Assembly (NCBI GenBank): GCA_963746845.1
Contig: CAVVCZ010000007.1
Span: 1 to 64,000, forward strand
Direction: 5' to 3'
Length of the DNA: 64,000 nucleotides
Source of the DNA: an uncultured Chloroflexia bacterium
Lineage (GTDB): Bacteria; Chloroflexota; Limnocylindria; Limnocylindrales; CSP1-4
Shown: one piece after another, positions 1 to 64,000 of the stretch
Numbering within the stretch: the first letter of the stretch is position 1
Layout of the letters: each line of letters opens with the position of its first letter
The notes under the pieces: model-generated
Told to the model about the DNA's origin: nothing
Databases searched by the model: none
The model's input: only the letters and a program-made list of their open reading frames with translations
Program-made: the position numbers and the translations under genes

Positions 1-1190
1 AGCGCCCGCTCCCGCGCCCGCCGGAACGCCCCGACGCTCGACTCGACCATCTCATCGGTCGCCGTGAGCGAGATCCGGAACCAGCCCGGCAGCTCGACCA
101 CCGTCCCCGGCAGGACGACCGCCCCTTCCTCGGCCAGGATCGTCGCGAACGCCATGTCGTCGGGCATCGGCGCCTTCGCCATGATGTAGAACGTCCCCTC
201 GGGCGTCGTGTGCTCGTAGCCGAGCTCGTCGAGGATCGCGAGCATCCGGTCGCGCCGGCGCCCCATCGCCGGGATGTCGATCGAGAGCCCCTCGAGGTCC
301 TCGATCGCGTGCTGGAGCAGCGCATTTGGGAACAGGTAGCCGTTGGCGACCTGGGCGAGGATGATCCGGTCCCGGAGCTGGGCCCGGTCCGGCATCGTCG
401 GCGGCACCGTCAGGTAGCCGATCCGCATCCCCGGCGCCAGCAGCTGCTTCCCGTACGAGTACGTGATCATCGTGTCCGGGTAGACCTCCGCCGGGGTGTG
501 GAAGGTCCGGCCGTCGAAGAGGATCCGGTTGTACGGCTCGTCGGAGATCAGGCGGATCGGCCGGCCGATCCGGTCGGACGCCGCGGTCAGCATCGCCGCC
601 AGCCGCTCGAGGTCCGCGAGCGGGTAGACCCGGCCGCTCGGGTTGTGCGGCGTGTTCAGCAGGACCGCCCGCGTCCGCGGGGTGATCGCCGCGTCGATCG
701 CCTCGGTGTCGATGTCGAACGCCGGCGGCGACAGCGGCACCCGGACGGGGATCCCGCCGACCGCCAGGATCAGGATCTCGTAGAAGAACCACGGCGGGGT
801 GAGGAAGACGACCTCGTCGCCGGGCTCGACGATCGCCCGGATCGCCGTCGCGATCGCCGCGAAGCCGCCGTTGGTCATCGCGACATCCGCCGGGTCCCAC
901 GGGATGCCCGTCCGGGCGGTCAGCGCCTTCGCGACCGCCGCCTGCGAGTTCGACTCGGACATCTTGTAGGCGAACCAGTCCGGCGACAGCGGGTCGAGGT
1001 GCTGGTGGAGCGTCGCGACGTAGCCCGGGAGCGGCATCTCGTTCGGGTTGCCGAAGGCGAAGTTCGCGACCCCGGGCTTCCGGAGGGCCTCCCCCACCGG
1101 GCCGCCGAAGAACGACAGGAACGGGGCGACGGAGGCGAGCATCGCCCCGGTGGCGGCGGACATCGGGAGCTCGCGAGCGGGGGTGGTCAT
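1..1190 (-). CDS. PLP-dependent aminotransferase class I/II (aspartate aminotransferase-like); 3' end runs off the window
   Basis: Not in the ORF track because there is no stop inside the window. Manual translation from ATG 1190 gives FAFGNPNEMP, LLNTPHNPSGRVY, ISDEPYNRI, YSYGKQLLAPGMRIGY (PLP Lys) and GWFRISLT. Confidence 0.9.
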   Translation of the reverse strand, partial: MTTPARELPMSAATGAMLASVAPFLSFFGGPVGEALRKPGVANFAFGNPNEMPLPGYVATLHQHLDPLSPDWFAYKMSESNSQAAVAKALTARTGIPWDPADVAMTNGGFAAIATAIRAIVEPGDEVVFLTPPWFFYEILILAVGGIPVRVPLSPPAFDIDTEAIDAAITPRTRAVLLNTPHNPSGRVYPLADLERLAAMLTAASDRIGRPIRLISDEPYNRILFDGRTFHTPAEVYPDTMITYSYGKQLLAPGMRIGYLTVPPTMPDRAQLRDRIILAQVANGYLFPNALLQHAIEDLEGLSIDIPAMGRRRDRMLAILDELGYEHTTPEGTFYIMAKAPMPDDMAFATILAEEGAVVLPGTVVELPGWFRISLTATDEMVESSVGAFRRARERA

Positions 1191-1320
1191 CGGGGTCCTC
1201 GCGCTGGGCTGGTCGGTTCGGGCGGATTGGCGCCAGCGTAGTCCCGATCGCGCCGGCGGTCGTCGGGAATCGAAGAGCCGCCGAGCGATGCTCGGCGGCT
1301 CGTCTGCGAGTGCGGTGTGG

Positions 1321-1644
1321 TCAGTCGAGGGGCGAGCTCAGGAAGCCACCCACCTTGACGATGATGACCGCCGCCGCGCCGAACGAGGCGAAGGCGAGGC
1401 CGGCGAACAGCGGCCAGATCGAGGCGAACTGCGCGGCGAGCGCGGCGTCCGCCGCCGACACCGGGAGGTGGTAGGCCTCTGCGACCGGCACGGCGATCGG
1501 GAACGCGATCGCGAGGCCGACGAACGTCACGCCGGTCACGAGCAGGACGAGGACGGAGATGACGGCAATGATGGCGATGATGACGGCGGTGGCCGGCGAG
1601 GGCCCACGTCGTGCGGATCGAGGCTCGGCGAAGGAAGTGGTCAT
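1321..1644 (-). CDS. Small membrane protein of unknown function (paralog of 14617-14961)
   Basis: GGAG RBS before ATG 1644; two to three hydrophobic segments; shares the VTF..A.AF..AVP.A..Y...SA.D.A.A pattern with the 14617-14961 product. Confidence 0.7.
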   Translation of the reverse strand: MTTSFAEPRSARRGPSPATAVIIAIIAVISVLVLLVTGVTFVGLAIAFPIAVPVAEAYHLPVSAADAALAAQFASIWPLFAGLAFASFGAAAVIIVKVGGFLSSPLD

Positions 1645-1764
1645 GGCGTCTCCGGAAGGGCTTGCAGCATGGGTTCTGAGGTCCCCAGCATCGGCGACGA
1701 GAGGCCGCGCCACCATCGTCATCCGGCCGCACCTGCCATGTGCGGATTGTCCCGAATCGCGGCC

Positions 1765-1970
1765 CTAGCCCGGCCGCGACGCGCGAATCGCGTCGAGATC
1801 CTTGAGGTCGAGCGCCGGGCGGAAGTCGAGGATCTCCGACCGGCGATGCGCCGAACAACCTCGTCGAGGGCCGCGTGGACGGTGTCAACCACTCGGGTCG
1901 TCCCGAGCGCAGACGCGGCCTCGGCCACGAGTGCGACATCCAGGTTCAACGTCGTGCGCTTGCGCGTCAC
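1765..1970 (-). CDS. VapB-like antitoxin, orphan, with a probable 1-nt frameshift near 1848
   Basis: MTRKRTTLNLDVALVAEAASALGTTRVVDTVHAALDEVVRR is a typical VapB N-terminus. A shifted frame gives SEILDFRPALDLKDLDAIRASRPG-stop at 1765. Confidence 0.6.
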
Positions 1971-2100
1971 GGAACGTTACTCCGTGCGTGGTACACCTTT
2001 CGCTCGTTCGGGGCTCCGATCACTGGCAGAATGCACGCTTCACCCCGGCGGTGAGCTGAGGGACCAACCCGGTACGAGCCCGAAGGAGCGAGCGGGTGCG

Positions 2101-3942
2101 ATGAGGGGCCTCGATCCGCGAGCGCGCGCGCGGGCCGTGGCCGCGGCCACCGTCATGGTCGCGGTCCTGCTCGTCGGCGGACTCGTCCCGACCGCCACCG
2201 CCCAGACGCCGGACCGATCCGACGTCGTCCTCGAGTACGACTTCTCCGCCTCGATCCTCCAGGACGCGGCGACCCGCAACCGGTTCGCAGCCGCGCTGGA
2301 CCGGATCGCCGCCCGCGTCGACCTGATCTCGAACGATCTCATCGCCGGCGACACCACCATGTCGATCCTCTGGTTCGCGACGCGCGCCGCCGACTACCCG
2401 GGCTGTGTGGACATCCAGCTGCTGAACAGCCCGGACAACGTCGGTCATTTCGCGGACTGCCTCCGCTTCGTCGCCGCGCAGTACCGCAAGGGCCTGACGA
2501 CCGCCCGGACGAAGGCGCTCGGCGTCGACACGAACTACGTCGCCGCCATGCAACAGGCGGCGAAGCACCTTCCGGCGAACGCGGAGCGCCCCGCGGTGAT
2601 CCTGTTCACCGACGGCAAGCACGACGTCAAGGGCGTGCCGGCGTCCCTCGTCCAGCCGACCCGCGACCGGCTCTTCGGCGCCCGGACGCCGTTCGCCCTC
2701 CTGCCGGTCGGGATGGGCATCGACCCGAAGCAGCGCCGCGCGCTCACGGACGGTCTCGAGCGGTTGCGCATCACCCGCGACATGCCCCCCTGTGTCAGCG
2801 GCGCCACGTTCGACTGGCCCACCGTGTCGTTCGACTCGGCCGATCGGGCGGGCAACGCCGTCGCCGTCGCGCTCCAGGACGCGACGTGCACATTCACGGT
2901 CGCGCCGACCCCGACGCCCCCACCGGCTCCCACGCCGGCCGCCGTCTCGAACATCCACCTCACCGCCGGCGACGCGCGGATCGAGCTCGCCTGGACGCCG
3001 GCCGCCGCGACCGCCGGCTCGGCCGGGGCGTCGGCGCCGCCCGCCACCGGCTACCAGGCACGCTGCCGGCCCCAAGGCGGGAGTGGCGACTGGGTCGTAT
3101 CGGCAGCGAGCGGGACGAAGGCGACGGCCGTCATCGAGGGACTCACGAACGGCCAGGCCTACGAGTGCGAGGTGTCCGCGGTCGGGGCCACGAACACAGG
3201 CGACTGGACGGCCGCGTCCGACACCGCGACACCGGTCGGGCGACCGGCGACGCCCCCGAAGCCGACCGTCGAGGGGCTCAACGCCGCTGTCCGGATCGCC
3301 GAACCGGCCGGCGCGCCGGGCGTGGACCGCTACCTGTACGAGTGCTCGGCCGACAACGGCGCGACGTGGCCGGCCACGGTCGACGCGGCGGCAGAGGATC
3401 CGTCGACGGAGCTGACCGACCTGACGAACGGCACCGAGTACGTCTGTCGCGCATCCGCGAAGAACGCGGTCGGCGTGAGCGACGTGTCGCCGGTGTCGGA
3501 CTCGGTCCGCCCGTGCGGCTCGGCGCTCCAGTGCAACCCGCTCATCCTGCCGATCGTCGGTGGGATCACGGCCGTGCTGCTCGGCGCGATCCTGCTGATG
3601 ATGCTCGCCGTCATCCGCGGCCGGCCGAAGGGCCACGTCGTCGCGGTGGTGGACGTCGTCCACACCGCGAACGTCGGGCACGGCTCGAAGCTCGGGATCG
3701 CGTTCACACGTGGGCCGGACCACCGGACGGTCACGAGCATCGTCGCCGACACGGGCCGGAAGGCCGAAGTCCGGATCAGCCGGCTCCGGGGCGACCGGTT
3801 CGAGGTCCGTGACCGGGTCGGCAAGCACATGGTGGCCGACGGCGACGCAGTGGTGATCATCGATGGGGTCGGGGTCCGCCACTCGCTGGTCCTGCGCGCG
3901 TTCGCGACGAACGCGGCCTCGGAGGTCGCGCGGGGGCGCTGA
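2101..3942 (+). CDS. Membrane-anchored VWA plus 2x fibronectin type III surface protein
   Basis: Signal peptide; MIDAS motif DFSAS plus TNY and LFTDG; Pro/Thr linker; FN3 repeats (GLTNGQAYECEVSA, LTNGTEYVCRASA); TM helix and a ~100-aa cytoplasmic tail; AAGGAG upstream. Confidence 0.85.
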   Translation: MRGLDPRARARAVAAATVMVAVLLVGGLVPTATAQTPDRSDVVLEYDFSASILQDAATRNRFAAALDRIAARVDLISNDLIAGDTTMSILWFATRAADYPGCVDIQLLNSPDNVGHFADCLRFVAAQYRKGLTTARTKALGVDTNYVAAMQQAAKHLPANAERPAVILFTDGKHDVKGVPASLVQPTRDRLFGARTPFALLPVGMGIDPKQRRALTDGLERLRITRDMPPCVSGATFDWPTVSFDSADRAGNAVAVALQDATCTFTVAPTPTPPPAPTPAAVSNIHLTAGDARIELAWTPAAATAGSAGASAPPATGYQARCRPQGGSGDWVVSAASGTKATAVIEGLTNGQAYECEVSAVGATNTGDWTAASDTATPVGRPATPPKPTVEGLNAAVRIAEPAGAPGVDRYLYECSADNGATWPATVDAAAEDPSTELTDLTNGTEYVCRASAKNAVGVSDVSPVSDSVRPCGSALQCNPLILPIVGGITAVLLGAILLMMLAVIRGRPKGHVVAVVDVVHTANVGHGSKLGIAFTRGPDHRTVTSIVADTGRKAEVRISRLRGDRFEVRDRVGKHMVADGDAVVIIDGVGVRHSLVLRAFATNAASEVARGR

Positions 3943-4035
3943 TCCGGCGGCGCTTTCGCGGCCGGGCAGGCCCTACTACCGGGGTGGCCCGATTCGGTGG
4001 TAGATGGGGCTCCCTCGCGCGCGTAGGGTCGCGTC

Positions 4036-5229
4036 GTGGACCGGTCCACGCGTCGGCTTGGCATGCCCGATGGCCTTCCCGTCGTCGGCTTGTTCGGCGG
4101 CGCCGTCGTCCTGGCCGCGATCGGTGTCGCGGACGGGATCGGATCCGGCGTCACGGGCCTCGGGCTCGTCTCCGGGATCGTGCTGGTCAGCCTGACCACC
4201 GTCCTCGCCTCGGGCCTCGTCCTCGTCCGTCGCCTCCACGACGCGACCGCCACTCTCGAGCAGACGAGCCGCGAGGCGGACGAGTCCGCGACCCGTCTGC
4301 AGGTCCTCGTCGAGCACGTCCCGGCCGCGGTCTACATCGACATGGCCGACCCCGACGTCACCGACGGCGGCCGCCTCGCCTACATGAGCCCACAGATCAC
4401 GGGCATGCTCGGTTTCCGACCGGACGAGTTCGTCAACGATCCGGAGCTCTGGCCGAGCCGCGTCCACCCCGAGGACCGCGACGCCGCCCTCGCGGCGTAC
4501 GAGGCGCACTGGCGGACGGGCGAGCCGATCCGGGCCGAGTATCGGATGCTCGCCCGTGACGGCACCGAGGTCTGGGTCCGCGACGAGGCCTACGCGGTGC
4601 CCGACGACACCGAGAGCGGCCGACGGGTCTCGCAGGGCCTGCTCGTCGACGTGACCGACCGCAAGCGGCTCGAGTCGAAGCTCATCCACGACGCCCTGCA
4701 CGATCCACTCACCGGGCTCGCGAACCGGGTGCTCCTGCGCGACCACCTCGAGCGGGCGCTGGCACGGCGCGGACGGACGCCCGGGACGGTCGCCCTGCTG
4801 TTCGTGGACCTCGACGACTTCAAGCGGGTCAACGACTCGTTCGGCCACGCGGCCGGCGACGAGATCCTGTGCCGGGTGTCGGAGCGGCTCGTCGGCGCGG
4901 TCCGGGGCGACGATGTGGTCGGCCGCCAGAGCGGCGACGAGTTCGCGGTCATCCTCGGCCAGGTCAACACCGACGAGGAGGCGATCGCCGCGGCGGAGCG
5001 GATCCTGCGCGAGCTGCGCCGGCCGATCCAGCTCGGCGCCCGCTCGATCGTCGTCGGCGGCTCGATCGGGATCGCCCTCGCCGCGGACCGCGACGCGGCC
5101 ACGGACGACCTGCTGATCCAGGCCGACGCCGCGATGTACGCGGCGAAGGCGTCCGGCAAGAACCGTCACGCCTTCTACGACGGGCGGATGCCAACGCGGA
5201 CGTGGAGCGAGCTCGAAGCAGCCGGCTAG
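4036..5229 (+). CDS. Membrane-bound PAS/PAC diguanylate cyclase (SGDEF variant)
   Basis: Two TM helices, PAS_3 (SRVHPEDR, WVRD), HDPLTGLANR, DLDDFKRVNDSFGH, RGDD I-site five residues before SGDEF. Confidence 0.9.
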   Translation: MDRSTRRLGMPDGLPVVGLFGGAVVLAAIGVADGIGSGVTGLGLVSGIVLVSLTTVLASGLVLVRRLHDATATLEQTSREADESATRLQVLVEHVPAAVYIDMADPDVTDGGRLAYMSPQITGMLGFRPDEFVNDPELWPSRVHPEDRDAALAAYEAHWRTGEPIRAEYRMLARDGTEVWVRDEAYAVPDDTESGRRVSQGLLVDVTDRKRLESKLIHDALHDPLTGLANRVLLRDHLERALARRGRTPGTVALLFVDLDDFKRVNDSFGHAAGDEILCRVSERLVGAVRGDDVVGRQSGDEFAVILGQVNTDEEAIAAAERILRELRRPIQLGARSIVVGGSIGIALAADRDAATDDLLIQADAAMYAAKASGKNRHAFYDGRMPTRTWSELEAAG

Positions 5230-5275
5230 GACCGGATGTCGACCGTCACGGTCCCTGTGGTCACGACGTTGCCGA

Positions 5276-5554
5276 TCACCGATCGAGGGTCCGGTAGGTA
5301 CTCTCCGAGCGACGGGCGACCCTCAGGATCACCACGAGGCGCGACCCGTCGTCGACGACGTAGATGACTCGCAGGTCCCCGACGCGGAGGCGCCAGAACT
5401 CGGTACCGGCAAGCTTGGTCACCCCGGGCGGACGCGGGTCGATCGAGAGGGACAGGATCGGGCCCCGAAGTCGAGCCGCCTCGCCTGGTGGAAGGTGGCG
5501 CAGCTGGCGCTGGGCGGCTGGCGCGATGTCGACGCGGTGACCCTGCCGGCTCAC
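5276..5554 (-). CDS. RelE/ParE family type II toxin
   Basis: DPRPPGVTKLAG..WRLRVGDLRVIY signature; overlaps the antitoxin stop. Confidence 0.88.
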   Translation of the reverse strand: MSRQGHRVDIAPAAQRQLRHLPPGEAARLRGPILSLSIDPRPPGVTKLAGTEFWRLRVGDLRVIYVVDDGSRLVVILRVARRSESTYRTLDR

Positions 5555-5808
5555 TCCTCATTCGTGCCGTACGCGGCGCGCGTCTCGGCGGCGAGCGTCC
5601 CGAAGAACGACTCGGCCGCCTCGCCGCCATCTCGACGGTATTCGGCAAGGGCCGCCTGCGCCGACTCGAGATCCTCCTTGGTCTCCGCCGCCTCGAGCCA
5701 GGCCCGGATCGCCTCGTCGACGATCTCGCGGACGCTTCGATCCGATCGCGCGGCCTCGACCTTCACGGCCCGGTAGATGTCGTCCGGGAGATCGATGGTG
5801 ACCTTCAT
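5551..5808 (-). CDS. Ribbon-helix-helix antitoxin
   Basis: MKVTIDLPDDIYRAVKVEAA...SVREIVDEAIRAWL with an acidic C-terminus, directly upstream of the RelE-like toxin. Confidence 0.85.
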   Translation of the reverse strand: MKVTIDLPDDIYRAVKVEAARSDRSVREIVDEAIRAWLEAAETKEDLESAQAALAEYRRDGGEAAESFFGTLAAETRAAYGTNEE

Positions 5809-5815
5809 CTCACCA

Positions 5816-5843
5816 AGGATACCAGGAAGCTGGGTTCCTGCAA
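5816..5843 (-). promoter_or_regulatory. Putative leaderless TA promoter with palindromic operator
   Basis: Minus strand reads TTGCAG-N16-TATCCT ending about 7 nt before the ATG; inverted repeat CAGGAA-N6-TTCCTG (5823-5840) overlaps it. Confidence 0.55.
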
Positions 5844-5979
5844 GGACCCGTTTGCGACGGATGTCGCATGCGGTTGTCGACGAACAGGCCTGGTTGCGCG
5901 GAAGCGCAAGTGGTGTCCTTGGTCGCGGGTCGAGCGTGAGACGCATGTGGACCCACGGCAGACGACAAGGAACCCTGCG

Positions 5980-6159
5980 ATGTCCCAGACCCGATCCGCA
6001 CGCCGCGGCCACATCGACCCGCTGATCGCCCTCGCGCTCGGCGGCCTCGCGATCGTGCTCTTCGTCAGCGCGATCGTCGTCACGCGCCCGCTCCCGACGA
6101 CCTCCGCCGCGACCGCCGGCCTGCCGACCGCCCAGGTCCTCGTCCGAACCCTCGACTGA
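5980..6159 (+). CDS. Small single-TM hypothetical protein (59 aa)
   Basis: AAGGA RBS before ATG 5980; hydrophobic stretch PLIALALGGLAIVLFVSAIVV. Confidence 0.6.
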   Translation: MSQTRSARRGHIDPLIALALGGLAIVLFVSAIVVTRPLPTTSAATAGLPTAQVLVRTLD

Positions 6160-6180
6160 CCTCGGGCCTGGCCCTCGACC

Positions 6181-7518
6181 TCAGGACGCGGCCAGGAGCT
6201 GGTCTGCGAACCCTTCGAGCGACCTGGCCACCCTGGCCAACGGTTCCATCAGGGCGGGCGTGCACGCCTGGCCGCAACGGACGGCGAACGCCGCCGCATC
6301 CCGCAGCCGCTCCTCCATCAGGATCCAGGCGGCCTCCCGGTGCGGCAACAGGTAGTCGACCGAGTAGAACAGCTCGAACCCCGGACCGGCGGTGGCACCC
6401 GGCATGTCCCAGCCGACCGGCTGGGTCGTCACGACGGAGCCGAGCGGCTTGACCGCCGCGTACATCAGCCCGACCGAGACATCCGCGAGGACCTTGAGCT
6501 GCTCGGGCGTCTCGTCCGTGTGGGCGAAGTAGCGCGAGAGGAGCTGGAGGAGGACCTCGTAGACGACGTTGAGGAGGTCCATCGTCCGCGTCGTGCCGGG
6601 GTCGCTGATGAGCGGCATCGGCACCCCGGTTGCCTGGGGTCGGACGTTCGCCGCCACGACCGGCCGGGCGGGCTCGAAGTCCGGGTCTGCGCGCTTCAGC
6701 GCGAGGTACTCGTCGAGGACGGCGAGGAGCCGCCCGAAGTGGGCGTCGCGCCACTCGCCCAGCGCCCCCTCCCCCTGCTCGACGATCGTGTCGATCGCCT
6801 GCCGTGCGGTCGCCAGGTCCGTGACCGCGACCAGCTCCTCCCATCGGAAGTGCTCCGCTGTCGCCTGCGCGTTCGTCGGACCGATGAACAGGCGCCCGGG
6901 ACCGAGCCGGCCCTCGAGGTGTTCCAGGCCGGCGCCGATCGACCGGTAGAGCTGGCCGATCGTGTCGAACTCCTGCAGGTGCGGGACGATCTCGTCCTCC
7001 TCGTCGTGCGGCAGCGCGACGGCCTGTTCGATCGCCGCGAACCCCTCGGCGTCCTCGACGTCCATGCCCTCCGGCCGCTCGAGGAACGCGAAGTGCCGGA
7101 GCGCCGCCTCGCCGAACGGCAGGAGCTCGATCCGGACGCCCGCCGGGTAGCTGTAGGCCGGCATCGGGAAGTTCGGACGGGCGAGACGCGGGGCGGCGCC
7201 GACGGCCGTCAGGAGGTTCTGGACGAGGGCGAGGTGGAGCATCTCCTGCTCGCCGATGCTCAGCAGCGTCTTGCGCCAGCCCTGGATCGCGGTCAGCTGG
7301 TCCGCGCTGACCCCCTCGCCGACCTTCTGCTTGAGCGAGAACGCCGCGAACAGGTACTGGAGCATGATGAGGTGCTCGAGCTCGGCGGCCTTGCCCAGGG
7401 TGTAGATGAGCGCTTCCCGGTGTTCGAGCCCGGAGCCGTGCTCGCCGCCCTGGCCCCCGCGAACCGCGAGCACGTTGGCAAGCGGTCCGTGCGGGACCGG
7501 CGAGGCGTTCTCGATCAT
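6181..7518 (-). CDS. Ferritin-like domain protein (VioB/PF12902-like)
   Basis: AAELEH..MLQYLFAAFSL, EQEMLHLALVQNLL, TIGQLY, IVEQGEG and AHFGRL di-metal-type motifs. Confidence 0.85.
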   Translation of the reverse strand: MIENASPVPHGPLANVLAVRGGQGGEHGSGLEHREALIYTLGKAAELEHLIMLQYLFAAFSLKQKVGEGVSADQLTAIQGWRKTLLSIGEQEMLHLALVQNLLTAVGAAPRLARPNFPMPAYSYPAGVRIELLPFGEAALRHFAFLERPEGMDVEDAEGFAAIEQAVALPHDEEDEIVPHLQEFDTIGQLYRSIGAGLEHLEGRLGPGRLFIGPTNAQATAEHFRWEELVAVTDLATARQAIDTIVEQGEGALGEWRDAHFGRLLAVLDEYLALKRADPDFEPARPVVAANVRPQATGVPMPLISDPGTTRTMDLLNVVYEVLLQLLSRYFAHTDETPEQLKVLADVSVGLMYAAVKPLGSVVTTQPVGWDMPGATAGPGFELFYSVDYLLPHREAAWILMEERLRDAAAFAVRCGQACTPALMEPLARVARSLEGFADQLLAAS

Positions 7519-7594
7519 GCGCGGCGTCCTTCCGATGCGAGGGGCGATCGGAGCCTACGCCAAGTATCGATCGAGGGTCTGGCGGCGCGGAAGC

Positions 7595-10500
7595 TTACGG
7601 GCGAGCCGGAGCGGCGGGAGCGTTGTCGTCGACCAGCTCGTCGATGGTGCCCGGAAGGGACACCGAGAACGAGTACCTGGCGACTCGCGGGATCCACGGC
7701 CGGAGCTGGGCAAGCGTTCGTGGCGCGATCGGACTCGCGCCGATCCGGGTCAGGCCCTCGCACAGGTCCTCCCACTCGCCACCGCGGACCGAGGGATCCA
7801 GGATCGGGGATTCCGGGCCGATCTGGCAGGTCTGGACGAAGCTCGCCCAGGTCGTCGCCGGATCCTTGCTGGCGTCGGCAAGCCGAAGGAGCAGCTGCGG
7901 TGCGACGTTCGGATAGCCGGACACGACCGACAGGAGGAGGAGCGCGTCCCGGTAGCTGCCGGGCGCCTCGCGCGTCCCTTCGAAGATCGGCCGCTCGTCC
8001 GCCGCGATCGTGCTGCGGATGAGCCGATACGTGTTCACGAAGCGCTTCGTCGCTCGGGGTGTCCGGAACAGCGGCGACAACCGCTGCATGTCCTCGACCT
8101 CCCACCGGTTGAAGACCAGCCGCTCGATCTCGAGGTCCGGGACGGGCGGCGGCTTGATGTCCGGAGCCGGCGCTCCGTCATTGGGCGTCGGGCCGGGGAC
8201 ATCCGGGTCGGGGAGTGATGAACGGGGTTCGAGGGCGTCACTGCCCGATGGGGAATCGGGTCCGTAGCCACCGGGAAGCGGGCCCTCGACCGCGACGTCC
8301 TGGCCGACGAGATCACCGACGAGTCCCACGAACCCCTGATCCTTGATCGGTCGCAGATAGAACGGGATCTGGAAGATCTTCTCGAGGTAGTCCTGCGGGG
8401 TCGACATCCGGGTGAGTCCTTCCGAGATTCCGGACGGAGCCGGAGGCTGGCCCGAGAGCAGCTCGCGGTACTGGTCCTCGAGACAGCGACGCAGCCAGCG
8501 CGGGTCGACGGCGACCACGACGACGAAAAGCCGGAATGCCAACAGGAGATGGACGGCCTCGAGGACTTCGATCACGCGCCGCGGCTTGCACCGATCGAGG
8601 TCGTCGATGTAGAGGACGATCCGGTCGATCGGGATCTCCTTCGGATCGTCGGCGGTCGGCGGATCCGTCGCGTTCGGCGGGTCCGGCGGGTCGGTCGGCG
8701 TTGCCTGTTGGGCGGGCTCGCCCGTCGACTGCGCGGGGGCGGCCGCCTCGAGCTCGATCCGTCGCTCCCGCTGTTCCATCAGCTCGCTCAGGCGCTCGAA
8801 GTCGCGCCGGATCAGCGAGACGAGCCCGACCCGCGACGAGTAGGCCTGGCTGGTCACTCGCTCCTCGAGGAAGCGATGGATCTGACGAGCCGGCTCCAGA
8901 TCGTCACGGCTGGTCTCCAGCTCGCGGACCCGGGCCTCCGCCATCCGCGCCCGTTCCTCCAGCCGGGCCTGTTCGGCGACGGCAGCGTCCCGAGCCTGCT
9001 CCTGGGCCTCGACGATCGCCTTCGCCTGCGCGTGCTCCGCCGCCTCGATCCGGGCCGAGGCGGCCTCGAAGGCGGCGATCAGGCCGCCGACCTTCGAGAT
9101 GTACGGGCCCAGCGCGATGACGAAGCCGACGATCGCGGTGACGAGCGGGACGAGCGCCGACCAGCCGATCGCCCGGGTCAGGACGATCGCCGCGACGGTC
9201 GGAGCCGCGACGATGAGCGTCAAGGACGCCGCTCGGCGCAGGCGATCCCGACGGCTGCCCCGGCCGAGCTGCTCGATCAGCCACTTCCAGAGACGGGCGA
9301 GCCGGGCCGGCCAGGTGCTGACCTCGGCGATCGGCTGCTGCAGCTCCTTGAGCATCGCGTCGCTCGACGGCTGCCCGACCTGGGTCGCAAGCTCGCCGAC
9401 CTGGCGCATCACCTCCGGGTCTGCCGCAACCGCGTCCTTGGCCGCGGCGAGGGCCAGCTTCGGGTTCGGCTCCGGCACGCTCGCGGCGTTCCTGGCGGTC
9501 TCGAGTGCCGCGGTCGCCGCCTCGCTGCGCTTCCTGGCTGCCGCCAGCTCCGACTGGGATTCGTTGAACAGCCCGTTGGCATCGGTGAGCTCGCTCTGGA
9601 TCGTCGCCCGGATCTCGTCGCCGGTCGGCTCCCCGGAGACCGCGTTGAACAGCTCCTCGAGGATCTCCGAGACGAGGCTCGCCCAGAGGTTGGCATCCAG
9701 GTAATGCCACGCGTTGAACCGGATCTGGACGACGCTCGAGCAGAACGGCGAGCTGGTGCCACGCTCCGCCGCTTCGCTCGCGCGATGCGCGATCTGCTCC
9801 TGCAGCCGCTCCATGAAGAAGCTCTTGCCGCTGCCCCAGTCGCCGAACAGGCCGAACGCCAGCGGTGGCTTGACGGCTCGAGCCGTGATCAGGCTGGCGA
9901 TCGCCTTGACGTCCGGCGTGATCCCGAGCCGGTCGATGCCGAGCAGGCCGTCGGATTGATATCCCGCGAGGCTCGACGCAGACGACAACAGCCGGATCGC
10001 CCAGATCTGATCGACGATGGCAGCGACATCCGCGTACGGCCACGTGGCGAAGCCCTTGCGTCCCCAGCGCGGCCCCCAGGAGTTCTGGACGAGGAACCCC
10101 TGGTCGTTGTAGCCGGCAATCGCGAATGCGTGGCCGCCCAACGTCTGACGGTTGCGATCCGAGGTCCGGATGACCGCGACCGAGCCTCCCTGGGGGCTTC
10201 TGACCGCAACCGGCTTCTCCCAGGCCTTGGTGATCGCCGCGGCAACGACCACGGGTCCGTCGCGGACCAGGGCGGCCTGGATCGCGGGGATGTCCACCGG
10301 CACCGGGACGATCTCGGCCGGTCGGTTGCGCGCGGCCTCGACGGCCAGCTCGTCCGGAATGGTGGTCAGGCTGTCGAGGCCAAGACGCTTCCAGGTGGCT
10401 TCCGAGCAGACGCCGTGCAGGCGGAGTCCGCGGAGCGCGGCCGCGAGGGTCGTCCCCTCGATCTGATCGGGTGGGTCCTTGGGGAACAGGTCGTACTTCC

Positions 10501-10893
10501 GGCCCAGCTCGTAGAGCATGAGCGGGCTGACCGGTTCCTGGATCCCTCGTGCGGCCCGGAGGTGGTCCATGACCGCGGCGATCGCGTAGCCGACGGCCGT
10601 CGGCCCGGCCTGTTCCAGGACCGTGACGTCGGTCCTCCGGGCGTCGAATGCCGGGGGCAGTCCGGGCGGTGGCTGACCGGCTGGTGCCGGCGCGTCAGCG
10701 CGGTCCGGCGACGGGGCGTTCGGCGAGCCGACGAAGCGGACTCGACGTCGTCGACCGGGCGGCGCGATGTCTTCGAGACGCGATCGCCGTCGACCCCGGC
10801 GGTCTCGGGACGGGCGACGGACTCCGGCGCGGGCGGCACCGGCGCGGGCGGCTCCGGCCCGGTTCCGGGACTCTCGGTCGGTGCCGTCGACAC
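7595..10893 (-). CDS. Papain-like (C1) peptidase domain fused to a KAP-family P-loop NTPase; start uncertain, possible frameshift near 10740
   Basis: GGHAFAIAGY..QNSWG.WG.KGF (C1 His/Asn); Walker A GDWGSGKS, FNAWHY, two TM helices, coiled coils, Walker B IVLYIDDLDRC, YLEKIFQIPF. Confidence 0.85.
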
Positions 10894-11028
10894 GAGCGAC
10901 CTCGCTGGCGGACGACCTCCGGCCCGCGCGGACCACGTGAGCGGAAAGGCCGACGCGGCCGGTTATACGCGCGGACCGTCTCGCTCGCGTTGCTCGAGCG
11001 ACGAGGGGCTGCGCACACGGCAGGACCG

Positions 11029-11061
11029 GATTGAACCGTCCGGTGCTTCCCCTCCCCCAGT
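11029..11061 (+). promoter_or_regulatory. ECF sigma-type promoter of the lipoprotein gene
   Basis: GATTGAACC-N17-CCCCAGT-type motif, with spacing identical to the motif upstream of the ECF gene (14590-14622, minus strand). Confidence 0.6.
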
Positions 11062-11099
11062 AGCTCGGCAGACGCAGCCGGCGCGGTCGAGGGAGGTGG

Positions 11100-11633
11100 A
11101 TGATGACGAGGATCTGGACCCGGCTCGCGGGCACGATCGGGATCACGCTGCTCGCGGGGTGTGCCGCGACAGGCGGGGCCACACCCTCGGCATCCCGAAC
11201 GGCGGCCCCGGCGATCGAGTCCGTGCTACCAACGGCAGCCTCGCTCGCTCCGTCCCCAAGCACAATGCGGACCAGCCACCCGGCGACGGCACTCCCCGCG
11301 GGCGACCGTTCGCTCTGGCCGCAGGGCGGACCGGTTCCTGATCAGCTCGACGGTGACTGGTTCGATGCCGGCGGGGTCAAGCTGACCCTCCACGACACCG
11401 GCTACTACTTCTACGCGCCGCCCGGGATCGACGTCGGTGGCGACATCGTGTTCGATGGCAACAAGGCGGCGCTCTTCAATGCCGGCCCATGCGGGATCGT
11501 CCTCCCCGACGGCATCGGCACCTACACGTGGGAGATCAACCCGGATCAATCGCTGACGTTCCACCACACGAACACGGATCCATGCCATCGCGGCGACTTC
11601 ATCAGCTCGCCGAAGTGGTTCCGGAAGCCGTGA
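11100..11633 (+). CDS. Lipoprotein of unknown function
   Basis: GGAGG RBS, lipobox LLAGC, Ser/Pro linker, small beta-rich domain with two Cys. Confidence 0.8.
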   Translation: MMTRIWTRLAGTIGITLLAGCAATGGATPSASRTAAPAIESVLPTAASLAPSPSTMRTSHPATALPAGDRSLWPQGGPVPDQLDGDWFDAGGVKLTLHDTGYYFYAPPGIDVGGDIVFDGNKAALFNAGPCGIVLPDGIGTYTWEINPDQSLTFHHTNTDPCHRGDFISSPKWFRKP

Positions 11634-11636
11634 TGC

Positions 11637-12662
11637 CTACGGCGTCGGGACTCGCGCCGGATCGATCCGCAGGACGGCATCGCCCTCGAAGCTCGAGACC
11701 CACACGGAACCGAACGCTGCGAACGGAGGCCCGAGCGCCGGGAAGCCGAGATCGACCGCCGGGCCGAGCGCGGCGGACTTCCGGTCAAGCCGCCGGATCG
11801 TCCCGGCGTCGAAGTCCGTGAGCCACACGGAGCCGAAGGCATCGATCAGGCCGCCGGGGGTCCCACCGACCGGGACCTTCCGCAGCTCCCTGGTCCTGAT
11901 GTCGATCTGGAGCAGGTCCGGCGACCCGCGGCCGGTCGCCCAGATCGTCCCATCCACGAGGAGCAGGACACCGTAGTGGCCGACTGCCCAGTGATCGGTG
12001 ATCCGGCGGGTCTTCAGGTCGAACCGCCAGACGACGTCGCCGTCCGGGCCGCCACCGCACCACAGCCCGGAGCCAACCACTGCCAGGCCCCAGCACGACC
12101 CGCCGATGTCGAACGTCTCGCCGGTCCTGAGCGTGTCGGGATCGAGCGCGGTCAGGGAGCCGCCGTGGTAGACGTAGACGTCGCTGCCGACGCGGATCAG
12201 ACCGCCGGCCTCCGGCACGTGGACGGTCCCGGTCACCTTGAGCGTCTTCGGATCCAGCCGGGTCATGACCCCGGCGTTGTACGACGCCGACCAGAGCTGC
12301 CCGTCGAAGAACTCGACGCCGCCCTGGGTCGGAAGGTCGAGCGGGGTCACGGTGTTGGTGGCCGGGTCGATGATCGAGACGTCGTAGCTGCGATGGTCGT
12401 CCACCCAGATCCGCCCGTCGCCGGCGTCGAGATAGAGCGGCCCGGTCCCGGGCGGCTCGCGGATGGCGGCGACGATCGCGTCGGCGAGGGGCACCACGGA
12501 TGGGGTCGAGGCGGGCGACGGGGTCGAGGCGGGCGATGGAGACGCAGCGGGTGTCACCGTGCTCGCGGGAAGTGTCGGCCTGGCGGGTGTCGGCGCGTTT
12601 GCTCCACCGCACCCGACCAGGAGCGTTGCGAGGAGCAAGCTCGGGACCGGACGCGATCTCAT
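11637..12662 (-). CDS. Lipoprotein with beta-propeller (YncE/Vgb-like) repeats
   Basis: Lipobox LLVGC, Pro/Ser linker, repeated G.xW...xxRxDP.T blades; start overlaps the upstream stop. Confidence 0.8.
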   Translation of the reverse strand: MRSRPVPSLLLATLLVGCGGANAPTPARPTLPASTVTPAASPSPASTPSPASTPSVVPLADAIVAAIREPPGTGPLYLDAGDGRIWVDDHRSYDVSIIDPATNTVTPLDLPTQGGVEFFDGQLWSASYNAGVMTRLDPKTLKVTGTVHVPEAGGLIRVGSDVYVYHGGSLTALDPDTLRTGETFDIGGSCWGLAVVGSGLWCGGGPDGDVVWRFDLKTRRITDHWAVGHYGVLLLVDGTIWATGRGSPDLLQIDIRTRELRKVPVGGTPGGLIDAFGSVWLTDFDAGTIRRLDRKSAALGPAVDLGFPALGPPFAAFGSVWVSSFEGDAVLRIDPARVPTP

Positions 12663-13858
12663 GGCACCGCGATCGCCTCGATCGCCCCGCTCGTGACGAC
12701 GACGACGGCCGATGGATCGTCGACGATGTCGATCGCCATCCCGCCAAGGGTCAGCGCGTCCGACACGACCCCGGCCGACGGGTCGACCCGCGAGATCACG
12801 AACTGATCCATGAGCGCCCAGACGGCCGCCTTTCCGGCCCGGACCTGGGTGGCGGGTCCGTCCGGGAGGGGCAGCGCGACCGTTGGCGTGCCGGTCGTCG
12901 CGTCGAACCCGATGACCCGCGAGCCGTCCGCGGGGTCGATCAGCCATGCGGTCGACGCGGTCAGGACCAGCTGGCCCTGCCGCACCCCGGCCGATCCGGC
13001 CGGCAACGTCGACCGACCGACGACCTGGTTCGTTCGCGGGTCGATCCGGACCAGCTCGCCGTCATCCAGCATCGCCCAGACGTGATCGTCGTCCGCGGCG
13101 AGCGCCCGGACTGCCCCCGGCAACGGGACCTGCGCGACGATCGCCCCGGTTGCAGGGTCGAGATGGGCGACGGCCCGACCCACGACGGCCCACAGCGACT
13201 GACCGGCGCCGCTGATCGGCCCGCTGGCGACTGTCGAGGTGATGACCGCGACGCCGGTTCGCGGATCGACCATCGTGAGCGGCTTCCCATCCACCGCGAC
13301 CCACAGGACGCCTCCGGCCGCGACCAGCTGCGCGTTGGTTGCCGAGGCGCCGGTCGAGATCGTGACGGTGGCCGCGGCCGTCAGCGTCTTCCGATCGAGG
13401 TGCTGCAGGACCATCGACGTGCCGGACCGCTTCAGCACCCAGAGCTCCCCGTCGACCGCGACGAAGCCGTCGACCTGACCGGACAGGGGCGCGCTGAGCA
13501 GGACGTCCGGATGGCTCGGGCTCGGGAGTGCGGCCGTGCTGTTCGATGGCAGGGTCAGGGGCTGCGCGGACGGCAGCACCGTCGGCCCGGGGGCCGCAAC
13601 CTTGCCGGCGATCGTGAACAGCGACCAGACGGCGCCCGCAACCAGCGTGACGGCGACGACCGCCGAGACCGCGAGCACGCCCCACGAGCGCCCACCCGTG
13701 AGGCGAACCGCCCAGCCCCGCCGTTGCGGCGTCGCCGAGATCGCGGAACGAACGGCCTGGCGGGCCGCCGTGGAGCTCGTCGTCGGGCCGTCGCTCAGGT
13801 AGACGCGGAGCCGATCGCTCATGGCGGTCGTGTCGAGGTCGCGACGGTCGGAGGTCAT
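12659..13858 (-). CDS. Putative anti-sigma factor with TM helix and extracytoplasmic beta-propeller
   Basis: Directly downstream of the ECF gene with a 4-nt overlap; short N-terminal domain (LRVYLSDGP...ATPQRR), TM helix and propeller blades. Confidence 0.7.
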   Translation of the reverse strand: MTSDRRDLDTTAMSDRLRVYLSDGPTTSSTAARQAVRSAISATPQRRGWAVRLTGGRSWGVLAVSAVVAVTLVAGAVWSLFTIAGKVAAPGPTVLPSAQPLTLPSNSTAALPSPSHPDVLLSAPLSGQVDGFVAVDGELWVLKRSGTSMVLQHLDRKTLTAAATVTISTGASATNAQLVAAGGVLWVAVDGKPLTMVDPRTGVAVITSTVASGPISGAGQSLWAVVGRAVAHLDPATGAIVAQVPLPGAVRALAADDDHVWAMLDDGELVRIDPRTNQVVGRSTLPAGSAGVRQGQLVLTASTAWLIDPADGSRVIGFDATTGTPTVALPLPDGPATQVRAGKAAVWALMDQFVISRVDPSAGVVSDALTLGGMAIDIVDDPSAVVVVTSGAIEAIAVP

Positions 13859-14433
13859 GACGCCTCCCCCCGGATCGCCGTCGAGCGCTCCTCGGTCAGA
13901 AGCGCGGCACGCAGTGCCCGGGTTGCATGGTGGAGTCGTGACTTGACCGTCCCCGGGGGGACATCGAGGAGGGCGGCTGCCTCGGTCGCCGTCAGCCCGA
14001 GGTAGTAGGTGACGACGAGGACGGCACGGTGGTCGGGCGACAGGTGACGGAACGCGCGATCCATCTCGTCGCGGCCGGCCAGTTCCGTCTCGAGGTCACC
14101 GGGCGCACCAACCTCGTTCGGTCGCTCGTCGGCCGCGCCGCTCGAGGCGAAGGGGCGGACCGCGATCCGGGCGACGCGCTCGCGCCGGGCGCGCCGGACC
14201 GAGGCGCGGACGAGGAGGCGGTTGACCCAGGCATCGAAGCGACCCGGGTCGCGGAGACCGGGCAGGTCTCGCCAGGCGCTGACGAGCGCGTCCTGGACGG
14301 CGTCCTCCGCGACGTCGAAGTCGCGCACGATCCGGTAGGCCGTCGCGAAGAGGGCGTCGATCGACGTCTCGAGGAGGATGTCGAACGCCTCCCGATCCCC
14401 GTCGCGTGCCTGCTGGACGAGCGCTTCTCGCAC
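13855..14433 (-). CDS. ECF RNA polymerase sigma factor (alternative start 14535)
   Basis: AEDAVQDALVSAWRDL..LRDP.RFDAW (region 2); LSPDHRAVLV...GTVKSRLHHA (region 4). Confidence 0.92.
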   Translation of the reverse strand: MREALVQQARDGDREAFDILLETSIDALFATAYRIVRDFDVAEDAVQDALVSAWRDLPGLRDPGRFDAWVNRLLVRASVRRARRERVARIAVRPFASSGAADERPNEVGAPGDLETELAGRDEMDRAFRHLSPDHRAVLVVTYYLGLTATEAAALLDVPPGTVKSRLHHATRALRAALLTEERSTAIRGEAS

Positions 14434-14589
14434 CGGACTGCCGCCTGGGCGTACCGCGATGGCCGCGGCCGCAGGATACGACGCGGGTGCGGCGTCCCCG
14501 CCTCCGATGCCGAGCCGAAGCGTCTGGCTGCCCATGTCGTCCCGTCCGGAGCTGCCTCGGCGAACGTCAGCCGCGGTCCCGCTCGGGTC

Positions 14590-14622
14590 ACTGGGGCGCG
14601 TGGTAGCCCGATCGGTTCAATC
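14590..14622 (-). promoter_or_regulatory. Putative autoregulatory ECF promoter
   Basis: Minus strand reads GATTGAACCgatcgggctaccacgcgCCCCAGT. Confidence 0.6.
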
Positions 14623-14961
14623 TTCGCGGCGATGGTGACGTGGAGCCGAGTCGAGGTGATGGATGGTCTTCACGGCAACGAGGAGCGCTCCGAAGAGGCT
14701 CGCGGCGGAGCTGGCGCCGAATACCCACCAGAACTCGGCGATCCGCCCGGCCACGGCCATGTCCGAAGCCGAGAACGAGACCGGGTACTGCTGCGCAATC
14801 GGGACGGCGAGGGCGAACGCGACGGCTACGGCGAGGAAGGTCACGGCCGACACGACGAGTCCGAGGACTGCGGATGCGGCGACCATGCCGATCGCGATCG
14901 TCCCGACGGCGCCGCGGTGTCCGGAGCGATCACGCTGCTGGGGCAGCGAGGAGGTAGTCAT
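14617..14961 (-). CDS. Small membrane protein of unknown function (paralog of 1321-1644)
   Basis: GGAG RBS, hydrophobic helices and clear similarity to 1321-1644. Confidence 0.7.
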   Translation of the reverse strand: MTTSSLPQQRDRSGHRGAVGTIAIGMVAASAVLGLVVSAVTFLAVAVAFALAVPIAQQYPVSFSASDMAVAGRIAEFWWVFGASSAASLFGALLVAVKTIHHLDSAPRHHRRED

Positions 14962-15028
14962 GACGGACTCCAGTTCCGTTGCGCGGTTCGTTTGACGCTG
15001 GCCATCACAGTGCGCCAGGGCCCCGAAA

Positions 15029-15053
15029 GGCCCTCGGTTCGTGTCCGAGGGCC
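15029..15053. terminator. GC hairpin downstream of the ABC operon (terminator or operator)
   Basis: Perfect 9-bp stem GGCCCTCGG-N7-CCGAGGGCC. Confidence 0.35.
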
Positions 15054-15076
15054 GTTCGAGAGCGATCGCTGCTCCG

Positions 15077-15898
15077 CTAGAGGTCCATCGCGTTCAGGCG
15101 CTTCCGCGCCAGAGCGAAGAGGACGGCCAGGCCGACGAGCCAGGCAGCCGGTGTCACGAGCGATGCCGGGCCGCCGGTCGAGATGGCCACGGTCCAGTCA
15201 AAGATCGAGCCGGGGAAGAACGGCGTGACTGCCGGGACAACGCCGCCGACGATCTGCGGCGCGACCAGGACGGCGAGGCCGATCGCGCCGACGGCGGCCT
15301 GACTCGGGACGAACGTCGCCGCAGCCAGCGCCACCGCGACGTAGAACGCCGGCACGGCGATCAGCGTGCCTCCGAGGACGATCACAGTGGCGAGATCCGG
15401 GAGGCCGTAAAGAACCGTTACGAGGACCGTTGTGAAGGCCATCGGGATGACGACCGCGGCCACCCAGACGACGAGCGTTGCGGTCAGCCACTTGCTCACG
15501 AGGACGCTCGTCCGCGACACCGGCTTGGAGATCGTCCATGCCAGCGTCCCGCTGTCACGCTCGGCGACGAACAGGCTCATGGTGGCGAAGATCGCCGCCA
15601 GGACGATGAACTGGGTGCCGATCGCGAGCATCAGGTTGTCGAGCGGAAGCACCGACAGGACCTTGGCCGGGCCGTCACCGGGATCGGCCGGGAAGGACCG
15701 GACCGCCCACTCGGTGATCCGGGCATTGGCGGCGGCGAGGGCGAAGACCGACGCCGTGACGCCGAGGACGATCCATGGCCGCTTGCCGTGGAGCCACTCC
15801 GAGAGGTCCTTCCGGACGAGATTGCGGAGGCCGAGCAATCGCGGCCGGCCGAGGGTTGCCTGCCCGACGGCAGTCGGATCGAGGGTCATGGCGTTCAT
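15077..15898 (-). CDS. ABC-2 type exporter permease
   Basis: Six TM helices; AERDSGTLAWTISKPVSR..LVSK motif. Confidence 0.88.
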   Translation of the reverse strand: MNAMTLDPTAVGQATLGRPRLLGLRNLVRKDLSEWLHGKRPWIVLGVTASVFALAAANARITEWAVRSFPADPGDGPAKVLSVLPLDNLMLAIGTQFIVLAAIFATMSLFVAERDSGTLAWTISKPVSRTSVLVSKWLTATLVVWVAAVVIPMAFTTVLVTVLYGLPDLATVIVLGGTLIAVPAFYVAVALAAATFVPSQAAVGAIGLAVLVAPQIVGGVVPAVTPFFPGSIFDWTVAISTGGPASLVTPAAWLVGLAVLFALARKRLNAMDL

Positions 15899-16848
15899 GC
15901 GGCACGCTCCTTGGAGTCGATGAGCCGGAGGAAGACCTCTTCGAGGTCGGCCTTCTCGGGGGCATTGGTGACGAGCGTGAGGTCCGATTCGACCGCGTAG
16001 CGGGTCACCGCTCGCTGGACCGCATCGGTCTGACCGGGACGCGCCTGGATCAGGAAGGTGGCCTGATCTCGATCGCGCGCCTCGAGCTGGACGGAAGCGA
16101 CATCGGGAAGTGCCGCGAGACCGCCGGCGGTGGAGTCCGTGACACCGCGCACCACGACCCGCACCCGATCACGGGTGAAGCTGCCGAGCAGCTCCTGCGT
16201 CGGCGCGGCGCGAACGAGGCGGCCCTGGTCGAGGATCGCGACGTGGTCGGAGACCCGCTGGACGTCGTCGAGGATGTGCGTCGAGTAGAAGATCGTCGCG
16301 TGCCCGCGCAGGCCTTCCATGAGATCGAGGACGTCGCGCCGGCCGATCGGGTCGAGCGCGCTGGCCGGCTCATCGAGCAGCAGCACCTGCGGCCTGCCGA
16401 TGAGGGCCTGGGCGATCCCGAGCCGCTGGCGCATCCCGCCCGAGTAGGTTCGCGTCGGGCGATCGGCGGCGGCGGTGATGCCCGTCAGCTCGAGCACCTC
16501 GTCGATGCGGCGGTCGATCGGGTCCTGAACCCAGGGGTAGAAGCCGGCGACGTAGCGAAGGGTCTGGCGCGCCGTCATCCAGTCGTAGAAGCGTGGCTCC
16601 TGGCCGAGGTAGCCGATGGCCCGCTTGTACGACTCGCCGGCCGCCAGCGGGACGCCCGCGACGGTCGCGCTGCCGCTCGTGGGCCGGCTGAGGCCGGCAA
16701 GGATCTTGAGGGCTGTCGTCTTGCCGGCGCCGTTGGCGCCGAGGAAGCCGTAGATCGAGCCCTGCGGGACCTCGAGGCTGAGGCCGTCGAGGGCGCGGAC
16801 TCCCGGATAGTGCTTGGTGAGATCGGTCGTGCTGATGGCTGAGGGCAC
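15895..16848 (-). CDS. ABC transporter ATP-binding protein
   Basis: GANGAGKTT, YSGGMRQR, LLLDEP; GAAAGGAG RBS before GTG 16848. Confidence 0.93.
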   Translation of the reverse strand: MPSAISTTDLTKHYPGVRALDGLSLEVPQGSIYGFLGANGAGKTTALKILAGLSRPTSGSATVAGVPLAAGESYKRAIGYLGQEPRFYDWMTARQTLRYVAGFYPWVQDPIDRRIDEVLELTGITAAADRPTRTYSGGMRQRLGIAQALIGRPQVLLLDEPASALDPIGRRDVLDLMEGLRGHATIFYSTHILDDVQRVSDHVAILDQGRLVRAAPTQELLGSFTRDRVRVVVRGVTDSTAGGLAALPDVASVQLEARDRDQATFLIQARPGQTDAVQRAVTRYAVESDLTLVTNAPEKADLEEVFLRLIDSKERAA

Positions 16849-16915
16849 GTGAGCTCCTTTCGGTGCGAGGGAACCTGCTGGTTCGGTCTCCACCGTGGGG
16901 GCTCATGGGTCGCCG

Positions 16916-16949
16916 GCCATCCGGGCAAACACTGAGTGCGACACTGGTT
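16916..16949 (-). promoter_or_regulatory. 34-bp motif upstream of the ABC operon (shared with 19375-19408)
   Basis: AACCAGTGTCGCACTCAGTGTTTGCCCGGATGGC, 26/34 identical to the motif upstream of the 19489 ORF. Confidence 0.55.
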
Positions 16950-16981
16950 CTGTCCAGATCGCGGCCCGTCGTGGGCGTTCC

Positions 16982-19300
16982 TCAGACCGGTGCAGTCTCC
17001 TGCGTGCTCGCGAACCATCGCGCGACCTGGAGACGGGTATCGACGCCGAGCTTGTTGAAGATGCTCGCGACATGGCTCTCGACGGTGCGCTCGGAGATGA
17101 ACAGGCGCGCCGCCACCTGGGCATTCGTCGCGCCATCGGCCACGAGCGCCGCCACTTCCATCTCGCGCCGCGACAGCGGACCGGGTGATACGGACGGTGC
17201 GGCCGGAGGGGCGGCCGGCCGCCGCGCATCGACCGCATAGTCGACGACCTCGTCGCGAGTCATCGCCAGCCCGGCGGCGTACGCAGTCAAATACGCCGCC
17301 TCTCCCAGCGCATGGCGGGCATCGTCGGCCGCTCGCCGCCGGGCATCGCGGTACGGTTCCATGAGGGCCGAAGGGATCGACTCGAAGATCATGTCTGAAG
17401 CACCCAGCAGGGTGGCGGTCCGAGATGCAGACCCTCGCGTCATCTCGATCGAGGCGAGCAGGGCAATGGTTTGCGCGAGGCCAGTCCGATCGTCAAGCTC
17501 ACGCTCGAGAGCGACGGCTCGTTGAGCAAAACCGGCGGCTTCGTCGCGATCTCCACGGCCCAGGCTTGCGCGGGCAAGCAGCCGGAACATGATCCCGCGA
17601 ATCCATGTCTCGCCCAGTTCCTCACTGAGATGCACGCCCTCGCCTGCGATCGCGATCGCCGCATCGAAGTCACCCTGCCCGAGGAAGGCGTATCCGCGCG
17701 CATCCAGGGCGTGAAGCGTCGCGGCCTGCAGGTGCATGGACCGCGCCAGGTTGAGGGACTCGTCAGCAAACGCGGCGGCGTCGTCCGAACGGCCTTCGAC
17801 CCACGACACCAATGAGAGGAATGCCAGCGAACGCGCGACGACATCCGCGTCGCCGATTGCGCGACCGATCGACCCGGCCTCAGCGAACATCTGCCCGGCG
17901 AGCGTGTAGTCATTCTGCAGGAAGGTGACGACCCCGGCGGTCGATAGCGCGCGGGCACGTGACCTCGTGGCAGCCGGGACCGACTGAAGCAGCGCAGCGA
18001 AGACGCGGCGAACGTCGGTGATCGGTCCCTGGGCCGACCAGTAGACCCACAGGTCGCTGCAGATGCCAACGCCGCGCTCCGCCTCCGAGGGATCACCAAG
18101 ACAGAAGTCGATCGCGGCCCAGAGGTTGGCTCGCTCCGCCCGGACCCGGCGAAACAGCTCGACCTGGCGCTCATCTTCGGCGCCCACCGCAACGGCAAGA
18201 TCAGCGATCCAGTCCCGGTGGCGCGCGCGCAATGTTTGTTCGGCTCCTGCCTCTCGAAGCCGCTCGCGGCCGAACTGGCGAAGCGGTTCGAGGAGCCGGA
18301 AGCGGTCGGCGGCCTCTCCCTGTCGTCGTTTGAGCACGGACTTCTCGACGAGCGACCCGACGAGCTCCGGGATCTCCTCGGCTTCGAGCCCGTCGCCGGC
18401 ACACACCGCCTGTGCCGCATCGAGCTCGAACCCACCAGCGAATACCGAGAGGCGGCCCCACAGCCATCGCTCGTGCTCACTCAGGAGCTGATAGCTCCAG
18501 TCGATCGCCCCGTCGAGGGTCTGCTGGCGGAGCGATAGGCTGCGGTCCCCTGTGCCCAACGCCCCGAGCCGGGCTGAAAGTCCACGATCGAGGGCGTCCA
18601 GGCCGAGAGCGTTGAGCCGGACCGCCGCCAGCTCGAGCGCCAGCGGGATGCCGTCGAGGTGGGTGCATACGCTCAGGACCGCGGCGGCGTTCGCGGCGTC
18701 CGCGGCGAAGCCTTGCTGGACGGCACTCGCGCGCTCCACGAACAGGGCCACGGCGTCCGATCGGAGAAGGGCCTCCGGCGACGCATCGCCATCGTCGGGC
18801 AGCGACAGGGTCGGTACATCGATCACGACTTCGCCGGTGACCCCGAGGGCCTGCCGGCTCGTGGCCAGGATCCGCACGTCGGGACAGGCGCGCAGCAGTG
18901 TTCCCGCCAGGACGGCCGCGGCGTCGTGGACGTGCTCGCAGTTGTCGAGGATCAGGAGCGGCCGTTTGTCGGCGAGATAGTCGCTGAGGGTGGAGACGGC
19001 CCAGCTGGCTGAGTGGTCCTGGAGTCCGAGCGCGGCGAAGACCGCCTGCGGGACGAGCTCGGGGTCCTGGATGGGCGCCAACTCGACGAACCAGACGCCA
19101 TCGGGGTACTGGCGGGCGCTCTCCCGGCCGGCCCGCAGGGCGAGCTTCGTCTTGCCGACACCGCCGGCCCCGGTCAGCGTCAGCAGCCGCGTCGAGACCA
19201 GGGCCCGCTTGAGGTCGGCCAGGCCCTGACGGCGGCCCACGAAACTCGTCAGTTCGACTGGCAAGTTGCCGGCATGCAGGGTGGCTCGGGTGGGCGCCAA
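16982..19300 (-). CDS. STAND ATPase/TPR/LuxR-HTH transcriptional regulator
   Basis: GNLPVELTSFVGR, Walker A GAGGVGKT, LILDNCEH, LDGIPLALELAA, and a C-terminal HTH (LSRREMEVA...KLGVDTR). Confidence 0.93.
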   Translation of the reverse strand: MAPTRATLHAGNLPVELTSFVGRRQGLADLKRALVSTRLLTLTGAGGVGKTKLALRAGRESARQYPDGVWFVELAPIQDPELVPQAVFAALGLQDHSASWAVSTLSDYLADKRPLLILDNCEHVHDAAAVLAGTLLRACPDVRILATSRQALGVTGEVVIDVPTLSLPDDGDASPEALLRSDAVALFVERASAVQQGFAADAANAAAVLSVCTHLDGIPLALELAAVRLNALGLDALDRGLSARLGALGTGDRSLSLRQQTLDGAIDWSYQLLSEHERWLWGRLSVFAGGFELDAAQAVCAGDGLEAEEIPELVGSLVEKSVLKRRQGEAADRFRLLEPLRQFGRERLREAGAEQTLRARHRDWIADLAVAVGAEDERQVELFRRVRAERANLWAAIDFCLGDPSEAERGVGICSDLWVYWSAQGPITDVRRVFAALLQSVPAATRSRARALSTAGVVTFLQNDYTLAGQMFAEAGSIGRAIGDADVVARSLAFLSLVSWVEGRSDDAAAFADESLNLARSMHLQAATLHALDARGYAFLGQGDFDAAIAIAGEGVHLSEELGETWIRGIMFRLLARASLGRGDRDEAAGFAQRAVALERELDDRTGLAQTIALLASIEMTRGSASRTATLLGASDMIFESIPSALMEPYRDARRRAADDARHALGEAAYLTAYAAGLAMTRDEVVDYAVDARRPAAPPAAPSVSPGPLSRREMEVAALVADGATNAQVAARLFISERTVESHVASIFNKLGVDTRLQVARWFASTQETAPV

Positions 19301-19374
19301 GGCCCTCGGAGCCTAGCCCTGTGAAGGCGCTTGAGCAAGGCGCGGACGTCGTCGCTGTTGTGATAACCCGCAGG

Positions 19375-19408
19375 AATCCGTGCCGCTGTCCGTGTTAGCC
19401 CCGATGGC
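19375..19408 (+). promoter_or_regulatory. 34-bp motif upstream of the small Cys-rich ORF
   Basis: AATCCGTGCCGCTGTCCGTGTTAGCCCCGATGGC. Confidence 0.55.
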
Positions 19409-19436
19409 AGGGCTCCCCCGACGGTCGACAGTGGCC

Positions 19437-20630
19437 TCATCGACGGGACCGGACTCCGGGAACCCGATCGGACGAAAGGAGGACCACGATGCCCGCCCTC
19501 GAAAGCGCCGAGATCGTCGAGACGACGAACACTCCGGCCCGCAAGGCGTGCCTCACCGCCGGCTGCGCGTGCAGGGACGCGCGGATCGTGTCGTTCCGCC
19601 GGGCTGCGTTCCACGCAGCCGTCGCCCGAAGTTCCGGCGAGACCGCCGACCGGACCATCCCGGCCGAACCCGAGTGGCGGATTCCCACGATGGACGACCC
19701 GACGATCGGGGGCGCCATCGACGACTGAGGCGGCACCAGCGTCGAGCCGAGCGGGATGCCGTCGGCGAGGTAGATGCCGGTCGGGCCGTCCGGCAGCAAG
19801 TCGAACGTGAAGCCGACGTCGTAGCGCTCGAGGATGGCGCTCATCACGGTCGCCCCGTCGACGCGGTCGCCGGCGACGAGGGTCCCGAGGAGCCGGCCGT
19901 CGGCGAGCGGATGGCCTGGCGAAGCATGGAGCACACGTCCGTCGTCGAGGACCAGCCGGACGACCTCGTGGGTCGGCGGGACCGGGGTCTGGCCGATGCG
20001 CGTGACGGTCGCGACGAAGCGCCGGCCGGCTGCATCGATCGACCAGACGTGCATCCCCACGCGGACGTCCTCGATCGCGACCTCGCCGCCGAGCGTCGCG
20101 ATCCGCGTCCCCCGGGCGAGGCAGATCGGGCAGTTCGGCTGCGTGGCCGGCACCTGCTGATCGATGGTCACCGCGCCGTGGTCCTCGATCGTGCCGGTGG
20201 ATCGGCGGCCCGCGCCGGCGCCGGGCGGCGGCATGTTGAGGTAGTCAAACCGATAGCTCCCGCTCGCCGCCGGATCGAGGGTGATCGCCCGGACCTGCTT
20301 CCAGAGCTGGTAGATCGCAAGCTTCTGGGCGTCCGTGAAGGTGGAGCCGGAGATGCCGAGACGGGCGGTGACGGCCGCGAACCCGTCGGTGTCGGCCTGG
20401 GCCTGCGGGAAGTTCTCCTTGGCGACGGCCATCTCGTCCGCACGGGCCACCGGGTACAGGTCGGGGTCGCAATACCAGAGCGGGCCGAACTCGTCGATCA
20501 GGTGGAGCTTCAGCTCGGCCGTCGTCAGCGCCCGGCCGGCTGACGGCGCCGGTGGCGACGGTTGGCTGGTCGAGCACGACGCCAGGACCACGAGGATGAA
20601 GAGCACGGCAGCGAGGCGGGATCGGCTCAT
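19437..20630 (-). CDS. Lipoprotein with C-terminal Hint (intein-like) domain; the natural end is probably near 19725
   Basis: Lipobox VLASC; Hint block A CLARGTRIAT..G...IED.RVG; block B SPGHP; terminal TFDL...IYLADGIPLGST. Confidence 0.85.
   Translation of the reverse strand: MSRSRLAAVLFILVVLASCSTSQPSPPAPSAGRALTTAELKLHLIDEFGPLWYCDPDLYPVARADEMAVAKENFPQAQADTDGFAAVTARLGISGSTFTDAQKLAIYQLWKQVRAITLDPAASGSYRFDYLNMPPPGAGAGRRSTGTIEDHGAVTIDQQVPATQPNCPICLARGTRIATLGGEVAIEDVRVGMHVWSIDAAGRRFVATVTRIGQTPVPPTHEVVRLVLDDGRVLHASPGHPLADGRLLGTLVAGDRVDGATVMSAILERYDVGFTFDLLPDGPTGIYLADGIPLGSTLVPPQSSMAPPIVGSSIVGIRHSGSAGMVRSAVSPELRATAAWNAARRNDTIRASLHAQPAVRHALRAGVFVVSTISALSRAGIVVLLSSDRVPGVRSRR
19489..19728 (+). CDS. 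Small Cys-rich hypothetical protein (79 aa, CLTAGCAC)
   Basis: Strong RBS GAAAGGAGGA 5-6 nt before the ATG, GC-rich third codon positions and an upstream shared motif. Confidence 0.7.
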   Translation: MPALESAEIVETTNTPARKACLTAGCACRDARIVSFRRAAFHAAVARSSGETADRTIPAEPEWRIPTMDDPTIGGAIDD

Positions 20631-20775
20631 CAGGACCATGACCGCTCGACCATCGGCCAACGACGTGGTTCGCCCTCGGTGGGTTCCGCCGACGAGGCGG
20701 CTGTGCACGCGAGAGCCCGGGCGGCGATCGCCAACCCGGGCTCCTGGTTCGGTGTCGGTGGACGACGGCGTGCCG

Positions 20776-21024
20776 TCAGCCCCCCTGTTCGACCTCGTAG
20801 AGGGTGTGGGCCTCGAGCCCGTGGGCCTCGCGATGGACGCGCGTCGCGGTTTCGCGATCCGGCGCGTCGACCAGGCAGAAGACCTTGCCGTTCTCCTCGT
20901 CGACCCAGTAGCTCTTGTAGTTCACCCCGTACTTGCCCTGAACCTTGAGGTCGGCCTCGTGGGCGCCCGCGACGGCCTCAGCGGTCACGCCGGGAATGTC
21001 ATGCATGTCCATGTACGTCGGCAT
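20776..21024 (-). CDS. DUF4242 / SCO4226-like small protein
   Basis: YMDMH...AHEADL.VQ.KYGVNY..YWVDE..GKVFCL.DAP...VHREAHG. Confidence 0.85.
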   Translation of the reverse strand: MPTYMDMHDIPGVTAEAVAGAHEADLKVQGKYGVNYKSYWVDEENGKVFCLVDAPDRETATRVHREAHGLEAHTLYEVEQGG

Positions 21025-21127
21025 CAGCGGTCCTCCTGAGTTGAGTGTAGAGAGCCGATGGTATGTCGGGTGCCCGCACGGCATGTGGGCGGATGCGATC
21101 ATCCCTCCCCCGCGCTGCTCCACGGGC

Positions 21128-22180
21128 TCACAGCCCCAGCTCGTCCGCACGCCGCGCGAGCTCCACACGTGACTGGACGCCGAGCTTCACATAGGCGTTC
21201 GCGAGGTGCGTCTCGACCGTCCGGTCGCTGATGTACAGCCGCCTCGCGATCTCGAGGGCGGTCTGGCCGTCGACGGCAAGCCGCACGACCTCTCGCTCGC
21301 GCTGGCTCAGCGCGCCGACTCCGACCCCGAACGCCGGCCCGCGCCGTCGCTGGTGGGCGCCGACGAGGAACCGCTCCACCTCGCGGAGCACGGCCTCGGC
21401 GTCGCCGACCCACGGGACGTGGTCGATCCCCGGCAGCTCCACGAGCTGCGCCCCGGGGATTCGCGCGGCCAGGTACCGGGCGTTGCCGACGTCGAACCAG
21501 CGCTCCTCGGTCCGATGAAGCACGAGGGTCGGCACCGAGACGCCCGGCAGGATGTCCCGGACGTCGATCTGCGAGTTCATCCGGACGAGCGCCGTCGCCA
21601 TCCCGGGGCTCGCGCCGGCCCGAAGGTAGCGCGCCCACCAGCGTCGATAGCGCTCGTCGGCCAGGGCGGTCGGGTTGTGCTGGATCCACCACTCGCCCGT
21701 CTCCCAGGCGCGCTCGATCCCCGCGAGGAAATCGGCGAACTGCTCGGGCGACCGACCCCACGGGTAGTCGTCGTCGCGCAGCCAGCGGGCATACGAGCCA
21801 TAGGCGATCAGCGCCGACGTCCGCTCGGGGTAAGTGCACGAGAACACGATCGAGAGCGGACCGCCCTCCGAGATGCCGAACAGCGCCGCCCGGTCCGAGC
21901 CGACTGCGTCCAGCACCGCGCCAATGTCGGCCATCCGCTCGGCGAAGGTCGGCGGCTCGGCGACCGGATCCGACAGGCCGGTCCCCCGCTTGTCGAAGAG
22001 GATCAGGCGGCTGAACGATGCGAGCCGGTTCAGGAACTGGCTGAGATGCGGTTCCTCCCACGCGACGTCGAGGTGGGAGACGAAGCCGTGCACGAGGACC
22101 AGGTCGAGCGGGCCGTCGCCGACGACCTGGTAGGCGATGCTGACGCCATCGCTCCTGGCGTACCGGGTCTCGGGCCGCAC
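21128..22180 (-). CDS. Alpha/beta hydrolase-fold sensor fused to a LuxR HTH
   Basis: TRYARSDGVSIAYQV.G.GP, FDKRGTGLSD, GISEGG; C-terminal LuxR HTH. Confidence 0.9.
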   Translation of the reverse strand: MRPETRYARSDGVSIAYQVVGDGPLDLVLVHGFVSHLDVAWEEPHLSQFLNRLASFSRLILFDKRGTGLSDPVAEPPTFAERMADIGAVLDAVGSDRAALFGISEGGPLSIVFSCTYPERTSALIAYGSYARWLRDDDYPWGRSPEQFADFLAGIERAWETGEWWIQHNPTALADERYRRWWARYLRAGASPGMATALVRMNSQIDVRDILPGVSVPTLVLHRTEERWFDVGNARYLAARIPGAQLVELPGIDHVPWVGDAEAVLREVERFLVGAHQRRRGPAFGVGVGALSQREREVVRLAVDGQTALEIARRLYISDRTVETHLANAYVKLGVQSRVELARRADELGL

Positions 22181-22322
22181 GGCGGAAGTCTAGACCCGGT
22201 GTCCTGCCCCCCACGAATCCGTACCGCCACGGAGGTAACGGACGCGTCCTCGACCTAGCGTGGCCGGCAGTGGTCGGTCGATAACCGACCCGAAGCCAGC
22301 CCGTGAAGGCAAGGAGGACGCC

Positions 22323-22970
22323 ATGACGACGACGACCGCGAAACCGGTCGTGTCCACCGCCGGTTACCTGCTGGAAGGCACGCTTCTCGAGGCCTGCTCG
22401 TGCGGCGTCCTCTGCCCGTGCTGGGTCGGCGAGGATCCGGACGGCGGCCAGTGCTTCGCCTTCAACGCCTACCACTTCGACCACGGAACGATCGGTGACG
22501 TGGACGTGGCCGGGCTCAACATGGTCCTGATCGTCCACATCCCGGGCAACGTCCTCGCCCCCGCGTCGTGGCAGGTCGTGATGTTCGTCGACGACGTGGC
22601 GACGCCCGCCCAGAAGGAGGCGATCGTCGGCGCCTACATGGGCCAATTCGGTGGCCCGCTCGCCGATCTGGCCGGGTTGATCGCCGAGGTTCGCGAGGTC
22701 CGCTCGGCCACGATCACCCACCGGATCGTCGGTGGCGTAGGCACGCTCCGGATCGACGACATCCTCGAGGCCGAGCTGGAGCCGTTCCGCGCGGCCGACG
22801 GCACGATCACGACCCTCCGGGACAGCCTGTTCAGCACCGTGCCGGGCTCCCCGGCGTACGTGGCGAAGGCGTCGACGAACCGGGTCAACCTGCCGGAGCA
22901 CGGCCTCGCGTGGGAGTTCAGCAACCGCAACGCGATCCAGGCCGACTACCGGATGGAATTCCGGGGATGA
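22323..22970 (+). CDS. DUF1326 domain protein
   Basis: LEACSCGVLCPCW.GEDPD...C motif; AAGGAGGA RBS. Confidence 0.85.
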   Translation: MTTTTAKPVVSTAGYLLEGTLLEACSCGVLCPCWVGEDPDGGQCFAFNAYHFDHGTIGDVDVAGLNMVLIVHIPGNVLAPASWQVVMFVDDVATPAQKEAIVGAYMGQFGGPLADLAGLIAEVREVRSATITHRIVGGVGTLRIDDILEAELEPFRAADGTITTLRDSLFSTVPGSPAYVAKASTNRVNLPEHGLAWEFSNRNAIQADYRMEFRG

Positions 22971-23725
22971 CCGCGATCGCGCGCCGGGAGGCCCGCCTCG
23001 ACGTCCGCTGGATCGTCGGCGCGGCATGGGCCCTGGCCGCTGCAGCGGAGGTGACCGGCCGGGGCAGCCTCCTCAACCACGACCAGCTGATCCATGGCGG
23101 CCTGCCCCGGCCGGTCGCACTCGTCCTCTTCCTTGTCGCGTGGCAGTTCATGGTCGCGGCGATGATGCTGCCGTCGGCGCTGCCGCTGATCCGGCTGTTC
23201 GACCGGGCCTCGGCGACGCAGCCTCGGGCGCGGGCGGCGCAAACGGCGTTCGTCGCCTCGTACGTGCTCGTGTGGACCGCGTTCGGCGCCGCGGCGTTCC
23301 TGTTCGACACGATCGTCCACGCGACGGTCGATGGGTCACCGTGGCTCCTGGCCCACGGCTACCTGATCGGCGGCGGCACCTTGATCGTCGCCGGTCTGTT
23401 CCAGTTCTCGCCGTTGAAGGAGGCCTGCCTGAGGCAGTGTCGCAACCCGGGCGCCTTTCTTCTCCGCTACTACCGTCGCGGGGTCGGACGGGCATTCGTG
23501 ACCGGCGCATGGCACGGCGTGTTCTGCCTCGGCTGCTGCTGGGCGCTGATGCTCGTCGCGTTTGGCCTGGGGATGGCCAACCTTGTCTGGATGGCCGGGC
23601 TGACACTCCTGATGACGCTCGAGAAGCGCTGGGCTAACGGCCCGCTGCTGGCGCGCGTCAGCGGCGCCTGGCTGACGCTGGTCGGGCTCGTGATTGTGGC
23701 GCAGCCGCTCTGGGGTACGAGCTAG
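22967..23725 (+). CDS. DUF2182 metal-binding membrane protein
   Basis: MVAAMMLPS, QFSPLKEACLRQCR, GVFCLGCCWALM; the usual partner of DUF1326. Confidence 0.88.
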   Translation: MTAIARREARLDVRWIVGAAWALAAAAEVTGRGSLLNHDQLIHGGLPRPVALVLFLVAWQFMVAAMMLPSALPLIRLFDRASATQPRARAAQTAFVASYVLVWTAFGAAAFLFDTIVHATVDGSPWLLAHGYLIGGGTLIVAGLFQFSPLKEACLRQCRNPGAFLLRYYRRGVGRAFVTGAWHGVFCLGCCWALMLVAFGLGMANLVWMAGLTLLMTLEKRWANGPLLARVSGAWLTLVGLVIVAQPLWGTS

Positions 23726-24534
23726 ACCGGGACGGCGGCTCCCTGGAGGAACGCCCGCCCGCGGATCTCGGCGCTGCCGGCGAGCTGCGGGTCCTGGTCG
23801 TACCGCGCGGCATTGAGCGCCTGGTTCACGCCGTGCACGAGGTCGGTCAGCGGCGCGTTCGGATGCTGTCGGAGCTCGTGCAGGATGTAGTACGTCGCCG
23901 CGCCGTTGTACCGGCCGTTGATCTCCGCGTCGGCCGATGTCTGGCCGCTCTTGCAGCCCGAGATCAGCGCCAGGTGGAGCTTCGCCGGCGCCGTGAGCCG
24001 GGTCAGGGTCACGCCACGCTTGCGGGCCTTCTCGATCTCCTCTGCGATCTCTCGCGGCGGGTAGATCTCCCGCGCCTTCTGGCCCTTCGGCAGCAGCGCC
24101 CGCGTGAGGTTGCCCGAGTGGCAGCTGTCCGAGATCCAGACGAACTCCACGCCAGCGGGCACCCTGGAGAAGATCTTGTTGAACTGGTCGTCGCGGATCG
24201 CGTGCTTGCTGCTCCAGTCGAAGTCGACCGGGCAGATCACCTCGTCGAGACCGTCGATCTCGTGACCCGTCCGCGACGGCATCTGGGCGCCGTGGCCGCT
24301 GTAGTGGAAGAGCGCCCGGTCGCCGGCTGTGAGGCCGGCAACGAAGGTCTCGAGCGCGGCGAGGATGTTCGCGGTCGTGGCCGTGGCGTCGGTGACCGTC
24401 TCGATGTCGGCCGGCTTGAAGCCGGCGAGCTGGGTCAGGTACGCCGTGACGTCCTTGATGTCGTTGACGCATCCATGGAGCTCGTTCGGCGCGGGGTAGG
24501 CGTCGATCCCGACGAGCAGGGCCCTGCTGGCCAT
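23722..24534 (-). CDS. Caspase-family (C14, metacaspase-like) peptidase
   Basis: RALLVGIDAY..LHGCVND, HYSGHG (catalytic His), DSCHSG (catalytic Cys), QDPQL. Confidence 0.9.
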   Translation of the reverse strand: MASRALLVGIDAYPAPNELHGCVNDIKDVTAYLTQLAGFKPADIETVTDATATTANILAALETFVAGLTAGDRALFHYSGHGAQMPSRTGHEIDGLDEVICPVDFDWSSKHAIRDDQFNKIFSRVPAGVEFVWISDSCHSGNLTRALLPKGQKAREIYPPREIAEEIEKARKRGVTLTRLTAPAKLHLALISGCKSGQTSADAEINGRYNGAATYYILHELRQHPNAPLTDLVHGVNQALNAARYDQDPQLAGSAEIRGRAFLQGAAVPV

Positions 24535-24608
24535 GAGGTCACCTCGAGTCGCGGAGGAAGACGGCCACCCTACCGCCGTGCCGTCTGGCCGGCGTCTCGG
24601 GAGCGCCG

Positions 24609-25154
24609 TCAGCTCGAACGGGAGCCCGTGAGCGGCTCGTCGCCCGCGCGCCAGACGGCCTCGCCGTCCTCGAGCTCCTCGGTGCGCCGGAGGCCGGCGG
24701 CGCGGGCCACCGACGCGGACGCCACGTGATCGGGATGGATGTGCGCGGTGATCGTGCCGACGCCTGACTCCGCCAGCGACCGGACGAGGGCTCCGGCCGC
24801 CTCGCTCGCGTAGCCGCGGCCCTGCCACGGGACGCCGATGACCCACGCGACATCGGCCGACCGTCCGCTCCCCTCCCCGGTGATCGTCGCCTGGACGAAG
24901 CCGACCATCTCGCCGCCCGGCCGCAGCCGGACGATCCAGTTGTGCCAGGTCTCGGTCCCATCGGCGGAGTGGCCGACGGCCTGTCGCTCGTACCGTGCCC
25001 GCAGCTCCGCGAGGCTCGGCGGCTCGCCGCCGGTGAACGCGTAGAGCCCGGGATCGGCCAGCACCGCGACCATCTCGGCGGCGTCCTCGGGCCGCAGGGG
25101 CGAGAGGTCGAGGCGCGCGGTGGCGATCGGACCGGTCATGTCCGCCTTCGTCAT
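24609..25154 (-). CDS. GNAT acetyltransferase (RimJ/RimL-like)
   Basis: TARLDL.PL, WQGRGYASEAA, IHPDHVAS..VA. Confidence 0.85.
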   Translation of the reverse strand: MTKADMTGPIATARLDLSPLRPEDAAEMVAVLADPGLYAFTGGEPPSLAELRARYERQAVGHSADGTETWHNWIVRLRPGGEMVGFVQATITGEGSGRSADVAWVIGVPWQGRGYASEAAGALVRSLAESGVGTITAHIHPDHVASASVARAAGLRRTEELEDGEAVWRAGDEPLTGSRSS

Positions 25155-25180
25155 GGCTCCCGGGTTGCGCCCCGTCCGAG

Positions 25181-25214
25181 GATTGAACCATTCACGGCGT
25201 CCACGGCTCTTCAG
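25181..25214 (+). promoter_or_regulatory. Putative autoregulatory ECF promoter
   Basis: GATTGAACC -35 element identical to the other ECF promoters; the -10 region differs (GCTCTTCAGT). Confidence 0.5.
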
Positions 25215-25257
25215 TCTGATCGCGCTCGGACGAGCGCGTCGAACCGAGGTGGGACGG

Positions 25258-25812
25258 GTGCATCGAGCCCTCGTGGACCGGGCGAGACAGGGTGACGCTG
25301 AGGCCTTCGGCACCCTGGCGCGGACGGTCGGCGACCGATGCATGGCGATCGCGTTCCGGATCCTGCGCGACGCCGATCTCGCGGACGAAGCGGTCCAGGC
25401 CACGCTGGTGACGGCGTGGCGTGAGCTGCAGGCGCTGCGCGATCCGGACCGCTTCGAGCCCTGGCTCCACCGGATCCTGACGAACGAGTGCTACGAGCTG
25501 TCGAGCCAGCGTCGTCGCTGGTCCCCCGACATCCACGTCCTGCCCTCGATCCCTCGATCCGAGTCCGACGACTTCCTCACCGTCGACGACCGCGACCAGC
25601 TCGACCGCGCCTTCCGAAGGCTGACGATCGAGCAGCGAACGGTCCTCGTCTTCCACCACTACCTCGGTCTCTCCCTGGCCGAGGTCGCCGAACGGGTCGG
25701 GATCCCGCTTGGCACCGCCAAGTCGCGGCTCCATCACGCGACGCTCGCGATGCGGGCGAGCGTGGAGGCCGACGCGCGCACGCCATCGACCTCACAGGAG
25801 CGACCGGCATGA
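25258..25812 (+). CDS. ECF RNA polymerase sigma factor (paralog of 13855-14433)
   Basis: LVDRARQGD.EAF, LRDPDRFEPW, GTAKSRLHHA. Confidence 0.92.
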   Translation: MHRALVDRARQGDAEAFGTLARTVGDRCMAIAFRILRDADLADEAVQATLVTAWRELQALRDPDRFEPWLHRILTNECYELSSQRRRWSPDIHVLPSIPRSESDDFLTVDDRDQLDRAFRRLTIEQRTVLVFHHYLGLSLAEVAERVGIPLGTAKSRLHHATLAMRASVEADARTPSTSQERPA

Positions 25813-26756
25813 CCGCGTCCCGCGATCCCGACCCCCTCATCCGCGCGTACCTCGCGGACGGTCCGACGGAGCTGCCGCGACGCAGCTACGAGGCCGTCGA
25901 CGAGGTCGTCGATCGAACACGACAACGGGCGATCCGCCCGTGGAGGAACCCTCACATGTCGAACCTTGTCCGCCTGGGGGTCGGCCTGGCCGCGGTCATC
26001 GTCGCGGCCGTGATCGGACTCAACTTCTTCCGCTACTCGGGCACGGGGCCCGGCGGCCCCGGACCCGCGGCTCCGTCCGGCCTCGGGTCGCAACCCGCGC
26101 GTCCATCGCCGACCGCGAGCCCCAAGCCGGTTGGCTACACCTGGCCCGGAACCCTCGACGCCGGCACGTACTCGACCAGCCTGAGCTGGGGCCCGAGCCT
26201 CGTCTTCAGCTTCACGGTGCCCGACGGCTGGGAGAGTCGCGACATCAACATCCTGAAGAACGAGTCGATGACCGTGAAGTTCTTCCCGGTGGCGAACGTG
26301 GTCACCGATGCCTGCAAGCGGACACTTCCGAAGACGCCGGCCGGATCACCCACCGCCGCCTCGAGCGCGCTCGCGAAGCTCGTGACCCTGTCGGCGGGTC
26401 CACGCTCCTCAGCCATCGGTGACCGCGGCGCCACGTACGTGGAGTACACGGTTCAGCCACCCACAGGCTGCAGCACGGACCAGTACACCCTCTTCAAGAT
26501 CCCCGACCAGGTCTGTGGCACCGGATGCGGCGGGATCGTGGGCAGCCCATGGCTCGGTCTCGAGTTCCCCCCGGGTCCCGAGCACAACCGGCTCTGGCTG
26601 ATGAACGTCGGGCGAGGCGCGGTCGCGATCGATGCGGCCTGGACCGATGCCGCCACGGCCGGCGACCTCGCGGAGCTCCAGTCGGTCCTCGACTCGATCC
26701 GGCTGGACACCCCGCTGGCGACGCCGCCCCCACAGCCGCAGCCGCAGGGCAGCTAG
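25809..26756 (+). CDS. Putative anti-sigma membrane protein
   Basis: 4-nt overlap with the ECF gene; N-terminal IRAYLADGP...RTRQR, TM helix and a Cys-containing extracytoplasmic domain. Confidence 0.7.
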   Translation: MTASRDPDPLIRAYLADGPTELPRRSYEAVDEVVDRTRQRAIRPWRNPHMSNLVRLGVGLAAVIVAAVIGLNFFRYSGTGPGGPGPAAPSGLGSQPARPSPTASPKPVGYTWPGTLDAGTYSTSLSWGPSLVFSFTVPDGWESRDINILKNESMTVKFFPVANVVTDACKRTLPKTPAGSPTAASSALAKLVTLSAGPRSSAIGDRGATYVEYTVQPPTGCSTDQYTLFKIPDQVCGTGCGGIVGSPWLGLEFPPGPEHNRLWLMNVGRGAVAIDAAWTDAATAGDLAELQSVLDSIRLDTPLATPPPQPQPQGS

Positions 26757-28000
26757 CGGCGAGCCGGGGCCCCGGTCCGAGTTGGGCCGCGGGGCGCGAT
26801 CAGAACGCCGTCCCTCGCGACGAGCCAGATCCGGGCCGGGTCGGCGATCACGGCCGGCTCGGCGAGCGGGTCGCCGTCGACGACCAGCAGGTCGGCCGCC
26901 TGGCCGGCGACGACCGTCCCTCGGTCGGTCAGTCCGAGCGCCAGCGCCGACCCGGACGTCGCGGCCACGATCGCCTCCGTTGCCGGCAGCCCGGCCTCGA
27001 CCATCCGCACGAGCTCCTGGGCATTCGCCCCGGGCGGGCCGCTGTCGTAGCCCATCGCGAGGGTGACGCCGGCGGCCCGGGCAGCCACGAGTGTCTTCGC
27101 CGCCTCCTCGCGCTGCCGCTCGGCCTGGGCGACGAGCGACGGCGCGAAGTCGTCACGGAAGCGCTCGGCCAGGTCGTGGAAGGTCGACAGTGTTGGCACG
27201 AGGACGATCCCCTGCTCCGCCATTCGGTCGAGGAGCGCGGGCTCGCGGTGAAGGCTCAGACCATGTTCGATGGTGTCGACGCCGGCCCCGATCGCCAGCC
27301 GCGCGCCATCGAGTCCCTCGGCGTGGGCGGCGACCCGGAGGCCGAGCCGATGGGCCTCGTCGACCGCCGCACCGATCTCCTCGGCGGTCATCTGGGCGGG
27401 CTCCGGGTTCTCGCGCTCCACGGAGCGCGCGCCCGTGGCCATGACCTTGATGAAGTCGGCACCCCGTCGCAGCTGGCGGCGGACCGCGCGGCGCATCTCC
27501 CACGGCCCGTCGGCTTCTTCGTACATCGTCCCGAAGATCCGGGCGCCGGGCGCCGTCGTGGACAGGATCCGCCCGCACGACAGGATGCGCGGGCCCGGGG
27601 TGAGCCCGAGCCGGATGGCCTCCCGGAGCGTGATGGCCTCGTCCTCCGGGCTGCCGACGTCGCGGACGGTCGTGATTCCGGCATCGAGGAATGCGCGCGC
27701 GGCATTCGCCAGCACGAACCAGCGGAGGGCCTCCGGCCGGGGCTCCTCACCATGGAGTTGCGGAGTCGGCCCGAAGCCGGGCGATCGGTCGGTGTCGCTG
27801 ATGACATGGGTGTGGGCGTCGATCAGGCCGGGCAGGAGGGCGCGTCCGGCCAGATCGATGGCCCCGTCCGGCCGCGAGCGCCGCTCGACCGCCTCGATCG
27901 TCCGGATCCGGCCGGCGGCGACCCGGACGACGACGTGCTCGACCGGCGGCCCGCCCCGCCCATCGATCAGGCGCGCGTCCCAGAGGATCAGGTCATCCAC
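26753..28000 (-). CDS. Amidohydrolase family protein (Xaa-Pro dipeptidase-like)
   Basis: LPGLIDAHTH, GITTVRDVG, GADFIKVMATG, AAHAEG, TIEHG, ADLLVVDGDP. Confidence 0.9.
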   Translation of the reverse strand: MDDLILWDARLIDGRGGPPVEHVVVRVAAGRIRTIEAVERRSRPDGAIDLAGRALLPGLIDAHTHVISDTDRSPGFGPTPQLHGEEPRPEALRWFVLANAARAFLDAGITTVRDVGSPEDEAITLREAIRLGLTPGPRILSCGRILSTTAPGARIFGTMYEEADGPWEMRRAVRRQLRRGADFIKVMATGARSVERENPEPAQMTAEEIGAAVDEAHRLGLRVAAHAEGLDGARLAIGAGVDTIEHGLSLHREPALLDRMAEQGIVLVPTLSTFHDLAERFRDDFAPSLVAQAERQREEAAKTLVAARAAGVTLAMGYDSGPPGANAQELVRMVEAGLPATEAIVAATSGSALALGLTDRGTVVAGQAADLLVVDGDPLAEPAVIADPARIWLVARDGVLIAPRGPTRTGAPARR

Positions 28001-28103
28001 GGGCTCCACGTCCGGGATCGTAGCCCGGGGTCGCGACCGGGCGGAGCCGATCCTCGCCGGTCTCGCTCGACATCTGATGCAATGTCCAAGAGCATCACGC
28101 ATC

Positions 28104-28340
28104 ATGAGCCGCACCACGATCGATCTCGATTCAGCCGTCCTGGGTGAGCTGCGACGCCGGAGCCGGCGTGAAGGCAAGAGCATGGGCCAGGTGGCCTCGG
28201 AGCTCCTCGCGCGAGCCATGTCGACGTCCGCCGACACTCCCGCCCCGGAGTTCGTCTGGACGAGCGCCCCGATCGGTCCCGCGCTCGTGGACCTGGAGGA
28301 CAAGGAGGCCGTCCGTCGGGTCCTGGACCGCGACGGGTGA
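28104..28340 (+). CDS. vapB: VapB-type antitoxin
   Basis: MSRTTIDLD..VL.EL......GKSMGQVASELLA...VDLEDKEAV; GATGC/GCATC repeats upstream. Confidence 0.82.
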   Translation: MSRTTIDLDSAVLGELRRRSRREGKSMGQVASELLARAMSTSADTPAPEFVWTSAPIGPALVDLEDKEAVRRVLDRDG

Positions 28341-28768
28341 GCGCCACGCTCGACGCGAACGTCCTGATCTACGCCTCGGACCGGCGGGCGCCGGAGCACG
28401 ATCGAGCGGAGACGCTCGTCCGGAGGCTCGCCGCCGGTCCGGAGATCGTGTACCTCTTCTGGCCCGTCCTCCTGGGGTACGTCCGGATCGTGACCCACCC
28501 GGCGATCCTCACTCGTCCGCTCTCCCCGGCGGACGCACTGCGCAACGTGGAGGCGCTCCTCGACCGGCCGCACGTCCAGGCACCCGGCGAGGCCGACGGC
28601 TTCTGGCCGATCTTCCGGTCGACGGCCGGCGAGCGGCCCCGCGGCAACGACGTCCCGGACGCGCACCTTGCCGCCCTGATGCGCCAGCACGGCGTCCGGA
28701 TCATCTACACGCCCGACCGCGACTTCCGCCGGTTCGAGGGGATCGATCCACGCGATCCCTTCGCGTAG
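28337..28768 (+). CDS. vapC: VapC PIN-domain toxin
   Basis: LDANVLIYA, RIVTHPAI, GNDVPDAHLAAL, DRDFRRF. Confidence 0.9.
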   Translation: MSATLDANVLIYASDRRAPEHDRAETLVRRLAAGPEIVYLFWPVLLGYVRIVTHPAILTRPLSPADALRNVEALLDRPHVQAPGEADGFWPIFRSTAGERPRGNDVPDAHLAALMRQHGVRIIYTPDRDFRRFEGIDPRDPFA

Positions 28769-28789
28769 CGTGGGCGGCGACGCCGCGGG

Positions 28790-29542
28790 TCAGATCTCGT
28801 TCGTCTCCAGGAAGGTCCGCACCGGCGGCATCACGAGATCCAGTCGCGAGAAGGCCTGCAGGTGGTCGAGCTCCGGGAGGATGTGGAGCTCGGCGCGCAG
28901 CCCGACGGCCATCTCCGTCGCCTCGACGGGGTCGGAGTCGTGGCCGACGATCACGATGGAAGGCGCCGAGACGCGACCGAGGTCGACGGCATACCCGGAT
29001 CGTCCCAACCCGAGCGACATCGCCCCCAACGCCCGGGCGTCGTTGACCTCATCGTCGTAGCGACGGTCGTCGTCGGAGAACGAATAGGCATCCCAGATCG
29101 GCGACAGGTCCCCGGCGAACATCGCCAGGGCGAACGCCGAGGGTTCGCCACCCGGGTCGATGGTCGTCGTTCCACCGTCATGCATGACCAGGCCCGCAAC
29201 GCGATCCGGGAATATCGATCCGATGACGGCCGCCAGCGGAACCCCCCGCGAGTAGCCCCAGACGACGGCTCGGTCGACGCCGGCCGCGTCGAGCACCGCG
29301 ACCAGATCCTCGGCAACCGCCGGATACGCGTAGGCGTCCGGGTCGTGGGGCTTGTCGCTCAGGCCGTTGCCGAGTGGGTCGACGCTGATGACACGGTGCG
29401 ATGCGACCAGCTCGTCGACGTACCCGGCATCCCGCCAGTCGGCCGCCGACATCGTCGAGCCCGGGATCAGCAGGATCGCCGGCCCGGACCCGGCGTCCTC
29501 GTAGCTGATCGCGTAGCCACGCGACAGGGTCGTGCTGGTCAC
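28790..29542 (-). CDS. Alpha/beta hydrolase
   Basis: DPLGNGLSDKP, nucleophile elbow GYSRG, C-terminal LDH. Confidence 0.85.
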   Translation of the reverse strand: MTSTTLSRGYAISYEDAGSGPAILLIPGSTMSAADWRDAGYVDELVASHRVISVDPLGNGLSDKPHDPDAYAYPAVAEDLVAVLDAAGVDRAVVWGYSRGVPLAAVIGSIFPDRVAGLVMHDGGTTTIDPGGEPSAFALAMFAGDLSPIWDAYSFSDDDRRYDDEVNDARALGAMSLGLGRSGYAVDLGRVSAPSIVIVGHDSDPVEATEMAVGLRAELHILPELDHLQAFSRLDLVMPPVRTFLETNEI

Positions 29543-29720
29543 GACCGGGGTGGCGTCGCTTCGATCGGTCAGACGGTTCCGCGGGTAGCCGCGCATCGGG
29601 GTCCCGGCGATCGACATCGTGCGCCTCGTGGTCCGGCCGCTCGTCCGTCATTGGCCGTCGCCCGAGCGGGACGCGAGTCTACGCGCGGCGGCGGGCTCTC
29701 AGTCGAGGCACACTGCGCAC

Positions 29721-30353
29721 ATGACGGATCGGTTCGTCACGCGCGGGTTCGTGGGCCGGCGCGGCGCGCCAGCGGGAACCCCCGGCGACGCGGCGGCGCG
29801 GACGCCGCCCGGCCAGTACCTGACGACCGACTTCCCGGTCCTGTCCGCCGGTCCGACGCCGCACACGCAGCTCGATCGCTGGTCGTTCTCGATCGAGGGC
29901 CTCGTCCGCGAGCCGAAGACGTGGACGTGGGACGAGTTCACGGCGCTGCCGGCACGGGACTGGACCGTCGACATCAGCTGCGTCACGAAGTGGACGAAGC
30001 TCGACATGCGTTGGCGCGGCGTCAGCGTCGACACGCTCCTCGAGGCCGTCGATCTCCAGCCGGACGCGGCCTTCGCGATCGCCTGGTCGGACGGCGGCTA
30101 TCGGACGAACCTCCCGGTCGGCGATGTGCTCAACGGAGGGGCGTTCGTGGCGTGGGAGTACGACGGCAAGCCGCTCGCCCCGGAGCACGGCGGGCCGGCC
30201 CGGCTCGTCGTCCCGTCGCGCTACTTCTGGAAGAGCGCGAAGTGGGTCCGCGGCATCCGCCTGCTCGACCGCGACATCCCGGGCTTCTGGGAGTCACTCG
30301 GCTATCACAACCGGGGCGACCAGTGGCTCGAAGAGCGCTACAGCGGGGACTGA
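29721..30353 (+). CDS. Sulfite oxidase-like molybdopterin oxidoreductase
   Basis: PPGQY.T.DFPVL, DISCVTKW, EHGGPARL.VP..YFWKSAKW, GFWE..GYH.RGD. Confidence 0.9.
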   Translation: MTDRFVTRGFVGRRGAPAGTPGDAAARTPPGQYLTTDFPVLSAGPTPHTQLDRWSFSIEGLVREPKTWTWDEFTALPARDWTVDISCVTKWTKLDMRWRGVSVDTLLEAVDLQPDAAFAIAWSDGGYRTNLPVGDVLNGGAFVAWEYDGKPLAPEHGGPARLVVPSRYFWKSAKWVRGIRLLDRDIPGFWESLGYHNRGDQWLEERYSGD

Positions 30354-30357
30354 GCCC

Positions 30358-31131
30358 GTGACGCTCGCGCCGGCTCCTCGCCCCCCGAGCCCGATCGTGT
30401 GGCGGATCGCGACCGTCGCCTCGGTCCGCGACGAGACCCCGACGGTCCGCTCGTTCACCCTGTCGATCCCCGACTGGACGGGCCACCGGCCCGGTCAGCA
30501 CGTCGACCTGCGGCTGACCGCCGAGGACGGCTACAGCGTCGAGCGGAGCTACTCGATCGCATCGGAGCCGGAGCGGTCCGGCGAGATCGTGCTGACGGTC
30601 GAACGGATCGAGGACGGCGAGGTGTCGGCCTTCCTCCACGAGGTCGTCGTGCCGGGCGATCGCCTCGAGGTGCGCGGGCCGATCGGGGGCTACTTCGTGT
30701 GGGAGGCCCGCGGGGACGGAGCGACGGCCCCCCTCTTCCTCGTCGCGGGCGGGAGCGGGGTGGTGCCCCTGATGGCGATGCTGCGCGAGCGCGGGCGGGT
30801 GGGAACCCGGAACCCGGCCCGGCTGCTGTTCTCGTCGCGTCATCTCGACGAGGTCATCTACCGATCGGAGCTCGACACGCTCGCGGCGGCCGGCGACGGC
30901 CTCGAGGTCGTCCACACCCTGACGCGCTCGCAGCCGTCGGGCTGGACCGGCTACGCCCGCCGGATCGACGACCGGATGATCGCCGAGGTCCTCGCCCCGC
31001 TGGGCGACGGCGCGCGCTGCTTCATCTGCGGCCCGACGGCGCTCGTCGAGGTCGCCGCATCGGCGCTCGTCCGGCTCGGTTTGCCGGGCGACCGGATCCG
31101 GACCGAGCGGTTCGGCCCGACCGGATCATGA
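30358..31131 (+). CDS. Ferredoxin reductase-type FAD/NAD(P)-binding oxidoreductase
   Basis: PGQHVD, RSYSIAS, GEVS, AGGSGVVP, ICGP. Confidence 0.9.
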   Translation: MTLAPAPRPPSPIVWRIATVASVRDETPTVRSFTLSIPDWTGHRPGQHVDLRLTAEDGYSVERSYSIASEPERSGEIVLTVERIEDGEVSAFLHEVVVPGDRLEVRGPIGGYFVWEARGDGATAPLFLVAGGSGVVPLMAMLRERGRVGTRNPARLLFSSRHLDEVIYRSELDTLAAAGDGLEVVHTLTRSQPSGWTGYARRIDDRMIAEVLAPLGDGARCFICGPTALVEVAASALVRLGLPGDRIRTERFGPTGS

Positions 31132-31421
31132 GCACGGAGGAGGCGCCGATGATCGACGACGACGTCCTCGACGGCAACGCCGTGGCCGGCCTGCTCGCCG
31201 CGGCCATGGGGGCCGACATGACGACGGTGCCCGGGGCGTGCGGTCACTGCGGCACGGTCAGCGTCGTCGCCCAGCTCCGAGCCTGGACCCGGGCGCCCGG
31301 CATGGTCCTGCGGTGCCCGGTCTGCAGCGAGGTCGTGCTCCGGATCGTCCAGACCCCGACGGCGACGCTGATCGACGCGAGCGGCGCGGCCTGGCTCCGG
31401 TTCGACCACGACCGCCGCTGA
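31128..31421 (+). CDS. DUF6510-like zinc-ribbon protein
   Basis: LDGNAVAG.L, CGHCG, PG.VLRCPVC. Confidence 0.75.
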   Translation: MSTEEAPMIDDDVLDGNAVAGLLAAAMGADMTTVPGACGHCGTVSVVAQLRAWTRAPGMVLRCPVCSEVVLRIVQTPTATLIDASGAAWLRFDHDRR

Positions 31422-31517
31422 TCGCCGAAACGTCGTGAGGATCGCCGCGTCATCGAGACGTTCGCGTGACGACCGGGCTCCATCGTGCGGCGCAGGAACT
31501 TCCAGTGGAGGAGCCCG

Positions 31518-31925
31518 ATGACCGAGGCACTCGCGATCCAGCTGTCCGAGTCGGGATCGGACCCGGCACGCGTGGATGAGCTGACGACACGATTGCGTGC
31601 GGAGCTGCTGAACCTGGACGTCGAGGACGTCGAGAAGGTCAGCGGAGGCCCGGCGCCCGATGGCAGCCGGGGGGTCGAGCTCGCGGCGATCGGTGCCCTG
31701 CTCGTGACGATCCAGGAAGCCGGGCCCGCGATCACCGGTGTGGTCAACACGATCCGCGAGTGGCTGAAGCGGGACCCCGAGCCGACCCGCTCGGTGACGA
31801 TGACGCTGGGCGACAAGACGATCGTGCTGACGGCCGCCTCGGACGCCCAGCAGGATCAGCTGGTGGCCGAGTTCATCCGCTCCACCGGCGGCGCCGCCGC
31901 TCCGGCCGGGGGCGCCGCGACCTAG
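31518..31925 (+). CDS. Effector-associated constant component 1 (EACC1)-like protein
   Basis: DEL..RLR.ELL.LDV..V....G.AP.GSRG...hydrophobic helix...WL.R....V....GD; GGAGGAG RBS. Confidence 0.7.
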   Translation: MTEALAIQLSESGSDPARVDELTTRLRAELLNLDVEDVEKVSGGPAPDGSRGVELAAIGALLVTIQEAGPAITGVVNTIREWLKRDPEPTRSVTMTLGDKTIVLTAASDAQQDQLVAEFIRSTGGAAAPAGGAAT

Positions 31926-32078
31926 GGATCGGTCGGCGCCGCGGGCGCCCGTCGGTCATCCGCCCGATGGCAGGACCGCCTGCCGAGCGCAGCCTCCTGA
32001 TCGAAAGGAGGCGCAGATGGCGCTTTGCACGGAGATCCGGCCGTCCCGGATCCATCCGATCGTCGGGGAGGGCTCCCG

Positions 32079-32759
32079 ATGACTCGGCCTCGGTTCCGCA
32101 TCGCCACGGCGGCGATCGCGGCAATCCTCCTCGGGTCGGCGATGGCAAGCGGCGTGGCCGCGCATCGGGGGGACCGCTCGGACTGGTTCGACCTGGTCCG
32201 GGCCGCCTTCGCGACCGCCCGGTTCCACTCCCTCGACGTCGCCGGTCGTGCCGGCTACGCCCTGCCGGACGCCCCCGCCCCGCTCCACGAGTGCATCTCG
32301 AACGGTGCCGAGGGCGCGATGGGCTTCCACTACATCAAGGGCAGCCTGCTCGACACGACCCTGAATCCCACCCAGCCCGAGGCGCTCGTGTACGCCCCGG
32401 ACCGGCACGGCAGGCTCCACCTGGCCGCGCTCGAGTTCGTCGTCTTCCAGGACGCCTGGAACGCCGAGCATCCCGACACGATGCCGGAGCTCTTCGGCCA
32501 GATGTTCATGCCGGTGAACGCGGCGCCGGGCCACGGCAGCAACACGGTCTTCGACATCCCACCGTTCTACATGCTCCACGTGTGGCTGTGGGACTTCAAC
32601 CCGTCGGGCCTGTTCAACCCGTGGAACCCGCGCGTCTCGTGCGACAACGCCGTGTCCGCTTCGGCCGGCTCGTCGATCGCGACGCTTTCGTCCACGCGCG
32701 CCGTCGCGGCCGCGGCCGGCGTCAAGTTCGCCTGCGCCATGAAGCCGCAGACCGCGTAG
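32079..32759 (+). CDS. Secreted His/Met-motif hypothetical protein
   Basis: Signal peptide; GAMGFHY, PEALVY, LHVWLW..NPSGLF..WNPRVSC. Confidence 0.7.
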   Translation: MTRPRFRIATAAIAAILLGSAMASGVAAHRGDRSDWFDLVRAAFATARFHSLDVAGRAGYALPDAPAPLHECISNGAEGAMGFHYIKGSLLDTTLNPTQPEALVYAPDRHGRLHLAALEFVVFQDAWNAEHPDTMPELFGQMFMPVNAAPGHGSNTVFDIPPFYMLHVWLWDFNPSGLFNPWNPRVSCDNAVSASAGSSIATLSSTRAVAAAAGVKFACAMKPQTA

Positions 32760-32918
32760 CTGCCGACTTCTCTCGCCGAGATCGCCGCGTCGCCCCGCTG
32801 TCTCTCCCGCCAGCGGAACGGCGCGGCGATTCCGTGTGTCGCCCGCGGCGCAGGTGTCGCTACGCGGTCAAGGTTCCACCGGAGTGGGTCGCCAGGCCGG
32901 CTCCGCGAAATGCGCCGC

Positions 32919-33165
32919 GTGCCAGATCGACATGGGGCGTCGACTACCTCTCGATCGCGGCTGAATGACTGACAGATCGACACTGGGCGTCGGTTGGGCC
33001 GCGTCGAGGGCCAATTCGAACATCGTCCGGCTCGTTCTCACGCACGTTCGATCCGGATTCGCCTCCGATTGGCCGCCTCCAGCCGACCTCCTCGACACGG
33101 GGTGTCGATCTGGCACCGAATCCGCCGGGTCCGGCCGGTAGTCGACACCGGGCGTCGATCTGGCA
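32919..33165. repeat. REP/BIME-like cluster: four palindromic units, two direct and two inverted
   Basis: TG(C/A)CAGATCGAC-N7-GTCG units at 32919 and 32970 (+) and at 33092 and 33137 (-). Confidence 0.7.
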
Positions 33166-33281
33166 GGAATCGGTGCGGACGCACGCCGAGCCGCGCCGCG
33201 GGCGAGCCGGCGACGTCGGCCGGTCCCAACGGGTAGCATCCTGCGACCGACCGCGTGCCCAATCCCCGGAGGCGGAACCCC

Positions 33282-34160
33282 GTGAAGCTCGGCATCCAGA
33301 TCCCGTCGTTCACGTGGCCCGGCGGCCCCGAGGCCATCGGGCCCACGCTCGCCCGCGTCGCACGCCAGGCCGACGACATCGGCCTCGACTCGATCTGGGT
33401 CATGGATCACTTCTTCCAGATCCGCGGTGTCGGGCCGGCGGAGGATCCGATGCTCGAGGGCTGGACGGCGCTCGGATTCCTCGCGGCGAACACGACGAAG
33501 GCGCGTCTGGGGCTGATGGTCGGCGGCGTCCATTACCGCCTGCCCGGCCTGTGGGTGAAGGCGGCGACGACGCTCGACGTGCTGTCGGGCGGACGGGCCT
33601 GGCTCGGGATCGGAGCCGCCTGGAACGAGGACGAGTCGCGGAGCCTGGGCTTCCCGTTCCCGCCGCTCGGCGAGCGGTTCGAGATGCTCGACGAGACGCT
33701 CCAGATCGCTCACCAGATGTGGCAGGGGGAACGCGGGACAGAAGGCCGGTTCGACGGCCGCCACTACACGGCGACGCGCCTGATGAACTCGCCCCAGTCG
33801 ATCTCGCGGCCGCGCGTCCCGATCATGATCGGCGGCGGCGGCGAGCGGAAGACGCTTCGGCTGGTCGCCCAGTACGCCGACGCGACGAACGTCTTCGGCG
33901 GGCCCGAGGCGATCCACCACAAGTACGAGGTCCTCCGCGGGCACTGCGAGGAGGTCGGTCGGGACTACGACGAGATCGAGCGGTCGAACCTCCAGACGAT
34001 CAACCTGGGGCGCGACTCGGCGCAGCAGATCGTCGACCGGTTCGGGGAGCTGGCGGACGCCGGAGCCCAGCACATCATCGCGAGCGTGGCCGCGATCCAC
34101 GATCCGGCGCAGCTCGAGGCGATCGGCCGCGACATCGTGCCCCACGTCAAGGCCCTGTAA
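33282..34160 (+). CDS. LLM-class F420-dependent oxidoreductase (Rv1855c-like)
   Basis: SIWVMDHFFQI, PMLEGWTAL, TLDVLSGGRAWLGIGAAW, IMIGGGGERKTL. Confidence 0.9.
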   Translation: MKLGIQIPSFTWPGGPEAIGPTLARVARQADDIGLDSIWVMDHFFQIRGVGPAEDPMLEGWTALGFLAANTTKARLGLMVGGVHYRLPGLWVKAATTLDVLSGGRAWLGIGAAWNEDESRSLGFPFPPLGERFEMLDETLQIAHQMWQGERGTEGRFDGRHYTATRLMNSPQSISRPRVPIMIGGGGERKTLRLVAQYADATNVFGGPEAIHHKYEVLRGHCEEVGRDYDEIERSNLQTINLGRDSAQQIVDRFGELADAGAQHIIASVAAIHDPAQLEAIGRDIVPHVKAL

Positions 34161-34197
34161 CCGGGCCCCACGACCCGGCCCGTCGAGGCGATCGCCT

Positions 34198-35007
34198 CTA
34201 GCCCGAGACCTCGGCCCGCTCCGTGAACAGTGCCGTCACGAGGAGCGCCCCGATCAGCCACGCCGCCACGACGAGGAGCGCGGTATTGGGGTCAAGCCGC
34301 ACGAGCGTCGCGCCGCCGTCCCCGCCGCCGCCGAAGCTGCCGGACGTCGCCACGACCGCATTCGCCGCGTTGAACGGCAGGTACCGGACGATGTCCGGGA
34401 GGAAGATCGAGGCGAACTGCTCGCCGAAGTAGACGGCGATTCCGACCCCGATCCCCGCGAGCTGGCTCCGGGCCAGTGTGGCGATCGCGAACCCGAGGGC
34501 ACACGCCTCGGTCAGGGCCAGCCAGCCCCGGGCGAGGAGCTCCGGGAAGGTCTTGATCGTGTCCGCGTCGCCGATGCCCGTGGTGGGTACACCGGCCAGG
34601 CCCGCGGCGATGACCGCGACGACGATCCCGATCGCGAAGGCGACGACCAGCCCGATGCCCACGACGACGGCGATCGACGCGAACGAGCCGAGCTGGTACA
34701 GGCTCCGGCTCTCGCCCCGGGCGACAGCCGCCTTCAGCGTGCCCCAGGTCCACTCGGAGCCCGCGATCGCCGCGCCGAAGATCATCGCGAACAGCCCGCC
34801 GAGCCCGAGGATGAACGACAGGAGGAGCGCGTAGGCACCCGGGAACGTGACGAGGAGCAGGGCCTGCCGGCCGCCGTTCGGGCCCTGGCGGGCGGTCGCG
34901 CCGACCGCGATGTAGATCAGGGCGAGCAGGCCGACGAGCAGCCCGAACGTGACCCATGTGGCCGGCCGGCGCGCGAGCTTGCGGAATCCGCCGAGGAAGA
35001 TCCTCAT
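34198..35007 (-). CDS. ABC-2 type permease
   Basis: Six TM helices; GSEWTWGTLK motif. Confidence 0.85.
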   Translation of the reverse strand: MRIFLGGFRKLARRPATWVTFGLLVGLLALIYIAVGATARQGPNGGRQALLLVTFPGAYALLLSFILGLGGLFAMIFGAAIAGSEWTWGTLKAAVARGESRSLYQLGSFASIAVVVGIGLVVAFAIGIVVAVIAAGLAGVPTTGIGDADTIKTFPELLARGWLALTEACALGFAIATLARSQLAGIGVGIAVYFGEQFASIFLPDIVRYLPFNAANAVVATSGSFGGGGDGGATLVRLDPNTALLVVAAWLIGALLVTALFTERAEVSG

Positions 35008-35987
35008 GGGGCGTCCGTCTTCTTCACGGACGCGCCGGCAGTCCCGAAGAAGGTCCCCTCGTGGCCGCCGTTCTCGTCACCGGTCAGCTCGAGGAACAGG
35101 GACTCGAGGTCGCTGCCGCTCTCGATCCCGGAGGCGTAGATGCCGGCGGTCGCGAGCGCCCGGTTCAGCTCGGCGGCCCGCTCCGAGCCGATCCGCAGCG
35201 ACAGCCAGCCGTCGGTCCCGTCGGCCGTGGCCGGGGTGCCGGGAACGAGTCCGTCGAGGATCCGCCGGGCGGGCTCCACCTCGCCCGGCTCGACGCGGAC
35301 CCGGACCACGCCCTCGCCGGCGAGCAGGGTCCCGATCGGGCCCTCCCGAACGAGACGGCCCGCGGCGATGATCCCGAGCACGTCGGCGAGCTGCTCCACC
35401 TCACCCAGGATGTGGCTCGACACGAACACGGTCTTGCCGCTCGCGGCGAGCTGCTTGAGGAGCTCGCGCATGGCCACGATCCCCGCGGGGTCGAGGCCGT
35501 TGGCCGGCTCGTCGAGCAGGAGCAGGCGCGGATCGCTGAGGAGCGCGGCCGCGATCCCGAGCCGCTGCTTCATCCCGAGCGAATAGGTCTGCACCCGGTC
35601 GCCGGCCCGGTCGCGCAGCCCGACCAGCTCGAGCAGCTCCTCGATCCGGGTGTTCGACGTCTTCGCCCCGGTGGAGGCGAGCGACCTCAGGTTGTCCCGC
35701 GCCGACAGGTACGGGTAGAACGAGGGCGACTCGATCAGCGCCCCGACCTCGAACAGGTGCCGTCGATCACGCCGACCGAACGGGAGGCCGAGGAGCTCGA
35801 TCGTTCCCGCGTCGGCATGGATCAGCCCGGTCAGGAGCCGCATCGTCGTCGTCTTGCCCGCGCCATTCGGCCCGAGGAACCCGTACACGACGCCGGTCGG
35901 CACGGACAGGTCCAGGCCGGCGAGCGCGGTCCGCGAGCCGTAGCGCTTGTGGAGCCCGCGCGTCGCGAGGGCGAGTCCTTCGGTCAA
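35004..35987 (-). CDS. ABC transporter ATP-binding protein (BcrA-like)
   Basis: GPNGAGKTT, YSLGMKQRLG, DEPANGLDP. Confidence 0.92.
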   Translation of the reverse strand: MTEGLALATRGLHKRYGSRTALAGLDLSVPTGVVYGFLGPNGAGKTTTMRLLTGLIHADAGTIELLGLPFGRRDRRHLFEVGALIESPSFYPYLSARDNLRSLASTGAKTSNTRIEELLELVGLRDRAGDRVQTYSLGMKQRLGIAAALLSDPRLLLLDEPANGLDPAGIVAMRELLKQLAASGKTVFVSSHILGEVEQLADVLGIIAAGRLVREGPIGTLLAGEGVVRVRVEPGEVEPARRILDGLVPGTPATADGTDGWLSLRIGSERAAELNRALATAGIYASGIESGSDLESLFLELTGDENGGHEGTFFGTAGASVKKTDAP

Positions 35988-36132
35988 GGGGATCTCCGGG
36001 GCGGGACCGGCTGGGCTGCCGACCGTCCTCTCGATGCTGGCGGGCCGCGATGCCGGCTGTCAACCCGCACGGGCGAACGCCCGAGTGGACGATACCCCCT
36101 GGGAGTATGCATCCCGTGCTAGGATGACGAGC

Positions 36133-37338
36133 ATGACCGACGAGCCGAAGCAGCCTGTTACGCCTGACGGCGCGACGCCGGAGGACGCAACGGGGGACCC
36201 GGTCGACCCCTTCGCCGGCCTGACGATCGACTTCGGTGGCGGCGCCGGCGGCGCGGGGGATTCGGTCCCGGCGAACGGCAACGGCATCGGTCCGATCTCG
36301 TTCGGTGACCCGATCGTCTTCAACGCCCCCGCCCTGCCCCGGCCCGGCCGCCCGATCAGCGACGTGGACGACGGCACCGCCCGCGACGAGACCCGGACGA
36401 AGCTCCTGATCATCGGGTCGGGACCGGCCGGGCTGACCGCCGCGATCTACGCGTCACGGGCGAACCTCGAGCCGATCGTCCTCGCAGGGATCGTGCCCGG
36501 CGGCCAGCTGATGATCACGAGCGACGTCGAGAACTACCCGGGCTTCCCCGAGGGCATCCTCGGCCCGGACCTGATGGCGAAGTTCCGCGAGCAGGCCGAG
36601 CGGTTCGGAAGCCGGATCTTCGACGTCGACGTCGACCGGGTCGACTTCTCGGAGCGGCCGTTCCGGGTATGGGCCCGTGGCACCGAGTACAAGGCCGACT
36701 CCGTCGTGATCGCGACCGGCGCCTCCGCCCTGTGGCTCGGCCTCGAGAGCGAGACGCGGCTCCGCGGCCGCGGCGTGTCCGCCTGCGCGACGTGCGACGG
36801 GTTCTTCTTCCGGGACAAGGAGATCGCGGTCGTCGGCGGCGGCGACACGGCCCTCGAGGAGGCGACCTACCTGACCCGGTTCGCCTCGAAGGTCCACCTG
36901 CTCCACCGCCGGGACGCGTTCCGGGCGTCGAAGATCATGGTCGACCGGGCCTACGACAACCCGAAGATCGAGGTCCACACGAACACGGCGGTCGACGAGG
37001 TCCTCGGCGGCGCCAAGGTCGAGGGGCTGCGCGTCCGCAACACGACGACCGACGCGGTGACCGACGTCCCGATGGAGGGGCTCTTCGTCGCGATCGGCTA
37101 CCGGCCGAACACCGAGGTCTTCCGGGACTGGCTCGACGTCGACGAGAAGGGCTATCTCGTCGTCCACGACGAGACGGGCTCCAAGATCGACGGCGTGTTC
37201 ATCGCCGGCGACGTCCACGATCACCGCTACCGCCAGGCCGTGACGGCGGCCGCGGACGGGTGCAAGGCGGCGATCGACGCCGAGCGCTGGCTCGAGGCCG
37301 AGGGGATCAGCGAGGCGACGACCGCCACCGCATGGTGA
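36133..37338 (+). CDS. trxB: Thioredoxin-disulfide reductase with an N-terminal extension
   Basis: IIGSGPAGLTAAIY, GVSACATCDG, GGGDTALEEA, YRQAVTAA. Confidence 0.95.
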   Translation: MTDEPKQPVTPDGATPEDATGDPVDPFAGLTIDFGGGAGGAGDSVPANGNGIGPISFGDPIVFNAPALPRPGRPISDVDDGTARDETRTKLLIIGSGPAGLTAAIYASRANLEPIVLAGIVPGGQLMITSDVENYPGFPEGILGPDLMAKFREQAERFGSRIFDVDVDRVDFSERPFRVWARGTEYKADSVVIATGASALWLGLESETRLRGRGVSACATCDGFFFRDKEIAVVGGGDTALEEATYLTRFASKVHLLHRRDAFRASKIMVDRAYDNPKIEVHTNTAVDEVLGGAKVEGLRVRNTTTDAVTDVPMEGLFVAIGYRPNTEVFRDWLDVDEKGYLVVHDETGSKIDGVFIAGDVHDHRYRQAVTAAADGCKAAIDAERWLEAEGISEATTATAW

Positions 37339-37410
37339 GACGGGCCGCCCTCACCCGGCCGTCCGCCCACTCGTGACCCCCACCCCACCGTTCCGCGGCG
37401 CCCCTCGTCG

Positions 37411-39618
37411 ATGAGCGGCGTCTCGCCCGAGGAACCGCGGGCCGGCGGCGACTTCCGCCCGGAGCTGGAAGGGCTGCGCGCCGTTGCCGTCGCGCTCGTC
37501 CTCGCCTACCACGCGGGTGTCCCGAAGATCCATGGTGGCTACGTCGGCGTCGACGTCTTCTTCGTCCTGTCCGGGTTCCTGATCACCGGTCTGATCGTCC
37601 GCGAGCTGCGCTCGACCGGCGGGGTCGATCTGCCGGGCTTCTACGCCCGACGGGCACGACGTCTGCTGCCGGCGGCCCTGGTTGTCATCGCGGCGACCCT
37701 CCTCGCGTCCGTCGTCCTGTTGCCGCCGCTCCGGATCCCGGATATCGCCGGCGACGCGGCCGCGTCCGCCCTGTACGTCTCGAACATCCGGTTCGCCGCC
37801 CAGGCCACCGATTACCTCGCGAGCGACCTCCCGCCGTCGCCGTTGCTCCACTTCTGGTCCCTCGGGGTCGAGGAGCAGTTCTACTTGTTCTGGCCCGCCC
37901 TGCTGCTCGTGCTGGTCCGGTTCGGGATCCCGATCCGCCGTCTGGCGGTCGCCCTCGCCGCGGTCGCGCTCGGGTCGTTCGTCCTGTCGCTCGTGCTCAC
38001 GACCGCGTCCCAGCCGTGGGCCTTCTTCTCGCTCCCGACCCGGGCCTGGGAGCTCGCCATGGGCGGGCTCCTCGCGGTCTCGACCGAGCGTCTGGCGCGG
38101 CTGCGACCCGCGGCGGCCGGCGGGCTCATCGGCGCGGGTCTGGCCCTGATCGCGATCGCGGGCGTGGTCCTGGAGTCGTCCACCCCGTTCCCGGGCGTCG
38201 CGGCACTCCTCCCGACCGTCGGGGCGGCCCTCGTGATCGGGGGCGGCGTGGCCGGGGCGGCCACGATCCCGGCGCGGTTCCTCGCCACGAGCCCGATGCG
38301 GTTCCTCGGGCGGATCTCGTACTCGCTGTACCTCTGGCACTGGCCGATCCTCGTCCTGCCGGCGGCCGCGATCGACGGCGAGCTGGCCCTGCCCGTGCGG
38401 CTCGGGCTGGCCGGCATCTCGATCGTCGTGGCGATCGGGAGCCAGCGCTGGATCGAGGACCCGGTCCGGCGCGGCCGGCTCGTCGGCCGGCGGGTCGGGC
38501 GGACCCTGGCCCTCGCGGGTTCGGCCAGCCTCGTCATCGCCCTCCTCGCCGTTGGGGTCGGGTCCGCGGCCACGGCCGCCCTGCCGCAGAGCGCGGCGGC
38601 GATGCCGGACGATCCGACGCTCCTGCCGGCGGACCCGTTCGCCATCCCGTCGGGATCGGCGTCGTCGCCCGCGTCGTCCGGACCGGTGGCACCATCCGGT
38701 TCGCCCGGTTCGCCCGGTTCGCCCGGTTCGCCCGGTTCGCCCGGGTCGAGCGGGTCGCCCGCGTCGCCAGCGCCGTTCGTCCGACCCCCGACGCCGGGCG
38801 GCGCGGTCCCGGCGAACCTCACGCCGTCGCTCGCCGCGGTCCGCGCTGACGCCCCGGTCATCTACGGCGACGGCTGCCATCTCGACCAGCCGTCCACGAC
38901 CCCGAAGACGTGCGTGTTCGGAGACGCGAGCTCCACGACGACAGTCGTCCTGTTCGGCGACTCGCACGCCGCCCAGTGGTTTCCGCCGCTCGTCCGGCTC
39001 GCGAACGTCGAGGGCTGGAAGCTTGTCGTGCTGACGAAGTCCGCCTGCACCCCGGCAGACGTCACGGTCTGGAACCCGACGTTCGACCGCGCGTACAGCG
39101 AGTGCGACGCCTGGCGTGACAAGGCCTTCGCCATCATGGCCGCAGACCATCCGGCGCTCGTGGTGATGGCGATGTCGCGGGGCTACACGATCGTCGACGG
39201 CGGGACGAACCGGACGGTCGCGGAGGCGCCGGGGCTCTGGGATGCTGCGATCGAGCGGAGCCTCACGAAGCTCACCGCGGCCGCGGACCATGTCGCGCTG
39301 ATCGGCGACACGCCCCGCCCAGCCGGGGACGCTCCGGTCTGCGTCTCGAAGCACCTCGACGACGTTCTCGCCTGCGCGCGACCCTCATCGTCGTCCCTGT
39401 CGGCCTCCCGGACGGCGGCCGACCGCCGGGTTGCGGCGACCGCCGGTGTCACGTTCGTCGACCCTTCGCCGTGGGTCTGCCCGACCGAGCCGTGCCCCGT
39501 CGTGATCGGCCAGTACCTCGTCTTCCGGGACAGCCACCACCTGACGACCGCATTCGCGACGGCCCTCTCGCGACGGCTCCTCGACGCGCTCCCAGCCGAC
39601 CTGCCGCGGACCCCCTGA
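37411..39618 (+). CDS. Acyltransferase-3 plus SGNH O-acyltransferase (OafA/OatA-like)
   Basis: FRPELEGLRA, GVDVFFVLSGFLIT, HFWSLGVEEQFY, ISYSLYLWHWP, FGDSH, DSHH. Confidence 0.92.
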   Translation: MSGVSPEEPRAGGDFRPELEGLRAVAVALVLAYHAGVPKIHGGYVGVDVFFVLSGFLITGLIVRELRSTGGVDLPGFYARRARRLLPAALVVIAATLLASVVLLPPLRIPDIAGDAAASALYVSNIRFAAQATDYLASDLPPSPLLHFWSLGVEEQFYLFWPALLLVLVRFGIPIRRLAVALAAVALGSFVLSLVLTTASQPWAFFSLPTRAWELAMGGLLAVSTERLARLRPAAAGGLIGAGLALIAIAGVVLESSTPFPGVAALLPTVGAALVIGGGVAGAATIPARFLATSPMRFLGRISYSLYLWHWPILVLPAAAIDGELALPVRLGLAGISIVVAIGSQRWIEDPVRRGRLVGRRVGRTLALAGSASLVIALLAVGVGSAATAALPQSAAAMPDDPTLLPADPFAIPSGSASSPASSGPVAPSGSPGSPGSPGSPGSPGSSGSPASPAPFVRPPTPGGAVPANLTPSLAAVRADAPVIYGDGCHLDQPSTTPKTCVFGDASSTTTVVLFGDSHAAQWFPPLVRLANVEGWKLVVLTKSACTPADVTVWNPTFDRAYSECDAWRDKAFAIMAADHPALVVMAMSRGYTIVDGGTNRTVAEAPGLWDAAIERSLTKLTAAADHVALIGDTPRPAGDAPVCVSKHLDDVLACARPSSSSLSASRTAADRRVAATAGVTFVDPSPWVCPTEPCPVVIGQYLVFRDSHHLTTAFATALSRRLLDALPADLPRTP
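38696..38749 (+). repeat. 9-bp tandem repeat (CCGGTTCGC) x5 plus one degenerate copy, encoding an SPG linker
   Basis: Directly visible in the sequence. Confidence 0.9.
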
Positions 39619-39638
39619 CGACCGCTATCCTCGACGAC

Positions 39639-40130
39639 GTGACGCGTCAGCGATCCGCGGTCCTCGTCCATGAAGGCGGGATGCGGTTCCAGGCCACGAC
39701 CGGGACGGGCCGGACGATCCTGTTCGGGGACGACGTCGCGTTCAACGAGCTGTCGCCGGTCGAGACGCTGGCCGCCGCGCTCGGCGCGTGCTCGGCGATG
39801 GACGTGGTCTCGATCCTGACGAAGAAGCGCCAGCGGGTCACGTCCTACCGGATCGAGGTCAGCGGCGAGCAGCGCGACGAGTACCCACAGGTCTACACCC
39901 GGATGGACGTCACGCACGTCGTCGAGGGTACGGTGCTGCTCGAGACCGCCGTCCGGCGTGCGGTCGAGCTGTCCGCGCTGAAGTACTGCCCGGTGAACGC
40001 GATCCTGTCGGCCGGCGCGACCGAGGTCCACCACCACTACCGGATGCGCTGCACGGGGGCCGAGCCGCATGAGGGCGCGGCCGAGGTCACCGTCACCGGA
40101 CCGGAGCGTCGACCGACCGTCGTCGCCTGA
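39639..40130 (+). CDS. OsmC family protein
   Basis: SPVE...ALGACSAMDVVSIL.KKRQ, AVELS..KYCPV. Confidence 0.85.
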   Translation: MTRQRSAVLVHEGGMRFQATTGTGRTILFGDDVAFNELSPVETLAAALGACSAMDVVSILTKKRQRVTSYRIEVSGEQRDEYPQVYTRMDVTHVVEGTVLLETAVRRAVELSALKYCPVNAILSAGATEVHHHYRMRCTGAEPHEGAAEVTVTGPERRPTVVA

Positions 40131-40157
40131 GGCCCACCGCGCAGGCCACGGTTGCGC

Positions 40158-40193
40158 TTGCATGACTATGCGGTTGCGATGTATAGTCATGCG
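40158..40193 (+). promoter_or_regulatory. Tandem ARG boxes overlapping the arg promoter
   Basis: TGCATGACTATGCG (40159) and TGTATAGTCATGCG (40180) with a 21-bp period; -35 TTGCAT and -10 TATAGT. Confidence 0.85.
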
Positions 40194-40252
40194 GTGATGG
40201 TTGACGTCCGTCGGACCGTGCCTTCGATCGCGTCCCCCGGGAGGGGACCGGC

Positions 40253-41383
40253 GTGCGCGAGCACGTCGCCGCGCCGGTGAGCGCGGGCACCGAGACCGCG
40301 GTCGCGACGGATCGTCGGCCGGCCGATCCCGAGGGCCGGATCCGCGTCGGGATCGTCGGCGCCACCGGCTATGTCGGGGCGGAGCTCATCCGGCTCCTCA
40401 GCAGGCATCCGCGAGTCACGATCGTCGGGCTCCAGGGCCGGGATCGGCACGACGAGCCGATCGGCGCCACCCACGCCCATCTCGCGGGCACGGGCCTGGC
40501 CGTCGACGCGGCGCTGCCGCCGGTCGCCGCGGTGTTCCTGGCCCTCCCCCACGGCACGGCCGCCGACCTCGTGCCCGGCATCGTCGCGGCGGGCACCGCG
40601 GTGATCGACCTCGGCCCCGACTTCCGCCTCCGGTCCGCCGCCGACTACCCGACCTGGTACGGCTTCGAGCATCCGCGACCGGACCTCCTCTCGACGGCGG
40701 TGTACGGGCTGCCGGAGCTCCATCGCGCCGCGCTCGAGGCCCTCCGCCACGCGGAGACCGCGATCGTGGGGAGCCCGGGCTGCTACCCGACGGCGACGCT
40801 GCTCGCCCTCGCGCCGCTCGCGCGCGCCGGGCTCATCGGCGATCTCGTCGTGGACGCGAAGAGCGGCGTCTCGGGCGCGGGCCGCGACGCGAAGCCGGAC
40901 CTGATGTTCGGCGAGGTCAACGAGAGCGTGAAGGCGTACGGGATCGACGGCCACCGCCACGTCGCGGAGATCGAGCAGGAGCTCGGCTCCGTCGGCGCGA
41001 GCGCCGGTGCAGCGAACCCGGGCGCGGCCGGCGTCGACTTCCTCCCGCACCTGATCCCGATGACCCGCGGGATCCTGTCAGCCGCCCACGTCCGCCCGAC
41101 CCGGCCGACCAGCCAGGCGGAGCTGGACGACCTGTTCGCCGCGGCCTACGCGGGCGAGCCGTTCGTGACGGTCGTGGGCGCGGCCCCGGCCACGAAGCAT
41201 GTCCTCGGCAGCAACCACGCCCGGGTCTTCGTCCGCCATGACCCACGGACGGGCCGGGTCCTCGCCATCGGGGTGATCGACAACCTCGTGAAAGGGGCCG
41301 CGGGCCAGGCGATCCAGGCGTTCAACCTCGTCCACGGCCTGCCCGAGACGACCGGTCTCGAGCAGCTGCCCCTCGCGCCGTAG
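40253..41383 (+). CDS. argC: N-acetyl-gamma-glutamyl-phosphate reductase
   Basis: GATGYVG, FLALPHG, PGCYPT, SGVSGAG, IDNLVKGAAGQA. Confidence 0.96.
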   Translation: MREHVAAPVSAGTETAVATDRRPADPEGRIRVGIVGATGYVGAELIRLLSRHPRVTIVGLQGRDRHDEPIGATHAHLAGTGLAVDAALPPVAAVFLALPHGTAADLVPGIVAAGTAVIDLGPDFRLRSAADYPTWYGFEHPRPDLLSTAVYGLPELHRAALEALRHAETAIVGSPGCYPTATLLALAPLARAGLIGDLVVDAKSGVSGAGRDAKPDLMFGEVNESVKAYGIDGHRHVAEIEQELGSVGASAGAANPGAAGVDFLPHLIPMTRGILSAAHVRPTRPTSQAELDDLFAAAYAGEPFVTVVGAAPATKHVLGSNHARVFVRHDPRTGRVLAIGVIDNLVKGAAGQAIQAFNLVHGLPETTGLEQLPLAP

Positions 41384-41397
41384 TGGACGAGACACGC

Positions 41398-42798
41398 ATG
41401 GCCATCCAGTCAGCCCCGGCGAACCTCTCCGCGCTCCCGACCGAGCTCCCGCCGGTCGAACAGAGCGCGACCATCCCGGCCGGCTTCGTCGCCGGAGGTG
41501 GCGTCGCCGGGATCAAGGCCTCCGGCCGTCCGGACCTGGCCATCATCGCGACCCAGCCGGGCCCCGACGGCGACCGGGCTCCGGCGGCCGTGGCCGCCGT
41601 CTTCACCCCGAACGCGTTCGCGGCCGCGCCCGTGCGCCTGTCGCAGGCCCATCTCGCGGCCACGGATCCGTCGGGCGGGGGACGGTTCGGCTGGGCGACC
41701 GGTGTGATCTCGACGAGCGGCAGCGCGAACGCAGCGACCGGACCGGCGGGCGACCTCGACCAGGCGGCGGTCGCCGGGTTCCTCGCCCATGCCCTCGGGA
41801 CGAACGAGCGGCTGACCCTCCATCTCTCGACCGGGATCATCGGGACGCGCCTGCCGATCGACATCGTCGAGACCGGGATCGACGCGGTGGCGGCCGGTTT
41901 GGCCCCTACGGACGCCGGACTCGCGGCGGCCGCCGAGGCGCTCCGCACGACCGACACCCGCGCCAAGGCCGCGACGGTGACGATCACGTTGCCGGATCCT
42001 GACGGTCTCGCGGTCCGCGCGATCCGGGTCACGGGCATCGCGAAGGGCGTCGGGATGATCCACCCGCGGATGGCGACGATGCTGTCGGTGATCCTCACAG
42101 ACGCGGCGGCGGATCCGGCGACGCTCCACGGGCTCCTCCGCCCGGCGGCGGCGCGGACGTGGGACCAGCTGAGCGTCGACGGCGACACGTCGACGAACGA
42201 CACGGTGTTCGTGCTGGCATCGGGCGCGGCGGGAGCCGCCACGGTCCAGGCGGGGACCAACGAGGCCTCCTCGTTGGGACGAGCGATCGAGGCGGTGGCG
42301 CGGGACCTCGCCCGCCAGCAGGCCGCCGACGGCGAGGGGGCCTCGACGCTGATCACGTGCCAGGTGTCCGGCGCGACCGACAACGCCGATGCACGGGCCG
42401 TCGCCCGCGCAGTGATCTCGTCGTCGCTCGTCAAGGCGGCCGTCCACGGCCGTGACCCGAACTGGGGTCGGGTCGCGGGTGCGGTGGGCAACGCCGCCCT
42501 CGCCGACGAGGCCGTGCTCCTCGCCGCGGGGCTGGCGCCGGCGGCCGCGCGGGCGCGAGCGGGGACCGCGGCGACGATCGATCCCGCGCGGCTCCGAATC
42601 GCGATCGCGGGCCATCTCGTCTTCGATGGGCCGTCCGGCGGGCCGATCGTCTTCGACCGGGAGGCGGCACGGGCGGCGATGGCCGCCCCGGAGCTGCTGA
42701 TCCGGCTGGACCTGGGGCTCGGCACAGGGACCGGCGAGGCGTTCGGGTGCGATCTCACGGAGGAGTACGTCGTCGAGAACTCGGAGTACACGACGTGA
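41398..42798 (+). CDS. argJ: Bifunctional glutamate N-acetyltransferase
   Basis: TTDT autoprocessing site, AKGVGMIHP.MATML, DGDTSTND, DGEGA, ending EYTT. Confidence 0.95.
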   Translation: MAIQSAPANLSALPTELPPVEQSATIPAGFVAGGGVAGIKASGRPDLAIIATQPGPDGDRAPAAVAAVFTPNAFAAAPVRLSQAHLAATDPSGGGRFGWATGVISTSGSANAATGPAGDLDQAAVAGFLAHALGTNERLTLHLSTGIIGTRLPIDIVETGIDAVAAGLAPTDAGLAAAAEALRTTDTRAKAATVTITLPDPDGLAVRAIRVTGIAKGVGMIHPRMATMLSVILTDAAADPATLHGLLRPAAARTWDQLSVDGDTSTNDTVFVLASGAAGAATVQAGTNEASSLGRAIEAVARDLARQQAADGEGASTLITCQVSGATDNADARAVARAVISSSLVKAAVHGRDPNWGRVAGAVGNAALADEAVLLAAGLAPAAARARAGTAATIDPARLRIAIAGHLVFDGPSGGPIVFDREAARAAMAAPELLIRLDLGLGTGTGEAFGCDLTEEYVVENSEYTT

Positions 42799-42880
42799 GC
42801 GAAAAACCTCGGACCGATGGCGTCGCGGAGCTTCGCCTCGGACCTCGGTGGGTTCGGGCCGAGCAGACGGGGAGCCGGAG

Positions 42881-43666
42881 TTGAGCGAGATCCTGATCGT
42901 CAAATTGGGTGGCACGACGATCGCCGAGCAGGCCCAGGTCCTCGACGAGGTGGCCGCGGTTGCGCGTCGTCGGCCCGTGGTCCTCGTCCACGGCGGCGGC
43001 AAGAGGATCACCGAATGGCTGGACCGGATGGGCGTCCCGTCGACGTTCGAGAACGGCCTCCGGGTCACGGACCAGGCCGCCCTCGAAGTGGCGGCGGCGG
43101 TCCTCCGCGGCGTCGTCAACAGCGAGCTCGTCGCCGGTCTGCGCGACCGCGGCGTCGACGCCGTCGGGCTGTCGGGCGTCGACGGCGGCCTGCTCGTCAG
43201 CGAGCGCGTGCCCGGGGTCGGGCTCGTCGCCCATGTCGTGGGCCTGCGCCGCGACCTGCTGGACGCCATCCTCGTCGGCGGCCAGGTTCCGGTCGTCGCG
43301 CCGCTTGCCCGGGACGAGGCGGGCGTCGTCTGCAATGTCAACGCGGACGACGCCGCCGCCGGGATCGCGGCGGGCCTCGGTGCACGCCAGCTCGTCCTCC
43401 TGACCGACGTCGACGGTGTGCGCGACGCGGCCGGCAACCGGCTCGACACGCTCACGAGCGGCGAGGCCGAGACGCTGATCGACAGCGGGGTGATCGCGGG
43501 CGGGATGGTCCCGAAGGTCCGGGCCGCCCTCGCCGCGCTGGCCTGGGAAGGCTCCGAGGCGATCATCGCCGACTCGAGCGCGGACGGCGCCCTGGAGCGG
43601 GCCCTCGTCGACCCCACGTTCGGGACCCGGATCACCGCGGCCCGCTCGGCCGTCGGGGCGGCCTGA
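42881..43666 (+). CDS. argB: Acetylglutamate kinase
   Basis: VKLGG, VHGGG, GLRVTD, NVNADDAA, GGMVPKV; GGAG RBS before TTG. Confidence 0.95.
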   Translation: MSEILIVKLGGTTIAEQAQVLDEVAAVARRRPVVLVHGGGKRITEWLDRMGVPSTFENGLRVTDQAALEVAAAVLRGVVNSELVAGLRDRGVDAVGLSGVDGGLLVSERVPGVGLVAHVVGLRRDLLDAILVGGQVPVVAPLARDEAGVVCNVNADDAAAGIAAGLGARQLVLLTDVDGVRDAAGNRLDTLTSGEAETLIDSGVIAGGMVPKVRAALAALAWEGSEAIIADSSADGALERALVDPTFGTRITAARSAVGAA

Positions 43667-43667
43667 C

Positions 43668-44279
43668 ATGCAGGGCCGGCACGCCTCGATGGCCGCGGCC
43701 GCGGCGAACGGCTCCGCCGGCGTCACGATGCCGTCGGCCCCGGGCGCGCGGACGGACGCCAGCGTCGGATCCAAGCGCGACCGCCAGCGCCTGATCCGCG
43801 ACCTCGTCGCCGACGGGTCGATCGGCAGCCAGGGGGAGCTGGTCGACCGCTTGAACGCGCGCGGGTTCGCCGTGACGCAGGCGACGGTCAGCCGGGACAT
43901 CGCCGAGCTCGGTCTCGTCAAGGTCCCGAGCGCCGCGGGCCACGTCTACGTCGCCCCGGAGAGCCTGGCCGGGGCCGGCGCGAGCGGGAGCAGCTCCGGC
44001 GCGGCGGCCCGACCAACCGACGAGCGTCTCCGCCGAATCCTTGCCGACATCCCCGTCACGATCGGGCGAAGCGGCCTCATCCTGCTCGTCACCGGCTCCC
44101 CTGGGACCGCCAGCGTCATCGCCCAGGCGATCGACGAGTCGTCCCTGACCGAGCAGGAGGGGACGCTCGCGGGGGACAACACGCTCCTCGTCCTGTTCGC
44201 CGACGAGCCGCGCCTCCTTGCCTGGCGCGATCGCTTCGATGCCATCCGTTCCGCCGCCGTGGAGGCCCGCATCCCATGA
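43668..44279 (+). CDS. argR: Arginine repressor
   Basis: SQGELV..L...G..VTQATVSRDI.ELGL.K; GTLAGDNT. Confidence 0.93.
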   Translation: MQGRHASMAAAAANGSAGVTMPSAPGARTDASVGSKRDRQRLIRDLVADGSIGSQGELVDRLNARGFAVTQATVSRDIAELGLVKVPSAAGHVYVAPESLAGAGASGSSSGAAARPTDERLRRILADIPVTIGRSGLILLVTGSPGTASVIAQAIDESSLTEQEGTLAGDNTLLVLFADEPRLLAWRDRFDAIRSAAVEARIP

Positions 44280-45565
44280 AGAAGGTCGTCCTCGCCTACT
44301 CGGGCGGGCTCGATACGTCCGTCGCCGTCGCGTGGCTGCGTTCGAAGTACCGGTGCGACGTCGTGACCCTCACCGTCGACGTCGGCGGTGGGTCGCTCCG
44401 CGAGGGCGTCGAGCGTCGCGCGATCAGCGCGGGCGCGACGCGGGCGTATGTCGTGGATGCCCGCGACCGGTTCGTCCGTGACTTCGTCTGGCCGCACCTC
44501 CAGGCGAACGCCCTGTACCAGGGCGCCTACCCGCTCGCGACGGCCCTCGCCCGGCCGCTGATCGCCCAGCTCCTGGTCGAGGTCGCCCGCAAGGAGGGCG
44601 CCGACGCGGTCGCCCACGGTTGCACCGGTAAGGGCAACGACCAGGTCCGGTTCGACGTCGCCGTCCATGCCCTGGACCCGGGGCTCGAGGTCGTCGCGCC
44701 GATGCGCGTCGGGATGGGCCTCACCCGTGACCAGGAGATCGACTACGCCGAGGAGCGCGGGATCGAGATCCCGATCACGAAGGCGTCGCCGTACTCGATC
44801 GACGTGAACCTGTGGGGCCGCTCGTGCGAGACGGGCATCCTCGAGGACCCGTGGGTCACCCCGCCGCCGGACGCCTACGAGTGGACCGTCGCCGCCTCGG
44901 ACGCGCCGGACCCGGTCGAGGTCGTCATCGAGTTCGAGGGCGGGATCCCGGTCGCCATCGACGGCCAGCGGCTGGCGCCGCTCGAGCTGGTCGAGCGGTT
45001 GCACGAGCTGGGCGGTGCGCACGGCATCGGCCGGATCGACCATGTCGAGGACCGCCTGGTCGGGATCAAGAGCCGCGAGGTCTACGAGACACCCGCGGCG
45101 ACGATCCTCCACGAGGCCCACCGGGCACTCGAGGGCCTGACCCTCACGAAGGACACGCTCCGGTTCAACCGGCTCGTCGCGAACGAGCTGGCGCAGCTGA
45201 CCTACGACGGGCTGTGGTTCTCCGCCCTCCACCGCGACCTGCGCGGCTACGTGGCGTCGTCCCAGCGCGTCGTCAGCGGCGAGGTCCGGGTCCGCCTGGA
45301 CCACGGGTCCGCGGTCGTGTCCGGCCGGCGCTCGCCGCTCTCGCTGTACGACAAGAACCTCGCGACCTACGACAAGGGCGACGCGTTCGACCACGCGGCC
45401 GCCGTCGGGTTCATCGGGATCTTCGGGTTGCCACTCCGCGTGGAGGCGGCACGGCACGGTGCCGTCGGCGCGCGCTACGGCGCGGCCTGGACATGGACGG
45501 ACCCGCTCCTCGAGGGGCTGCCGACCACCGTGACGGATCCTTCGGAGGCGGTCCCGGCGGGCTGA
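44276..45565 (+). CDS. argG: Argininosuccinate synthase
   Basis: AYSGGLDTS, AHGCTGKGNDQVRF, GIKSREVYE. Confidence 0.97.
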   Translation: MKKVVLAYSGGLDTSVAVAWLRSKYRCDVVTLTVDVGGGSLREGVERRAISAGATRAYVVDARDRFVRDFVWPHLQANALYQGAYPLATALARPLIAQLLVEVARKEGADAVAHGCTGKGNDQVRFDVAVHALDPGLEVVAPMRVGMGLTRDQEIDYAEERGIEIPITKASPYSIDVNLWGRSCETGILEDPWVTPPPDAYEWTVAASDAPDPVEVVIEFEGGIPVAIDGQRLAPLELVERLHELGGAHGIGRIDHVEDRLVGIKSREVYETPAATILHEAHRALEGLTLTKDTLRFNRLVANELAQLTYDGLWFSALHRDLRGYVASSQRVVSGEVRVRLDHGSAVVSGRRSPLSLYDKNLATYDKGDAFDHAAAVGFIGIFGLPLRVEAARHGAVGARYGAAWTWTDPLLEGLPTTVTDPSEAVPAG

Positions 45566-45633
45566 TCCGGGGTCCCGCGGCGGCGTCACGGGATCGACAC
45601 GACGCCTCGGCCGGTTGAGGCGTACCGTCCGCC

Positions 45634-46455
45634 GTGATGAGCGATGACGTCCCGCCCGTCGATCCGGATGCCACCTCGGAGATGTGGCGGCAGGTCCTGA
45701 CCGGCGAGGACCCGCACCTGCCGCAGCTCCGCCGGCTGTGGCGGCGGATCCCGTCGTCGCCACGCTGCAAGCTCTGTGCGGCGCCGTTCGCCGGGCTCGG
45801 TGGCATGGCGACGAAGCTCGTCATGCACGGGCCGTCGAACGTCAACCCGCTGCTGTGCAACCTGTGCTTCGGCCAGATCCGCAAGATGCCCGGTGGCGCG
45901 GAGATCGAGATCGGCGTGCTGTTCGCCGACATCCGGGGCTCGACGGGGATCGCCGAACGGAACACGGCTTCCGAGTTCAGTCGGCTGGTCCAGCGCTTCT
46001 ATCGGCGCGCCGCCAAGGCGATCGACGAGCACAACGGGATCATCGACAAGTTCCTCGGCGACGGGATCATGGTCCTGTTCATCCCCGTCGTCGCCGGCGA
46101 CGAGCGAGCGCGGCAGGCGATCGCGGCCGGCGAGGCGCTGCTCGAGGCCGTCGCCGAGCCGGATCTCGTGGCGGGCGGCGTGCGGGTCGGCGCCGGGGTC
46201 CACCTGGGTCCGGCCTATGTCGGGGCGCTGGGCTCGGACGAGCGACTCGACTTCACCGCGCTCGGCGACACGGTCAACGTGGCGGCGCGTCTGGGTGCGG
46301 CGGCGGGCGCCGGCGAGCTGCTCGTGAGCGACGCGGCGTGGCGGGCGGCCGGGCGGGCGGACTCGGCGGAACGGCGCGAGCTGACGCTGACGGGCCGGAC
46401 GGAGCCGCTCGAGGTGGTCGTCCTGGGCTCGACGTCGCAGGTTGCCGTTGCCTGA
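45634..46455 (+). CDS. Class III adenylate cyclase with an N-terminal CxxC...CxxC module
   Basis: FADIRGST, DKFLGDG, DFTALGDTVNVAARL; CKLC and CNLC. Confidence 0.88.
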   Translation: MMSDDVPPVDPDATSEMWRQVLTGEDPHLPQLRRLWRRIPSSPRCKLCAAPFAGLGGMATKLVMHGPSNVNPLLCNLCFGQIRKMPGGAEIEIGVLFADIRGSTGIAERNTASEFSRLVQRFYRRAAKAIDEHNGIIDKFLGDGIMVLFIPVVAGDERARQAIAAGEALLEAVAEPDLVAGGVRVGAGVHLGPAYVGALGSDERLDFTALGDTVNVAARLGAAAGAGELLVSDAAWRAAGRADSAERRELTLTGRTEPLEVVVLGSTSQVAVA

Positions 46456-46467
46456 AAGCGCGCAACT

Positions 46468-46647
46468 CCCGCCGGATGTGCGTCCGATGCACATGTGCCG
46501 GCGCCGCCTCCATCCGAACCGTGTCGGACGTGCATGGGGTGCTCGTCTGGCATACGTCGCAGTGGCAGATGATCGGGACGTGCACATCTGACAGGAGACG
46601 CTCGCCGGCGCCGGACACCGGGTGCGCCGGGTGCACATCCGGCAGGA
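46468..46647. repeat. REP-like inverted repeat cluster between convergent genes
   Basis: CC(C/T)G(C/T)C(G/A)GATGTGC units at 46468 (+), ~46580 (-) and ~46631 (-). Confidence 0.6.
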
Positions 46648-46699
46648 ACGGGCTGGCGCGGGCGCGGCGGCGCGGCGCCCGCGGGACGCGGCAGGACCG

Positions 46700-47713
46700 T
46701 CAGGCCGGGCTCGGCGCCCCGACGGGGAGTCCGTGCTGGGTCGCGACGAGCCGTCCCTCGCGCTGGAGCCCGCGCAGGATCTCGACCGTCGCGGCGATCC
46801 CGTCGCGGAACGGCGTCACCGGCACCGGCCCGAGCGCCGCGACCGCGTCGTGGGCGATCTCCGACGGGAAGGGCAGGACCGCCTCGGCCCGGCTGATCGT
46901 GCCGGCGGACTCCGGCACGATCTCCTCGATGGCGGCGATCCACGACCCGATGTCGACCGAGCTCCCGCCGAGGTTGAACACGTGCGCGCCGTCCAGCCGG
47001 CTCCGGCTCGCCGCGAGCAGCGTGGCCGCCACGTCCTCGGCGTACTGGAACAGCGTCGTCCCGGTGAAGCTGATCCGGTACGGCCGGCCGAGCACCGCAG
47101 CGGCGATCGCGGTCGTCGGCGTGCTCGTCAGCCCCTGGTCGCGCCCGACCCCATACACGGTCATCGGCCGGAGCCCGATCGATGCGATCCCATCGTCGAG
47201 AGCGTAGACCCGCGCCGTCCCCTCGTTCGCCCGCTTGTACACGCCGTAGTGGGTGGTCGGGTGGCCGTCCGCGGTCTCCTCGAGCCGGTGCGTGGTCGGA
47301 TCCTCGTCGGCCGCCTCGAACATCCCGATCGAGCTGGTGTAGACGACCGGCGCCGACCGGAGGCCCAGGCGCTTGACCGCCTCGAACAGGTGGACCGTGC
47401 CGACGACGTTGACCAACGCCCCGAGCGGTGGGTCGGCCCGGCAGAACGGGACCTGGAGCGCGGCGAGGTGGATGACGTTCGTGATCCGCCGCTCGTCGAG
47501 CGTCCGCTCGAGGGCCGACAGGTCGGTGATGTCGCCGACGACGAACTCGACCGACGCGAGCTCGTCCGCGGTCATGACCTGAGCGAGTCGGCGCTGGTCG
47601 CGCCCGAGGTCGAAGGCGACGACCGGTGTCCCCTCGCGGGCGAGCGCCCGGACCGTCCACGCGCCGATGCAGCCGAGGGCGCCGGTGACGAGGAACCGCT
47701 CGCTCGAGGTCAT
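46700..47713 (-). CDS. Extended SDR / NAD-dependent epimerase-dehydratase (copy 1)
   Basis: VTGALGCIG, IHLAALQVP, YGVYK. Confidence 0.9.
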   Translation of the reverse strand: MTSSERFLVTGALGCIGAWTVRALAREGTPVVAFDLGRDQRRLAQVMTADELASVEFVVGDITDLSALERTLDERRITNVIHLAALQVPFCRADPPLGALVNVVGTVHLFEAVKRLGLRSAPVVYTSSIGMFEAADEDPTTHRLEETADGHPTTHYGVYKRANEGTARVYALDDGIASIGLRPMTVYGVGRDQGLTSTPTTAIAAAVLGRPYRISFTGTTLFQYAEDVAATLLAASRSRLDGAHVFNLGGSSVDIGSWIAAIEEIVPESAGTISRAEAVLPFPSEIAHDAVAALGPVPVTPFRDGIAATVEILRGLQREGRLVATQHGLPVGAPSPA

Positions 47714-48627
47714 GACGGCGCACCGCTCACGGCTGCGGGAGCGGCGGGGACGTCGGAGACCGCGCGACAGCGGTTCGTCAGCCGCCCGATCCCCTCGATC
47801 TCGACGACGACCGTCGAGCCGTCCCCAAGGAACCGCGGCGGGTCGCGGAACACGCCGACACCGCCCGGCGTTCCCGTGGCGATGACATCACCCGGCTCGA
47901 GGCTGAACGAGCGCGAGCAGTGGCTGATGATCTCGGCGACCCCGAAGAACATCATCGCCGTGGTCGAGGACTGGACGACCTCGCCATCGACGATGCACGA
48001 GATCGCGAGCCGGCCCGGGTCGCCGATCTCGTCGGCGGTCACGATCGCGGGCCCGATCGGGCAGAACGTGTCGAGCGACTTGCCGCGGACCCACTGGCCG
48101 TCCGGGAACTGGATGTCGCGGGCCGAGACGTCGTTCAGGCAGGTGTAGCCGAGGACGTGGTCCAGCGCTTCGTCGACGGACACGTTCCGGGCGGTCGTCC
48201 CGATGACGACGCCGAGCTCGGCCTCCCAGTCGACCTGCTGGGTCAGGGCCGGATCCCAGCGGATCTCGGCCCCGTCGCCGATCACCGCGCTCGGGAACTT
48301 CGCGAAGACGAGCGGAGCCGGCGGTGGGTCGGCCTGCTCCTCCGCGACGTGCTCGCGGTAGTTCCGGCCGATCGCCACGACCTTCCCCGGTCGGGGGACG
48401 GGGGCCAGCAGCTCGAGCCCGTCGACGGACCGTCCTTCGCGCTCGATCCGGCCGGACGCCGCGGCCGATCGAAGCGCGTCGAGCACGAGGTCGCCCCCCG
48501 CCAGGAGCGCGCCGATCGTCGCAGGGCCATCGGGGATCAGCTCCGCGGCCGGGAGCCAGCGCCCACCGGCGACGACGCCGAGCGTCTCTCCGGACCCGGT
48601 GCGACAGCTGATCAGGCGCACGGACAC
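47710..48627 (-). CDS. Fumarylacetoacetate hydrolase family protein (likely diketo-deoxy-fuconate hydrolase)
   Basis: IGRNYREH, DWEAEL, NDVSARD, GKSLDTF, ATGTPGGVG; fucose-locus context. Confidence 0.9.
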   Translation of the reverse strand: MSVRLISCRTGSGETLGVVAGGRWLPAAELIPDGPATIGALLAGGDLVLDALRSAAASGRIEREGRSVDGLELLAPVPRPGKVVAIGRNYREHVAEEQADPPPAPLVFAKFPSAVIGDGAEIRWDPALTQQVDWEAELGVVIGTTARNVSVDEALDHVLGYTCLNDVSARDIQFPDGQWVRGKSLDTFCPIGPAIVTADEIGDPGRLAISCIVDGEVVQSSTTAMMFFGVAEIISHCSRSFSLEPGDVIATGTPGGVGVFRDPPRFLGDGSTVVVEIEGIGRLTNRCRAVSDVPAAPAAVSGAPS

Positions 48628-48633
48628 TCCGAG

Positions 48634-48697
48634 TGTTCAGCATGTTGGTCGATGGACGGTGGACTGGACGATACGATACGCTTGGTGGCGGCGTCAA
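48634..48697 (-). promoter_or_regulatory. Sigma70-type promoter plus IclR-like operator
   Basis: Minus strand TTGACG-N18-TATCGT followed by the palindrome TGTTCAGCATGTTGGTC (48634-48650). Confidence 0.65.
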
Positions 48698-48726
48698 CCG
48701 GCCGCCCGCACAGGATGGAGGACGCG

Positions 48727-49756
48727 GTGCCGATCGATCCGACGGAGCGCCGGCCGCTCGGGCGCACCGGGCTGTCGGTCACCCGGCTGGGGTTCGGCGG
48801 GGCCCCGATCGGCGGGCTCTATCGCGAGGTCGCGGACGCGGACGCCGTCGCAACCGTCCGCCACGCGTGGGACCTCGGGATCCGCCTCTTCGACGTCGCG
48901 CCGCTGTACGGCTACGGCGCGTCGGAACGGCGGATCGGCATCGGTCTGGCCGGGCGGCCGCGGGACGACTTCGTCCTCTCGACCAAGGTCGGACGGCTCA
49001 TCGTCGATGCGGAGGCGATCCCGGCGGGGGCCGAGATCGACCGTCAGGTGGTCGACGGTCGAGAGGACGGTGCCTACGCCGGCACGGGCGGCCGCAAGGT
49101 CCTGTTCGACTACAGCGCCGACGGCGATCCGCCGGTCGATCGAGGCGAGCCTCGCGCGGCTCGGGGTGGACCGCATCGACATCGCCCTGATCCACGATCC
49201 GGACGACCACTGGGAGGCCGCGATCGGGGAGGCGTGGCCGGCGCTCGCCCGGCTCCGCGAGCAGGGCGTGATCCGCGCCGTCGGGGCCGGGATGAACCAG
49301 TCGGCGATGCTCGCCCGGTTCGCCCGCGAGGGCGACTTCGACGTCTTCCTGCTCGCCGGGCGGTACACGCTCCTGGACCACGAGGCGCTCGGCGAGCTCC
49401 TGCCGTTGTGCGTCGAGAAGGGCATCGGGGTGATGATCGGGGGCGTGATGAACTCCGGGATCCTCGCGGATCCGCGGCCCGGCGGTCGGTTCAACTACGG
49501 CATCGCTCCGGCGGCGGTGGTCGAACGAGCGCAGCGCCTTGCCGCCGTGTGCGCCAGGCACGGCGTGTCATTGAAGGCGGCCGCCGTCCAGTTCCCACTC
49601 GCCCATCCCGCAGTCGCGGCGGTGGTCGCGGGCGTTCGGTCCGTGGACCATCTCGACGAGTACCCGCGCCTGCTCGCCGAGCCGATCCCGGCCGATCTGT
49701 GGGCGGAGCTCCGCCAGGACGGTCTCATCCCGGCCGCCGCGCCGACGCCCGCATGA
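48727..49756 (+). CDS. Aldo/keto reductase (L-fucose/D-threo-aldose dehydrogenase-like), +1 frameshift near 49125
   Basis: LGFGGAPIG, FDVAPLYGYG, LSTKVGR, FDYSADG; continues in a second frame as RRSIEASL.RLG.DRID..LIHDPD, LLAGRYTLL. Confidence 0.85.
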
Positions 49757-50623
49757 CGGCAACCGGACGCATCCGCGTCGACGCCCATCAGCACTTCTGG
49801 CCGGAGCCGTCCCTGGCGGACTACCCGTGGATGACCGACGAGCTGGCCGCGATCCGGCGGCCGTTCCAACCCGGCGACCTCGCGCCCGCTTCTCGCCGCG
49901 AACCGGATCGACCGGACGATGGTCGTCCAGGCCCGCCCGAGCGTCGACGAGACGGCGACACTCCTCGCGACGGCGGCCGCCACGCCGTTCATCGCCGGCG
50001 TCGTCGGCTGGGTCGACCTCACGGATCCGGGGGTCGGCGCGGCGATCGACCGGCTTCGAACACTGCCGGGCGGCGATCGCCTGGTCGGGATCCGCCACCA
50101 GGTCCAGGACGAGCCCGATCCGGACTGGCTGCGACGGCCGGACGTCCGCCGCGGGATCGCGGCGGTCGGCGCGGCCGGTCTCGCCTACGACCTGCTCGTC
50201 TGGACCCGGAGCCTGCCCGCCTCCGTCGACACGGTTCGCGCGCTGCCGGACGTCCGCTTCGTCCTCGACCACCTCGCGAAGCCCCAGATCCGCGAGGGGT
50301 CGCTCCGAGCCTGGGCGGCGGCCATGGCGCCACTCGGCGCCCTCCCGAACGTCTCGGCGAAGGTCTCCGGGCTCGTCACCGAGGCGGATCACGACGCGTG
50401 GACGGTCGACGACCTCGTCGAGCCGGTGCGCCACGCGCTCGACCTGTTCGGCCCGGATCGGCTGCTGTTCGGCTCCGACTGGCCGGTCTGCCTGGTGGCG
50501 GCGTCGTACGACCGGGTCGCCGACGCCGCGAGCGACGCTCAGGCCGGGCCGGGCTTCCGCCGGCCGAGCAGGACGGCGTCTTCGGGGCGAATGCGATCGC
50601 GCCTACGGTCTGGCGTCGGCTGA
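49753..50623 (+). CDS. Amidohydrolase_2 (L-fucono-lactonase-like), with frameshifts near 49885, 50540 and 50600
   Basis: DAHQHFW..YPWM; VVQA, GVVGWVDL, GIRHQVQ.EPD, VLDHLAKP, KVSGL.TEA, FGSDWPV. Confidence 0.82.
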
Positions 50624-50633
50624 CGCGCCGAGA

Positions 50634-51475
50634 TCAGCCCGCCGGCGCCCGCCGTGTCGAGCCGGTGGAGCGGATCGACCAGCTCGTCGGCGAGCCGGTG
50701 GAGGTCCGCGACCAGCAGCGGCACCCGCTCGTCGGTCGCCCGGACCTTGAGGAGGGTGATGCTCGCGGCATTCGGCCCCTCCCCCGGCTGACGACCCGGG
50801 ATCGCGACACCGAAGCAGACGACGCCCTCCATCGTCTCCTCGTCGTCGATCGAGTACCCGCGGTCGCGGACCCGCTCGAGGTCGGCAAGCAGCGCGTCCA
50901 CGGTCCGGATCGCGTTCGCGGTGCCGCCCGGCAGCTCGGTCACGCCGGCGAGCCGCCGGTCGAGGTCCCGCGGGATCCAGCCAGGCAAGCGCCGCCTTGC
51001 CGGTGGCGGTGCTGGTCGCCGGCAGCCGCCGCCCGATCTGCGAGGTGAGGCGGACCGGCTGACGGCCGTCGTGACGGGCGAGGTACGTCATCTCGAGCCC
51101 GTCGAGGACCGCGAGCTGGACCGTCTCCTCGGAGCCGACCGGCAGCCGCCGCGCCGCGTCGTAGAACTCCTGGACCATGTCGACCGCGACGAGGTAGGCG
51201 CCGCCGAGCTCCGCCAGCCGCCGGCCGAGCGCGAAGCCCGTCCCGACGCGGCGGACCAGCCCGGCGTCGGCCAGCGCCCCGCAGATGTTCGCGATCGACG
51301 ACTTCGGCAGCCCGAGCCGGCGGGCCAGCTCGCTCGGTCCGAGGGCGACGGCCGCGTCCTCCGCGAGCACGTCGAGGATCGACGCGGCACGCGTGACCGC
51401 CGGTGCCAGCGACTCGCCCGAGCCGCCGTCGCGCTCGTCACCGATCGTGGTCGACTGTTGAACCCCGCTGGCCAT
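50634..51475 (-). CDS. IclR family transcriptional regulator, frameshift near 50970
   Basis: [34 protein letters not shown]; second frame [18 protein letters not shown]. Confidence 0.85.
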
Positions 51476-51544
51476 CTCCGGGCGCTCGTCCTTCCTTCCC
51501 GCCTTGCGCACACGAGCATCGCCCGCGGGCTGGCGTTCGATATC

Positions 51545-51607
51545 TTGACCGCGGACGGCACTGCGTCTACTGTCCAGCCTACCGCCGTCTGTTCAGTATG
51601 TTGGACA
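51545..51607 (+). promoter_or_regulatory. Sigma70-type promoter plus IclR-like operator
   Basis: TTGACC-N17-TACTGT followed by TGTTCAGTATGTTGGACA (51590-51607). Confidence 0.7.
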
Positions 51608-51658
51608 AGGTTGTCCCTGTCAACGTCGGCGCATGAGGCCAGAGCAAGGGGTGAACGG

Positions 51659-52999
51659 ATGACGCGGATCGTCGCGCTCGAGGTCCTCGACGTCCGCTTC
51701 CCGACCTCGCGCTCGCTCGATGGGTCGGACGCGATGAACCCGGATCCGGACTACTCCGCGGCGTACGTCGTCATGCGAACGGATGCCGCCGACGGCCTCG
51801 AAGGCCACGGGCTGACGTTCACGATCGGGCGTGGGACCGAGGTCGTCGTCGCGGCCGTTCATGCGCTCGAACCGCTCGTCGTCGGACGGTCCGTCGAGGA
51901 CCTCGAGGCGGACCTGGGGGGGTTCTGGCGCGACCTCGTCGGCGACAGCCAGCTGCGCTGGATCGGGCCCGAGAAGGGCGTGATCCACCTGGCGACGGCG
52001 GCAGTTGTCAACGCGGTCTGGGACCTCATCGCGAAGCGCGCCGGCAAGCCACTCTGGAAGCTACTCGTCGACCTGTCACCCGAGGCGCTGATCGACCTTG
52101 TCGACTTCCGGTACCTGACCGATGCGCTGACGTGGGACGAGGCGATGGCGATGATCGCGCCGCTCGCCTCGACCAGGGGCGTGCGTGAAGCGGAGTTGCG
52201 CGCCTCTGGGTATCCGGCGTACACGACCTCCGTCGGCTGGCTGGGCTACGACGACGACAAGATCCGGCGGCTGTGCCGCGAGGCGCTGGCCGAGGGCTGG
52301 ACGCGGTTCAAGATGAAGGTCGGCGCCGATGTCGACGACGACATCCGGCGGGCCGCGTTGATCCGGGCGGAGATCGGGCCGGACCGGATCCTCGCGGTCG
52401 ACGCGAACCAGCGCTGGGATGTCCCCGTTGCGATCTCGTGGATGCGCGCGCTCGCGCCGTTCGACCCGTACTGGATCGAGGAGCCGACGAGCCCGGACGA
52501 CATCCTCGGGCATGCGGCGATTGCCCGGGCCGTCGCGCCGATCCGCGTCGCGACCGGCGAGCACGTCCACAACCGGGTGATGTTCAAGCAGCTCTTCCAG
52601 GCCGAGGCCATCTCCATCTGCCAGATCGACGCCTGCCGGCTGGGCGGGGTCAACGAGGTGATCGCGGTCCTGCTGCTCGCTGCGAAGTTCGGCGTACCGG
52701 TCTGCCCGCACGCCGGAGGGGTCGGGTTGTGCGAGCTCGTCCAGCATCTGTCCGCGGTCGACTACATCGCGATCAGCGGCCGGATCGACGGCCGGATGAT
52801 CGAATACGTCGACCATCTCCATGAGCACTTTCTCGACCCGGTCGTCATCGAGGCGGGCTCGTACCGGCTCCCGACGCTGCCCGGTTACAGCGCCGAGATG
52901 CGGCAGGAGTCGCTGACCCGCTATCGCTTCCCCGATGGCGCGGAGTGGGATGGCGGCGCGGATCTCCGGGCCCGTCTCGAGGCCGAGGCACAGGCGTAG
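51659..52999 (+). CDS. fucD: L-fuconate dehydratase (enolase superfamily)
   Basis: [65 protein letters not shown]. Confidence 0.93.
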
Positions 53000-53001
53000 T
53001 C

Positions 53002-53331
53002 GTGGCGATTCGGCGATTCGGGCAGGTGATCCGGGTCCGGCCCGAGCGGATCGCCGAGTACGAGGCCCTCCACGCGGCGCCGTGGCCCGGCGTCCTCGCG
53101 GCGATCGAGCGCGCCAACATCCGGAACTACACGATCTTCCGCCACGGGACGACGCTCTTCGCCTACTACGAGTACGTCGGAGACGACCATGCCGCGGACA
53201 TGGCGTCGATCGCCGCCGACCCGGAAACGCAGCGCTGGTGGGCGCTCACCGACGCGATGCAGGGGCCGGACCCGAACCGGCCTCCGGGGACGTGGTGGCT
53301 GGACATCCCCGAGGTGTTCCACGCCGACTGA
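53002..53331 (+). CDS. L-rhamnose/L-fucose mutarotase family protein
   Basis: EY..LH...WP.V...I...NI.NY.IF, LFAYYEY, TQRWW, EVFH.D. Confidence 0.88.
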   Translation: MAIRRFGQVIRVRPERIAEYEALHAAPWPGVLAAIERANIRNYTIFRHGTTLFAYYEYVGDDHAADMASIAADPETQRWWALTDAMQGPDPNRPPGTWWLDIPEVFHAD

Positions 53332-53373
53332 GCGCTCGGCCCGCTCGCCCAAGGAACCAGAGTTCGACAGGGA

Positions 53374-54339
53374 TCAGAGATGAACAAGCGACCCCGACGC
53401 GGCCGACGCGTAGAGCGCCTCGATCGCGCGCGCCTGGCCGAGCGCGTCGGCACGACCCAGCCGCGGCGGCGGTCCGCCCCGGATCGCCAGCGAGACCTCG
53501 TCGATCTCGCACTGGTACGGGTCGACGATCGGGACGTCGATCCGATCCATCCCGTCGCGGAGGAGCCACCCGTCCCCGTCGTGCCATGGGTGGGCGTTCG
53601 TCGCGATCGAGCCCTCGCTGCCGATCGCCTCGATCGACTGGTGGGAGCTCCCGAACCCGGCGGTGAACTCGGCGACGACGCCGGACGGGAACCGGAGCAG
53701 GCCGCTGAACCGGACGTCGACCTCCGTCGGGCCGATCTTCTGGACCGCCAGCACCTCAGCGGGCTCCTCCCCCGCCAGCAACCGAGCCGCGCTCACGCAG
53801 TAGCAGCCGACGTCCATGAGGCAGCCGCCTTCGACCTCAGGCCGGAGCCGGATGTTCGTCGCGTCGTCCAGGACGAAGCTGAACGTCGAGCGGATCGTCC
53901 GCAGCGCTCCGATCCGGCCCGCCTCCTCTGCGAGCCGCTCCGTCTGGGGCGTGTACCGCCACATGAAGCCCTCGACGAGGACGAGACCGGCCCGCTCGGC
54001 TGCGTCGAATGCCTCGTCGACCTCGGCCGGCCGGCGCGTATACGGCTTCTCGCACAGGACGTGCTTGCCGACCGCGAGGGCGGCCATCGTCCACGGGTGG
54101 TGGAGGCTGTTTGGCAGGGACACGTAGACGGCCTCGACACGGGGGTCCGCGAGGAGCGCCTCGTACGACCCGTGCGAGCGCTCGATCCCGTTGGCAGCCG
54201 CGTACGACGCCGCGCGATCGGCGTCGCGGCTGGCGACCGCGACCACATTCCCGTGCTCGGCCAGCGACGCGCCGCCAAGGAACCGCCGGTTGATCCCACC
54301 GGTGCCGAGGATCCCCCAGGCCACGGACCGTTCCGTCAT
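53374..54339 (-). CDS. Gfo/Idh/MocA family oxidoreductase
   Basis: WGILGTGGI, YVSLPNSLH, GKHVLCEKP, GGCLMDVGCY. Confidence 0.9.
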   Translation of the reverse strand: MTERSVAWGILGTGGINRRFLGGASLAEHGNVVAVASRDADRAASYAAANGIERSHGSYEALLADPRVEAVYVSLPNSLHHPWTMAALAVGKHVLCEKPYTRRPAEVDEAFDAAERAGLVLVEGFMWRYTPQTERLAEEAGRIGALRTIRSTFSFVLDDATNIRLRPEVEGGCLMDVGCYCVSAARLLAGEEPAEVLAVQKIGPTEVDVRFSGLLRFPSGVVAEFTAGFGSSHQSIEAIGSEGSIATNAHPWHDGDGWLLRDGMDRIDVPIVDPYQCEIDEVSLAIRGGPPPRLGRADALGQARAIEALYASAASGSLVHL

Positions 54340-54404
54340 CGCCCCACCTCCCCGGCGATCATCGCATCCGCGGAGCCGCGACAACCAGGGCAGATCGTCG
54401 CCGA

Positions 54405-55316
54405 TTACACCAGCTTGATCCCGCTCGTCAGGACGTACACGGCATACACGGCACCGGTGGCACAGATGAACAGGCGATTGCGCGCAGGGCCGCCGAAGCA
54501 CACGTTGGCAACCACATTCGGAACGCGGATGATGCCGATCAAGGTCTTATCAGGCGAATAGCAGCGAACGCCGTCGCCCGCGCTGGTCCATACGTTGTCG
54601 GCCTCGTCCAGGCGAAATCCGTCGAAGAACCCCGCTGGGCATTCGGCGAAGACATGGCCACCCGACAGGCGCCCCGCATCGACGTCAAAGACCCGGATAT
54701 GGGCCGGGCCACCCTCGACGTGGGTTCGACCGGTGTCCGAGACATACAGTCGCCGCTCGTCAGCCGAGAGCGCAAGGCCGTTGGGTTGGACGAAGTCGTC
54801 CGCGGCTACGCGGACTGGGCCGCCGGACGGGTCGATGCGGTAGAGGCGCGACCGCCCGATCTCCGAGGTGGCGCGACGTCCCTCGTAGTCGCTGTCGATG
54901 CCGTAGGTCGGATCGGTAAACCAGATCGCGCCGTCTGACGCGACAACGACGTCGTTGGGACTGTTGAATCGCTTCCCCTCGAACCGATCGGCGAGGACGG
55001 TGATCGAACCGTCATGCTCGGTCCGCGTCACCGATCGGGTCAGTTGCTCGCAGGTGACGAGGCGGCCCTGGCGATCGAGAGTGTTGCCGTTCGCGTTCCG
55101 CGACGGGGACCGAAACTCGGAGACGTGCCCGGAGGATTCGTCCCAACGCAAGATCCGATCGTCCGGGATGTCACTCCAGAGGAGATAGCGGCCCGCTGGC
55201 ACATAGACGGGCCCTTCCGCCCAGCGGGACGTGTCGTCCAGGAGGTCGAGTCGCGCGGTCGTGTTCACAAGGCTCGCGAAGCGCCGATCGAGGATCTCGT
55301 ACGTCTCCCCGCTCAT
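54405..55316 (-). CDS. SMP-30/gluconolactonase family protein
   Basis: WAEGPVY, WSDIP, NGNT.D.QGRL.TCE, FNSPND, WFTDP.YG, PNGL. Confidence 0.92.
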   Translation of the reverse strand: MSGETYEILDRRFASLVNTTARLDLLDDTSRWAEGPVYVPAGRYLLWSDIPDDRILRWDESSGHVSEFRSPSRNANGNTLDRQGRLVTCEQLTRSVTRTEHDGSITVLADRFEGKRFNSPNDVVVASDGAIWFTDPTYGIDSDYEGRRATSEIGRSRLYRIDPSGGPVRVAADDFVQPNGLALSADERRLYVSDTGRTHVEGGPAHIRVFDVDAGRLSGGHVFAECPAGFFDGFRLDEADNVWTSAGDGVRCYSPDKTLIGIIRVPNVVANVCFGGPARNRLFICATGAVYAVYVLTSGIKLV

Positions 55317-55377
55317 GCATCTTCCTCCGGTGCGCGATCGCCGGTCGCGAACGCACTGGGGGTTGCGATGACCGTGA

Positions 55378-56682
55378 TCACGCTCCGGGCGCGAGGAACA
55401 GTTCCACGACCGGGACCGCAAGGTCTGGGCGTTGCACCGGCAGCTTGAGCGTCAGCGTGCCTGCCGGCTGTCCGCCAGGATGGATGGTGCCGGCCTGCGC
55501 GCCCGGCGGCAGCGAGATGACGCCGACCTCCGACCCATCGTTAAGTAGTTGGGCGTAGTCGACCTTGCCGGCCAAGCCGGGCAGATGAACATGCTGGAAC
55601 GGCCAAGCGAACAGGTGGAGGTACAGACGGTCGCCGCGCTGCGTGTAGCGGGCGTCGGCTGGGGCTGTGAACGTGGACGGACCAGCGCCGTAGATCGAGC
55701 GGCCGTGGAGTCGGGTCCACTCGCCAAGGCCGCGGAGCGATGCGATCGCCCGCGGATCGAATTCGCCGCGTGCGGTGGGACCGACGTTCAGCAGCATGTT
55801 CCCGTCCTTGGAGACTCCGTCCACCAGCATCCGAACCAACAGGTCGACCGGCTTGTAATCCAGGTTGTCGCGGTCGTAGCCCCAGCTGCCATTGAGGGTT
55901 TGACACGCCTCCCAGACGATGGGCTTGCCGTCAGCCGACATGGGCCCAGCCGGCTGGTACTGCTCAGGGGTGATGAAGTCGCCGGGGATGCCAAGGCGAT
56001 CGTTGACGATGATCCCGGGCTGTAGCCCCCGCACCATCGCCAAGAGCTCGGTCGACCCCCAGAAGGCCGGACCCTTTCCTGGCAGGACCGTCGATTCAGG
56101 GATCGTGCCGTCTTCGTAGGAAAAGTCAAAGAAGAGATAGTCGATCTTGCCGTATCGGGTGAGCAACTCCCTGACCTGGCCATGGAGGTACTCGCGATAC
56201 TGGGTCCCGTCCTTCCCAGCGTTCAGCGTGGCGACGTCGCTGCGCGATCGCAGCGGATGGAAGTCGTCGATCGCGAAGTCGGGATGGTGCCAATCGAGCA
56301 GGGAGTGATAGAAGCCGACCTTCAGGCCGGCCGCGCGCACCGCTTCGACGAACGGCCCGACCAGATCCCGACCGTACGGGGTAGCCGTCACCGAGTAGTC
56401 GGTCAACGCCGAATCCCAAAGGCAGAAGCCCTCGTGATGCTTCGTCGTCAGCACGACGTACCGCATCCCCGCGTCCGCGGCGGCCCTTGCCCACTCATTC
56501 GGATCGTAGAGGTCGGGGTCGAAGTGCTGGAGGTACCGTTCGTATGCCTCGGGTGCCGTCTCCTCTCTGCTCATCACCCACTCGTGCCGGGCTGGCAAGG
56601 CGTACAGGCCCCAATGGATGAACATCCCGAACCGGGCCTCGAAGAACCAGCCCAAGTCCGCGCCGTTTCTGCCGTGGGTCAT
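55378..56682 (-). CDS. Alpha-L-fucosidase (GH29), cytoplasmic
   Basis: RFGMFIHWG.Y, TTKHHEGF.LW, YHSLLDWHHP, FFDFS, IVNDR, GNMLLNVGP; no signal peptide. Confidence 0.93.
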   Translation of the reverse strand: MTHGRNGADLGWFFEARFGMFIHWGLYALPARHEWVMSREETAPEAYERYLQHFDPDLYDPNEWARAAADAGMRYVVLTTKHHEGFCLWDSALTDYSVTATPYGRDLVGPFVEAVRAAGLKVGFYHSLLDWHHPDFAIDDFHPLRSRSDVATLNAGKDGTQYREYLHGQVRELLTRYGKIDYLFFDFSYEDGTIPESTVLPGKGPAFWGSTELLAMVRGLQPGIIVNDRLGIPGDFITPEQYQPAGPMSADGKPIVWEACQTLNGSWGYDRDNLDYKPVDLLVRMLVDGVSKDGNMLLNVGPTARGEFDPRAIASLRGLGEWTRLHGRSIYGAGPSTFTAPADARYTQRGDRLYLHLFAWPFQHVHLPGLAGKVDYAQLLNDGSEVGVISLPPGAQAGTIHPGGQPAGTLTLKLPVQRPDLAVPVVELFLAPGA

Positions 56683-56687
56683 GGGTC

Positions 56688-57548
56688 TCAGCGCCCGCCG
56701 AACCCGGTCGTGAGGAGGCCGCGTACGAGATTCTTCTGCAGCAGGATGACCAGAATCACCGAGGGCACCATGGCCATGATGGACGCGGCCATCATCAGGT
56801 TCCACTGCGTGCCCTGCTTGCCGATGAACTGCGCCAGGCCGAGCGGCACCGTTCCCTTGGAGTCGACCGTGTCGATGATGATCAGGGGCCACAGGTAGCT
56901 ACCCCAGTAGGCGATAAAGGTGAACATCGCCAGCACCGCAAGCGCCGGGCGCGCGAGCGGCAACATGATGCGGAAGAAGGTCGTGAACTGACCTGCCCCG
57001 TCGACCCGCGCCGAGTCCACGATTTCGCCCGGCACCGTGAGAAAGAACTGGCGAAGGAGGAACGTCCCGAACGCCGTGAATGCCCATGGGAGGATCAGTG
57101 CCTGGTAGCTGTTCACCCAGCCCAGCGTCTGCATGAGCCAATACATCGGGACGATCAGCACCTCCTGCGGCACCATCAGCGTGCCGAGGAAGAGAACGAA
57201 CACCAGCTCGCGTCCTCGGAACCGCAGCCGGGCGAAGGCGTAGGCGGACAGGCTCGACGCGGCAACCACCACGGCCGTCCCGATGACCGCCACCAGAAGG
57301 CTGTTGAGGAAGTACTGGCCGAACGGGGCGAACTGGAATGCCTCGACGTAGTTGTCCCAGTCCACCTCCGTGCCCACGAGCGTCGGGGGGACGGTGAACA
57401 CCTCGTTGTCCGGCTTGAGGGAGGTCGCCACCGCGAAGACGAGTGGGGCGACGAACAGTAGCGCGACGACCACAAGAAGGGCGTGGGAGATGACGGGGCG
57501 CAGTCTGACCGGGCGACCGCGAGACAGCGTGCGGCCTTCAGCCGTCAT
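56688..57548 (-). CDS. Carbohydrate ABC permease (MalG-like)
   Basis: AYAFARL.F.GR, FLLRQFF, SARVDGA. Confidence 0.92.
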   Translation of the reverse strand: MTAEGRTLSRGRPVRLRPVISHALLVVVALLFVAPLVFAVATSLKPDNEVFTVPPTLVGTEVDWDNYVEAFQFAPFGQYFLNSLLVAVIGTAVVVAASSLSAYAFARLRFRGRELVFVLFLGTLMVPQEVLIVPMYWLMQTLGWVNSYQALILPWAFTAFGTFLLRQFFLTVPGEIVDSARVDGAGQFTTFFRIMLPLARPALAVLAMFTFIAYWGSYLWPLIIIDTVDSKGTVPLGLAQFIGKQGTQWNLMMAASIMAMVPSVILVILLQKNLVRGLLTTGFGGR

Positions 57549-58470
57549 AGTGCACCCACCGCTTCTGGCCGAGAAACTGGATCGCCGTGATCCCCATGAT
57601 GATGACGAACAGGACCCATCCGGCCGCCGCAGCGAGTCCCATGTGCAGGAACCGCCAGCCCTCGTTGTAGACGTACATCACCAGCGTTTGGGTGGCATTG
57701 CCCGGACCGCCCTGGGTAAGCAGGAAGGGCTGCGCGAACACCTGGAACGACGTGATCAGGGTCAACGTGGTGGCGAAGAAGATCGACGGCGTGATCAGCG
57801 GCAGGGTCACGTGCCAGAACCGCTGCCGCCCGCTTGCACCGTCGATCGCGGCGGCCTCCAGTTGCTCCTGCGGCACCTGATCCATCGCCGTCGAAAACAC
57901 CAGGAAGTTGTAGCCGAAGCCCTGCCAGACTGACATGGCGACGATCGCCGGCATCGCCCACGCCGAAGACGCCAGGAAGATCGGCGCGCTGACGCCAAAC
58001 AGGCTCTGTGACGCGGAGTCCAGCAGTCCGCCCGGCTGGTACATCAGTCGCCACACCATGATGTTCGCGACCATCGGCGCCATGACCGGGATGAAGAACA
58101 GGATTCGGAACGCCCCGCGCCCCTTGATCTTTGGGGATACCCACGCCGCGAGGCCCAACGAGACGACGACGTTGAGTGGGACGTAGAGCACGACGAACAG
58201 GCACGTGTTGAGCACGACCTGGCGGAAGACGGCGTTTCCGAGAAGGCGCGAGTAGTTGTCGAGTCCGCGAAAGGTGGGGTCCCCGAAGACCGGCCAGTCG
58301 AACAGGCTCATGACCAGCGCCATCACCGTCGGGAACAACGTGAACAGGGCGAGGCCGAACAAGCTGGGCGCGAGGAAGATCAGGGCATAGCGACGGTCAC
58401 TCCGCAGGGGGTGTCGGACGTGCGCTCGTTCCGCGACCCCGGGCGGCGAAGCGGTGGTATCGATCGCCAA
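57538..58470 (-). CDS. Carbohydrate ABC permease (MalF-like)
   Basis: GLDNY, EAAAIDGA..QRFWHVTLP. Confidence 0.92.
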   Translation of the reverse strand: MAIDTTASPPGVAERAHVRHPLRSDRRYALIFLAPSLFGLALFTLFPTVMALVMSLFDWPVFGDPTFRGLDNYSRLLGNAVFRQVVLNTCLFVVLYVPLNVVVSLGLAAWVSPKIKGRGAFRILFFIPVMAPMVANIMVWRLMYQPGGLLDSASQSLFGVSAPIFLASSAWAMPAIVAMSVWQGFGYNFLVFSTAMDQVPQEQLEAAAIDGASGRQRFWHVTLPLITPSIFFATTLTLITSFQVFAQPFLLTQGGPGNATQTLVMYVYNEGWRFLHMGLAAAAGWVLFVIIMGITAIQFLGQKRWVHYDG

Positions 58471-58537
58471 TGGAGACGGCCTCGCATGCGATGTGGCGGC
58501 GACGCCACGAAGCGCCGCCGCCCCATCTTGCCTGAGC

Positions 58538-59851
58538 TCAGGATCCGGCCTGGTCCTGAACCGCCTGCAGGGCCGCTTCCGGCGTGATCTCGCCGCTCAG
58601 CGCTTGCACGCCGTACCGGTCGAACACGTCACCTGCCTGAACCCAGTTGTTCGGGGTGACCAACGGCACCGAATGCGCAGAGGCGTAGTCGAGCGTGTCG
58701 CGGGCGCCCTCGACGTTCGCGGCACCGTACCAGGAGTCCTGCACGGACGGTCGTGCCGGGAATGCGCGCCCGGCGGCGCCAAGCTCGGCCAGCGTCTTGT
58801 CGCCGGTCATCGAGGCGATGGCCTGGAATGCCGCGTCGGGATCCTTGCACTGCTTCGAGATCCCGAAGCCCGAACCAGCCGTGTAGGTCTTCGAGCCGCC
58901 CGCACCGGCCGGCATCGGAGCCACGCCTACGGGAAACTTCGACTGGCCCTTCACGCTGATCACCGACCAGGGCCCCTCGACCATCATCGCGGCCTGGCCA
59001 GAGGTGAATTGGTCGATCATCGTGGTCCAGCCAGCGCCGCCCGCACCGGGGCCCGGTGCTGCGACCTTGGGGTCTCGCATCAGATTGACGTACTGCGTAT
59101 AGCCATCAACGAATGCGGGCGAGGTGACGGCCAGCTTGCCGTTCTCGACCACCGGGGCGCCCGTGAGCGTCTGAACCCAGGCCAGGTAGGTCAGGTCCGC
59201 GGAAGCGGTGGCAAAACCGTACTTGCCGCCCGTGGTCAGCTTGTTCGCAGCCGCTTTGAAGTCGTCGACCGTCCAGCCGGCCTTCGGCTCCGCCACGCCG
59301 GCGGCTTTGAAGAGGTCGCGATTGTAGTAGAGGATCATTGGCCCGAAGTCGTACGGCAGGGCGATCTGCTTGCCGTCGTGCTTCAGCCCGTCGAGGATCG
59401 ACTGGTCGAAGTCCCCGGCCTTCACCCCGTATTTCGCCATGAGATCGTCCAGTGGCACCAGGCCGTCGCCATAGGCTGACTGGCGCAGGCTCTGCATCCC
59501 AACGATGCACGGCCCACTGGCACTGGTTAGCTGGGCACCGATCTTGGACCAGTAGTCGCCCCAAGGGCTGCCCTGCAGAGTCACCTTGATGCCTGGATGG
59601 TCGGCAGTTACCTGGGCGCCCACTTTCTCCCAGGCCGCCTGATCCTCTGTTCCACCGATCCAGAACTGCCACGTCAGGTCAGCACTCAGTTCTGAGGCTT
59701 GCGGAGCTGACGCCTGTGGGGTGGAGGCCTGTGGGGTGGAGGCCTGTGGGGCCGAAGGCTGGGGCGTACTGGTGGAGCTGCCGCACGCCGTGGCAAATAG
59801 CCCGACGGCGACGATGCCCACCACCACCCTCCATCTACCGAGAGGACGCAT
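58538..59851 (-). CDS. Sugar ABC substrate-binding lipoprotein
   Basis: GGAGGAG RBS, lipobox FATAC, (PQAST)n linker, LYYNRDLF, GQAAM..GPW. Confidence 0.9.
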   Translation of the reverse strand: MRPLGRWRVVVGIVAVGLFATACGSSTSTPQPSAPQASTPQASTPQASAPQASELSADLTWQFWIGGTEDQAAWEKVGAQVTADHPGIKVTLQGSPWGDYWSKIGAQLTSASGPCIVGMQSLRQSAYGDGLVPLDDLMAKYGVKAGDFDQSILDGLKHDGKQIALPYDFGPMILYYNRDLFKAAGVAEPKAGWTVDDFKAAANKLTTGGKYGFATASADLTYLAWVQTLTGAPVVENGKLAVTSPAFVDGYTQYVNLMRDPKVAAPGPGAGGAGWTTMIDQFTSGQAAMMVEGPWSVISVKGQSKFPVGVAPMPAGAGGSKTYTAGSGFGISKQCKDPDAAFQAIASMTGDKTLAELGAAGRAFPARPSVQDSWYGAANVEGARDTLDYASAHSVPLVTPNNWVQAGDVFDRYGVQALSGEITPEAALQAVQDQAGS

Positions 59852-59882
59852 GGCAATGACTCCTCCGTTCGATCGCCTCGGC

Positions 59883-59976
59883 CGTCCAGCATATTGGACA
59901 GGGGGCGGTAGGCTGGACATTATGGCATCGGGACGGGCCGAGTCAAGATACGGCACACCGGACAGCATGTTGAACG
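59883..59976 (-). promoter_or_regulatory. Promoter of the ABC/fucosidase operon with two IclR-like operators
   Basis: CGTCCAGCATATTGGACA (59883) and CGGACAGCATGTTGAACG (59959); minus-strand TTGACT...CATAAT. Confidence 0.7.
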
Positions 59977-60030
59977 ACGTCGAGGGCGAGTGACGTCGGC
60001 GATCGAGCCACAGGCCCCCGCCCGCGCCAG

Positions 60031-60094
60031 TTGACGCTGCGGTCGAGCGTGTCGTATCGTTCAGTCCTCGGGCTACTGGACAGCATGCTGAACG
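60031..60094 (+). promoter_or_regulatory. Promoter/operator homologous to 48634-48697
   Basis: TTGACG-N18-TATCGT...GGACAGCATGCTGAACG. Confidence 0.7.
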
Positions 60095-60261
60095 GCACAC
60101 TTGGAGCCACCTCGCCAAATGATGCCCCGCAGGTCCGCGGCACAAGCTACCGCGTGCACGGCACGCAGTTCGCTCCCGGACGGTCAACGCGTCCGGGTCG
60201 AGAGCGAGCGGATCGGCCTCGGTGACGCTTGCCGCGTCAATGCCAGAGTGGGATCCACATC

Positions 60262-61293
60262 GTGAACGAGACATCGGGTTCGCGCGACGAGCGCTTCCTT
60301 GTCACGGGGGCTCTGGGGTGCATTGGCGCATGGACGGTGCGGGCCCTCATTCGCGAAGGGGTTCCGGTCGTCGCGTTCGATCTTGGCCGGGACCTCCGGC
60401 GCGTCGCGATGATCGTCGAACCGGACGAGCTGGCCCGCATTGATTTCGTCACGGGTGACATCACGGATCTCGGCGCGATTGAACGCGCGCTCGCGGACCA
60501 CGACATCACAAACGTGATCCATCTCGCCGCGCTGCAGGTTCCGTCCTGCCGCGCCGACCCACCGCTTGGGGCACGCGTCAACGTTGCCGGCACCGTCAAC
60601 GTGTTCGAGGCCGTCCGGCGCCGTGGGCCGGGCATGGCCCCAGTCGTCTACACCGGATCCATCGGCATGTACTCGCTGTCGGACGTCAACCCGGTATCCG
60701 GTCGTCTCGAGGAGGACGCCGACGCACATCCCGGAAACCACTACGGCGTCTACAAGCGGGCGAACGAAGGCACAGCCAGGATCTATTGGGCCAATTCGGC
60801 CGTGCCGAGCGTGGGGATCCGACCGATGACCGTCTACGGTGCGGGGCGAGACCAAGGGTTGACGAGCAGCCCAACAGCGGCGATCGCCGCCGCGGTGCTC
60901 GGGACGCCGTTCCGGATCTCGTTCGGCGGGCGGACCCTGTTCCAGTACGCGGGGGATGTCGCGCGCACGCTCATCCTGGCGAGTCGGAGCGCCCCATCAG
61001 GGGCCACGGTCTTCAACCTCGGTGGAAACGCCGTCCACATGGACAACTGGGTCCGGGCGATCGAAGACGCGGTTCCCGAGGCGGCCGGGCTCATCAGCGT
61101 CGCCTCGACCGAGCTACCGTTTCCAGCCGACATTGCACACGATCGGCTGGCACAGCTCGGTGAGGTGCCGGTCACGTCATATGACAAGGCCATCGCAGAG
61201 ACGGCTGCGATCTACCGCCGACTTGCCCGCCAGGGTCGACTCGTCGGTGCCGAACACGGGGTCGCCCAAACCCCGGTGCCCGTCGGCAAGTGA
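60262..61293 (+). CDS. Extended SDR / NAD-dependent epimerase-dehydratase (copy 2)
   Basis: Close paralog of 46700-47713 (ERFLVTGALGCIGAWTVRAL, HYGVYKRANEGTAR). Confidence 0.9.
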   Translation: MNETSGSRDERFLVTGALGCIGAWTVRALIREGVPVVAFDLGRDLRRVAMIVEPDELARIDFVTGDITDLGAIERALADHDITNVIHLAALQVPSCRADPPLGARVNVAGTVNVFEAVRRRGPGMAPVVYTGSIGMYSLSDVNPVSGRLEEDADAHPGNHYGVYKRANEGTARIYWANSAVPSVGIRPMTVYGAGRDQGLTSSPTAAIAAAVLGTPFRISFGGRTLFQYAGDVARTLILASRSAPSGATVFNLGGNAVHMDNWVRAIEDAVPEAAGLISVASTELPFPADIAHDRLAQLGEVPVTSYDKAIAETAAIYRRLARQGRLVGAEHGVAQTPVPVGK

Positions 61294-61609
61294 TCCGCGC
61301 GCTCTTGACCCGTCGACAGCCTCGCCGTCCCGGCCGGCCTCCTCCAGGTCTGGGCGGCGAGGCTCGTTGATCGGCCGGGGCGCCGCGGACATGCCCATTT
61401 GAGGCCTCGTCAGGTTTGTTGGTCTGCCGGTCCGGCCTGCCGGATGCGGCGCGGGCGTGCCGCCGCCTCTCAGCACCATGGTCGGTCGCAGATTTGAGCT
61501 CACGGTCCGCGTCGTGACGACTGCGTCGATGCAGGAGCTGCGAGCCTGGGGGCAGGCGACGACCGACCGCCTGCCCGACGTCCCGGCGGGCGTGCCCTCG
61601 CGGCCGGGC

Positions 61610-62710
61610 TCACCCGACCGCGACCCGGCTCTGCTCGGCCCGGAGCCGCGCGTAGCCCGGCTTGACGATCTCGTTGATCAGGCGGAGGCGCTCGTCGAAC
61701 GGGGCGAACGCGCTCTTGAGCGCGTTGATCGTCAGCCACTCCATCTCGCCGAGCCCGATCCTGAACGCCTCGTCGAGCGCGGCGAACTCCGACGTGAGCG
61801 ATACACCGCTCATCAGCCGGTTGTCCGTGTTGACCGTGACCCGGAACCGCAGCCGGCGAAGGAGATCGATCGGATGGTCGGCGATCGTCGCGGCGGCGCC
61901 CGTGTGGACGTTCGATGTCGGGCACATCTCCAGGGGCACCCGACGATCGCGGACGAACGCGGCCAGCCGGCCGAGATGGACCGAGCCATCGTCGGCGATC
62001 GTGATGTCGTCGACGATCCGGACCCCGTGGCCGAGCCGCTCGGCGCCGGCGAACTGGAGCGCCTCCCAGATCGACGGCAGCCCGAACGACTCGCCCGCGT
62101 GGATCGTGATGTGGAAGTTCTCCCGGCGGACGAGGTCGAACGCGTCGAGGTAGCGCGTCGGCGGGTAGCCCTTCTCCGGCCCCGCGACGTCGAACCCGAC
62201 GACCCCCTCGTCGCGGTGGCGGACGGCGCACTCGGCCACCTCCACGGACCGCGCCGCCTGGCGCATCGCGGTGACGAGCATCTTCATCACGATCGGCCGA
62301 CCCGCCTCCGCCGCGCGCGCCGCGCCGATGCGGAACCCCTCCAGGTTGGCCACGACCACTTCGTCGAGGGTCAGCCCGTGCTCGGTCGAGAGCTCCGGGG
62401 CGTAGCGGACCTCGGCGTAGACCACGCCGTCAGCCGCCAGATCCTCCGCGCACTCCGCGGCGACCCGGATGATCGCGTCGCGCTCCTGCATGACCCCGAA
62501 CGTGTGCTGAAACGTCTCGAGATACAGCTCGAGCGACTTGCGGTCGGCGCCCCGCCGGAACCAGGTCGTCAGCTCGTCGACGTTCATCGTCGGCAGCTCG
62601 TGTCCGTACTCCCGGGCGAGGTCGACGATCGTCGCCGGGCGCAGGCCGCCGTCGAGATGGTCGTGGAGGAGCGCCTTCGGGGCGGTGCGGATCGTGTCCT
62701 GGGTGAGCAT
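61610..62710 (-). CDS. add: Adenosine deaminase
   Basis: PKALLHDHLDGGLRP, TIHAGE, RLGHG, EMCPTSN, VNTDNRLMS. Confidence 0.95.
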   Translation of the reverse strand: MLTQDTIRTAPKALLHDHLDGGLRPATIVDLAREYGHELPTMNVDELTTWFRRGADRKSLELYLETFQHTFGVMQERDAIIRVAAECAEDLAADGVVYAEVRYAPELSTEHGLTLDEVVVANLEGFRIGAARAAEAGRPIVMKMLVTAMRQAARSVEVAECAVRHRDEGVVGFDVAGPEKGYPPTRYLDAFDLVRRENFHITIHAGESFGLPSIWEALQFAGAERLGHGVRIVDDITIADDGSVHLGRLAAFVRDRRVPLEMCPTSNVHTGAAATIADHPIDLLRRLRFRVTVNTDNRLMSGVSLTSEFAALDEAFRIGLGEMEWLTINALKSAFAPFDERLRLINEIVKPGYARLRAEQSRVAVG

Positions 62711-62846
62711 GCGTCCTCGACCGCTGCGCGGGTTTGCGGGGATGGTACGACCGCCGCGGCTGGTCGGAGCCATCGTTGACCACGGACACCCCATCGGTTG
62801 AACGACCGATGACGCAGCCCATCCCACCGGGCCTACACTGCGCGCC

Positions 62847-64000
62847 ATGAAGCGCGCCGGTTCGATGCTCTGTCCCGTCATCCTCGGACGCGACGACTTG
62901 CTCGACCTGTTGGACGACTCGATCGCGGAGACACGCCAGGGTCGTGGCAGCACCCTGTTCCTGTCCGCTCCAGCAGGCCTCGGCAAGACCCGCCTGATCC
63001 GGGCCACCATCAGGAAGGCGGAGGCCGCCGGGCTCCGGGTTGACGGTGGCTCCGTCGCGCCGCAGGACCACCAGGTGCCGCTGGCGTCGATCCGCGAGAT
63101 GGCCGTCGGGATGCGCGGCAACGCCGCGTGGGGCACGCTGTCCGAGGACCTCCTCGCCATCGATGGCCACCACGACGGCGATGCGCTCGGGGCGCGACGG
63201 CTGATCGTCCGGGCGGCGGCGGACCGGATCCTCGCGGCGATCGACCGCCCGACGCTGCTCATCTTCGACGACCTCCACTGGACCGACGAGATGAGCCTGG
63301 AGGTCATCGGCGAGCTCGCGCGCCACAGCGCGGAGCGCGCGCTGTTCCTGCTGGCCGGCTATCGGGCCGACGAGTTCCGGCCGGACACGATCCACCGCGA
63401 GTGGCGTGCGCGGCTCTTGAGCCAGCGCCATGCGGAGGAGGTCCGCCTCCGGCCACTCACCCGCGAGGAGACCGGAACCGCGACCACGCTCATCCTCGGC
63501 GGCGAGCTGCCGGCGCCGCGTGAGGTCGTCGACGCGGTCCACGACCGGACAAACGGGATTCCGCTCCACATCGAGGAGCTCCTCGCCGCGCTGGGCGACG
63601 ACGAGCGGCGCGACGGTCGGCGCATCCGCGACGCCCATGTGCCGGACACCATCGGCGATGCAGTCCTGGCCCGGCTGGCCCGGCTGTCCGGCAATGCCCA
63701 GCTGGTCGCGCGAGCGGGCGCCGTCATCGGGCGCTGCTTCAGCCCGGACGTGATCGCCGGCCTGCTCGATCGCCCGCTGGTGGAGCTCGAACCAACGATC
63801 GCCGAACTCGTTGACGCCTCGATCCTTTACCCGTTCGACTACATCGACCAGGGCTACTACGACTTCCGTCACCAGCTCCTGCGCGACGCGATCTACGGCG
63901 CCGTCCCGCCGTCGCAGCTGCGGAAGTTCCACGCCCAGGCCGCCGAGTTCGTGATGACGCTCGAGGGGTCCAGCGTGGTCCACGCATCGCGTCATTACGA
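62847..64000 (+). CDS. AAA/STAND ATPase, probably a LuxR-type regulator; 3' end runs off the window
   Basis: Manual translation: CPVILGRD, APAGLGKTRL, LIFDDLHWTD, RTNGIPLHIEEL, YDFRHQLLRDAIY. Confidence 0.88.
   Translation, partial: MKRAGSMLCPVILGRDDLLDLLDDSIAETRQGRGSTLFLSAPAGLGKTRLIRATIRKAEAAGLRVDGGSVAPQDHQVPLASIREMAVGMRGNAAWGTLSEDLLAIDGHHDGDALGARRLIVRAAADRILAAIDRPTLLIFDDLHWTDEMSLEVIGELARHSAERALFLLAGYRADEFRPDTIHREWRARLLSQRHAEEVRLRPLTREETGTATTLILGGELPAPREVVDAVHDRTNGIPLHIEELLAALGDDERRDGRRIRDAHVPDTIGDAVLARLARLSGNAQLVARAGAVIGRCFSPDVIAGLLDRPLVELEPTIAELVDASILYPFDYIDQGYYDFRHQLLRDAIYGAVPPSQLRKFHAQAAEFVMTLEGSSVVHASRHY

Follow-up and report, generated by a model that had tools for sequence, protein, structure and literature searches.

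A conserved catalytically dead papain domain fused to a membrane KAP NTPase: a candidate bait or sensor module in bacteria

A connection between KAP NTPases and phage defence was recognised two decades ago, yet little is known of their triggers. Tmn, which belongs to the YobI family, binds a protein of the phage, acts by ATP turnover and Mg2+ export, and works alone, encoded without a conserved operon (PMC13001434). Other KAP fusions protect Enterococcus from phages (10.1101/2025.10.07.681051), and a KAP protein can take the place of the STAND component in EAD systems (Kaur et al. 2021, PMC8195603; PMC10907252). The VMAP/vWA-MoxR ternary systems contain dead peptidase and other enzyme modules, for which a role in decoying or in binding peptides was proposed (Kaur et al. 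2020, PMC7159879), and a survey of the papain group leaves the multidomain prokaryotic forms unanalysed (PMC10380794).

The gene described here, from an uncultured Chloroflexia bacterium, encodes a papain-like domain devoid of its nucleophile, followed by a KAP NTPase. It represents a real variant that joins the anti-phage KAP fusions with the dead-enzyme decoys, and one that has apparently gone undescribed. Full-text searches of the literature showed no papain-KAP fusion; the supplements of PMC7159879 and bioRxiv preprints are places that may list one. The main text of PMC7159879 nowhere has KAP as a word by itself. The KAP table of PMC8195603 gives, in 30 rows among those listed, KAP alone or KAP+FGS, and the word papain is absent from that file; most of the supplementary files of the same paper, covering 32 of 67 places where KAP occurs, likewise yielded no such fusion. 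The one paper found to contain both terms uses them apart (10.64898/2026.10.19.760177). The features of the gene within the window (the whole 64,000-nucleotide stretch that was analysed) are as follows.

10891..10903, minus strand: GTG at 10893, most likely the true start, the ribosome-binding site GAGGT lying 5 bases upstream of it
10650..10745, minus strand: zone of a probable single frame switch, in a Pro/Ala-rich N-terminal tail upstream of the papain domain
7595..10711, minus strand: C1A-KAP gene, the part that codes reliably (1038 codons and the stop codon); upstream of it the frame remains open as far as 11263
9980..10660, minus strand: papain-family (C1A, xylellain-like) pseudo-protease domain
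10610..10612, minus strand: oxyanion Gln
10595..10597, minus strand: Ala codon (GCC) at the nucleophile position, within EQAGPTAVGY (10586-10615)
10406..10408, minus strand: Cys of GVCSE, a second, non-nucleophile cysteine common to active relatives, placed by profile alignment and co-occurrence
10130..10132, minus strand: catalytic His, kept (GGHAF, 10124-10138)
10082..10084, minus strand: catalytic Asn, kept (QNSWG, 10073-10087)
9821..9844, minus strand: Walker A of the KAP NTPase, intact in 47/47 fused proteins
9098..9232, minus strand: two transmembrane helices, one at 9176-9232 and one at 9098-9154, separated by a short loop and predicted from hydropathy only
8591..8614, minus strand: Walker B of the KAP NTPase, DDLDRC in 45/47 fused proteins, the other 2 giving no match
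7598..8140, minus strand: C-terminal region conserved family-wide, after a Pro-rich linker

The carrier belongs to the KAP family (KAP_NTPase, PF07693, E 1.7e-29, 103 bits against a curated cut-off of 20). In the 1038-aa translation, the predicted helices take up residues 494-512 and 520-538, in the interval from Walker A to Walker B. The motifs, the Pfam match and the hydropathy profile agree with the complete KAP NTPase with two transmembrane helices that the first-pass annotation had recognised. A third hydrophobic stretch, located after Walker B, is taken to be NTPase core. At the threshold used, one hydropathy peak is seen in 26 and two in 19 of 45 family members. A signal-like N-terminus was found in none of the 47 fused proteins; since signal peptides are lacking and the helical hairpin is predicted to fall between the two Walker motifs, we infer that the papain module faces the cytoplasm.

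In its overall plan the protein resembles PifA of the F plasmid, QatA, the EF_KAP fusions and Tmn, with which it shares PF07693, intact Walker motifs and two helices within the NTPase domain. Like Tmn, as reported in PMC13001434, it is the product of a single gene without a conserved operon and has a fused variable region. The variable module is N-terminal here and is a recognisable dead enzyme, whereas EF_KAP and Tmn have an unknown or solenoid region at the C-terminus instead. Resemblance stops short of membership in these systems. The QatA equivalog model gives 82 bits against a cut-off of 600 and no QatBCD neighbours are present, which places the gene outside QatABCD; the PADLOC models for PifA and PDC-S20 match pieces around the Walker motifs only (24-43 bits) and not the full length; and the Tmn model is absent from the matches listed in the PADLOC and NCBIfam scans, the window protein having a large N-terminal accessory domain. 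The likeness to the VMAP/vWA-MoxR systems lies in the use of dead peptidase or enzyme modules, drawn from the same repertoire, in a swappable slot (PMC7159879). Unlike these and the EAD systems, the present one shows no MoxR, VMAP or EAD partner and its carrier is a membrane KAP NTPase; neighbours are not conserved, and a MoxR, vWA, VMAP or iSTAND core was not found gathered in one neighbourhood.

The N-terminal domain belongs to family C1A by fold, with homology across the whole catalytic domain. On the main frame, Peptidase_C1 (PF00112) is matched with 22.5 bits (E 1.4e-4; cut-off 20.7), and a profile built from 34 KAP-fused proteins aligns to xylellain (PDB 3OIS, E 7.7e-23) and to cathepsin K. 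In this alignment the Ser/Ala column of the family falls on the catalytic Cys (the cysteine of xylellain QGRIGSC) and the GVC of the family on the second xylellain cysteine. With Ala in place of the Cys nucleophile, the window's copy does not qualify as an active C1A cysteine protease; judged from its sequence, it cannot cut. The GCC codon differs from a Cys codon by two bases and lies inside a strongly coding frame, so that Ala is not the result of one miscalled base. Thus, the substitution of Ala for Cys and the retention of the oxyanion Gln, His and Asn, as originally annotated, both stand. The loop between Gln and the nucleophile, described at the same time as shortened, is indeed one residue short; this is no mark of decay, as the same Gln-to-Cys spacing occurs in proteases of the same genus that possess Cys and His. 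The annotation had further named a circumstance that would undo it, namely that the Cys of GVCSE might occupy the catalytic position. The profile alignment argues otherwise, and as a substitute nucleophile this residue can be dismissed because 53 of the 59 active relatives have the GVC Cys besides the catalytic one. All in all, the domain resembles the xylellain-type proteases (3OIS) in fold (by profile), Gln, His, Asn-Ser-Trp-Gly, GVC cysteine and lack of a signal peptide, and departs from them in having lost the nucleophile and a propeptide-like motif, and in being fused to an NTPase instead of the hydrolase-like domain present in C1A fusions of the xylellain type.

Loss of the catalytic Cys-His pair extends to all fused members examined. 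Homologue searches returned 121 alignable domains, reduced to 110 (51 KAP-fused, 59 unfused) after dropping those more than 90% alike; 11 further rows were excluded as too short, too divergent or frameshifted, including the fused P0213 and P0222, neither of which has a Cys at the nucleophile site. The combination of Cys and His, present in 59/59 unfused relatives, occurs in 0/51 non-redundant fused domains. A single fused domain (1/51) has the Cys, and this one, P0003, has Gln for His. The nucleophile site is otherwise occupied by Ser (27), Ala (11), Gly (5), Val (3), Ile (2), Met (1) or Asn (1), Ser being accompanied by His in 24/51 domains. The nearest homologue of the window's domain, at 59% identity, also lacks the Cys. 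Other elements of the site have fared unequally: His is kept in 37/51 and the oxyanion Gln in 40/51, Asn and Trp in 50/51 each, and the His losses (14/51) are spread over several branches. This relaxed cleft fits a binding surface, or maintenance of the fold, better than a strict substrate trap. A DxRD motif ahead of the domain, which we take to be propeptide-like by analogy with xylellain, is found in 55/59 unfused and 4/51 fused proteins. The fused domains are also more diverse (mean identity 0.39 vs 0.47 for the unfused), and a few positions are conserved only within their clade.

In a tree of 99 domains the fused ones occupy one side of a branch with support 99, and they still form one clade (100/99) when the active-site columns are removed (57 of 99 rows). 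P0003 is the deepest branch under midpoint rooting. With the active-site columns or without them, the window's domain nests with P0002 inside the fused clade, on a long branch; because of this nesting we rejected the idea that it was derived independently from the genus's own short-loop proteases, to which its identity is similar. Since kin are not independent, the 51 fused domains do not represent 51 events but approximately one fusion followed by loss. dN/dS was calculated for the 22 closest of 153 possible DNA pairs (1 identical, 3 saturated, 18 measurable), with the window's gene in none of these close pairs. Values for the dead domain ranged from 0.11 to 0.38 in the 18 pairs, mostly above those of the KAP pieces. 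The two checks suggested by the first-pass annotation, conservation of the Cys loss among C1-KAP fusions and purifying selection, thus gave a positive answer, the latter in pairs that exclude the window's gene. By these comparisons of sequences, the papain domain is a conserved pseudo-protease under purifying selection that originated once from cytoplasmic xylellain-like proteases. Among 35 shorter matches, the Cys-less ones resemble frameshifted or cut members of the family and not stand-alone proteins. The family is small: among the 150 top-ranking clusters (50% identity), 17 carry the papain domain.

Papain pseudo-proteases in which the Cys has given way to Ser, Gly or Ala and the fold is kept for binding include SERA5, testin, soybean P34 and the SMIPP-C proteins of scabies, and in the integrated decoys of plant NLRs a dead enzyme domain likewise forms part of an NTPase receptor. 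The present family differs from all of these in being bacterial and of independent origin, and in resting on a membrane KAP, not a STAND, NTPase.

The 5' end of the window's copy deserves separate comment. The ORF listing shows a single open frame on the minus strand from 11263 to the stop at 7595. The GTG at 10893, from which the first-pass annotation started the gene, is out of frame with the remainder: a hexamer coding model scores 45 for this start combined with one switch near 10740, compared to 5.6 and -0.4 for the main frame alone. A second optimum for the switch lies near 10655, and GC3 likewise favours the frame of 10893 down to about 10740 and the main frame thereafter. An alternative in-frame GTG, at 10936, has no ribosome-binding site. 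In relatives, 29-129 residues precede the papain domain, one cut-short protein excepted. The out-of-frame tail bears a weak resemblance to the C-terminal linker of a homologue (E 7e-4), which we attributed to low-complexity chance, and a promoter scan found none. A frame switch upstream of the papain domain is probable on this evidence, either as an assembly error or as a real break, hence the window's copy may be broken or mis-assembled. Lying upstream of the active site, the switch does not explain the Ala at the nucleophile position.

Has the frame switch in the N-terminal tail turned this copy into a pseudogene of an otherwise functional family? To this separate question we would answer with a hesitant no. 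Besides the switch itself, the proposal draws on the finding that 0/17 control orthologues of the same assembly are frame-split, suggesting in this small control (6,359 aa) that errors are not rife, and on the 3 to 4 of the 35 short matches elsewhere that resemble broken family members. Against it, the remainder of the gene is intact with a GC3 of 0.88, and the GTG at 10936, though lacking a ribosome-binding site, could still yield a protein. The assembly (3.56 Mb, 92% complete, one copy of the gene) consists of 12 contigs, which suggests long reads, where single-base indels are common. One read run (0.08 share) has no cover at 10422-11627 and is silent on both the Ala codon and the frame switch.

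The place of the papain domain is taken by other modules in sister KAPs, which match the window protein from the Walker A region onward. Their N-termini, scanned in 86 of about 120 new representatives, include TIR, DUF4062, SIR2, PNPase, CHAT, trypsin and NB-ARC, a repertoire typical of conflict systems; some are short and nothing more. A KAP tree of 258 rows places 35 of 38 papain carriers in a single group of weak support (77), together with an LGFP-bearing protein and a truncated one, and the other three elsewhere; the C1 label requires 5 changes on this tree, at least 3 of them forced. Many of these modules look inactive. Scored at catalytic positions that we presume to be the relevant ones, and with no unfused control of the kind available for papain, the triad is intact in 6/22 trypsin modules, the first metal-binding His is missing in 4/4 full-length metallophosphoesterase modules, and altered catalytic motifs are seen in 3 modules of phospholipase-C-like type, in 1 PNPase and in 1 kinase. 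One TIR subtype lacks the expected Glu in 24/24 cases, and another keeps it in most of the 12 rows listed. The CHAT, lipase, 2 amidase and 3 Tle1-like modules (the last scored for Ser and His) are intact or nearly so. As several sister modules look intact, the slot can also house a working effector.

The genomic setting gives little sign of a defence function. The fusion is found in 7/80 genome loci, from Acidobacteriota, Chloroflexota, Pseudomonadota and Methylomirabilota, and ten further fusions come from metagenomes, by a search pattern that misses the window's own subgroup. The KAP type of the window occurs in 1/24 same-genus genomes, there with a different N-terminus, and in 0/200 genomes drawn from the order (five candidates scored in each). 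Neighbours differ at every locus and there is no conserved partner gene; a downstream ferritin-like gene, considered as a partner, has no homologue in any other fetched locus. The co-occurrence with defence islands that the first-pass annotation had proposed to look for did not materialise: PADLOC matched 11 of the 98 neighbouring proteins taken from 11 loci only, at 1e-10 and with no matched background, mostly through generic methyltransferase, ABC/SMC, subtilase and caspase/CHAT domains (PDC-S01 in 2 loci), and on this basis enrichment in defence islands or mobile elements was not found. None of the 98 proteins gave a Qat match. Likewise, 54 pattern matches for a related locus in viral contigs left 0 confirmed, and 24 weak papain matches in phage records include none covering 80%. 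The G+C content of the gene (0.70) is that of the genome (0.71). The suggested defence role is thus left without an island, a conserved partner or a related locus in viral contigs. The companion idea, in which the domain would bait a host-protease inhibitor, loses ground through the absence of any other PF00112 match in the window's genome (92% complete); a second PF00112 was found in 2 of 7 other carrier genomes, which are incomplete MAGs, and only one of these is of the sister type. The vWA-fn3 gene located 3.6 kb away encodes a signal-like N-terminus and does not adjoin other carriers. In the ESM Atlas, the nearest clusters to the papain domain are mostly viral stand-alone papains, which is a lead only, and a full-length search returned KAP clusters only, under 0.8.

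How might such a protein work? The papain module, as the only variable part and a non-catalytic one, would be the specificity element and not the weapon; an occupant that cannot cut would have to bind. We envisage a stand-alone cytoplasmic bait or sensor that gates a membrane NTPase of the Tmn/PifA kind. The dead papain would bind a protein or peptide, which may be an invader's protease inhibitor, a protease or a substrate, and binding would release the NTPase, which would oligomerise and, together with its helices, provide the output in the form of ATP drain, ion leak or growth arrest. This output is modelled on reports for Tmn and PifA. We consider this scheme to have an even chance of being correct. 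It is supported by the contrast between fused and unfused domains in Cys plus His, the single clade, the low dN/dS of the dead domain, the loss of the propeptide-like motif from most fused proteins, the intact Walker motifs, the altered sister modules, the swapping of modules, the patchy range, the Cys-less short matches that resemble broken family members, and the published precedents for decoys, Tmn and KAP fusions. Weighing against it are the lack of an island, of a conserved neighbour, of a viral-contig locus and of a host paralogue to mimic, the host-like G+C, the relaxed cleft, the intact sister modules, the weak QatA and PifA matches and the absence of the window's gene from the dN/dS pairs. 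It is possible, though rather doubtful, that the window gene belongs to an undescribed class of bacterial integrated-decoy membrane receptors, in which the KAP chassis has captured enzyme domains again and again, inactivates them and holds them out as bait to the proteins of invaders, the NTPase pore being the effector. The captured domains would then comprise papain, trypsin, metallophosphoesterase, phospholipase-C-like, PNPase, kinase and TIR, and what the papain version senses would be phage protease inhibitors, or else papain-type proteases encoded by phages and the substrates of these proteases.

Other explanations bear on the same data. The housekeeping neighbours, the lack of an island, the host-like G+C and purifying selection over four phyla would suit a role in non-immune signalling, in which the dead domain would bind a peptide or protein of the host and a membrane complex would be assembled or disassembled by the KAP NTPase, much as the animal KAP protein Kidins220 scaffolds signalling. 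Such a role is unlikely given the very patchy range, the conflict-system character of the sister modules (TIR to NB-ARC) and the lack of a fixed partner gene. Alternatively, the domain could be the relic of a once-active protease effector whose fold survives only as an auto-inhibitory cap or oligomerisation handle, with nothing foreign bound. The relaxation of the cleft and neighbouring motifs around a persistent core, the Cys still present in the deepest-branching P0003 and the greater diversity of fused domains are all in keeping with this. A fixed structural role does not predict the many unrelated folds in the same slot, and some KAPs do with short N-termini only; conservation confined to the fused domains is seen at a few positions. 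We regard a mere relic as quite unlikely. The frequency of Ser at the nucleophile site, often together with His, recalls silicatein, where Cys was exchanged for a Ser nucleophile, and raises the question of a neo-enzyme that is still catalytic. This appears very improbable, since the window's copy has Ala, 23/51 domains have Ala, Gly, Val, Ile, Met or Asn, and His was lost on several branches. Finally, private decay or a sequencing error in the window's genome might be invoked to explain the missing Cys in view of the probable frameshift upstream, the long branch and the lack of read support. The two base changes needed, the Cys-less nearest homologue and the 50/51 fused domains without Cys render this scarcely credible for the window's gene and refute private decay as an explanation for the family.

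The evidence presented here is strong on the pseudo-enzyme and weak on defence. Its value to the study of KAP NTPases is that the dead enzyme, being the only variable part, offers a handle: one could purify the bait, use it to capture the ligand, and exchange modules on a common chassis. Such work would put to the test the suggestion that bacterial immunity employs dead enzyme domains as decoys. The family also adds a bacterial member to the papain pseudo-proteases, one in which fusion and loss of catalysis go together almost without exception.

The sister group of the dead papain-family domain is a widespread family of signal-less, xylellain-like proteases, predicted from their residues to be active, which are fused to an unannotated hydrolase-like domain with a GHSAG motif (loci L004-L009, proteins P0121-P0181). 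In one subgroup the oxyanion loop is one residue short and the Cys is intact. Papain-type proteases are also encoded by tailed phages (Streptomyces, Gordonia, Lak and Burkholderia jumbo phages; ESM Atlas and phage records H1-H24, the latter weak matches), and tailed phages are described, in passages of one published account (PMC10380794), as having acquired xylellain-type genes.

Among the fused domains, only that of protein P0003 has the Cys, and its His is replaced by Gln. With midpoint rooting, P0003 forms the deepest branch. The catalytic dyad of the fused domains may have been broken twice, by different routes.

The same KAP subfamily carries many other modules (P0036-P0309). They comprise TIR, DUF4062, trypsin, ClpN-like, metallophosphoesterase, phospholipase-C-like, PNPase, SIR2, CHAT, lipase, Tle1-like, amidase, kinase and EVE domains, as well as LGFP, PG-binding, NB-ARC, WD40, TPR and LRR modules. 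Catalytic residues are missing from many of the enzyme modules; in one TIR subtype, none of 24 rows has Glu at the expected position.

The C1A-KAP gene has the following neighbours in the window:

5276-6012, minus strand: a ribbon-helix-helix gene and a RelE/ParE-type toxin gene, which overlap (profile matches)
6181-7518, minus strand: ferritin-like protein (PF12902) similar to the C-terminal region of VioB; encoded on the same strand as the C1A-KAP gene, 77 bases downstream of it
16982-19300, minus strand: LuxR-type STAND regulator (NB-ARC, TPR, HTH)
19437-20708, minus strand: lipoprotein-like ORF carrying a Hint domain
23722-24534, minus strand: stand-alone caspase-like (C14) peptidase

The ribbon-helix-helix and RelE/ParE-type genes are a predicted type II toxin-antitoxin pair. 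The ferritin-like gene has no counterpart at any of the other retrieved loci carrying the fusion. Positions 1-37000, around the C1A-KAP gene, are syntenic with four loci of same-genus genomes (L046, L111, L112 and L114), and the LuxR-type regulator also adjoins the KAP gene of L046 and the protease gene of L111. At syntenic places, three same-genus genomes (G007, G013 and G023) have an active papain-hydrolase gene, and G023 has a KAP gene with a different N-terminus. The region around the C1A-KAP gene is thus a variable spot for papain-hydrolase and KAP genes.

Follow-up and report, generated by a model that had tools for sequence, protein, structure and literature searches.

An exported Chloroflexota lipoprotein with a C-terminal Hint module that most likely cuts itself off

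The window analysed here is a 64,000-nucleotide stretch of DNA from a soil Chloroflexota bacterium. It contains a real gene, on the minus strand with its start at 20630 or 20639, that encodes a lipoprotein ending in a Hint domain. Judged from its sequence, the product is an exported bacterial lipoprotein, with lipidation predicted; once it has been exported, the C-terminal Hint module most likely releases itself by self-cleavage. In the reading favored here, to which we assign a probability of roughly 0.55, a Sec/SPII-exported precursor would form a Cys54-Cys167 bond, the Hint domain would cleave itself at Ile169|Cys170, and the cleavage would be completed by hydrolysis. The protein belongs to a family that is new and uncharacterised but of a kind already known, namely bacterial autoprocessing by a C-terminal Hint domain.

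Results

The whole open frame in the window occupies 19437..20630 on the minus strand (397 aa plus the stop; sequence MSRSRLAAVLFILVVLASC), with an alternative ATG at 20639 on the same strand. A reading made earlier from the sequence only had ended the frame at 19725, but there is no in-frame stop at that position and 96 more codons lead to the stop at 19437-19439. Conservation across the family is limited to residues 1 to about 299 of the 397-aa frame. The remainder (19437..19736, minus strand, stop included) is an unconserved, lineage-specific C-terminal extension, to which tblastn found matches in 0 of 80 related loci. Nucleotide homology between the window and a genome of the same genus ends at 19735, and a near-identical soil-metagenome contig departs from the window at 19711 and reaches a stop five codons on. 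Of 98 family loci whose 3' end is complete, 94 terminate 1-9 residues past Leu298. A scan of 19200-21000 for promoters and terminators detected none.

The signal peptide and lipobox are encoded at 20574..20630 on the minus strand, with the codon for the lipobox cysteine at 20574-20576. The lipobox proposed in the sequence-only reading is supported; L-A-S-C19 is read in the minus-strand frame, and Cys19 is present in 38/38 close relatives. Both Lgt and LspA are encoded in the genome, with scores above their cut-offs. That the lipoprotein is exported and has a Hedgehog-like arrangement, with a cargo domain followed by a non-splicing Hint domain at the extreme C-terminus, was part of the same reading and also stands.

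The cargo domain (residues 33-166; 20133..20534, minus strand) carries the signature C54-D-P-D-x-Y-P. In the AlphaFold2 (AF2) model it comprises approximately 135 aa, with four helices against a 3-4-stranded sheet. It matched no Pfam or NCBIfam family; its sequence profile matched the PDB with a best E of 0.26, and Foldseek returned no clear fold match (best E 0.05, TM < 0.3), consistent with the earlier claim that the domain is novel. The best VIA-align match was VirB8-like TrwG (Z 6.2), followed by PepSY-like YpmB/YpeB, NTF2-like proteins and cystatins, all below the Z of 8 that is the tool's level for a common arrangement. The top ESM Atlas scores, 0.79 and 0.86, were to clusters without names. 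The model weakly suggests an NTF2/VirB8/PepSY/cystatin-like alpha+beta arrangement for the mature N-domain. Among relatives the domain is anchored by a lipobox, PG_binding_1 or PEGA, indicating it is a cell-envelope module. The family comprises at least 1197 proteins, the N-domain forms 349 clusters at 50% identity, and a pattern scan found the family in 227 species genomes.

The Hint domain spans residues 170-298 (19737..20123, minus strand). Pfam Hint_2 (PF13403) matches 38/38 family members at E <= 0.01 (best 2.5e-9) and is the sole Pfam family matched by the window protein, with a score of 26.9-27.4 bits over profile positions 1-51 of 147. This score is just below the gathering score of 28.4, which some relatives pass (e.g. 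39.7 bits). The family profile matched solved inteins at E values from 3.4e-6 (the CatC intein) to about 1e-4, and matched the CPGC-trapped DnaE intein (4GIG/3NZM) at 1.1e-4. The Mtu RecA mini-intein aligned with the profile over chain residues 1-135 of 139; the HMMER alignment stops four residues before the chain end, and those four were added by hand, gap-free. The AF2 model of the precursor (pLDDT 92.2, pTM 0.71) matched 61 chains in Foldseek at E <= 0.001. Inteins, a bacterial intein-like (BIL) domain and the Hedgehog Hint domain were matched at E 3e-7 to 5e-5, with TM 0.76 and rmsd 2.6-2.7 for Mtu RecA, TM 0.78 and rmsd 2.4 for the BIL domain 2LWY, and TM 0.68-0.72 for Hedgehog 1AT0/6TYY (6TYY 0.72). 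As modelled, the window protein carries the horseshoe Hint fold.

The residues needed at the N-terminal junction are present. The motif C167-P168-I169-C170 is encoded at 20121..20132 (minus strand), as claimed from the sequence, with Cys170 as Hint Cys1. Block A, C170-L-A-R-G-T-R-I, combines the nucleophile with a motif of the L-A-x-G-T-x-I type. Block B had been read as SPGH, and S237-P-G-H240, the T-x-x-H equivalent, is indeed found at 19911..19922 (minus strand). Asp277 (19800..19802, minus strand) lies in a T-F-D-L that aligns with the T-F-D-L in block F of the Mtu RecA mini-intein, such that both the block B motif and the block F Asp of the Hint superfamily are present. Cys170, Ser237, His240, Asp277 and Tyr287 each occur in 56/56 diverse rows (34-51% identity). 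Among genome loci, Cys170, Ser237 and His240 are each found in 100/100, as are Pro168 and Ile169, and Asp277 and Tyr287 each in 99/100. On the basis of these residues, the N-terminal junction chemistry of the Hint domain looks intact.

The C-terminal end is of a different kind. The conserved family end, S296-T297-L298 (19737..19745, minus strand), is nearly invariant and closes the motif A-D-G-I-P-L-G-S296-T297-L298, which had been read earlier as ADGIPLGST and ends at 19737. Alignment to mini-inteins places G295-S296 at the intein His-Asn positions, with Ser296 at the Asn and Thr297 at +1, which bears out the earlier statement that His-Asn is lacking. The Thr297 position is Thr or Ser in 56/56 diverse rows. 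The protein does not have the intein set of a His-Asn (or Gln/Asp) ending, a +1 nucleophile, a C-extein and insertion inside a host protein. It also lacks the conserved C-terminal His-Asn by which A-type BIL domains are defined in the relevant part of PMC7765530, the motif here being G-S. Longer proteins with the same Hint type were not found at E <= 0.001, although this is weak evidence.

Hint-less relatives point to the site of cleavage. A set of 150 N-domain representatives includes 61 that carry the complete Hint domain, 16 whose last residue is the x of C-P-x, immediately ahead of Cys1, and one that stops a residue short of this point. The 29 fragments in this set have scattered ends, with no position used more than twice. 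Several Hint-less forms sit on 15-40 kb contigs, and one is an NCBI-annotated complete protein. The sole Hint-less gene examined on DNA, L106, reads V-C-P-L-TGA, and no Hint remnant was detected downstream of the TGA (best tblastn E 0.19; hmmsearch --max 0.35). In its relatives L103, L104, L105 and L107, C-P-I|C-L continues as a complete Hint domain (E 1e-32 to 1e-37). Searches for the DNA of other Hint-less forms gave no match for P0170 in genome contigs or for P0162 in metagenome contigs; for P0175 the sole match was the Hint-bearing relative L116, and L108 and L109 were spurious. Selenocysteine insertion or read-through at Cys1 was considered as a cause of the C-P-x ends and rejected, on the one case of L106, in which TGA is present and no Hint domain lies downstream. 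Across 600 genomes only one in-match TGA was found; it falls at Trp52 in G052, in a second copy that seems to be broken.

Rows without a Hint domain are spread over the N-domain tree; the ML tree shows 13 changes, and well-supported branches force at least 5, indicating that the Hint domain was lost independently at least 5 times. These comparative data place the inferred cut at Ile169|Cys170. The repeated loss falls exactly at the predicted scissile bond and would therefore mark the mature product without bench work. It has to be weighed whether the Hint domain does not cleave at all but is a stable structural or binding module, with the Hint-less relatives being shorter paralogues. Some Hint-fold domains are inactive, and in the AF2 model the whole protein packs well as a single chain. 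However, it is exactly the catalytic set (Cys1, block B Ser/His and block F Asp) that is invariant, and a non-cleaving module does not predict 16 ends at -1 against at most two at any other position. A non-cleaving role is improbable.

The role of the cysteine at -3 was also considered. The sequence-only reading saw a redox trap in CPIC, in which a Cys167-Cys170 disulfide locks the Hint domain until reduction, when the thioester is passed to an external lipid, glycan or protein to give a Hedgehog-like adduct. Pro168 is invariant, as is the Pro of redox-active CPxC motifs, and the genome encodes oxidative-folding proteins, including VKOR and a DsbA-like protein whose genes are adjacent to each other. 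The engineered C-P-G-C intein (4GIG/3NZM) was the best or second-best solved match, its motif aligning with C-P-I-C, and part of PMC3922620 describes a Cys-3/Cys1 disulfide that governs cleavage in the CPGC construct and in the Pab MoaA intein. The distribution of the cysteines nevertheless argues against a lock. Cys54, the WYC cysteine (20469..20471, minus strand) and the putative partner of Cys167, is retained together with Cys167 in 17/17 Hint-less relatives, from which Cys1 is absent. In these relatives the two are the only cysteines after the signal peptide, save in two rows, one with an extra upstream pair and one a tandem protein. Among 103 loci, Cys54 is lost in 5 genes; Cys167 is gone in 5/5 and P-I-Cys1 is retained. 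Loss of either cysteine alone was not seen in these loci. These five genes are similar to one another, and their losses may go back to just one or two events.

Since Hint-less forms retain both cysteines and the two are lost jointly, Cys-3 probably pairs with the WYC cysteine, a pairing that the sequence-only reading had itself named as evidence against its proposal. Cys167 thus appears to bond to Cys54 in a structural disulfide within the retained part, and its conservation does not follow from Cys1 as it would in a redox-trapped Hint domain. Of the 5 tandem proteins, 4 have a first copy whose Cys54-equivalent pairs with a different cysteine; in the fifth, P0263, copy 1 has no Cys54-equivalent and has two cysteines in its loop. 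The adjacent VKOR and DsbA-like genes of the genome also fit a Cys54-Cys167 bond. In small-genome relatives VKOR was detected in 0/5 and a DsbA-like gene in 2/5 (one under the family cut-off), with no pattern relative to the cysteine pair. The Hint-less lineages cannot form a thioester, yet their N-domain ends at the same residue, and an adduct is therefore not needed there. No sterol-recognition-like region or other module follows the Hint domain. A redox lock with transfer to an acceptor is very improbable.

The genes surrounding the lipoprotein gene are not conserved. Across 80 loci the best-conserved of the window neighbours was a generic ABC ATPase, in 28/80. A DeoC-like aldolase is found upstream in 17 of 48 Limnocylindria-type loci and a Peptidase_S9 gene adjoins in 14 of the 48, and both counts are 0 in 12 loci from other Chloroflexota lineages, where the neighbours include GlnA, NadE, EPSP and DAHP synthases, and others. 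An operon or system context was rejected; shared neighbours differ by lineage and are read as lineage synteny. PADLOC matched no defence or phage families. The gene had been put forward as an undescribed system. No multi-gene system is apparent, the neighbours vary among lineages, and proteins of this general kind are in print, as described in part of PMC2362128. A literature search on bacterial Hint/BIL domains and Hint lipoproteins found no paper on the present family.

Discussion

The results are consistent with the following mechanism. Sec/SPII would export the lipoprotein precursor, and the N-domain (residues ~20-169) would fold after export with formation of the Cys54-Cys167 bond. By homology, the Hint domain (170-298) would then move the acyl group of the Ile169-Cys170 peptide bond from N to S, onto the free Cys170 thiol, assisted by block B Ser237/His240 and block F Asp277. 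Neither splicing nor C-terminal cleavage is expected, since His-Asn and a C-extein are both lacking. The thioester would most likely be resolved by water, which would free the Hint domain. The product would be a lipid-anchored N-domain of ~150 residues that ends in Cys167-Pro-Ile169-COOH, its tail stapled to the domain body through the Cys54-Cys167 disulfide.

Hydrolysis does not account for everything. Purifying selection on the Hint domain is strong throughout the phylum, which is unexplained if a stop at Cys1 yields the same product; the domain must therefore add something, possibly timing, folding, a released fragment or ligation. Conservation of Pro168 and Ile169 seems to exceed the need of simple hydrolysis and counts against the hydrolysis model, and the near-invariant Ser296-Thr297-Leu298 is unaccounted for by it. 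An alternative is ligation with no redox gate, in which the C-terminus would be transferred to an envelope nucleophile, for example a peptidoglycan amine or a glycan hydroxyl, or would initially form a branched ester with Thr297, to give a doubly anchored protein. The strong conservation of a Hint domain that a stop codon could replace under hydrolysis fits such transfer, as does a Thr or Ser at the +1 nucleophile position in all diverse rows. A wall location for the family is indicated by the PEGA or peptidoglycan-binding modules that relatives bear. However, the Hint domain was lost independently at least five times, each time with an end at -1, no conserved partner gene is nearby, and there is no acceptor-recognition module. 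Transfer to an external nucleophile, as the sequence-only reading proposed, is less likely than hydrolysis because at least five Hint-less lineages encode the product directly, with a free C-terminus at -1. Ungated ligation is unlikely. It is a still less likely, speculative proposal that the Hint thioester joins the C-terminus of the lipid-anchored N-domain to an envelope acceptor such as peptidoglycan, an S-layer glycan or a lipid. If true, it would be a sortase-independent, Hedgehog-like self-ligation that forms a membrane-to-wall tether in Chloroflexota, and the Hint-less lineages would have given up the tether.

B-type BIL domains, as characterized in PMC7765530 and PMC5874633, are Hint-fold domains of exported, non-conserved bacterial proteins for which N-terminal autocleavage is expected. 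Like the B-type BIL/Hint_2 domains described there, the present domain has intein-like N-terminal motifs and no intein C-terminal motif. Unlike them, the present family aligns with the 147-position profile only over its first 33-110 positions, and its Hint domain is always joined to one particular N-domain and lies at the extreme C-terminus, where the lack of a C-flank means that C-terminal cleavage does not come into question. The CPGC Ssp DnaE (3NZM, 4GIG) and Pab MoaA inteins share Cys at -3 and Pro at -2 before Cys1. In contrast to theirs, Cys-3 here covaries with Cys54 and outlives Hint loss, and for this reason resembles a structural disulfide partner and not a Cys1 lock.

The layout resembles that of Hedgehog/Hog proteins, in which a signal peptide is followed by cargo and a terminal Hint domain able to act solely on its N-terminal junction, and in which the cargo stays lipid-anchored. 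In the present family cleavage at Cys1 is suggested by the Hint-less relatives. The family differs in having no sterol-recognition region after the Hint domain and a junction of P-I|C-L, compared to G|C-F in Hedgehog. The lipid also differs, being a predicted acyl-glyceryl group at the N-terminal lipobox here and a C-terminal sterol in Hedgehog. In 2008 Buerglin noted bacterial proteins that are secreted and end in a Hint-like domain (PMC2362128, which credits them to Dassa and Pietrokovski). By that description only, they resemble the present family in having a signal peptide, two conserved cysteines upstream and a terminal Hint-like domain; those described there are from Myxococcota and Gammaproteobacteria, whereas the present proteins are from Chloroflexota.

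Finally, terminal-Hint autoprocessing is textbook knowledge for Hedgehog, and to our knowledge it is almost unstudied in bacteria. The family offers a clean natural experiment, in which Hint loss marks the mature product and paired cysteine loss assigns the disulfide. The Hint domain (129 residues, N-cleavage only) might serve as a cleavage tag. At about 280 residues, the protein is a small model for why cells keep a single-turnover self-cleaving module if a stop codon suffices, and the family could show whether bacterial Hint thioesters ever serve ligation.

Results

The gene lies on the minus strand in an open frame that runs, on translation, from 20708 to a stop codon at 19437-19439. Translation probably begins at the ATG at 20630 (MSRSRL...) or at another that lies three codons further upstream (20639); MVLMSRS is the N-terminus of a nearly identical protein in the database. 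The signal peptide (residues 1-19) ends with the lipobox L-A-S-C19. All of the motifs that a previous sequence-only reading had described were located where it had placed them: W-Y-C54-D-P-D (Cys54 codon at 20469-20471), C167-P-I-C170 (20121-20132), S237-P-G-H240 (19911-19922), and the terminal A-D-G-I-P-L-G-S296-T297-L298, which ends at 19737. That reading also ended the gene at 19725, where there is no stop codon; the frame remains open for 96 codons more. By sequence comparison, this C-terminal extension past the family's conserved end (19437-19736, minus strand) is not part of the family. The lipoprotein core was matched in 80 of 80 related loci and the extension in none of the 80, and the only stretch common to the window and a same-genus genome is 19735-20693 (74% nucleotide identity). 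A soil-metagenome contig, otherwise near-identical, departs from the window at 19711 and then reads P-R-P-T-S-stop, which is exactly the C-terminus of database protein P0002. This divergence, with a stop five codons on, indicates a rearrangement breakpoint right at the 3' end of the gene. The extension has a coding-like GC3 of 0.85 and so may be derived from another coding sequence.

The sole Pfam match of the protein is Hint_2, which covers profile positions 1-51 of 147 and scores 26.9-27.4 bits, below the gathering score of 28.4. The family profile matched the CatC consensus intein (3.4e-6) in a search of solved sequences, as well as the Ssp DnaE intein (1.1e-4), a BIL domain of Clostridium thermocellum (1.5e-3) and Hedgehog (2.3e-3), and aligned with chain residues 1-135 of 139 of the Mtu RecA mini-intein. 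The protein was also modelled with AF2 from an alignment of 65 rows (mean pLDDT 92.2, pTM 0.71); the Hint half of this model superposes on Mtu RecA (TM 0.76, rmsd 2.6-2.7), BIL domain 2LWY (TM 0.78, rmsd 2.4) and Hedgehog 6TYY (TM 0.72). Gapless extension of the RecA alignment over the last four residues would bring Gly295-Ser296 into register with His-Asn and Thr297 with position +1. Among rows at 34-51% identity, Cys170, Leu171, Ser237, His240, Asp277 and Tyr287 are each present in 56/56, Ser296 in 55/56 and Thr297 in 54/56; Pro168, Ile169, Cys170, Ser237 and His240 are present in 100/100 genome loci. Of the 98 loci whose 3' end is complete, 94 end 1-9 residues past Leu298. Judged by these residues, the catalytic set for an N-S acyl shift is intact, the Asn-cyclisation set is absent and there is no C-extein, in agreement with the earlier proposal of a non-splicing Hint domain with chemistry at its N-terminal junction only.

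Relatives that lack the Hint domain point to the cut site. When the N-domain by itself (residues 33-166) was used in an exhaustive HMMER search, 349 clusters were returned at E <= 0.001, the best 150 of which were classified with custom N-domain and Hint profiles. A full Hint domain is present in 61 of these representatives. Another 16 have a C-P-x end, exactly at the residue before Cys1, and one ends a residue earlier. Ends 3-106 residues into the Hint domain were found in 29, with no position used more than twice; in 37 the N-domain itself is truncated, and in six no C-P was found. The Hint-less proteins are real proteins: their signal peptides are complete, several are encoded on 15-40 kb contigs, and one, 156 aa long and annotated by NCBI, comes from a Dormibacterota MAG. 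The contig encoding the latter (L106) reads ...V-C-P-L-TGA, and no trace of a Hint domain was found on it in any frame (best tblastn E 0.19; hmmsearch --max 0.35); four of its relatives read C-P-I|C-L-S-A.. into a full Hint domain. Selenocysteine or read-through at Cys1 was ruled out for L106, as no Hint domain lies downstream of the TGA. A maximum-likelihood tree was built from 72 N-domains, 56 Hint-bearing and 16 Hint-less, leaving out the remaining 78 representatives as fragments or because they lack the C-P landmark. Rows without Hint are dispersed over this tree, which requires 13 changes, at least five of them forced by well-supported branches. A single base change in the Cys1 codon, TGY to TGA, is enough to produce precisely the processed form. 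If residue -1 is the mature C-terminus, the same truncation would be expected to become fixed repeatedly; that it did is strong evidence, albeit indirect, that cleavage occurs at Ile169|Cys170.

The sequence-only reading had paired Cys-3 (Cys167) with Cys170 as a redox trap. The resemblance of C-P-I-C to an engineered trap is real. The C-P-G-C trapped DnaE intein (3NZM/4GIG), whose trap is described in PMC3922620, was the best or second-best solved-sequence match, and its motif aligns with C-P-I-C. However, the Hint-less proteins, the tandem copies and covariation all assign Cys167 to the N-domain. In alignment A4, which includes Hint-less forms, Cys54, Cys167 and Pro168 are kept in 17/17 Hint-less proteins without Cys1, and the two cysteines are the only ones after the signal peptide, with two exceptions: a row that has an additional pair upstream, and a tandem protein. 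In the tandem N-domain proteins P0150, P0180, P0187 and P0265, the first copy, which is not beside the Hint domain, pairs its Cys54 equivalent with a second cysteine in a loop; in P0263 the first copy has no Cys54 equivalent, and two cysteines are found in its loop. Across 100 aligned loci, position 54 is Cys in 96, Val in three and a gap in one, and position 167 is Cys in 97 and Tyr or Arg in three. Val54 and Tyr/Arg167 occur in the same three loci, all of which keep Pro-Ile-Cys170. Two more genomes of that order combine Ile54 or Val54 with Tyr167, and a congener retains both cysteines. Among 103 distinct loci, all five losses are double and none is single, although these five genes resemble one another and could stem from just one or two events. 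Of the CxxC and terminal GST motifs, whose conservation had been proposed earlier as a check, Cys170 is invariant, Ser296 and Thr297 are nearly so, and Cys167 is lost together with Cys54. VKOR and DsbA-like genes are adjacent in the window's genome, which makes oxidation of exported cysteine pairs probable. The simplest reading is that a Cys54-Cys167 disulfide would leave Cys170 free as the nucleophile, a pairing that the sequence-only reading had itself set against its trap.

The N-domain was found only with this Hint domain or in Hint-less form. Two N-domains in tandem precede the Hint domain in P0150, P0180, P0187, P0265 and P0263. In distant members the place of the lipobox is taken by one or two PG_binding_1 domains (P0240, P0248, P0227) or a PEGA domain (P0237); with such anchors, the N-domain/Hint cassette belongs to the cell envelope. 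Modelled alone (pLDDT 93.6, pTM 0.87), the N-domain is predicted to have four helices on a three- to four-stranded antiparallel sheet. Foldseek returned no match for it (best E 0.05). In an all-against-representatives alignment the best match was VirB8-like TrwG (Z 6.2), followed by PepSY-like YpmB/YpeB, NTF2-like proteins and cystatins, all below the tool's common-arrangement level of Z 8.

A word-indexed search that scored 7999 candidates found at least 1197 relatives at E <= 0.001, the best 120 of which are 266-383 aa long. In a pattern scan of one genome per species, relatives are encoded in 227 genomes, almost all of them labelled Chloroflexota or Limnocylindria; the others include a few Dormibacterota and some soil MAGs that are probably mis-binned. 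The gene is single copy in the window's own genome (3.56 Mb, 92% complete) and is present in 69 of 201 genomes of the class, a tally that takes in unpublished genomes G133 and G067; one family within the class has it in 50/61 and the window's own in 14/62. A phylum-wide sample gave matches in 44/401 genomes, near-full-length in 30 across several families and confined to the Hint region, within much larger frames, in the other 14. The larger frames in question, unrelated and 459-2535 aa long, lie on contig G350:C15 (four matches) and in 13 other Chloroflexota genomes; their Hint domains, which align with the Hint half of the profile alone, may be inteins or polymorphic-toxin-type HINT modules. 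At locus L102 (G052:C45) the family gene is duplicated in tandem; the second copy (3043-3879), with TGA for Trp52 and S-R-L for the terminal S-T-L, is probably decaying. Family genes split across frames, with overlapping or adjacent matches (G273:C9:115924-116675, G414:C152:33-841), are frameshifts or assembly errors.

The lipoprotein gene stands alone, without conserved context. It is flanked on the minus strand by genes for a 772-aa STAND-type LuxR regulator (AAA/NB-ARC, MalT-like TPR and GerE; 16982-19300) and a LuxR-family alpha/beta-hydrolase fused to a GerE domain (21128-22180); a SCO4226-like protein is also among its neighbours. None of the three was found beside relatives. Limnocylindria-type loci have a DeoC-like aldolase upstream in 17/48 and a Peptidase_S9 gene alongside in 14/48, and neither was found in 12 loci from other Chloroflexota lineages. 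Elsewhere in the window, a DUF1326 gene (E 3.7e-48; 22260-22970, plus strand) adjoins one for a PpoB2 "copper chaperone" membrane protein (E 1.6e-61; 22970-23725, plus strand). A caspase-domain protein (Peptidase_C14, E 3.6e-31) is encoded at 23722-24570 on the minus strand, in an open frame reaching upstream to 25191. At 11637-14535 (minus strand), an ECF sigma factor gene (13855-14535) is followed downstream by two frames that overlap each other and contain DUF6923 / beta-propeller-like repeats.

Discussion

The most likely order of events is that the precursor would be exported and lipidated, would fold and form the Cys54-Cys167 bond, and would then undergo an N-S acyl shift at Ile169-Cys170, after which the Hint domain would be lost, probably through hydrolysis. 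Hydrolysis is probable because Hint-less lineages manage with a free C-terminus. Strong selection on the Hint domain, the invariant Pro168 and Ile169, and the near-invariant Ser296-Thr297-Leu298 leave room for ligation at the Hint junction, which we consider unlikely, or for a role of the Hint domain in the control of timing. The family is probably not the redox-gated ligation system proposed from sequence alone.

Among the closest described kinds are B-type BIL and Hint_2 domains, as covered in two reviews (PMC7765530, PMC5874633), and the Hedgehog Hog arrangement. Buerglin 2008 (PMC2362128) describes secreted proteins from proteobacteria and myxobacteria that end in a Hint-like domain and carry two conserved cysteines upstream of it; this group, compared by description only, is also among the closest. 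Literature searches returned no paper on this lipoprotein family. The family is large, uncharacterised and new, whereas the kind of protein is known already, and its natural variation, in the form of Hint losses and cysteine double losses, is unusually informative.
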